From Hyphochytrium catenoides (lineage: Eukaryota; Protista; Hyphochytriomycota), in the NCBI GenBank assembly GCA_900088475.1, contig FLMG01004362.1:1-40416 (forward strand): a stretch of 40,416 bases of DNA, given 5' to 3'. The notes beneath the pieces are model-generated. The model made no database searches. It had not been told where the DNA came from and saw nothing but the letters and a program-made list of their open reading frames with translations. Position 1 is the stretch's first letter; each line of letters starts with the position of its first letter. Of this stretch, positions 1 to 40,416 are shown one piece after another. The position numbers were made by a program, and so were the translations under genes.

Positions 1-120
1 AGAGGAGAGAGAGAAGGAGAAAGAGAGAGGAGGAGAAAGAGAGAGAAGGAGAAAGAGAGAGGAAACGGGGCAAGAGAAGAGAGTGACGATAAGAGAGAGG
101 AAAAAGAAGGAAGAGGTGTA
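1..120. repeat. GA-rich low-complexity tract with a 26-nt direct repeat
   Basis: Almost purine-only; AGAGAGAGAAGGAGAAAGAGAGAGGA occurs at 6-31 and 38-63. Confidence 0.85.
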
Positions 121-551
121 GGTCTTCTTCCTACATACAGAACGGCAAGAAAAGAGCTCTTGGCCTGTTTGTTGGCTATAGAACAGTGGAAGTGGTGGCC
201 TCACACAGACACTGCAAGGTCAGCTGAGAGTGTTGGTGCGGCGGTACATGCCAACTCACTGTTAGATTACTTCTGCCCTTGCGAAAAGACAGGCAGAGCA
301 CGGCAGACGAGAGGCAGAGGCTGTTGACTTTTCTTCTGAGTTGGGGAAGTAGTGGAAGACTCGTGCTGAGAATAGCGGTCAGATCGAACAGCCAGCTGCA
401 CTAGAGGAGAGACATTGGAGGCACATGTGCATTGCTCAATCTCTGTATGCGTCCTGCTCTAGTCATCCGGATATAAATTATAGGACTCTGAAGCTGCTAC
501 GTCTAGTCTAGAGCTCAGTAGCACTCCTCTTCCTGGAGACTTCAGATCCTC

Positions 552-1922
552 ATGGGCAACGGTCAGAGTGATCCATATGCGTCGCCCAAAGCGCAGCCAC
601 TCCAGCAGGTCTCTCCTGGAGCTAGTCACAAAGACCTGAGCAGTCGTGGACCAGAATACACAGCATCTCCTGACAGAGTCCGAGATCATCCCTCTAGAAA
701 CCTCTTTCCTCAGGTGACCGGCTACTATTCGGATCCCAAGACGGGAAGACTGCTCTATACGATCGAGGTTCCTGGACGCAAAGGTAAGCACTGCAGCTCT
801 TGCGCTGGGGTGGTCGTACGGTGTAGACGAGGACTGTAACAGCCAGAAACGGAACAGATTCTTCTCTAGAGAATATGAGGAGAGACACAGTCAGGAAGAT
901 AGTCCCTTCTTGAAGTGAGTGGGCTAAACAAGGAAGGCAAAGACTGACAGATGGGAGAGAGACGGAGGGTCTAATGCGAACTATTAGAAAAAGGTTAATG
1001 ACTGCGGCAGCAAAGAGTGAAGGTAAAGGGGAAAGAGGTTGGGCCGTAGCTTTGCTCTGTGCGAAGCTCTATCTAGGGCCTTCCCTCCGTGCAACTGGCT
1101 GATTGTCTGACTCTGTTCCGTTCGACAGGGCGCCTGACGGCATACAGCATCAAGCGGCGGTTAAGTGACTTTCGGAAGGTATACAAGCATCTGGAGAAAC
1201 TCATAAATGACGAGCATGTCCCGGCCACTGGACCCCACTACCGAGCGGCATCCTTTGACGAGGAGGAGGCCTATCACGAGTTAGTGCTACCAAGCTTCCC
1301 CGAGGACTCAGTCCTGCACAAGGTGGCGCGGTATGGCTTCGGTTATCGGGGTCATGGGCTCATGATGGACAGAATCAAGAGCTTACAACGGATCCTAGAC
1401 GTTGCCACCTCGCATCCACGTACGAGGGACTGTCCGCCTCTCATCGAGTTCTTAGGTCGGCCTCCCGATGATACTCAGGAGTCGAGATATGTCTCCTTCG
1501 AAGAGTACGCCGTGCCAAGGCGCCTTACTTACTCTTGTGAGCTCAGGGAGAGGAGAAAGCTGGTGGCAGAGTCACCCAGAGCTATTAGCATAGCAGCTTC
1601 CCGGCGGCAGAAGAAGAAGCGCCGACTGCGGAACAGCAAACACGGGGAAATAGCCAGTTTTGATACGTCGACAGCCGGCAGTCCTGATGAGCCCAAAGTA
1701 TGGTTAGGCCCTGACCATCGAGCCCTAACGGAGGAGGACTTACTGCTCAAGCGTGCTCATGCGCTAGAGGAGCTCTCTAAGACTTTCATAGAGGAAGCGC
1801 CCGAGGAAGAAGAAGCAGCGACAGCCTCAGATCAAGAAACTCCTAGATGCACCCGGCGGCCTAGCCCGTCTCACAAACGACTGAACAGTGTAGGAGGAGT
1901 GACGGCTGCAAAAGGGGCTTGA
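552..1922 (+). CDS. PX (Phox homology) domain protein with N-terminal myristoylation-like motif; 2 exons (552-783, 1129-1922)
   Basis: G|GTAAG donor at 784 and CAG| acceptor at 1128 join in frame: LLYTIEV..GRLTAYSIKRRLSDFRKVYKHL..LPSFPED..DRIKSLQRILD..HP..LIEFLG, the PX pattern (RRxSDF, LPxFP, RxxxLxxxL, FL). Starts MGNGQS. Confidence 0.85.
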
Positions 1923-2312
1923 AGCCAACGTGACGATAAAAGAAAACGAAAAATAGAAAAAAGTGAGAAGGAAGTGGTTTGAGTGGAAGGCAACTTGGGC
2001 CCAAGGGTGGCAAAGTGTCCCATGTCTCTTACGTTGTAGGTTCTATCCTGTGCATATATGTAACATAATGGTCAACTATCAAGCTAAAGTTACATGGCTG
2101 GCTTCGGGGTAGCGTTCTTACTCTTTGAGCTTAGCAAGGCCACTCCGCTTTCCAAGACTACTCTCCAGGAACAGAGGTAACGTGAGATCCTTCTTGCGGG
2201 CAGGAACTGCTGCAGTGCGAACTCATATCTGGCTTCCTCCTCCTGTTGTCGCAGAGGCCAGAACGAGGTCTCATGGTTTGAACTCTCTTCATCAGGGCAA
2301 GAGAACCATTGT

Positions 2313-2976
2313 CTACTTCATCTTTCGCATCGCTTCTAGCTCCTCTACAGAAATATCCTCTTGGAGCATATCCATGTTCTGCATAGCAAATGTCCGGAGA
2401 GTCTCAGGATTGGGATTGAGCACTGCCTCCACAAGCTCCGGGTGAGTAGTCTTCAGCTCCTCGAAGCGCTTCTTAAGGGATTCTGACTCCTATAAAAGCG
2501 GGAGAATCTCACTTAAGGCGTTCTCTGCTGTCATCTTAAAGTCGTAACTCTATGAGCTTCATTTACCTGTTTGCTGGGCTTCGGTAGCTTCACCTTTGGA
2601 AAGTGTGGAAACCCTCGCATTTCATAAAAGTCTGAGCCAGGACCGAGGGTTTGCATGAATTCTTCATAGTTCATATCCTTCAACCGAGATTCTTGAAGCA
2701 TCGCGGTAAGCACTAATAGTAGATAGCTGTTCCTGTTCCTCGCAGCTTACCTAGATCTCCATACTTCTCCTTCAAGACATTGCCGTACATTCGCATGCCT
2801 AGTTCGTACTGGTAAATGGCCTCATCGTACTTTGGATCTCCTCCTTCAGGTCTGGGATGCTTATAAAGGTAGTCTGCTTTCGATGAACCCGCAGAGGTGT
2901 GCACCAGGAACAGGTAAAGAAGAATCAGCCATCGCATAGGGCCACATGTCGTTGCTAAAATATGCCTCAAGACCAT
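2313..2976 (-). CDS. Hypothetical protein with predicted signal peptide; about 3 exons, C-terminus uncertain
   Basis: MRWLILLYLFLVHTSAG hydrophobic leader; donors GTAAGC (2750) and GTAAAT (2566), acceptor TAG (2490); spliced frame ..KPSKQ|ESESLKKRFEELKTTHPELVEAVLNPNPETL..MRKMK*. No family recognised. Confidence 0.6.
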
Positions 2977-3436
2977 AGTGTCACAATACGGTGAGCTGTG
3001 CTGAGCCTATGGTACACCGATGAAACACTTAGGATTTCCCGCTATTATCGGGTCCACTGATGCACTATCAATCTTTATTCACTCTAAGCTGGCGCCGCAG
3101 CACCTAGACGAGGGTAGAGCGTCAGGGTACAGCAGTTAAGCCCTTAGCAGCAAGCTGAGAAGAGACATAGAAGCAGCCTAAATCTTCTTCTTCTCCTGGG
3201 TTCGTTAGTCTCTAGCCAAGAGTGTGCGGAGAGCAAAGAGGCTTATGGTCCATGCTCCTTGGCCTCCGACATGAGGAGGAATCAGACATCAGACCGTGAA
3301 GACCGCGCGCCGCAGAAGTGGCGGCGAGAACGGGAGCCTTACTCGCGTGACGGTTCGTCGATCGGCAAAAGGTTGAAGCTTCCTTTCTGTCAGTCCAAAG
3401 AAGCGACCAATATCTCGAATTTCTGCTTTAATATCC

Positions 3437-3779
3437 TAGCGTATTCTTCATTCAAGGGTTATTATCACTGATCTAAACATCCTGCAATTTCAGACACCCC
3501 CGGGAAACTAGCAGACATCTCTTATGGAGTTTTCACGCATCCCCCAGGATAAATGCCATCCGAAGAAGCTGTATTTCACTTGAACCTTTGAACCCCCGAA
3601 CCGAGTTACCGAATTGTAGCTTATTCGTAATTCAGTACTATTATTATCACTGATCTGAACGCTCTGTACTTTCAGACATCCCCGGGGAGATAGGGTAACC
3701 AGCAGACACCCCCATGAAGTCTTCACGGTTCCCCCAGGATAAGTGCCATCAGAATCTGCATTCTGCTTGAAGCTTCGAA
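3437..3779. repeat. Diverged tandem direct repeat, two copies, ~180-190 bp period
   Basis: Copies at ~3437-3592 and ~3617-3779 share colinear blocks TTATTATCACTGATCT, TTTCAGACAyCCCCGGG, AGCAGACA, TTCACG and TCCCCCAGGATAArTGCCATC. Confidence 0.85.
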
Positions 3780-3965
3780 AGTCAAGCAAAAGACTTTAGG
3801 AAATTGGGCAGACAAGCATTTTCGCCAGAGTTATTTTATCGGCACTACTGAAGATCCTCCGAAGCAAGTCGCGGTGAAGTCAGAGGATGGGGGCATACCT
3901 TCATCTGGTCCAGGCATGACATAGAGAGCCCAGAATAGGCTAGAGGCCAGGTACCGTGTCCCAGC

Positions 3966-6900
3966 ATGCCGCAGAACGCTGCTAAGGGCGATGCTGCTGG
4001 TGAAGCTCCCGGTAAGGTGCTGGGGGGGTGGATGGCCTCGAGGAGGCGAAGTGGACTGGCGGGCTCCCAAGCAACTGCCCGAAATGATGTCTTCCAAAGC
4101 AATCGTTCAGGGCCTCCAAGCCCCCGTTCTCGGAGAAGGCGCGCCACTGTTCACGCGGTAAGTAATTCTGGATATGGCATGAGAGCGCTGTTTAAAGTCG
4201 GCGAGCAGGATGCCCGTAGCCCAGGCCTGGATATGATGAACCTGGAGGCAGCTGGAAGCAATGAGGCGTCACCGACGACAGCAAATGCTCCGACTCCACT
4301 GTCCTCTAGAAGGGTGAATGACACTAGCCAAAGTCGGAAGGGGCAGATAGCACTAAAGAAAGCAAAGCTGATGGTCCATGGGCACGAGTTCATGAACGGG
4401 GCCGAGCTCGTCATCAATCCAGACTCCTTTCCCCACATCGCGGTCAGTTTAAGATATCACTGGGCCTTTCTAAGCTCATACATTGCAGTTCGACGCGTCT
4501 CACCTTAACATGTTGACCTCAGCTTAATGACATACTCGAGATCCGTCAGCCTGGGCATCAGCATCCTAGGCTTCTTCTGCAAGTGACTTCGCTCGAGCCA
4601 GTGAAGGGTAAGCTTCAGGTTAGTGTCCTGGCGGAGGTGGCGTCGCAGTTCCACCTGGAGGCCTTCCGTGACGTCGAAGTCAAGGTAATAAAGGCTCCGA
4701 ACTGTTTGCGCAAATAGACACTACGGCGGGACTTAACGCTTCGTGCGCTTAGCGTGTAGATCCGGCCTCCGTATCCGTGGATTTTATTGAACTGACCTTC
4801 AAGGACCAGTTCGTTTCCAGGGCAGATATATGGCGGTTCAAGGTGAGGAGCGGAGGTTGGGATCGTTAAGATTGTGCTAGAACGGCTGTGAACAGAGTTC
4901 ACGAATGAGCAGGAGAAGATCCAGAGAAAGCAATCGGAGAGACAGGGAGAGAAAAAAGGGGAAAGCACCCTCGCCACGAGAGAAGAGGATGAACGAGCGG
5001 AATTGAAGAGAGGGAGAGAAAGAGGTGCACGAGGAAAGCAAAACGCGAAGAGCCGTGCTAGAAAATAGAGGATGGAGTAGCAAAAATCGCCATTTGCCGT
5101 CCTCGCCCTTAACACGGCAACGTCACCATGAACTGCAGCTGGCAATATTCGGAAAGTCCGTCTATGTTGGCAAGAGCTTGACGATGCTTGGGATCAGAGC
5201 GCAGGTGAGTGCGGCTTGCTAGCTGTCTAGTGGACGGAGGAGAGAGACGGCGTTCATGCTTCACTGTAATAGGTGAAGGAGCTCTTGGCGGATATGAAAC
5301 CTATCAGCAGCGGCGTGATCAATGAAAACACCAAGTTCATCTTTCGGTAGAGCCATCATGCGTTGCTCTCTGCTCCTTCTGCCGTGCCGGCTTTGCGTGA
5401 ATTATCCTTTGCACCTGACACATCTTGCCCATAGAGCTCCATTCTCTATCTTTTTGCTACAGTTTCTCTATGGCCCTGACCCAGAACTTCCTCTCCTAGT
5501 TCTCGGTCGGCGCGTATCTTCTGGCTGGTGCAAATGAGTACGGAGATGTGGGACTTTGATGATAGCGGGGATCTGTACTTTGAAAAATTTGTGAACCAGT
5601 TTGTAAAGGTGAAGGAGAGGCTAGAAAGTCTGTATTGGGTCTTCTATCGCTTTTCTTCCCTCGCTCTGTCAGATACTTCTATCGCACGTGTCTGACTTTT
5701 TCCGGTGCCCCTTTCTTAAACGTGATAAGCTGCCGCTCCTGTCGTGTCAGAAAGGCAGAAGCGTCTGCCTAAAGTCATGTCGATATCTTCGTAGTGCTTG
5801 TCTTAGTACATGCCTCTAGTCTCATCACTTGACTGACTCTGATTCTCTTGCAGATGCTCTTTCAGAGGTGGATGGACATGGGTGTGAGCCATTCTCTCAC
5901 CGTTGTTTTCTTCTGCCGAGTCTTCTATGACAATGACCAGTTCCCGAAGGACTTCCGTCCACCCTGCAGTGCGGTTATGAACGGATGGTATGTTTGCTGC
6001 CCTATCTCACGACATATTCTTCATTGCACTTGCACATTGCTCTTCTTGCGTCTCTCCTGCATCAGCAATTTGCACGACTCCTCCGCCTTGCCACGGATAA
6101 GTTTGTCAGCCATGGATCTTGCTGTTCCTTACCCACGCGGACGACTTAGGTACCCGGGCCAACCTGATTCTGATGGGACCTGGAAGTATGGCCATGGCCC
6201 TTCTATCCGAGTGGATGCAGAAGGCCGTCTTTATGAAGATTTCTACAAGGTCCCTTTCTCTTTTCAGTTCCCTAGCTTTACTGACTAATCAACTGCTTGC
6301 CCGACAGATTTCAACAGCGTCTAGCTCTCGACTTCCATTTCTCCAGACGCTGGTTTTTCATCGCCTCAACTACTTCCTAGATAACCATGTCTTTGTAGGT
6401 TGTGGTACACAACCATAAGGGTCCCGATTATAGCGAGGTCATTCGCGTACTGAAGAAGGAGTTCAACGTCCATCCCGTCCTACACCGTTGGAGGAGTGCT
6501 GGACAGGCAAGTTCTAGGTTGTGAGCTTAGACGGGCTGGGAAGGGGAGTACGGTCCAAGTGCTTGTGTGCTGTAGGCGAAGAACCAACAATGCAACGTCA
6601 GGATCGCGGATGATAGAGTCATCTAAAGAGCTCTTCTAATTCGGAGGTTTGTCCCAGGGAAATAAAGCTAGTTATCGGGTGACGCGGGGCCCTTTTGGAG
6701 ACGAGACATACCAGTGGGATGCATTGCCCAGTGGAGTCCCTAGTAATGCAAGTGAAGGTAAGCAGAAAGGGAGAGCATGTCGCAGGAATACGGGTTGAGA
6801 GACACCATATAGTTTTCTTCCCGAGACTTGCAATGGGTTACGCCATCTGGTCTCTCTCTCTTTCTCATTTCTTTCACTCTCTCTCTCTCTTTCACTCTCT

Positions 6901-9900
6901 TTTCTCTGCTAGGAAACTTCCTGGAAGCCATCAATGTCTGCCTCAATATATTGGATAAGCACTACATGGATAGAGATCTGTCGAGAGCAGGACAGAGTAT
7001 TGTCATGATCAGCGCTGGTTGCGGAACCTTTAAGGTACTCTTGATGAGCCTGATGGCTCATTAATTGTCTGATAACTTACTTGCCTTCATACCTGTTATT
7101 GGATTAGTCCCTTCATCTCGTTCACAATCTCTCTCTTGCTCTCTCTCTGTAGCTCTCTGAACTGCTTGCTGGGCCTAAGGTCAATGCGGTCCTCTTACTA
7201 ATCGCTTACGTGCTGCCCTTAGGTCGATGAGCGACTAGCTGAATTAACAAAGCAGAGAATGATGGACAATGGCATTGGGATGGACATGCTCTCCTTACGC
7301 ACCCGCCACTGCACGTGGTGCCTCTGTTTATCTTTAAGAATAGACCGCGAGGTGTCTGCTTCCGATTGTTAACCACGTTTATTTCATTCGCTGACCGTCG
7401 ACCCTCCTACAGTCCACGGAGTCACCCTGGGAGCCAAGCGGGAGGACGTGAAGTCTCCAGCCTCTTACGGCGTAGATAGCAGCCGCTCCTTAAGCTACAA
7501 TGCTGCCGAGGGTAGGGTATATTCTGAGTGTGAGCGCGTTCGGTCCTTCACTGCCATCAAATCAAGTGCGAGGCTCTGAGTCTCAGTTTATTGCTCCTTA
7601 TTCAGTTCTGCCTAACGTTATGGGAGAGGGCACCTACTCTAGTGCCACTCTCTACATTCTGCTTGATAGCTGTCTAAAGCAAGCAGCTTTGAAGTGACCC
7701 TCTATCGGCATATGCCTGTCCTCTGATCACCCTCTCTCTCACTCCTCTTCTATCTCTCTCACCCTGTCTCTGACTTTCTCCCTCTCCCTCTCCTCCCTTA
7801 ACCTCTTCGTCCTCCCGCTCCCTTTTCGCTTCTGGCTCCCTTCTTACTTCCTCAGGGCTACCGCCACCCCGCGCGCTGGACTCCGTATTCTACCTAATTC
7901 CGCATTGGATGAACATCTCATTTCTAGATTTGGATGGCAGAGTGCTCTCTAACTCTAAGGACGGCCCTGGGAAGAGCAGCAAGCCCTTACTGGCTCCAAA
8001 TCTTTCAGTCTCCTCCTCCTCACTTGCCAGATCTGCTATTAGCCCATTCAACTCTTTGTCGTCTACCTCTTCCTTGGCGGAGGGAACGAAAGCTGTTCTA
8101 GAGACGGTGAAGGAGGAACAGCCCTCGCTTAACACATTTGAGGACAGAGGCAGAAGGAGTGATGAGGGAGAAGAGGAAGCAGGACCGTCTTCTTTCCTTG
8201 ACGGCACAGCTCGCCAAATTGAAGAGGGAGACTTTGTGCCGATACCTCTCTGTAGGTTTATGAGCACAGGGGGCAGGAATTCTCTCCGGTCTATCTCCTC
8301 CGCCCTAGCAACGAGGATTACCGACTGCCCTTCTCGTCCTCTCTCCTTTCCGGTGACGAGATTGATGAGCCAGGGAGCTTTGCACGCACGGCCCCATCCG
8401 CTCCAGTTACAGCTTTCTGTTTCTGTGGAGTCTAAAGAGGGGCTGGACGGACCGGTAAGTTCTATCGAATTTTAGAGAGAGGCTACGAACGAGAGATGTC
8501 AGCTTTCAAGCACATGTACAGAACATGGAGAAAGCGGCAATGGGACAGGAGGTGTTCATGAAAATGAGGGCTAAACGTGGAAAATGATCGAGAGAAAAGT
8601 GATGGGAGTCACCCTAAGAGGTGAAGCGGATAATCAGAGAGACAGACAGACAGAAAGACGAGGATGCCGTTATCAAACTGACAGCTGTGCAGGGAAGCTT
8701 CGTAGAAGATACCACCCCGTTTCTTCTTTCTGCAGGATCCATGCAGGTAGATCTTCGCATGTTTCGACCATGAACGCTAGCTTGAGCTTACGATGAACGA
8801 TTTCTTTCGATCCTCAGCGACGGACCCGTCACGCGTCCATATCAGAGGAGGAAGAAGGTGCGTACCATAAATCGTACTTGTTTGATTGCGTTGGTTGGCT
8901 GGGAGGCAGCAGAGGTCATTGCGGAAGTATGATAGGCCTCTGAGGAGGCTGGAAGCTCAGTATCCTTAACTTTGGAGGTTGTCATTGAAGAGCGAGTATA
9001 GATCTACGGCCGGTACTGACGTCTTTGCTTAGCAAACCCGTTTGATCTGTATGACCAAAGCGTCTTTAAAGTTCCTGGAGTGGAGAGACAAGACGCAGAA
9101 TTTGATAGCGGACATAGCAGCCGTCCAGTCAACCCAGCCACTCCGCGGAGCACCCTTACTCGGCCTAGCTCAGAACAGCACCTTCCAGGATTAGCGGACT
9201 CTCCTATGGCCCAACAGCGTAGCTATGGGCTAGGCGCCAAGCCTGGAAGCTCTAGAAGAGCTCCGGAAAGAGATAGAGAATTGCCACAGCCTCCCTCTTC
9301 CGCGTTGAAGAGGATTAGCACCGGCCATTCCCTCACAGGACGACCGCTGACTAATACCCTGCCTCTAGGAAGCTCAGCGCAGGTTGGTTCATCTGGACAG
9401 TTTCATTGATCTCTTGTCTCTTTCTCTACTCTCAGCTATCTGGGACAAACTTCCCTTTGATCGTTGCTTCCTCTCTCTGTATTGTTGTCAGCGGAGTAAT
9501 ATGAAGAGACAGAGAGCCATAGGTTCCGTCTTCGGAAACAGAGGAGGATCCAGTGAGCGGGCAGTCACCTCATCAGGAGACAGCACTCTATGCGCAGGAC
9601 CCGATCAGCGTACGACAGCTGGTTATTTTCCCTCATAGTTTGCTATAAGGCCCCTGAACCCAAGCGTCTCACTCTAAGTCAATCCTCGTCCCACCCTTCA
9701 GCGCCCAACGAGGTTGAGAACGCTAGGACAGGAAAAGGAAGTGAACAGCCGTCCAAGAAAGGAAGGTTAGATCTATCGCTTTAACCAGTTTGCTGGCCAT
9801 CCTCTAAGATCATCTCTTGCACTGCTCATGACTGCATTTATTCTGTTCAGTCACCAGAGCAAGGACCAAGCTCATCTCAGCTCCAGCGCCCCTATGGCGT

Positions 9901-12900
9901 CTCTCTTCAATAGAAAGCAGTTGGGAGACTCGAACCGCTCTTCTGCGGAGCAGGTGTACAGTCCGGCGGCATCAAATGCGTCAACGGTAGCGCTTTGCCC
10001 CTTCTATTGCTGTCTTAGAGCTTCTCTCTCATCTTGAGCTCCAGCTATCGCCCTCCCCTCTCTCTATGCCTAGGAGGAACTCCCAGCAATCCGTAATAGC
10101 CGCGGCGTTGGGGCAGAGGGAGGACGGCAGAGGCGCTAGTGGGTCCTCCATGACGTTGGGATGGACTCAGGGAGCTGTCAAGCCAGTCAATCCGTTCCAG
10201 GGTATCAAGGAGTATCTGAATTCTCTGAAGTAAGAAGTAAACAGAGGCCTTGGAGGCTTAGCCTAGAAAGTTAAGCTTTATCCCTCTTCGCCCTTTTATC
10301 AGCTTCACTTCGAACAGACGGCGTTGGAGCCATCTCTTCCCTTCCAGTGAGGCAGAATTCAAGCTCCACACAGGTGAAGAAGGCCAACCTTAGTCCTGTT
10401 CCTGACTAATCTAATGCTCCTTCTCGTCTCAAGCATTATCATCGATCCTTAGCCGTGTCTAATTCCGCCACCTAAGGTTCTTACCGACCTTCTCCGCTGT
10501 ACCTAATTCTTATGGGCATTCTTTATCATCCACAGGGCCGAACTGGAAAAGTTTGACGTCTCCAGCCATTCTCCCACTAACGACAGATGACTTTCCTTCC
10601 GAAAAGGATCTTAAGCAATTCTATGTAGAGAGCTTCTATACCCTCACTCTCCCCGAGCGGGGAAGCAGGGACTATGACAGCACGGGAAGACACTATGCCA
10701 ACCACAAGGAGCTCCTTAAAGAGCTTGTTTGCCAGGTGAGAGGCTAATCGTCCGTGTCTATGAGCAACACGGTGTAAGGAAGGATCTGCTCATAAGGGCA
10801 GGCTATATGAAGAAGGGACATAAGAGACTAACAACCTCCAAAGAGACTAACGAACAACGTGCGCAGCGCTTGGCCATGGACTTTCAACTGTATGAGCCAC
10901 CTGAGAGCCAGGCAACGCTTCAACTTGCCTCTGGTTCCTCTTTGCCTCCGTCTCAAGTGGAGACATACAAGTACTACCTAAGTATGGGACATCGAGTCCA
11001 GGTCCTGACCTATGAAGTGGAGAATCAAGCCATCGAGGTCAAGAGATATGTCCGCAGGTTAGGCTCTAAGGCTACTAGCGCTGGCCCTTGGGACCACAGA
11101 TCATCTCCTGTCCTCAAAAATGCCCTGGTTATGATGCTGACCTGCTGGAATTGTCCGGGCCCTCCACTGTCCCTCCTACCACTTAACAGTTTATAACCGC
11201 CAAAGCAGAGTCTCATGGGGCCACCGACTCTCTCCCATCTAGTTCAGGCTCTAACCCATGACTGTCCTTTACGTGCTCTCTCTCTCCTCCCATCCGGCTG
11301 AGAACTCTACAGAGATAGTACGTCTGAAGAAAATGAGCCATGGCAGTATGAATATTCACTGTGGATGCCGCTCATCAGCTCCTTTCAGAGGCTGCACCAA
11401 GAGTTCTATGAGTTCCCCAACCCAGAGTACAACTGGAACTATCTGGACCAGCTCATCTGTGGCTACTTTGACGCAATCACAGAGCAAAGCAAGAGCAAAA
11501 GACTCAGGTAAGGCATGGAATAGGGATTTTCCATGGAGGAAGAGGCGAAGAGAAGAACTTGTGTGGACAAGAGAGTGCGGGAGAAGTGGAAAGATGGCAC
11601 ATAGGGGGTTGAATGACATTGAGAGGGCCAGAATGGGGCGCCACAGAATATCTTGTGCGAGAGGAAAGGCCAAAAAAGGACTGGCAAGTGCTGCCTTACC
11701 TCACTCATCCATACCTCACTTTCCATCCGCAGGTTCTGCATCCCATCCCTTCGGGGCACAGGAATCCCTCATACAGACCTAACTCCTCAAGCGGATGCCC
11801 GCTACCCTGCCGAAGGTGAAATGGATGAGGAAGCACCTTCGAACCAGCATCTTGCTTTGTCGAGGAGAATAAGGATTATTCTGCCAGCCGAGAGCAGTGA
11901 GACAGCCCTTGTGCCGCTCGAGGGCTGGACTAAGGGCTACTTCCCTTCTTTGGCTCAGCAACAAGAGCAAGCGCTCAAGTTCAAGAGAGTCTATGAGTTC
12001 TTGAGGTATTATCTCGCTTCAACGTCCACTGACATGCTCTAATTCCTTCTACTGGGTCTGTCTCTGCTCTTATAAAGCTCTAGGTTTGATAAGAACGCCG
12101 ACGAGGAGGAGGTGGCCATCGCAGAGTTTGCTTCTAAACCTCCATCTCTAAACCCAAAGACTGTGGTCTTCACAGTGCCCATGAGCTCCAGCAACAAGAA
12201 GACTGAAAATGACAGGTGCGAAGAGGACTTAGTACTAGAAAGGCAGCAAGACAGTAGTAGAGGAGGGCAGAAGTGCAAAGTGAGAAAGGAAGAAGTGCGA
12301 ACGAAGTTAGGGGAAGAAGAGAGATAGACACACAGACGCACAGACGGAGAGAGAAGTGAAGGTATGGAGTGAAGCCTGATTGACAAAGCGCTGGAAATAG
12401 GAGGCACTGCTAGGGAGACTATGCAGCTCAAAAGGCTATATATACTTAAAGGCAGAGCGGCCATTCACCTGTCTGACACATTCTCTCTCTCTATTTCTCT
12501 CTTGTATCTGTCTCCCTGCCAGGCCTGAATGGCTAGAAGTTCACTGTGACTCTGTATTTGATCCCCGCACTTGCTTCCACATTGAACTGCGCTGGCACGC
12601 ATGCGACAGCGCTGCAGTTGATGACTTTGTTGGCCTGCTACACCGCAAGTGTGCGCAGAGCGGCGCAGAGCTCCTGCAGGTCAACTGGCTTCTCTTGCTC
12701 TCTTTCCCGACTTTCTCCTAAGGGATGCGCCTCCCAAATGTGAGGGAAGCTTTTCGTCCCGTTAACGACCGTGGCTGGTGTCCTCTCACACTTCTCATCA
12801 CCTCTCAAAAAATGCCGTTGTACTACCACTTTCTCTCTTTTTCTTTCTCTCTCTTTCATTGTGCTTCGCTCCTTGTTTCTCCTTCCTACTTACAGATAGC

Positions 12901-13863
12901 TTTAACGGACATCTGCCCTCACCCTTCCTCTGTCATCTACTAAGCTTCTCACGTACTTCTCTCCGCTGTCGCTTTCCAGGTGCCGGAGTACGGTCGGACC
13001 ACTTCTCTTGAGATTCATCCCTTCGTTGCCCCGATCTTCCTCCCTATCCCTTCCGCCCAGCAGTTGCAAGTGGTAGCAGAGGGTCTGGTTGTTTACTTTG
13101 GCTTCCTGCTGGACGACGAGAAGGTCTGCGACTCCAGAGGGCTAGGAAGAGGCTTAGGTATATTGAACTGCTGCCTATTCTCGCGCGTTCTTTAGCCTTC
13201 AAGAAATGATTCTTTCCAAACCTGCTGCTTTAGGGGCAACGCGTGTGCTTATATTGATTCATACACTTTGTCTATGTATATATCCCTAGAGAACACTTCC
13301 ACGCCACTTCCCAGCTTTTGATTCTTCTCTCGCTCGATAAAAACCTTCTGAAGAGTCTTTTCTGCAACATGGCTTCGGTCTTTTCCACGTCTTCAATGTG
13401 CAGCTGCTGTCTCTTCTTGCTATACTTTCTGGCATCCGATATGTATTTACTGAGAGAGCGTCCCTAGGGATAGAGCCAGAGGAGAAATCTCTGGATCGCC
13501 CGATTAGGAGAAAGACTCTTGAGGAAAGAGAGAAGCACCGTCGCGCCCGTACCTACCGGCAGTTTAAGCACTATAAGCACCCTGTGTTTGTGAGAGTCAC
13601 ACAGAAAGGTAACGGCAGAACAGCCAACAGGGGAGAATGAGGGAGAGACAGGCTTCACACTTCCACTCAATCAATCCCTAACACACTCTCTCCTCATCCC
13701 TTTCTTTATAGGCATTGTCTGGGTGACGAGCAGGCTAACAGACAGGGAGTTTGGGCTCGGCCGCGACCTTCACTCTCTCTTTACCTCCCTCAAGTCCTTC
13801 GTAGAGGACGTTAGCTTGACAAACGAGATCCTCAGCGAGATTCTAGACACGCTCTCTGTATAA
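3966..13863 (+). CDS. DEPDC5: GATOR1 complex subunit DEPDC5/IML1/SEA1, multi-exon; start codon uncertain; apparent frameshift near 7295
   Basis: Spliced exons give family motifs in the expected order: [164 protein letters not shown]; stop TAA at 13861-13863. Confidence 0.93.
6507..6657 (+). other. GC-AG intron in DEPDC5
   Basis: CAG|GCAAGT donor, CTAAT branch-like motif at 6636, CCCAG| acceptor; the phase-0 join restores the frame leading to [14 protein letters not shown]. Confidence 0.7.
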
Positions 13864-14059
13864 GGAGGGAACCCAAACAGAGGAAAGAAGGCAGACTATG
13901 AGACGAAGGTGGGATAGGTGGTTGAGAGAAAGGAAAAGTGTCTCGAGAAAGGATATGTCTCCCACTGTTGAGGTGGAACTATGGCCCAGTCATCTTTTAG
14001 GGCCGCATAGGCCGTAGGTACGCAAGAGGAGAGAAAGATAGCAGAGAGTAGAGGGAGCT

Positions 14060-17000
14060 CTAAGAAAGTTCGAAGCCTGAGTGAGAGTTGATGGCTTGGA
14101 GCAGCTTGGTCCTCAGCACAGCCTCAGAGGGGTAGGCGGGCAGCTTCAGCACATTGAAGCACGTGGAAGAGAACGGCAGTGCGTTCGCATCTACTTTGAC
14201 CTGATTCACATGGAAAAGATGAGGTTAAGCTTGAGCTGACGGCAGAGCACTACGCCTATCCCTATTACAATGCGAACAACGAAAACTGGTACATTATGAT
14301 TCTCTTGCGCTGAAATAGAGCAGCTTTCTCCTTAGCATGCGTCCCGCTCTTCTGAAACTCTAGTCCGAGGACCCAATGGTCCCTCTTCTTCTTCTCATTC
14401 ACCTCCCTCCCACCTTCCCCTTTGTTCTCGCTCACCTTCATGATTGTAAGAGGAGGATCTAGAGCCGAGAAGCCAAGCGGTGGCGGCCGCTCACAGCTCG
14501 TGACAAACTTCAAAAGAAGCGCTTGCTCGCCTGGAGTCATGTCCTTCACCACCTGGTCGCCAGAAGGTTAGAAAAGGCACCAGACACCCAGCTCGAGAGG
14601 GAATTGAAATTGAGTCTTGAACGATAGCGCAAGAGAATGAGACGGTAGCCCAACAGAGACAACAGCCAAGGGGAGCCAACGCAGCCACGCTTTGCAGCTT
14701 ATTAGTCACATTGAGCTGGGATGTGAAGAGAGTAGAGAGGTAGCGGACTCCGCGCTTAGGACATGAGGAAGGAGAGCAAGAGACAATGCCTAGCCGCGCC
14801 TTACCTTCCAAAACCTCCTGATGGTCTTGTCTGCCGGATAGTATCCGCCCGCATACCGTGTGTGCCGTATCAGATCCTCTAGGTCCACCGCCCCGTACAC
14901 CCCAGAGATCAGGACTTGCAGCTCTGGTTCGTTGAAAAAAAGTAGCAAGGACGGGTCCAGGACTTCCCTGAAGCCCCTCAGGAACGCCGTGGTCTGCCTG
15001 TCGATCCTCCGCGTGAGGTAGTAGTGAGCCACCAAGTGGATATACCGCAGCTTGTTCTCCGCCGTCACCACTTTATCCTTTCCCCCATCCAACAGCTCCA
15101 CCTCCTCTCTCTGTCCTAGACTGTCCTCCACCACCGTGAATGTCAGGCCTAAGTCCTCAATGGAGCCGTCATAATGCTTCAGAAACACCAGGTTCTTATA
15201 GATTTCTACGTCCAAGGAGGGCAGATCGTTCAAAGAGTTCTGGTTGCCTAGCATTTTGCTGAGAAAGAAGTGTGCAAAGCGTGGCTGGACAGTCAGCCCT
15301 TCATAGAGCGCCTTGGCCAGCACTCTTCCTAGGAAAGAGAGCATTCTGAGATCATCCTGTCCATGTATGATGCGTGAGAGTGGAGAAGGGTAAAGCAGAT
15401 TGTCCCCCGTGGAGAGGAAAAAGCCATGCGCAGGAGTGAAGGCGGACCGCGCAAACTCTGTCCAGAACTCCTTGAAGAGTCCTCCAGAGTCTATTCCACT
15501 CTCTCTTTCTCCAAACTCATTGACGAAGGAGACGATCACTCTCTTCTTCAGGGAAGAGCCAAGCCCATCCAGCTTTTGGAAACCGTCTTCAAGCACATGT
15601 AGTCTCCGAATGGATACGTTAATCCCTGGAAGACGTTCCCTCTCGGTTCCTTGAAGCTTTTCTCTCTCTCTCTTTAAGAGAATCTGGAACAGTTTGGCAC
15701 GTTCCACGAAGGAGATAGCTGATGAAAAGAGGAGCAAACAAAGGGTCATATTGGTCCGGCGTATCCAGGCGAAGTGACAAGAAAGGGGCACATATGGCAC
15801 TGTAGCAGATTCTTGGAAAGTAACGGGCAGGAGAAGGGGAGAGGGTTGAGACAATGAAAGATGAAAGAGACTAAAGAGAGAGCGAGAGAAGGAAGAAGAG
15901 GTCAATGGGGGCCTACCATATGGCATAGCCCTAAGAAGCTTGGAGGCATTGGCGTTGCCTGGAGTCACCAAAGGCTATGAATTAGTTGAAGAAGAGGAAC
16001 AGCACCATACTCAATCCTGCCTCTCAGACACTGCTCATCCCTCAATCCTTCTTGTCCCCGCTCCCGTTCCCAAGCGATTTCCACAGAAGTCGCATCTCTC
16101 TCTCTACCTCCGCCACCTATCTCCGAACTACATCGCTTCCCAAACTCTAGGAAGAGTTCCTGCTCCTCACCGGCCAGCACTTCGTTTATGAAGTCTCCTG
16201 AAAGCTCAAAAACTTGCCAGCTGCTGCTGCTGCAATAGGGCCGCCGAGAGCACCGCGAGTAAAGAGACTTCAGCACCGAGGAAAGGTGGCTGATAACGCT
16301 CCATAGAGGCTAGATCAAACAGCGCGAACATGAGATGAAGACACAAGGGTTAAGCAGGATTGAGAGGCCGTGGAAGCAGAAGATGTAACATGTAGAGCTG
16401 CAGGGAAAGATTATATCCCGCTACAGCCTTCCTACCTGCTGTTCGCTCTCTGCAATAGCAAGCTCTTCAGGAAAGAAGCGATACATCCTGGGACAGAAAG
16501 CAAAGGCTGTGAACCTCACAAGAGAAAGGAGAAGTCAATGCAGTCTCTCTTCACCTGAAGAGAATCCGCTTAGTGCAGAGTATGAAGCGCTCTATCTCGA
16601 AGAGAGGCAGAGGGTACTGCTCTTCGTACATCTCTTCGTCTCCTAAGACCAGAAGGAGATGTGTATAGGTCGCAGCGAGAACGTTGAGAAGAGAGAGAGG
16701 ACCCGAGGGATAGCCAGGACTGTACTGCAGCCTCTCAGCCCAGCTCTTAACATCTATCGAGTCCTGAAAGGTGAAAGTGAGCAACCTAATTGATTGACAG
16801 CACTATAGCGGGAGATGTTCTCCAAATCGACAATCGGTGGCCTGAGGTTTGGCTTTTGATAGAGCAGAGCAAGCTTGAAGAGGCTCTAAGCATTAGAGCT
16901 TTCAAGGACGCTGAAGCCCACACGTGAGCACCATTGAGGGCACAAAGGGATATACGAACTTTTTGAGAGGGCAGCGAAGACGAGTAAGCTGACGAGAGAG

Positions 17001-20000
17001 GCTGTCTGGCAAATTTGTAGGGAAGGATGGGAGGAAGAGGTCTTGGGAAGAGTCACACAGCTGTCTACCTGTAGGATGGTCCAAAGGTTCTCTATAACAG
17101 AAGCGGAAGAGTGTTGAGGCACCGCTGTTTCCGTCGGTCGTCGTGGGAGCTTCGAGAAGGAAAGAGTGCTTAGGACCGCAAGGGAAGAAGGCATCTTGCT
17201 GCTGGGCCAACGGTGAAGGAAGATGCTGACGAGGTAGCAGAAGGATGGCACTGCGTCCGCGTCATACGCTACCCCACCTGAAGTGCTTTCTAAAGAAAGG
17301 ACACCAGTAAGGGGGGTCAGAGATAATTTTTGCCAGTAGCGAGAGGATAGAAAAACGGGGAAGAGGAATGTGAGATCAAGAGGGGAGACGGCACTTGTCA
17401 GCCATGTAAGGATATCGCCGTTGTAGGATATCGCCATAATAGCTAAAAGGAGAGACTACCCTCACCTGTCTCTGTCTGTGTCTCTTCTTCTTGCTTCAAG
17501 CTGATATCTCGCAGCCTGTCCTCGATATTTCGCTCTCCCGAAGGTTTGAAGCTGAAGAGACGCTGTGCCCACCTGTTAACAGCGAAGAGGTCAGTGCGAA
17601 AAGAGGGCAGATAACAAGCACACAGAGGATGGCAGATGTTATCTCCCAGGGAGCTGCAGTGATGAAGGAATTAGACGGATGGCCCACCGGACTGTAAGAA
17701 GCAACGCTGGAAGGAGAGAGGGGATTGACTGACGTGTCCCAGAGAGAGGGTGAGAAAGAGGGACGAGAAAGAAAGAGAGAAAATTGCATGCGAGGAGTCC
17801 GACGAGAAAAAGGAAGGGCGATCTCTTCTTTGGGAAGAGAAACTCCACTCTTGAATTCTCACCTGGAATTCTTCCACATAATGCTGATCTTCTTTTGCAA
17901 AGTTAGCTTCTCAGGCACAATGCTCGCGAATCCATACCTAAGAAAAAAACAGGAAACTCAGATGACATCATCGGCAACAACCACGTAAAGTCCATCCGTC
18001 AAGCGGAGTAGGGAATAGATCCAATGGGACCACATATTTAGGTACCGGGACACAAGGAGAAAGTCGGGGAGAACAAAGAGTGAGATCCGGCTCACCGCAG
18101 TGCCTCGTCGGCTGCTTGAGGGTTCAGTGCCTCAGGTTTCTGGGTTCTATTGAGCGGCTGCCGAAGCAGGTTCTCATCTATGGGTAGCGACCGCTGGATG
18201 AGTTCCAGTAAGAACCTATCGCCAGGGACAGTTAGCTTGCAGCGCTGGAAGAGACAAAGATAGCCCATAATGGACTATCAGAGAAAGAGACTATGTCCAG
18301 ATGGCAGCAGAGAGAAAGCAGAGAGGTGGGAAGGCCATGAATAGGGTGTCTCGCAGAGCAGAACCTGTGGTCAAATAGATGGTCAAGTCTCTTTCTTAGG
18401 TTGGAAGGGAGCACTGTCGGCCGCAATATCGTGCTGGAACTCCCTCCCCAAAGTAGTCCTGCCGGCGAATAGACACCGTCTGGCACGGTCATAAGCAGCG
18501 ACGCCAGCATTTCGCAATCCAGCGCTGGCTGCACAACTGAGGTCCTGCTATATATATGGAGCAGGTTGGACAGCAGCCTGAAGATAATGTTGAATTTGGT
18601 CAGTTTTCACGCCTTCCCTTCTCTTTCCAGTCCTCTTCTTCCCCTCCCCACAATTGGCTATCCCGTCTCAATCTCTAGCTCAGCTCTGAAGCTCGTTGCC
18701 TTCAAAAGTTAGGCCCTCAGTCATTATCACTTATCCTGCTCCTTTTGCTACAGCCAACTTTTGGAGATAAGAAAGAGCAGCTCGCCCATGTTATCCTCAC
18801 CAGACGTCAGTCCCAATCTCCGGCGCCAAAGGCTCAGGAAGATCTGGCCGCAGGCAGAGATAGGAGGAGAGCAGAGTACTCCACAGCGAGGGAGATGTCA
18901 TCCGCAGCAAGATGTCCTTGTCCAGCATCGCGGACACTCGGGGCACAGTCAAAATCTAGATGTTCGTTCTTCATAAGGAAATGGACTTTCAATCGGAGTG
19001 AGCCTGCGCGCTGAGTGACCTACCTGAGCACAGAAGGACGCTGCATACTTTTCTCGCGTCTTGTCGTCTCCTCTTTTCCCAATTAGCGGCAGTAGCAGGA
19101 CGCAAACGGCGTCACTGAAGCCCCCAATGCCCTTTTTAGGTTCATAGGCGGGCAATGCTAGGGAACTTAAAAGGCAGCGACGAACCGGCTGGAGAAGAGA
19201 TGACGGAGAAGAAATCAGACCGTCCAGCAATGTGACTCCCAGTCTGGAAGGCGGCGGTACAGCCCCTTCTGATTTGGGTTGAGGCTTAGACCCCAAGCCC
19301 GTAACCCTGCAGCAGAAGCTCGCCAAAAGATGAAGGGCCGAGTCTTGGCCCACCTGCGAGAAAGCGGTCGTCAAAGAGAAGGAAGGAAGGTTTGTTTCCT
19401 GAACCAAGAGCTACCGCCCTCTTCCCCACAGTGAGAACTGAGCCCGACGAGAAGCCACCAGAAGAAGGAGGAGGAACAGACAGAAAAGGACCAGGAACGA
19501 TAACATATGCGAATTTGGGAGAAAGCGGAGAGAGATGGGACGGGAAAGGCCAAGAGAGAAAGACTCATGCAGCCTCAGCCTGCAGACCATACAGCTGTCT
19601 ACATGCCCAGACCTGGCAGCGGTAGAGGGACCTGCTTCCAAGGCCCAAAATGACGAAACTCCGCAGTTCTCTTGAAGCTACTGTCTCTGAGGGACAAGGG
19701 CGTGGTATGCGAGTGAGATCTTCCAGCTTGGTCGCATGGTCAAAACCACAATAGAAGAGTAGGGCAGACTCGCGTGAAGAAACAAAGGAACAGAAGCGAA
19801 GAGAGGACATCCTAAGGCGAGTGCATACCAAACTAGGTAAGTTAGCTAGAACTATGCAGAAATGAACCAACAAATGGAATAGAAAAGCAAGAAGATAACA
19901 AAGGAGCCTATCGTCCACCTGCAATGGCCTCCTGGGGTTCCACTTTGTCGGCTTGGCCACTATCTAAACTCTGCAGCAGCAGCAGCGCCATCCCGTGGAA

Positions 20001-20512
20001 CCTAGCAGCATCCGCCACATCGTCTCTGTAGAACCAGAGCAGCAGCCTCACCAGCTACACAGATCGTCAGTAGTTTATCAAGAACCTAGGCTAAAGTCTG
20101 AGAGGTTTCACCTTCTGGCAAAGCGCGGGGGGCGGAGGAAGGACTATTCCCTGCTGCTGAAGAAGGGAGCGAAGAGAGAAGAAGTCCGTAGTCTTCCGAT
20201 CCCAGTCAGTACGAAGGAGTTGCTGCCATTTGCTTGCCTCTCTTCGGCCGCGCCACACAGACTGTATCTTCACCACATAACTGGGAGCGAGCAGAGGAGA
20301 ATAGACAGATTGTTAGATGGAGAGCTCCATGAGCCCTTTTGGGTCTCTCAGTACCTGGCTTGCTTCCTCAGCTCCTCTCTTTCCGCTCTCTGCCTCCTCG
20401 CTTCTGAGACAACGTCAGCCTTAGTCTTCGCGTCTGATTGCTGGCCTCCTCTCCGGGCAGCTCTCCCCTTGTCTCCCTTTGGTGCAGTCAGGTCGCGGTC
20501 ACGGAAAAACAT
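14060..20512 (-). CDS. IQ-motif HECT E3 ubiquitin ligase, UBE3B/UBE3C (plant UPL6/7, yeast Hul5) family, multi-exon
   Basis: N-terminal [11 protein letters not shown] and IQ motif KIQSVWRG; HECT motifs [66 protein letters not shown], catalytic [14 protein letters not shown], terminal GFELS* (TAG 14060-14062). Confidence 0.93.
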
Positions 20513-21348
20513 GTTCCCTGTTAAGCAGTAAGTTCGCCAATCTGTGGTGACCGTGCCAAGTGCTTCATCAAAAAAATGATAGGCTTCACTCAGACCGCCA
20601 GCTCTATGATGGGTGTAGCAGCGTCAGGCTAGGGCTTGATCTCTATATAGAATGGGTTTGAGGCTGACTCCTGGAGGCAAGGCTCAGTGTACACAGAGTT
20701 TGCCGCCCGTAGGTCAAGCCCGTCGAGAACTATTCTAGACCTGCGACTCTGCCCTGATTGTAACGATGACGTATGACCAAGAGGGCTCTGGTGATCATGC
20801 AGCGTGCTCTTCTAAGACTTGGTTAATGGCGATGAGAGATCTTGCAACGGCAATGGCTCTAAAGCCTGGATGACCCTGCAAGGCAGCATGAACTGAGGGG
20901 TGACCCTACTGCATGGGCACAAAGGCCCCGGTGCTCGTGAAGTCTAGAGTGGCCTTCGATGGCGCTGAAGCAAACATGGCATGAGGATCTGCCTGCCTTG
21001 GGCGGCCCCACCCGCGGAGGACGAGCTCCAAGCTCAGACTTTGGCAGGCAACAAACCGGCATTCATCGCATCATCGCGCATTGAGACCTTCAACCTCAAC
21101 ACGAATCATCACTAGTTATCGATACGCCACAGAACTTTAAACCAAATCTATAGTTATTTCGACTGATTGATCTAAATATCAAAATGGGAGTACAAGTGCT
21201 GTATGGAGTGCTGGCCATACGGCCCACACATAAAGACAGCCTTATAGCAGCTCTTAAATAGTAGTGCCTGCATACTTCCATACAAACTCTGCCTCCCGCC
21301 CAAGCTCCTTGCGCTATGACCTGTAAGCAAGCAAAAGTGCAGGAACAC

Positions 21349-21364
21349 CTACGAGTACTCGTAG
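21349..21364. promoter_or_regulatory. Perfect 16-bp palindrome in the divergent intergenic region
   Basis: CTACGAGTACTCGTAG equals its own reverse complement; 170 bp upstream of ATG 21534. A regulatory role is inference only. Confidence 0.35.
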
Positions 21365-21533
21365 TGCTTGGTCAGGTCAGAACCGCCCTCCATCGCGGGA
21401 TAGCGCAGCACATCGGCACGGCTCACGGGAAGTGTTGGCCGAGCATTGCAGCGCTGAGTCTCGTATCTATCTTAGCGTCGTGGGCAGAAAACTTGTCAGT
21501 GCTTCAGCCCTCACCTGAGGTCTCATCAAGACC

Positions 21534-22594
21534 ATGTTGACCGCGGGGACCATCGCTCTGCTGGCCCTCTTCAGCCTGCACCTTGTCCTTAGCAATGAAT
21601 CGATGGTTTCGGCCATATACCCGGGGCTTGCTGACCAATTGAGGGATGCTAGCGGCCTGCCGCTGCGGCAAGTCCATCTGCTTTGGAAGCTCATGCCCGG
21701 CACACTTTTCAACGGGCTGTTTGCTATTCAATTCGTCAGGGCTGGCTGGGGAATCATCGACTTCGGTGCGGTTGTTGTCATCTTCACCTCCCTACCTTCC
21801 TCTAAGTCTGAGACCTCACATTTGGCAATCTCTCTCAACCTTTCTCAGGGCTCTTTGCGCTGTACAACATTTTTACTGCCTGTGTGCTTCGCAACGGGGA
21901 TATTATTCGGTTCTTCCCTTCATCCTTGACTCCAGAGTGGGCCGACAGGCTACAGTCGGAGGATGTCGCCCTCATATGCAGCGCCATGCTGCAGAGTTTA
22001 TTCTTGCTATCGGCCTACCGCGTGATCCATGGCGGCTCCTCATCTCTGGAGGATCAGAAGCTCAGGTATTATCCGCAAAAACTTCAGGTATAGTCCTGTC
22101 CTAAGAGTGTGATGTGCGCCCGCAGGAGGAAACTTGAGGCGTATCTCGGCGTTCACGACCCATCAAGAATCTCAGAGGTTAGCAAGTTGGTGAGGCGTTA
22201 TCGCGGGCGAGAGGAAGAACTGTTCTACACTCTCAACAAGAAGTATAAGACAGGTTAGCCCTCCGAAGGATAGGATACGCGCTCCTGATGGGCCACAGCA
22301 CTAACTGCGATGTCAGGCGAGGCGGTGCAAAGTGGCGGCGACGCTGATGCTGAGGAGATGCAAGGAGAAGACCTTATGCCTAAGGAAAAGGAGGCGAGCG
22401 ACTATCCAGTCAAAAAATATGAGGAAAACGAGGAAAGAAGTGAAGAAGAATCCGATGAAGAGCCCATCAAAGTGCAACTGCGCTCTCAGAAGGCAACGTC
22501 ACAGCTGGTGGCCAGCGCCATCACTGCCGCCCGTGAAGAGCAGCAAGCGAGGATCAAGGAGCGCATTGCAAAGCTCCAGAGCGGGAAAAAGTGA
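21534..22594 (+). CDS. Hypothetical membrane protein with HDP..YRGREEELF helical motif and acidic/coiled-coil tail; 4 exons
   Basis: Two to three hydrophobic segments; spliced exon 22126-22253 reads RKLEAYLGVHDPSRISEVSKLVRRYRGREEELFYTLNKKYK; last exon is E/K-rich and ends SGKK*. Confidence 0.7.
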
Positions 22595-22660
22595 GAGGAT
22601 AGAAAGGAAAGACCGCGAAAGAAAGGAAGTATGTGATGGGTACAGAGGATTCTAGGGATC

Positions 22661-24579
22661 TCATAGCAGTGTATTGATGGGATATAAGAGAACGTTCATA
22701 GCTGCTGTGACGACCAGCGTGTGATTGCGCGGCACCTGCAGGTAGGAGACTGTCAGTCTCTTTTAACCCCAAGCGAATCCTCTGTCCCCCATTTCTCTTA
22801 CCTCAACCCAGTCCTGCTCGTCATTTGCCAACCGCTCAGATGCCAGGACCACTACCTGCTCTCTGCGATCGGTCTGTTAAGCCAGCCAGCAATTGTTAGT
22901 CTAGAGGTCAAAAAGAGCGCTTTGCCTGCCACGGGAAGCTGCTCTCTCTCTCTTACCCTGCGCATGTAGTAGTGGTCCGGATTCGAGGCACTCGCGACCC
23001 AAGCAGTTCCTGAGGCAATATACAGAGAGGGCGCAGCCGAACCTTTCTTGTTGGCGTAGCGAGTGCTGCAGATGCGAGTCACGGGGCTTTATGTAAGATA
23101 AGGCGCAAAGACAATAGAAAGATAGACAGAAGAGAAAATTGTAGACTCCAAGCCGCACCAGAGCACCGTCTTGCCATCAGTCACCGCGAAGTTGAGAAGG
23201 GAGGTCTCCGATATATTCAGTTCTCGGCTGAATCTGTTTAAAGTCTCAAGCACGCTCTCCAAAACATCCTTGAGCTCCTCAGGAGAGTACTCGTGATCGT
23301 GAATCCCCTGCCGCCGCTGCAGCTCAGAAAGAAACAGGGCAAAGCTGGGCAGAAAGCTTGGCGTTAGATAGTGGAACGTGGGTGTATAAGCGACAAATGG
23401 CGCACCAGTGCTCAGAGTCTGTGCTGCCATGAATGGCTCCAAACGCCTCGTCAGTAATCTGCGCCAGCACTCGGCGCTTAAGTAGATTGAAGTGCGCGAC
23501 TCCTCTATCATCAGAAGGGAGGTAACCAAGCATAAGATGATAGTTGAGAGACAGAGCCACAAGTTCCTACCCTTACCCGTTGTGCATGAACATATACTTT
23601 CCGTAGCAGAAGGGGTGGCAGTTCACTTCAGAAGTCACAGAGCCAATGGACGCAGCTCGCACATGGGCGAAGAAGAGTGGAGAGCTGCAATGACAATCAG
23701 GGTTATCGATGTGCTGGTGGGAGAGGACACAGCTTTGGTGAAGGCAAAGGAACAGATGTGAAGACGCAGTGTTTTGCGTTGGGAAGCGGAGCAGGTGCAC
23801 TAGGGAAAGCGAGAGAGATCGATAGATAGAAGAGCATGAACTGCAGGCTACCTTATCTTAGCGGAGAGATGCAGCAGGTTGCTGTTGTTCCAAGCGGGCG
23901 AGATGCTGTTAAAGATACAGGGGCCCTGGAGGTTCTTGCGCTCGCGGTCCTTCGAGAGACGAAGCTTCTTGGGCGGAGAGGGGCCATCTTCTGCTGCATA
24001 GTAAGAAGGAAACAGAGGACTGTTAGTCTTAGTAGCGGATAGAGAGTAAGGCAGCTCCGTAGCTCCACCTTCTTCTTCTTCTAACAATCTGGGAAGACCG
24101 CCCTCCTCGCTTTCACTTAGCGTCTGATACAGCTTCTCAGAGTACCAGCCAATCCCAAAGCCATCCGCTGATTGATACGCGACAAAAGAAGAAGATGTTA
24201 GAGGCTAGCAAGGCAAGAGTAAGGGCAAAGCAGGGGACGTAGAGACCCTGGAAAGCAGAGGAAAAAGGAGGGCAAAGTCTGCAAAGAAGGGAAAGACCAA
24301 GGAAGGTGGTGATCATGAGAGCGTTGTGCAAGCTAAGCTCTACCCACTGAGCACGAAGACGTTAACGGAGAAAGCATGCATCAATTGCCCGCCAGACGCT
24401 GCTCCGTCGAGGAGGAGAAGCAGGGTACCGTTTAGGGAAGGCGGCAGGCCTGTGTTATGGAAACGCTCCTGGCAGTTGTAGCTCTGCCTGATGATGGAAT
24501 GCTTGGGTCTCACTAGCAAGTCCTCGAGCAGAATTGACTGTCTGAGTCCCGCCCCCTTGTAGATCAGCATCCGGCACAT
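22661..24579 (-). CDS. DUG3: Class II glutamine amidotransferase (Ntn hydrolase), DUG3/EgtC-like, multi-exon
   Basis: N-terminal MCRMLIYKG (nucleophile Cys2), PKHSIIRQS, NADGFGIGWY, PAWNNSNL, FAHVRAAS, NCHPF..FMHNG, GSTDSEHCFALFL, SLLNFAVTDG, CTRY, PSLY, LASERL..DWVEVPRNH. Confidence 0.9.
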
Positions 24580-25369
24580 TTCTACCGGCAGCTTCCACCT
24601 CCCTCCAGTCCTATTATGACTGCGCAGCCCGCGGCAAGGAATCAACGAGCCCCCTACTTAGCCATGGACTCCATGACTTTTGACACAACCATATACCTTC
24701 TAGGCCCCACCCATGCAGTGCCCTCGATCTCTAATCAGTTCCTATCAGCTGAAGGTTGTCTAGAGACTGCAGATGCAAGGCTCTGGAGCCGAGCAGGAAG
24801 CCCTTCTAACGCCCTAGTAGGGCAGCGGCATTGGCAAGTGCTTCGAGGTCTGGGGAAAAAAGTTTCATTTCCTGTTCTCAGAGCTCTGAAAGTGACGCTG
24901 CTATCGGGACTCACTGTCGGTTAGCGGCTCAGATGTGGAAGGAAGAGAGTCAGAAAGGTACGGAAGACGGTGCTCTCTGCTTCTAGCCTTTTAGTTATTA
25001 GCATAGGAGAGAGCTCTCCTTAAGGCTTTGTTGTCGGGCAGGTTTGTCTCTCCTGACTCTGGCAGTACGAAGCTGTCGCCAGTGGCTGCTGACCAGGAGC
25101 GACGGATGCTGATTGAACATAGCTAAATAAAGTGAGCTAGCTGGCAGGCAGAGAGCAAGCTCCATGGGCAACTGCCAGTTCTAGGTCCTCACTGTGCGTC
25201 AGAGACTCGAGGGCCCCAGCTCTTACGGGTGCATCTAACCTTCCAGACAGAATTGAGCACATTGGCTAGGAATGTGCCCCGTCGATGCTGCCGACAATGC
25301 GTGCATAAAGCGAGTCAGAGTTCCCCAAGCGATCCAAACGAAGCATCTACTCTTGACGGTAGATGAACC

Positions 25370-27903
25370 TCAGGCTCCAGCCACGTGGTGTCGGATGGTG
25401 CCCAGCCAGCCTTTCCTTGCACTGCCATGATTGTAGGCCTCTATCGCCGCCTTCAGCGACTCCACCCAGTTCCGTACGTCCTGTTGCGTCTCCGCAGCCA
25501 GGATGTACCGTCGTTTTGCTGTCTGAATAGCAAAGCGTCGGTCCTCAGGAGGCCCTGGGAGCTGGAGAGTAACCCTAGAAGGCTCTTTGGGAAGGACTTC
25601 GACCATCTCACTGCTAAGGCCCCTGAAAGAAATCTGCAAACGTGGAAAGTGTTCAGTTTGGCCTCTTTCCTTCGCTATCAATCTTTCATCGTCGCCCTGT
25701 ACCACTAGGTCGGACCGGCTGTCTCTATCTCCCTCGTCTCTCAATCCGCTTGGCTCTCTCTCATGACACTCAGCGCCACAACGGTGCCACTCTAGGGCTC
25801 TTACCTCTCCTAGGTATATCTCTCCTGAGCACGTCTCTTTAGACTCATAGTACCGCAAAGCGTTCTTGCTGAGAATGAAGAAGCGCCGCTTCCAGTTCTG
25901 CACAAACTCTCCTTTCTTCCATCTGTGAGAGGCGGAGGAGGGTTAACTTCAGCAAGAAAGAGAAATGACAGAAAGAGAGGTATGAGAAGATCGTCTTACA
26001 AATAGCCCTCCGTCACAAACTTGAAGGAGGTCCCATCTGACTGCTGTTGAGAGGAGCTCTTCTCTTCTCTTTTGGCTGGCGATCGTGGGGCAGCGCCGCC
26101 TGTAGACGCTGAGCAGGTCGCCTTAATCGCAGTCTCCCACTGCATATGAAATAGAGGATCTCGTCAACAGAAGGACAACGCGCTTGGAAACCTTCAGGCT
26201 TAGCCTACCTCTAGGACGTCCCATTCACTTCCCGCGAGATAGAAAGTGCGCGTGGTCCCGCCACTTGGGATGGTCAACAGAGCAGAAGCCTTCTGTCCCC
26301 GTCCAAGGTCAATATCAAGATTGGGACTGACCTCTACGCTCAATGGGCTGACGCCCTGCAGTTGGATCTGATGAGAAGCAAAGTGAAAGGAAGGCTGCAG
26401 TGAGGCCAGAACCCGGGGCGAGGTAAGGAGATGGGCAGACGAAGGAACGCAAAGGAGATAATAAAGTGAAGAAAGCTAGCGAGCCAGAGAAAGGGAGAGA
26501 CAAGGGCAAGAGAGTAATCGGAAGTCAAGGAGACGCGGGAATGGAAAGCGAAAGAAAGAGGAGAACTCAAGTGGAGAGCGATGCAAGCTAGACAGAGTTA
26601 CAGTCCATACCTCGCCCTTCAGCGGTGCCCCTGGACTGTCATAGTAGCGGATCGTGTAAGGATGAAGAGTGAAATATCGCTGCCTCCAGCCCTTATTCAA
26701 CGCGCCTTGCTTCCAAAGATACCCGTCCTACAAGGGCACCGAAGTAAGTCATCCTCTCCTCTCCCTAGTAGTGAGAAATACGGGGCATGTCGCTCATACC
26801 TTCACCAGTGCTGTCGGGTTCTTACGAATGTAGTCCGCAATGTTAGGTTGCAATGCTTCTTTGAATTTCTGGGAACCTTCCTTCGACAGACCACGACGTC
26901 CACCATCGCTCTTTGAAGGGTGAGAGGAGTGCTCACGTCCATGTCCTTCCTGCTGTGCGCCTCGAGAAGGGGAAGAGTGGCCCTTCTTTCCCTCTGCCGG
27001 TGAACGCGCCTTCTCCGTTTGAACGTTTCTCTGATCTCGAGCAGAGCTGTCCGCCGTTCCTGCCCACTCCAATGGCGTGTAGAGGTCTGAAGCCGGTGAG
27101 CGGAACCCTGAGTTTGTCCCTATTAAGGAAGAGAGAAGGACGACAATAAGATGAGAAGCAGCGACGGCACAGAGGAACGGTGCGGCGGACCCACCGTGTC
27201 GGGAGATCACTGAGCCTCTTGGAGCGTAGGCATCTCCGTCCCTGTCCCTATGTGCAGAGCCTATATAGCCCGGGGCAGCGAGTGTCATTAAGCTTTTAGT
27301 CTTATAGTGCTTCTAGCGGTCGGTAGTTTACCATTGCCGGTCTCCATCTGCTGGCCTCTCTGAGCACTGGAGGCGCGTGACTTATGGGCCTGTGAAGCCT
27401 AGCATGACAAAAACCAAGGGGTTTGGCTCTTAGTCCGAGAGGCGCCAGGAAAGGATAGGCATTCCTTCATTGAGCTAAGACCCTCACCTTCGCGTCTGAC
27501 ATGGCATTGTGGGCAGCAGCATCCGTTGATCGGCTCCGAGCTCTCACCTACGTCGCAGACTTAGCGTTATGAACGACAGGCCAGGCTGAAAGAAGGAAGC
27601 GTCCTGCTTACCTTCTCGCGCTTAGAGCTGGAGGGCCGCGCGAACAGCGAACCCCTTGCCAACGTTGCTGACTCTCGCGAGTATACTGGTCGCAGCTCTT
27701 CTGAGCCAGCTTCAAACCCATCGTGCTTCACCGGTTTACCTGAAGAGACATAACATGGATAATGAGCGCCCACGAACCGTCGTAAAAGGCTAACGCTAGC
27801 ACTTACGGTTGTCCTTCTCCTCCTGTATGTCCTGGTAGCCGGCCACAACGTCCTCCTTCAGCTCGTTCACTGCATCCTTGAAGACGGCGAAGTAAGAAGT
27901 CAT
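25370..27903 (-). CDS. Tandem pleckstrin-homology (2x PH) domain protein with low-complexity N-terminus, multi-exon
   Basis: PH1: DGYLWKQGALNKGWRQRYFTL..IRYYDS..LKGE..RTFYLAGSE..WETAIK. PH2: EGYLWKKGEFVQNWKRRFFIL..LRYYES..GEIYL..FAIQTAKRRYILAAETQQDVRNWVESLK. Start ATG 27903 followed by a GTAAGT donor. Confidence 0.85.
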
Positions 27904-29360
27904 TTCTGTCCTGCTTGCCTGCCGCTCTTCCAGCGGAGCAGGCTCACGGAGAAGACACTTCTGCAGCTAATTCTTCAACTCTTTTGAGTCAACAGACAAT
28001 CGCCCACGGCTGGACTAAACCAGGGCTTCGCTTCAAAAAGACCGTCCGTCCTTGAAGCTCTGTCAACAGCGTTAGGCTAGGAACTAGGCTTTGGTCTCTT
28101 CCATCTTCCTTCCATCGTCGGCTCCTCTGTGCCTGTTTCCTAACATCTCAGACAAAACTCCCGAAGCCGAATCAGAAGCAGATGCGGGAAGTTGGAGACG
28201 GTTAGCGGCTAAGGCTAAGAATAGCAAAGGTCCGGACACTGGGAGAGGACAAGACAAGGAAGCTGATTGGCAGAAAGTGTACAGGCCCTAGTTCCTAGGA
28301 AGAAGATAAAGACTTTGGAACGATCTTTCCTTGTATAAGAGACCCATCAACGGAGAGTGTTGGTCCAGCTCTGGAAGCCCTTGATAGCTTTCCAGCCACG
28401 TCCCTGATGACTGAACGGCGGACGTTCTGCTGATCAAGCGATGATCCAAGAAAGGAGTGAAGAGACATGACTAGCGACATAGCGACAAGCTAAAGGATGT
28501 TGAAGGATAACAGATGCCAGCAGAGGCTACTGCCACTGGTAGAAGTAGCTGTAGAAGTAGAGGCTTAGCAGCGATCACTCAGTGCTTTCAGCATCACTCT
28601 GTTGGCTCCGCTATAAGAGAGTGACAACATTCTCACCCAAGGGACCGGGGTTCCAACTACCACTGAGGCTCGCCAGATGGGGGGCAGCCTCTGCCCCACT
28701 GGGACCACTACTTGGACCGCGAGATGCGAAGATAAACAGATGCAAGCCATACTAATTCACTGTTGAATGCGTCGATTCCTTGGATACGTCTTAGCTGTGA
28801 TACCATGAGTGGTGGTCGTTTCTGGCGTTTTAGAAGGTCGGACGGGCTACGGCACAATGGGAGAGTGAAGTAAGGAAGGCCTATGATAAGTGAAGGGCAG
28901 CTCATAACGACTCTTCTTGGTGTAGACTAGCAGCATGGAGTGGTGGACGTGGGTCCTTGACAAAGGATCATAGATTAGTAAAGGTCTTGCTGGTATGCAC
29001 TGACAAATTGAACGGCCTATCCTCGACGACACTAGCCGCTAGTCGCGCAAGACTTCTCTCCTCGTTTCCCAATGTCAGTCGTCAGCGTTGCATGAAGATT
29101 AGGACTGAGTCCTACAGCCCACGGACGTAAAAGACAAGCTCAGCTTGCCAGAGCCCGTCCAGCTCCCCACTTTCCCCTGTCCTCTCTCAACTTGGATTGC
29201 CATGGTTCGGAAGGGGCTCTTCATATAATATAACATATTGTCCTTCACCCGCTATCTCCCAAGGAGTGAGCCTAAGAATCGTAGACTGTCCAGAGCGGAT
29301 GAGAAGAGATAGATAAATAGGTCCTTTCTGTGTTTCTAAAAGCTTTTCTCCTCAAAGTGG

Positions 29361-30490
29361 TCATCGATGAGCTCTCTCCCCGAGAGCCAGTCTGTAGAAG
29401 GTGGTGATAGACTTGGAAGCCCTAGAAAGAACCTAGGTGTCAATGCAGTCCCAGTCTTGGAAAGAGCTGCTTTGGCAGAGTTCCTACCTTGTTGCTGCCT
29501 CCACACATTCAAAGAAGGAGCCTCTGGGCATGAGTCCTGCATTAGATTGACAAGGTCAGCACCTTACAAAGTAGGCTGCTCCTTCATGGGCTTACCTGTC
29601 GCCTTTGAGTAACTGACGCTGCCGCTTTCACTAGCCTCTCCCACCAGGCAGCTCACTGCCTCACAGTCCTGCCCTCGATAGGTCAGCAACGAGATGGAGT
29701 TCGCCAAGCTATGCGCCCTACCTTATCCTCTTCCTTCGTTGGATCCATTAGGAGAGAGCCCGTTGCTGTCAACCCTACACTGATGGCTACTGGGAGCATT
29801 CGAAGCGCTATGCCTAGACACGGAAGAGCGTAAGATAGCTTGCCCTGTTAGAAGCCAGCAATCACGCACCTGCATCTATGAGAGCCAAGACGGTGCCATT
29901 GATGGCGGCTGCAATGACGTGGGATCGTTAAGGGAGAACATGCACAGACGCTATAATTGAGAAAGATTGGTAGGACGTGCTAAAGGAGAGGCAGAGACTG
30001 GCATTGAGAAGGATATCGAGCCATCGTCCGAAAGAACTTGCACGACAATGCTGATTACTGTTCGCGGGTAGCTAGATAAGAGGACGGCAGGCTCAACTGC
30101 TCCTCTGACGGCAAGCTCGATCTCTTTCTCTACTGGACCTGTTAAAGCAAGCAAATGTCAAAGTCCACTTGCTTAGGCATGGTGGCACTTTTTCCAAGCA
30201 ATACCTGTCACACCAGTGCCAGGTTTGAGCTGTACCTCCAAGGTCGCGCCAACAGACGACTCGCGAAAGGTCTGACGAGGCTTGGCAGGTCCAAAGATGC
30301 CCACCATCACCGACGTAGAGCCTAGAAAGCAGGCAAAGTCAATAGATAACGTAAGACACTGCATCTAGACGAAGAGCTTACCAAAGGCGAAACGGGCGGA
30401 CCCATCAGCCCTGTTCAACACGTTCTGCTCGCACCCAGGCTGGCGCACCTGGTTAGCCTGTCTTCCATCAGGCCTGGCCCGTCCCGTCAT
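29361..30490 (-). CDS. RRP46: Exosome complex component RRP46 (RNase PH family), multi-exon
   Basis: RPDGRQANQVR..LNRADGSARFAFGSTSVMVGIFGP..LEVQLKP..YPRTVISIVVQVLSDDGSVIAAAINGTVLALIDAGI..LMDPTKEE..ASKSITTFYRLAL; stop TGA at 29361-29363. Confidence 0.92.
29919..30016 (-). other. U12-type (minor spliceosome) AT-AC intron, 98 nt, in RRP46
   Basis: 5' end ATATCCTT, branch motif TCCCTTAAC ending 8 nt before the exon boundary, 3' end CAC; excision joins DDGS|VIAAAING in frame, while retention hits TAG at 29951-29953. Confidence 0.93.
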
Positions 30491-30815
30491 CTTACTCTCA
30501 GCAGGTCCCAATGGAGAACTCTGCTATATAGCACGTTGACACAATGCCGCTCCCGCAGCACGCAGAGCAACCAAAACCTCTTTCATCGCCAATCTCTGCG
30601 CTCTCCGTCTGCATTCTTCCCCGTCTGAAAAGCTCCAAAAGCCGCTGCTTCTCATGCTGCCAGCAGACCCGCAGCCGCTGTATTACTCGCCAGCCACTTC
30701 TCCTCCTTCAATGACAGGGAATACATCCTCTTGGCGTACGCACATGTTCTCCTACAATAGCAGAACTACAACCGCTTAGTGAAGGCCGTTAGCGGCTCTA
30801 CAGGTTCGGGCGAAA

Positions 30816-33800
30816 ATGGAAAGCTCTGAAATTGGTGTCAGAAGCCAGAAACAGAGAATCTGCATCTTCATCACGGGGAGGACCAGAGTCCAGACTCTCG
30901 ATGAAGAGACAGGGAGGCCAGCGAATCTGGATGGCCTAGGGAGAGGAGGGACCAGGTCAAAGATAGCACACTCATTGTTCGCTCTTGTCAATCTTAAGAT
31001 CTGCCTAGTGTGAGACACTATGCTGCTCCCAGGGACAGGTTTTGCTGGCACCTTTTGTGACACTGAGCTTGAGAACAGTTGGTGATGCTCCATCGAATGA
31101 CAGAGAATGGTTCTCAGGTGTTGGCTCTCAAGGTGTTATTCCTCTCCTGAGGTCATGGGGAACCGTGTGTGTGGCGAGAGGGGTAACAGGTGGTGATGGT
31201 TTGCTATAACCAGAGTCAAAGGATGCGTTGGTATACTGCGCACTCTATTCCGGAGTTCAGTGTGGAGCTCCTGTCCGATATCAACGGCAAGAGCGATAAC
31301 TTTGACGGTACATTACACTACGTATAAATTCTATTCAACTGTCCGACGAGACTGGATTCTGACAGTAACTCCACAGGGCCAACAGAAGCAAGTCCAGTTG
31401 CAGGTCGGGTCGGTGCTCCTTGCGCAGAAGAAGTAGAGCCCAAGCTTGATCGGCACGCTGCTGTCAGCATACCCTTGCCAGTTGCGTCCGAGAATGATGA
31501 AAGACAAGAAGTGGGTAGGTCAAACGGGACTGCCAGTCCACAGCCGCAAGGAAATAACGCTTCTCCACTTAGCATCACACTCTTCTTCATACGACGGAAG
31601 GACCAATGGAAAAGGAAAGGCGGAGGACGCCGCCAATAACGCCTACGCCACTCCAAGGTTTAATGCTTCTAAAGGTAGGTTCTAGTGCAGCCTTTGTCAG
31701 TGCGATCCGCGCTGGAAGAGCTTATATTCACTTACCGCAGGAGGAGAACCACCTCAGTCGGCAGCAGGGACCGTGTCATCCTTGTTTATGACAGGCCGCG
31801 GCCATCGTGTGAAGCTCAGTGCCGCCAGTCTCGAAGCTGCATCTGCAGCAGTGCAGACCTTGGAGGAAACCGAGCGCGCGGGGAAGGCTATCGAACAGCG
31901 AAAGCGCACACACGGTGGTCAGCTCATAGGAAAACCCGAAAGCAAAAGACGTAACTTCATCCCGCCAGGCAGTGCTCCAACTGAGCGGAAAGGTTTTGAG
32001 GAGAAAGGATCGCGCCCCAATCTTTCCCGAGGAGGTCGACCAAGATTCGCATTGCCTGCTCATGAGTCAGAGCCGCGGCCTGCTGACGAAAGTGGAAGAG
32101 AAACAGAGCTGACCAAGCAGACGGCAAGCAGCCTCCATAAGAACCACGAAACCTCTAACGCAAAACTAGCTCCACCGAACGATAATGGACATCAGGGGGA
32201 ATTAAAAGCTTATCAAGGCCGCCACTCTTTTCCTGAGCAAAAGCATGGCCTCACTCCTACCAAACGCCGCTTAGAGCAGGACCAAGATGCTCCGTCCAAT
32301 GCTCGCAGGGTGCCGGACCGTATGGCGTTGGTAAAAAGAGCTCCAGGAGTCAGAGGAGACCGCCAATTCAGCATTAAAGAGCCAGGGCAGGCGTTTAAGC
32401 AGTCACATTCTGATAGTGATTACACGGATAAGTTCCCAGATGGCCGCCATCCTCCAGAGTCCTCCGGTGCAGCAGGATTCCCGTCTCTGTTCCAGACAGG
32501 TGGGGGTAGACGGATAGTGCTCTCTGAGGAGAAGCTTATGAGCGCGTCCGCGTGGCTTGCAGATGAAACTCTGGCAGGAACAAGAGCGGGATTGTCTCCA
32601 GCAAATGCATCATCAGCGGCTAGCCGCGGAAGTCAATCCCTAAGCAGCTCTAGCGGACCTCTCAATGTTAATGATAGGGCTTCAAACAGATCTGACTTGA
32701 AGGAGAGAGTAGGTAGCGCGCCGTTAAAAAGCAAGGAGCATATGGTTTCTTCTGGCTTCAAGACTGCTAGAGACCAACCAGTCTCTATCTCTGCTACCGC
32801 CCTCAAGGAGGCGGAGCGGCGAATATGGAGCTATGATTGCGAGCATAGTGAGAACGAGACTGCTGCCAGCCAAGAGAAGGAGAACCGTAGCAACGGTCAC
32901 CTCTCTGCACTCCAAGATGTACCCCTGAGGCCTTCTGTAGAGCAAATTTCTTTTGGGTCTCGGGCCGTCGGAATGGCTGACGGGACGTCCAGCATCGCGT
33001 CCCTAGTTCCGACAACACGAGGCGCCCTTGAGCGACTGCAGCACAATCAGATTGAAGAGCAAGTTAACGCTGCACATAGAGCCAAACTTTTCGGTAGCCC
33101 GCCTTCTTCTACGGCTAGGGCTCGTGGTATAGTGAAGGACTCGGTCTCCCTAGAGGCGGCGTATGGAGTCAAGGACACTGGCCATCCTGTTGTGGAGAAG
33201 TCTGAAGAGGCTTCTTCTAAACAGGTCCTTTCTGCTTTCACAACCGGCAGAGATCGACGCATCTCTCTCTCCGCTGCGGCCCTCCATGAAGCTGAGATCA
33301 GGCTACTGGGTTCTGAAGAGGAGGTAGAGGATTCTACTCCTTTGAGTCTGCAAAACGTTAGTGGCCAGCGCCTTCAAGACCGCAAACCTTTAAGGTCCTC
33401 CTTGGATGGTGGGACGAAGCATACTATTATGAGTTCATCTGCCGAAGGGAAGCATGACGTGACGGCTGTCGTTTCGTTATTCCAAACCGGCAGGGGCGGA
33501 AGCGTTGTCGTATCTAAGAAAAACCTGGACAATGCATTACAAAGGGTAAGGGATCAAGAGAAACTCTCAGAGGTTACGCCGCCGCAGGCGGGCAAGGGAC
33601 AGCTGAAGGCCACAAGTGCCGATCAGGGCAGTTCTTTGCCAAAAGCACCTGCTGAGCAATTGCAGGAAGATGGACAGGGCAGCACCTCCAAGGGAAGTGG
33701 CTCTGTCGTGCCGACCTTGTTTCAGACGGGTCGAGGCATGGCGGTGAGCCTCAGCGCCGAGAAGTTGGCTGCGGCCGAGGTTGCCGTCCACGCGACGGAC

Positions 33801-36685
33801 ACCACCAAGGTAAGCTTAGTCTTACGGTTCCTGATTATCTTTTCACTGGTCCAAGGTTAATTTAGTCCATGACGTCTACATAGGAGTGCACTTCGCGCGG
33901 AGGTCTCACCTTATCTCGACCGCAAGCAAGCAGAGGAACGAGTGCCGAGCTTTCTCCAGAGACTTCGGCCCACGGTACTCTCTTAACACTAGTGTTAAAT
34001 TTCTGCATCCCATGACCGTCTAACTCCTCTTGACAAGCTGCGCCCCAGACCTCCAGACAACCCGGATCTGGCTGTGCGGGGCATTCGACGGGAGAAGGTA
34101 ATAAGTCCACTCGTCCCGAGTTGATAGACGGATGTGCTAATCTCCCTCTTAGGCATCTCAACATATGAGGACTGCTTGTCGTCGGAGTCTAGGCACTTGA
34201 TCCAAAGCTTTCTACAGCATGAGGAGGAAACGGTTTCCTTCCAGGAATGGGCAGCAAGGAATCATGTTGAAGGCGCAGAACGGATGTTCCTGAGAGATAT
34301 GGCGCCGCCTCGCCCTCATACAACTAGTGCCAGTCACGCTACTGCAGCTCTCTCTATACCACGACATGTACGATGGATCTCCTTCTGGAGCGCCAGTAAG
34401 GTTTTGCTTGCCGATCGAAGCGTTTCTGGAGCAGATGTCGCAGTGTCAGATGCTGCGGAAAGTTCGACTTACTCTTGGGCTGACCTACGGCAGTGCTATC
34501 ACCTCCTGCAGGGGTTCAAGGGCATCGAAGCTCTGGAACTTGGATGGTTCACAGTCCACTACCGACAGGTGGTATGGAAGCTCGCTGCCACGGAGAGAGC
34601 ATTTAGTCATCTACTGCAGAGCCCTTACCTCACCCTTGGACGGGTGCTCGGCCAGATAGCCTATCGCTTCAGGCGGGAGCACCAGGTAACTTGACTTTCT
34701 TCTGATCTCAAACTTCTCCAGCTAATAACTGACGGTGCTTCTCTCTCTCGCTCCCTGTCTCTCTTTCTCTCTCTTCTTCCTCACACATATATACACCACT
34801 CTCCCCCTCTTTCTGCCACTCTCCACCACTATTTGTCTCTTTCTCTCTCTCTCTCTCTATCTATCTACACACTGTTGTTCTTCTCTCTTTTGTATGTGAA
34901 CTGGTTCGCGACTCCATTCTTAGCAACACCAGAGTTCATGCATAAAGGCGTTGCTTTTGATGGACTCTCCTCCTGAGGCATTGCTGGTGCTATTCGTGGT
35001 CTCCATTTTGACGCCACAAAGTGAGTCTCCAGCCAAGAACTCTGCCAGAATAGTCCTAAGTGATGGCTGGTACCTGCTTGTGGGGCAACTGGATCGCGTG
35101 TTAAGTGAGAAAGTTGCCGAGGGCAAGCTCGTTGTGGGACAGAAGCTAATGATCTGTGGAGCCACCCTTGAGGGTCTGCAAGAACCTTCGCATCCGATGG
35201 CGACGACTATTAATCAAGCGGCCAGCGATCCATCCGTGCTCCTTTGTCCTGAGGGTGAGTTTCTGACCGGTGCCATGCCTTTTCTCAAGCTGGCGTATAA
35301 TGGGACCAGGCCAGCGAGGTGGAACTGCAAGCTTGGTTATCAGAGGCCTGGAACTAGCTTCGTACAGTCATTATCGACCATCCATCCAGAAGGCGGTACC
35401 GTCCCTGCACTGGATGTTGCCATCGTAACTCGGTACCCTGAGCGCTGCCTCCATAGCACGTCTGATGGTGCGAGAGTCTCGCTCACATTAGACGAGGAAG
35501 AGGCTCGCCTTTCGGGAGAACCTGTGTCTTCTAAGGGACGGTCACTACTCTGTGCTGAGTCGAGGGCGAGCACCTATCTTACGCTAGCTGTCCGCTCCTG
35601 TCCGCGGGACGGCTCTAGGCCCAGCGAGATTAACGGATGTAAGGCTAAGATCACTTGCTGGCGGCCATCTCCCGACCTAAAAGAAAGGCTTGTAGAGGGC
35701 TCAGTCCTCAGACTCACAAACGTCCGCGTCCGGCTCGCAAGGTCTACCGCCAACCTCACTTCTAGTGGTGGTCCTGACCTCCTCGAGCTTCAACCAACCA
35801 AGCGTACGATGTGGAGGCCACGGGCCTCGCCTCCGCAAACACAATGCTCCTCAACAGCTCCTAGACGAGCGCTATCTGCTCTCAATGCTCTCAGGGCTAG
35901 CATAGGGTCAGAAGTGGACGTTGAAGGTGTTATCGTGTGCACCATTGAGGGGGAAGAGACTGACGGTTTATTCACAGAGTCTGTCTTTTTCACTGATGAG
36001 TCCTTGCAGCTAGCGGTTATCAAGAGGAGGTTTTACGTCCGAGTACCAGGGATGTGGGGCAGAGGTCTTTACCCGGCTATTATGATCCGCAATCTAGTGG
36101 TTGGGCCCTATGATCATAGCATGGGGGTGAGGACTTTCACCTGGGCTGACACCGCAGAGGCGAGAGTCGTCCAGCGGGCTCAGTCGTCCACTCGACATGC
36201 TCTTATTCATCGCTGGCTAGCGTCTGAGGATGGCCAGGCTGCCCTTGGAAGCTGCAGATGCTGGCTCCAGAGGCGGATACACTCTGAAGGCACTTCTCCC
36301 TATTCGGACGTGCTGGTCAGAGCTAATGAACTTCACAAAGTCACCGGATACATCCTGTCCGTCCTCCCAGCGCAGGACGCATCCCTGGGGTTAAACGAAG
36401 AGCTCTATCACGTTATCGTCGAGGACAGCAACAGCTTGTTGTCCCTCTCTATAGAGGCATCGCTGCTGCTGGACCATCTGATGGTAAGTCTACAGACTGG
36501 GTGCAGACCTGCTCTATTCATCCGAAGCCCCAGATCTATCTTCTAACCGATCTACGTAGGCAAACGGCGACAACTTCTTCTTCCGAGGGATTCCAGTCAC
36601 ATTATCTGTCAATGAACAGAATAGGGTGACAGCCATTTCCTCTCCATCGTCAACGGCAGCATCGTTAGCAGCAGACGCAAGTTAG
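30816..36685 (+). CDS. BRCA2: BRCA2 homologue (BRC repeats, helical domain, OB folds); well supported from 31741, 5' exons and start codon uncertain
   Basis: Six BRC-like repeats; helical domain WFTVHYRQVVWKLAATER..VLGQIAYRFRRE; OB1 LSDGWY..GKLVVGQKLMICGA..LAYNGTRPARWNCKLG; OB2 GGTVPALDVAIVTRYP; OB3-like SEVDVEGVIV..VFFTDESLQL; last exon ends TAG 36683-36685. Confidence 0.9.
34738..34890 (+). repeat. CT-rich microsatellite-like tract in a BRCA2 intron
   Basis: Runs of (CT)n such as 34843-34858; similar tracts at 6851-6910, 7731-7800 and 12830-12860. Confidence 0.75.
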
Positions 36686-39600
36686 CCCGTCCCGTCGCCC
36701 TTTGGCACAATGACTAGAGAAAGCAGCTTGTAACAAGCCTGACCCACTATTTATTAGCTTAGTAGCCTGCTTCGTAGAAAGAGACGCTTAGTTACATCTG
36801 TAGGCCTGGCCGTGGCTAGTGCTGTCTTCACACAGAGATGACGATTGCACTTTGAATGCCCTTCTTTTTCATTAGAAAATAAATCTCTCTATTTATTCCA
36901 GGTCAAGGATTGTGCTCGTCAGCGGTGAGTACCTACGTCATCAACAGTCAAGACCAATAGATGTCTATAGGGCTGGTGACGAGGTAGCCCCACTCTTATC
37001 CCTACTATCGTATGCTTGCCACCCAGGTTGGAGCTACAGCATTCTCAAAGAGCAGAGTGGGTCAAGAATATTGATGTCGCTCATTAACAGCTCGAATGGA
37101 ATGGAGTTAGGGTCTCCTGGCACCGCTTCACTTAGCATATGACTAACTCAGAGCTTCCTAAAAGCGATAGATTTTTTGGAGAGTTTCTTGTGGATCCTCA
37201 AGGGTTTTCAATGATGCTTTTCAATGGAATGAGGGATGGTAAGCTCAGCGCAGAGGCTCCGCTCTGCAGTTGCCACCGTCTGCTTTAGCTCCCAATGATG
37301 GAAGACGTACTCCAACTTTGGCAAGCAAGGAGAAAGGACGGGTCCTCAAGCTCGGCAGAAGCTTTGCTATCAATAGAGCCACTCACAAAGAGCATTTATT
37401 TCCAGTCCTACATCGCTCCGATAACGATTTCGCGAATGCGTGATTTTAGGTGATCAACCTTCTACGAAGCGGACCTGTCCTAGGGCGGAAGATGATGGGC
37501 AAGGGGTCAGTTGAAGCATTTGCTCTGCCAAGGCCGCTCCCAACTCTTTCTTCATAGATAAATGACTTGACAGGCGCAGGCTTGGGAGAAGCAAGCTCTA
37601 CCATTTTCAGTAATTGCCTGTAGGACTTGGCTTACCTCGGAACCATCATTCGTCGCACGCTCTCCGAAGGGAACTGCCTTCGACTCCTGCGCTGGTGTTA
37701 CATCCTTTCTTTGCCACTGTTACCCGAGGAGCTGTCGAGAGATGCGCTTTCTACGCGGGGGCGTCAGTCTAGGTTGTTGCTGCAAAAAAGTGTTATCTGC
37801 CGGTCTGCCCCTGCCGCTGGCTGCTGTTGTCTGCGGATCTCCTGCTGAATGGTTCTTCTTATCGCTCTCGGCCTCCTTTTGTTTAGCCACTACCGTTACT
37901 TTGCTGATAGTCCTTCTTCCGCGTGCAGCCATTTAACCATCTCCGCTCGATAGTTTTATACTGAGCCTTGTAGGCAAAGCACCTCAGCAAGGCCATCAGG
38001 TGCTTGAAGTCCGTTCCCTTAGAAACGAGCTCGGTCTGTCCTTCAGCGTGGCTTGACTCTCCTTGTCGCATTGCCCTTGTTGATCGGGACACGACGATGA
38101 CCAGAGACCAGAGGTGCCCTGCCGGTTGTGAGGTGCTAAGTTCCATTCTGTCTTGATTAACGAACTCCATGAGCCAGTGTTGCCCAGCGTCGTCCCATTA
38201 GTGAGTCCACTTCTCTGCTGTCTTGCTGAATTTACTTAGGACGTGCAACTGGCATGTCCTCTTCTGTCGAGGATATTGGCGCGGTCATAGTTTAGCCTGC
38301 CCGCTGTTCCTCGCTTTCTCGCTGCCAAAGTGGCTGTAGCGGCCTTCCTGAAGTGCTGTGCTTGCTCAGCATCCCGAAGATCTTCTCCTACCGTGATCGC
38401 TCTTGCCACTTGCCCCTTCACTGGCTTCTCACACCGTGGCAGTTCTATAGCTTCTCACACCGTCGCCTATATTGCGCTATTTCCCCACGACTGAGGGTAG
38501 CGACAAAGAGTTGCCCGGCCCATGGTAGAGGGTAGAGTGGAAGTTAAGTGCTCGATTACGAGCCAACAAAGATCAACTCTAATTGCTTTTGCCTCTTGTG
38601 TCGCGCCAGGCGGCAATGAGATATAGAAGGATGACTTGCGGGCTAGACTGATTGGATTGTTGGGTCGCTCAACAGTGACCTACTAGAAGCGAGGATAATG
38701 ATCGCGATACCACTTAGGCTCGTTTTCTATGTCGGTGGTAGCTCATGTGGTGGTGGTGGAGACAACTTCATGATGAGCTGCTGCTGGTGGATAGGTGCGT
38801 AGGCGCCGGAAGAACCGAATGAAGAGCTGGAGGACTGATCGTGTTGCCAACTAGCCTATAGAGTCAAGAGGCCAACATCAAAGAGGCAAACAACAGATGA
38901 AGGCAGTTTTTATAAGGAAAGCCGACGACCACTCCGACACCAACTGTTGTCTACTAGCAGCTGAAGAAAGGTCATCTTCTGGCCACTTTTGACTCTCCGA
39001 TACTTCGTTCTTTCATTCACCATCGTGTTTCCCTTAGCAGCAGCAGGAAGCAGCCTACCTAGCTAGTAATGCGACCATGAAAAAGAGGAGGTGCGTCAAA
39101 TGAGAGTGTGGACAGCAGCAGCAGCTTAGAGATGGTGCTGCGGGGTAGTAGTAACCTTAGAGAAGAAACGCAGGCAAGAGCAGGAGGAGAGAAGAAAAAG
39201 CTTGACGATGGCTAGTGAGGGGAGGGCGGGGATAAGGAGATGGAGGGGCAGTAGATAATAGGAAAGTAGAAAAACTTTGGAAGACAGCGTAGTAGAGCAA
39301 AAGAACCTTAGAAGCTCTAAAAAAAGAGAAGGAGCGCCAAAGTGTCCAAGGAGGCCCTTTGGGAAAGCACCATCTGCGACACCGCTTCAGATCGTGCCCA
39401 TGCATCCGATTAAATCTTTATCGAAAAAGATAACAAACAAGCCTTTCTTTGACGATGTCCTCCAGCTACCAGTCGTAGTATCGCGGCAAGGCTCCTTTTC
39501 TTTCCTCCAGGCACAAATAAGTGCGTCAGTGGAAATGGAGCAAGAGAAGAAGAGCCGACCACCGTCGTCAAATAAGAGGCGGCAACGGTGTACCTTCGAA

Positions 39601-40416
39601 ATAGGAAACGATTCCCACCGAACAATTTCCCCCATCCCATGCTCCTCTTCTTCATCAGGAGCAGCGGCTGCTGGCGGGCAAGCTGTTTGTACATTCTACA
39701 TGGAGAATCAGAGGAGGAAGGAAGATCGATCTGCTGCCCCTCCTGCTTGTAATAAAGGCCTTTATTTTACATGTTTTTAGTGGAGACCTATATATCCATT
39801 GAAGATCTTTTTTGCTCCGCCAGCAACATGGCGGACGAGCGGCTATCTGCTCACGGTTCTCTTATTTAGTCAAAAGAAACCCCTATTTACTCCCTCATGT
39901 GGGGCAGCAGGGCTGCACCGCCTCCAGTCGCGGGCGGCCGCCTCTTCATGAAGATCTCTCTGGCTCCATCCTGTTGGCTCCATAGTAAAGCAGAAGATCT
40001 ACTGGTGCTTTGGACTCGCCCTGCACTGTTGCGGCCAAAGAGAAGAGGAGGCACACTGCTGCCGATGGACTGGCCGTGAGGCTCGCAGGCCAAAGCTCAA
40101 GGTTGGTTGATAAGAGGTCGTCTTTCTTTAGACGAAGGAAGAGGTGTCAGAGTCGAGACAGAGCTCCCAGTTACCGGTCAATTGACCCTACCGAGCTTTG
40201 ACATACATATAGAACTAGTTGCTGGTTCTCTTCCGCTTCCTGTTTATACAGTGGCCAGGAGCTTGCTCTACAGATTGTTTATCAGGACCACCAGGCGGTC
40301 AAGTCTCCCCTACAGTACATTTACGAGTACTGTACAGAACACAGCAAGACCGCAGGGTATTAGAAATATAGACACACTATTGAGTCGCTAATTCCAAATA
40401 GAGCCGCTAGAGATCT

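Follow-up and report, generated by a model that had tools for sequence, protein, structure and literature searches.

Does the RRP46 gene of Hyphochytrium catenoides contain a U12-type AT-AC intron, and would such an intron mean that this organism has kept a minor spliceosome? The question is raised by 98 nucleotides on the minus strand of contig FLMG01004362.1 (assembly GCA_900088475.1), which was analysed as one stretch of 40,416 nucleotides, hereafter called the window. As predicted from its sequence, intron 3 of RRP46 is very probably a genuine and ancient U12-type AT-AC intron, to which we give a probability of about 0.88. What the analysis shows is the motifs, the intron borders, that the gene is orthologous to RRP46, and that the intron is at a conserved position; from these we infer actual splicing and its dependence on minor snRNAs.

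RRP46/EXOSC5 is a core subunit of the RNA-degrading exosome and belongs to the RNase PH-like subunits of its ring. In the spliced model, the coding region occupies 30490..29361 on the minus strand, from an ATG at 30490 to a TGA at 29363..29361, and its eight exons and seven introns encode 223 aa. All features of this gene given below are on the same strand. Pfam was run on single exons of RRP46; exon 3 alone matched RNase_PH (PF01138) at 7e-06, above the cut-off, and exon 5 alone matched RNase_PH_C (PF03725) at 0.002, which narrowly missed it. Exon 3 (30017..30138), which ends in ...VLSDDGS, aligned end to end with residues 93-130 of human RRP46 (...SDAGS), and exon 4 (29870..29918), which encodes VIAAAINGTVLALIDA(G), aligned to homologs without gaps. 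A search with exon 3 of 1.84 billion representative proteins returned full-length relatives, the best of them 62% identical. BLASTP with the spliced model matched relatives over the full length (4e-49 to P0011 and 5e-41 to P0001), and the named family members among the homolog matches are called 'Exosome component 5' or 'RRP46 homolog'. Five paralogues, RRP41, MTR3, RRP42, RRP43 and RRP45, were considered for the identity of the gene. A profile built from the eight nearest homologs of the model gave 6e-75 for human RRP46 and 8e-61 for rice RRP46, followed by 2e-44 for RRP41 and 1e-27 for MTR3. The gene is therefore predicted to be the RRP46/EXOSC5 orthologue, an identification that is partly indirect because it comes from single exons and a nearest-homolog profile. 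About 1.3 kb from the RRP46 ATG, head to head with the gene, lies a BRCA2 homologue with BRC repeats and an OB1 domain (31773..36546, plus strand).

Six of the seven introns are GT-AG introns of 53-66 nt, with donors of the GTAAGC/GTATTG/GTGCGT/GTAGGG type and without U12 motifs. Intron 1 (30322..30381, 60 nt, phase 1) is at an ancient position common to Theobroma, Mortierella, Balamuthia and Radiomyces, the position of intron 2 (30139..30204, 66 nt, phase 1) is common to Theobroma and Balamuthia, and that of intron 5 (29669..29721, 53 nt, phase 0) to Theobroma and Radiomyces. Introns 4 (29814..29869, 56 nt), 6 (29537..29595, 59 nt) and 7 (29422..29487, 66 nt) complete the spliced model. Intron 3 (29919..30016, 98 nt, phase 0) is the predicted U12-type AT-AC intron, assigned by motifs, enumeration of reading frames and alignment with homologs. 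Its junctions read ...GAC GAT GGC TCG/ATATCCTTCTC...TTCTCCCTTAACGATCCCAC/GTC ATT GCA... on the minus strand. Reading that strand from 30900 to 29300 gave exactly the coordinates (30016..29919) and letters of the original prediction.

Are these the right borders? Read-through of intron 3 reaches a stop after 26 codons (ORF 29951..30154), which indicates that the intron has to be removed for a functional protein to be made. Splicing at 30016..29919 gives DDGS/VIAAAING, without a gap against the RRP46 homologs. We listed all GT/GC-AG and AT-AC pairs near intron 3 that are in frame and free of stops, and found just two GT/GC-AG options: a GC-AG intron at 30021..29909, which removes five residues, and a GT-AG intron at 29976..29909, which adds ten. 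It had been claimed that no GT-AG solution keeps the conserved DDGS-x-x-AAING motif, and indeed both of these break it. In the AT-AC model the segment from PRT to DAG is 35 residues long, as it is in 49 of the 54 homologs aligned; the GT-AG alternative gives it 45 residues and the GC-AG alternative 30. The AT-AC borders are thus the sole donor/acceptor pair that reproduces the spacing of the family. At least one of the five homologs with deviant spacing is a mis-model of this region. In three RRP46 homologs the segment measures 43, 55 or 59 residues instead of the usual 35; these may be further public models in which part of the U12 intron was translated.

If the 68-nt GT-AG pair (29976..29909) were the true intron, removed as a U2-type intron, ATATCCTT would be coding, the protein would read DDGS-ISFSMPVSASPLAP-AING, and the resemblance to U12 motifs would be accidental. 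Such an intron is in frame and stop-free, its length is near the 53-66 nt of the other introns of the gene, and its acceptor, ...CATTGCAG, looks normal. However, it replaces VIA with a stretch of 14 residues and so puts ten more residues into a segment whose length is constant in 49 of 54 homologs. The donor would be GTCCTA, or GTCTTA in the second haplotype described below, unlike the local donors GTAAGC, GTAGGG and GTATTG. It gives up an intron position common to plants, fungi and Amoebozoa, and it leaves unexplained why a perfect U12 donor, a branch element and a terminal AC stand at borders defined by homology. We consider this reading very improbable. The 113-nt GC-AG intron (30021..29909), which would give ...LSDD/AAING..., is also in frame and stop-free, but it costs the protein five conserved residues, among them the G of DDG, which is invariant, and its GCTCGA donor bears little resemblance to the GC-AG consensus; its chance is close to negligible.

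The AT-AC intron carries the signals expected of its class. The consensus signals of U12-type introns are a /RTATCCTTT donor and an UCCUUAACU branch element (PMC2846911). The 5' splice site of intron 3, ATATCCTT (30009..30016), is an exact RTATCCTT match and the predicted recognition element for U11/U6atac; when extended by one nucleotide it reads ATATCCTTC (30016..30008), in agreement with /RTATCCTT(T). The branch-site element, TCCCTTAAC (tCCCTTAAC, 29927..29935), has the core CCTTAAC and the likely branch A at 29928. Read as TCCCTTAACg (29935..29926), it has the exact CCTTAAC core and agrees with the UCCUUAACU consensus at seven of nine positions. It ends 8 nt from the 3' end of the intron, within the required range of -40 to -5. 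The likely branch A is about 9-10 nt from that end. Usually the distance from the U12 branch A to the 3' end is about 10-15 nt, which places intron 3 at the short edge. With the donor at 30016, no AC other than the terminal one (29919..29920) preserves the reading frame, and the spacer between the branch element and the terminal AC is GATCCC, with no pyrimidine tract. The original prediction had named U11/U12 signatures here, and all four features (donor, branch element, AC ends and missing pyrimidine tract) agree with a U12-type AT-AC intron.

Rare U2-type AT-AC introns do exist. It could be argued on this ground that intron 3, in spite of its AT-AC ends, is a substrate of the major (U2-type) spliceosome, in which case it would have no bearing on the minor one, and the window, when searched with Rfam, yielded no minor snRNA. 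Against this, the donor and branch element fit the U12 consensus and not U2-type signals, the intron has no pyrimidine tract, and the orthologous intron of plants, described below, is U12-type. Removal by the major spliceosome is, in our judgement, slightly more improbable still than the 68-nt GT-AG intron.

How much weight can the motifs bear? RTATCCTT occurs five times in the window, against 1.55 expected, and of these five sites only that at 30016 has a branch element and AC at the proper distance. The other four sites, at 2673 (plus), 8960 (plus), 13956 (minus) and 17415 (minus), were tried as U12 introns and rejected, as none has a proper branch element with AC or AG at the right distance. 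The ATATCCTT octamers at 2673, 13956 and 17415 have no usable branch element and are probably chance matches; that at 17415 sits 22 nt inside an ORF that starts with ATG. The segment 8960..9032 (plus) begins with GTATCCTTAAC, followed 50 nt on by TACTGAC and TTAG; it resembles a 73-nt U2-type intron whose donor fits the U12 rule by chance. A loose composite motif, defined as RTATCCTT, then CCTTRAY 20-500 nt on, then AC or AG 5-15 nt further, was found in 16% of simulated 40-kb windows. Motifs alone are therefore weak evidence at the scale of the window. The weight of the case for a U12-type intron lies instead in the fact that both ends of the predicted intron fall on nucleotides defined by homology, at a conserved intron position.

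That position was examined by mapping annotated RRP46 proteins back to their genomic loci and comparing introns by alignment column and phase. Intron 3 of the window is at column 136 in phase 0, straight after DDGS, and three further introns of the window are at shared positions (columns 56, 95 and 184). Comparison with plants had been proposed as a check of the prediction, and in both Theobroma and Arabis an intron was found at the same column and phase. Intron 4 of Theobroma cacao (locus L007) has 322 nt and reads GTATCCCTT...ATCCTTGAT, with AG 15 nt past the branch A; by its letters it is a U12-type intron of the GT-AG subtype. In Arabis alpina (locus L004, intron from 1041), GAT GGT TCT/GTATCCTT...TTCCTTGAT...AG/CTT CTA is found at the same point, and this intron is also U12-type. 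Within 880..1260 of L004 (from CM002873.1), the public model of Arabis alpina omits the 21-nt exon VVHDDGS (about 1020..1040), which has a U2 intron on one side and the GTATCCTT U12 intron on the other, and joins IIQ to LLPCAINAA. As a consequence, the deposited protein P0061 is without seven conserved residues. The prediction that GT-AG gene finders mis-model this gene is thereby borne out at an orthologous U12 intron.

The plant introns resemble intron 3 in gene, in phase 0, in their place after DDG[S/A] and before xxAAxN, and in having a U12-type donor and branch element. They differ in that they are GT-AG introns of 220-322 nt, whereas intron 3 is an AT-AC intron of 98 nt, and in that an extra U2 intron, which the window does not have, creates the 21-nt exon before the U12 intron. 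The U12 intron of EXOSC5 is reported to be one of only two that U12DB gives as orthologous between Arabidopsis and human (PMC2831892), and EXOSC5 appears in lists of human U12-intron genes. For the human intron, the same position would follow from PMC2831892 taken together with our check of plants.

A U2-type intron at the same column and phase is found in the mucoromycete fungi Mortierella and Radiomyces, in the amoebozoan Balamuthia and in contig L013. The last of these is a 290-nt eukaryotic contig (GCA_024513705.1), in which a U2-type intron, GTATAA...TTTAG, follows DDGS at 188..256. In position and phase these introns are identical to intron 3 of the window, but they have GTAAGT, GTATGT or GTAACT donors and no U12 branch element. 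They fit either conversion from U12 to U2 type or a U2 type from the start. No intron was found at column 136 in the mapped loci of Plasmodiophora and several metagenomic relatives. As the position is shared by other lineages, an intron at 30017/30016 is predicted by comparative data. That the intron at this position is of the minor type may be said for plants, the lineage in which the type was read.

Three DNA runs under one organism label (X1-X3) contain the locus and show how it varies. The search for sequencing runs returned these and three tiny unrelated ones, and none of RNA. Their contigs are genomic DNA, with intron 3 in place and no joints. Two haplotypes, present at about equal depth in X1 and X2, are told apart by 12 sites between 29913 and 29973. 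In X1 they agree throughout the 350 nt next to this stretch, and other strain differences are found elsewhere in the gene. The 672-nt coding sequence has seven differences, six of them synonymous and one changing Val to Ala, and the introns have 28. The exonic difference at 29913, in the second codon of exon 4, changes ATT to ATC and is synonymous. The ratio of six synonymous differences out of seven in exons to 28 differences in introns indicates that selection acts on the gene with its exons arranged in this way.

Intron 3 itself has 11 differences, and none of them is in the donor, the branch element or the terminal AC. The donor is identical in both haplotypes, and the branch element is unchanged though its flanks at 29936 and 29922 vary. 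Without constraint, 11 variants would spare the signals with a likelihood of about 8% (p about 0.08), which gives weak support to the U12 signals. The first 43 nt of intron 3 are invariant between haplotypes, and all 11 differences are in the remainder. The 68-nt GT-AG intron would turn the invariant 43 nt into exon, and the pattern therefore fails to separate that intron from the AT-AC model. Intron 2 is likewise invariant in run X1, and heterozygosity is very patchy.

Could the gene be a decaying copy, or intron 3 a relic that cannot be spliced, while another copy of RRP46 is functional? In its favour, the collections searched yielded no transcript or protein of the spliced form from the same organism. 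Specifically, the 28-nt spliced junction of exons 3 and 4 had no match in the scanned metagenome contigs, and no protein of the same organism was found for exon 3 among the 1.84 billion representative proteins or in two later protein searches. On the other hand, the reading frame is open through all eight exons, and the haplotypes differ at seven exonic sites, six of them synonymous, as against 28 in introns. Neither haplotype has lost a splice signal. Decay of this copy seems to us a very remote prospect. An Rfam search of the 40-kb window matched no family, which means that no minor snRNA gene lies within the window.

Where does the organism stand among the stramenopiles? A UBE3C-like HECT ubiquitin ligase exon (14790..15971, minus strand) was used to place it; the window also contains a PX-domain exon (1089..1922, plus strand). 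The best named relatives of the HECT exon are Phytophthora cactorum (52%), then diatoms, brown algae and Guillardia. In a quick tree of this one gene, which should be read with care, the window is within the stramenopiles (SH-aLRT 99), on a long branch that belongs neither to the ochrophyte clade (97) nor to the oomycete clade (97). Judged by this single gene, the organism appears to be a stramenopile separate from the ochrophytes and oomycetes that were sampled. The original prediction had considered the intron notable if it came from an ochrophyte-type alga, and the HECT tree removes that premise.

Minor introns and minor snRNAs are documented in Phytophthora, with a few introns, and in Saprolegnia, with dozens (PMC2846911, PMC10639083). 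Blastocystis has hundreds of short minor introns, of which most are AT-AC and many are in phase 0 (PMC10639083, PMC5608401), and no minor introns are reported from Ochrophyta (PMC10639083, PMC2846911). Genes for U11, U12 and U6atac are reported in the clade Gyrista, and in the same 2024 survey the orthologues of human minor introns were major or absent in the sampled stramenopiles (PMC11347168). A literature search that included the supplement of PMC10639083 found nothing linking Hyphochytrium to the minor spliceosome. The minor introns of oomycetes are comparable to intron 3 in that they also belong to stramenopiles, form a small U12 set that includes AT-AC introns and in part share positions with distant eukaryotes; the difference is that the HECT tree does not place the organism of the window among the sampled oomycetes. 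Blastocystis is likewise a stramenopile with short, mostly AT-AC introns, often in phase 0, but its introns average about 42 nt and are mostly at non-conserved positions, whereas intron 3 is at a conserved one.

By the established mechanism, U11 and later U6atac would pair with the ATATCCTT donor, and U12 would pair with the CCTTAAC branch element. The intron would then be excised between 30017/30016 and 29919/29918, joining ...DDGS to VIAAAING... in phase 0. Since RRP46 is a core subunit of the exosome and read-through of the intron runs into a stop, an organism that uses this gene would have to possess a working minor spliceosome. Intron 3 thus supports the prediction of a working minor spliceosome in this non-ochrophyte stramenopile.

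A further reading is that intron 3 is the minor intron of human and plant EXOSC5, dating from the last eukaryotic common ancestor and kept in AT-AC form in a deep stramenopile that is neither an ochrophyte nor an oomycete and has no published minor splicing. For this combined statement we see an even chance. Intron 3 supports such a date for the minor intron of EXOSC5, and if the human intron is positioned as the literature implies, it would be a small counter-example to the statement on stramenopiles in PMC11347168. To a specialist the intron will be unsurprising, since oomycetes and Blastocystis are already known to have both minor introns and minor snRNAs. Gene finders restricted to GT-AG introns would truncate or distort RRP46, an essential gene, the same error as in the public model of Arabis alpina, and intron 3 is useful in this respect for annotation as well as for surveys of intron evolution. 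With it, a stramenopile joins the few lineages that retain the EXOSC5 intron, which is among the best-conserved minor introns.
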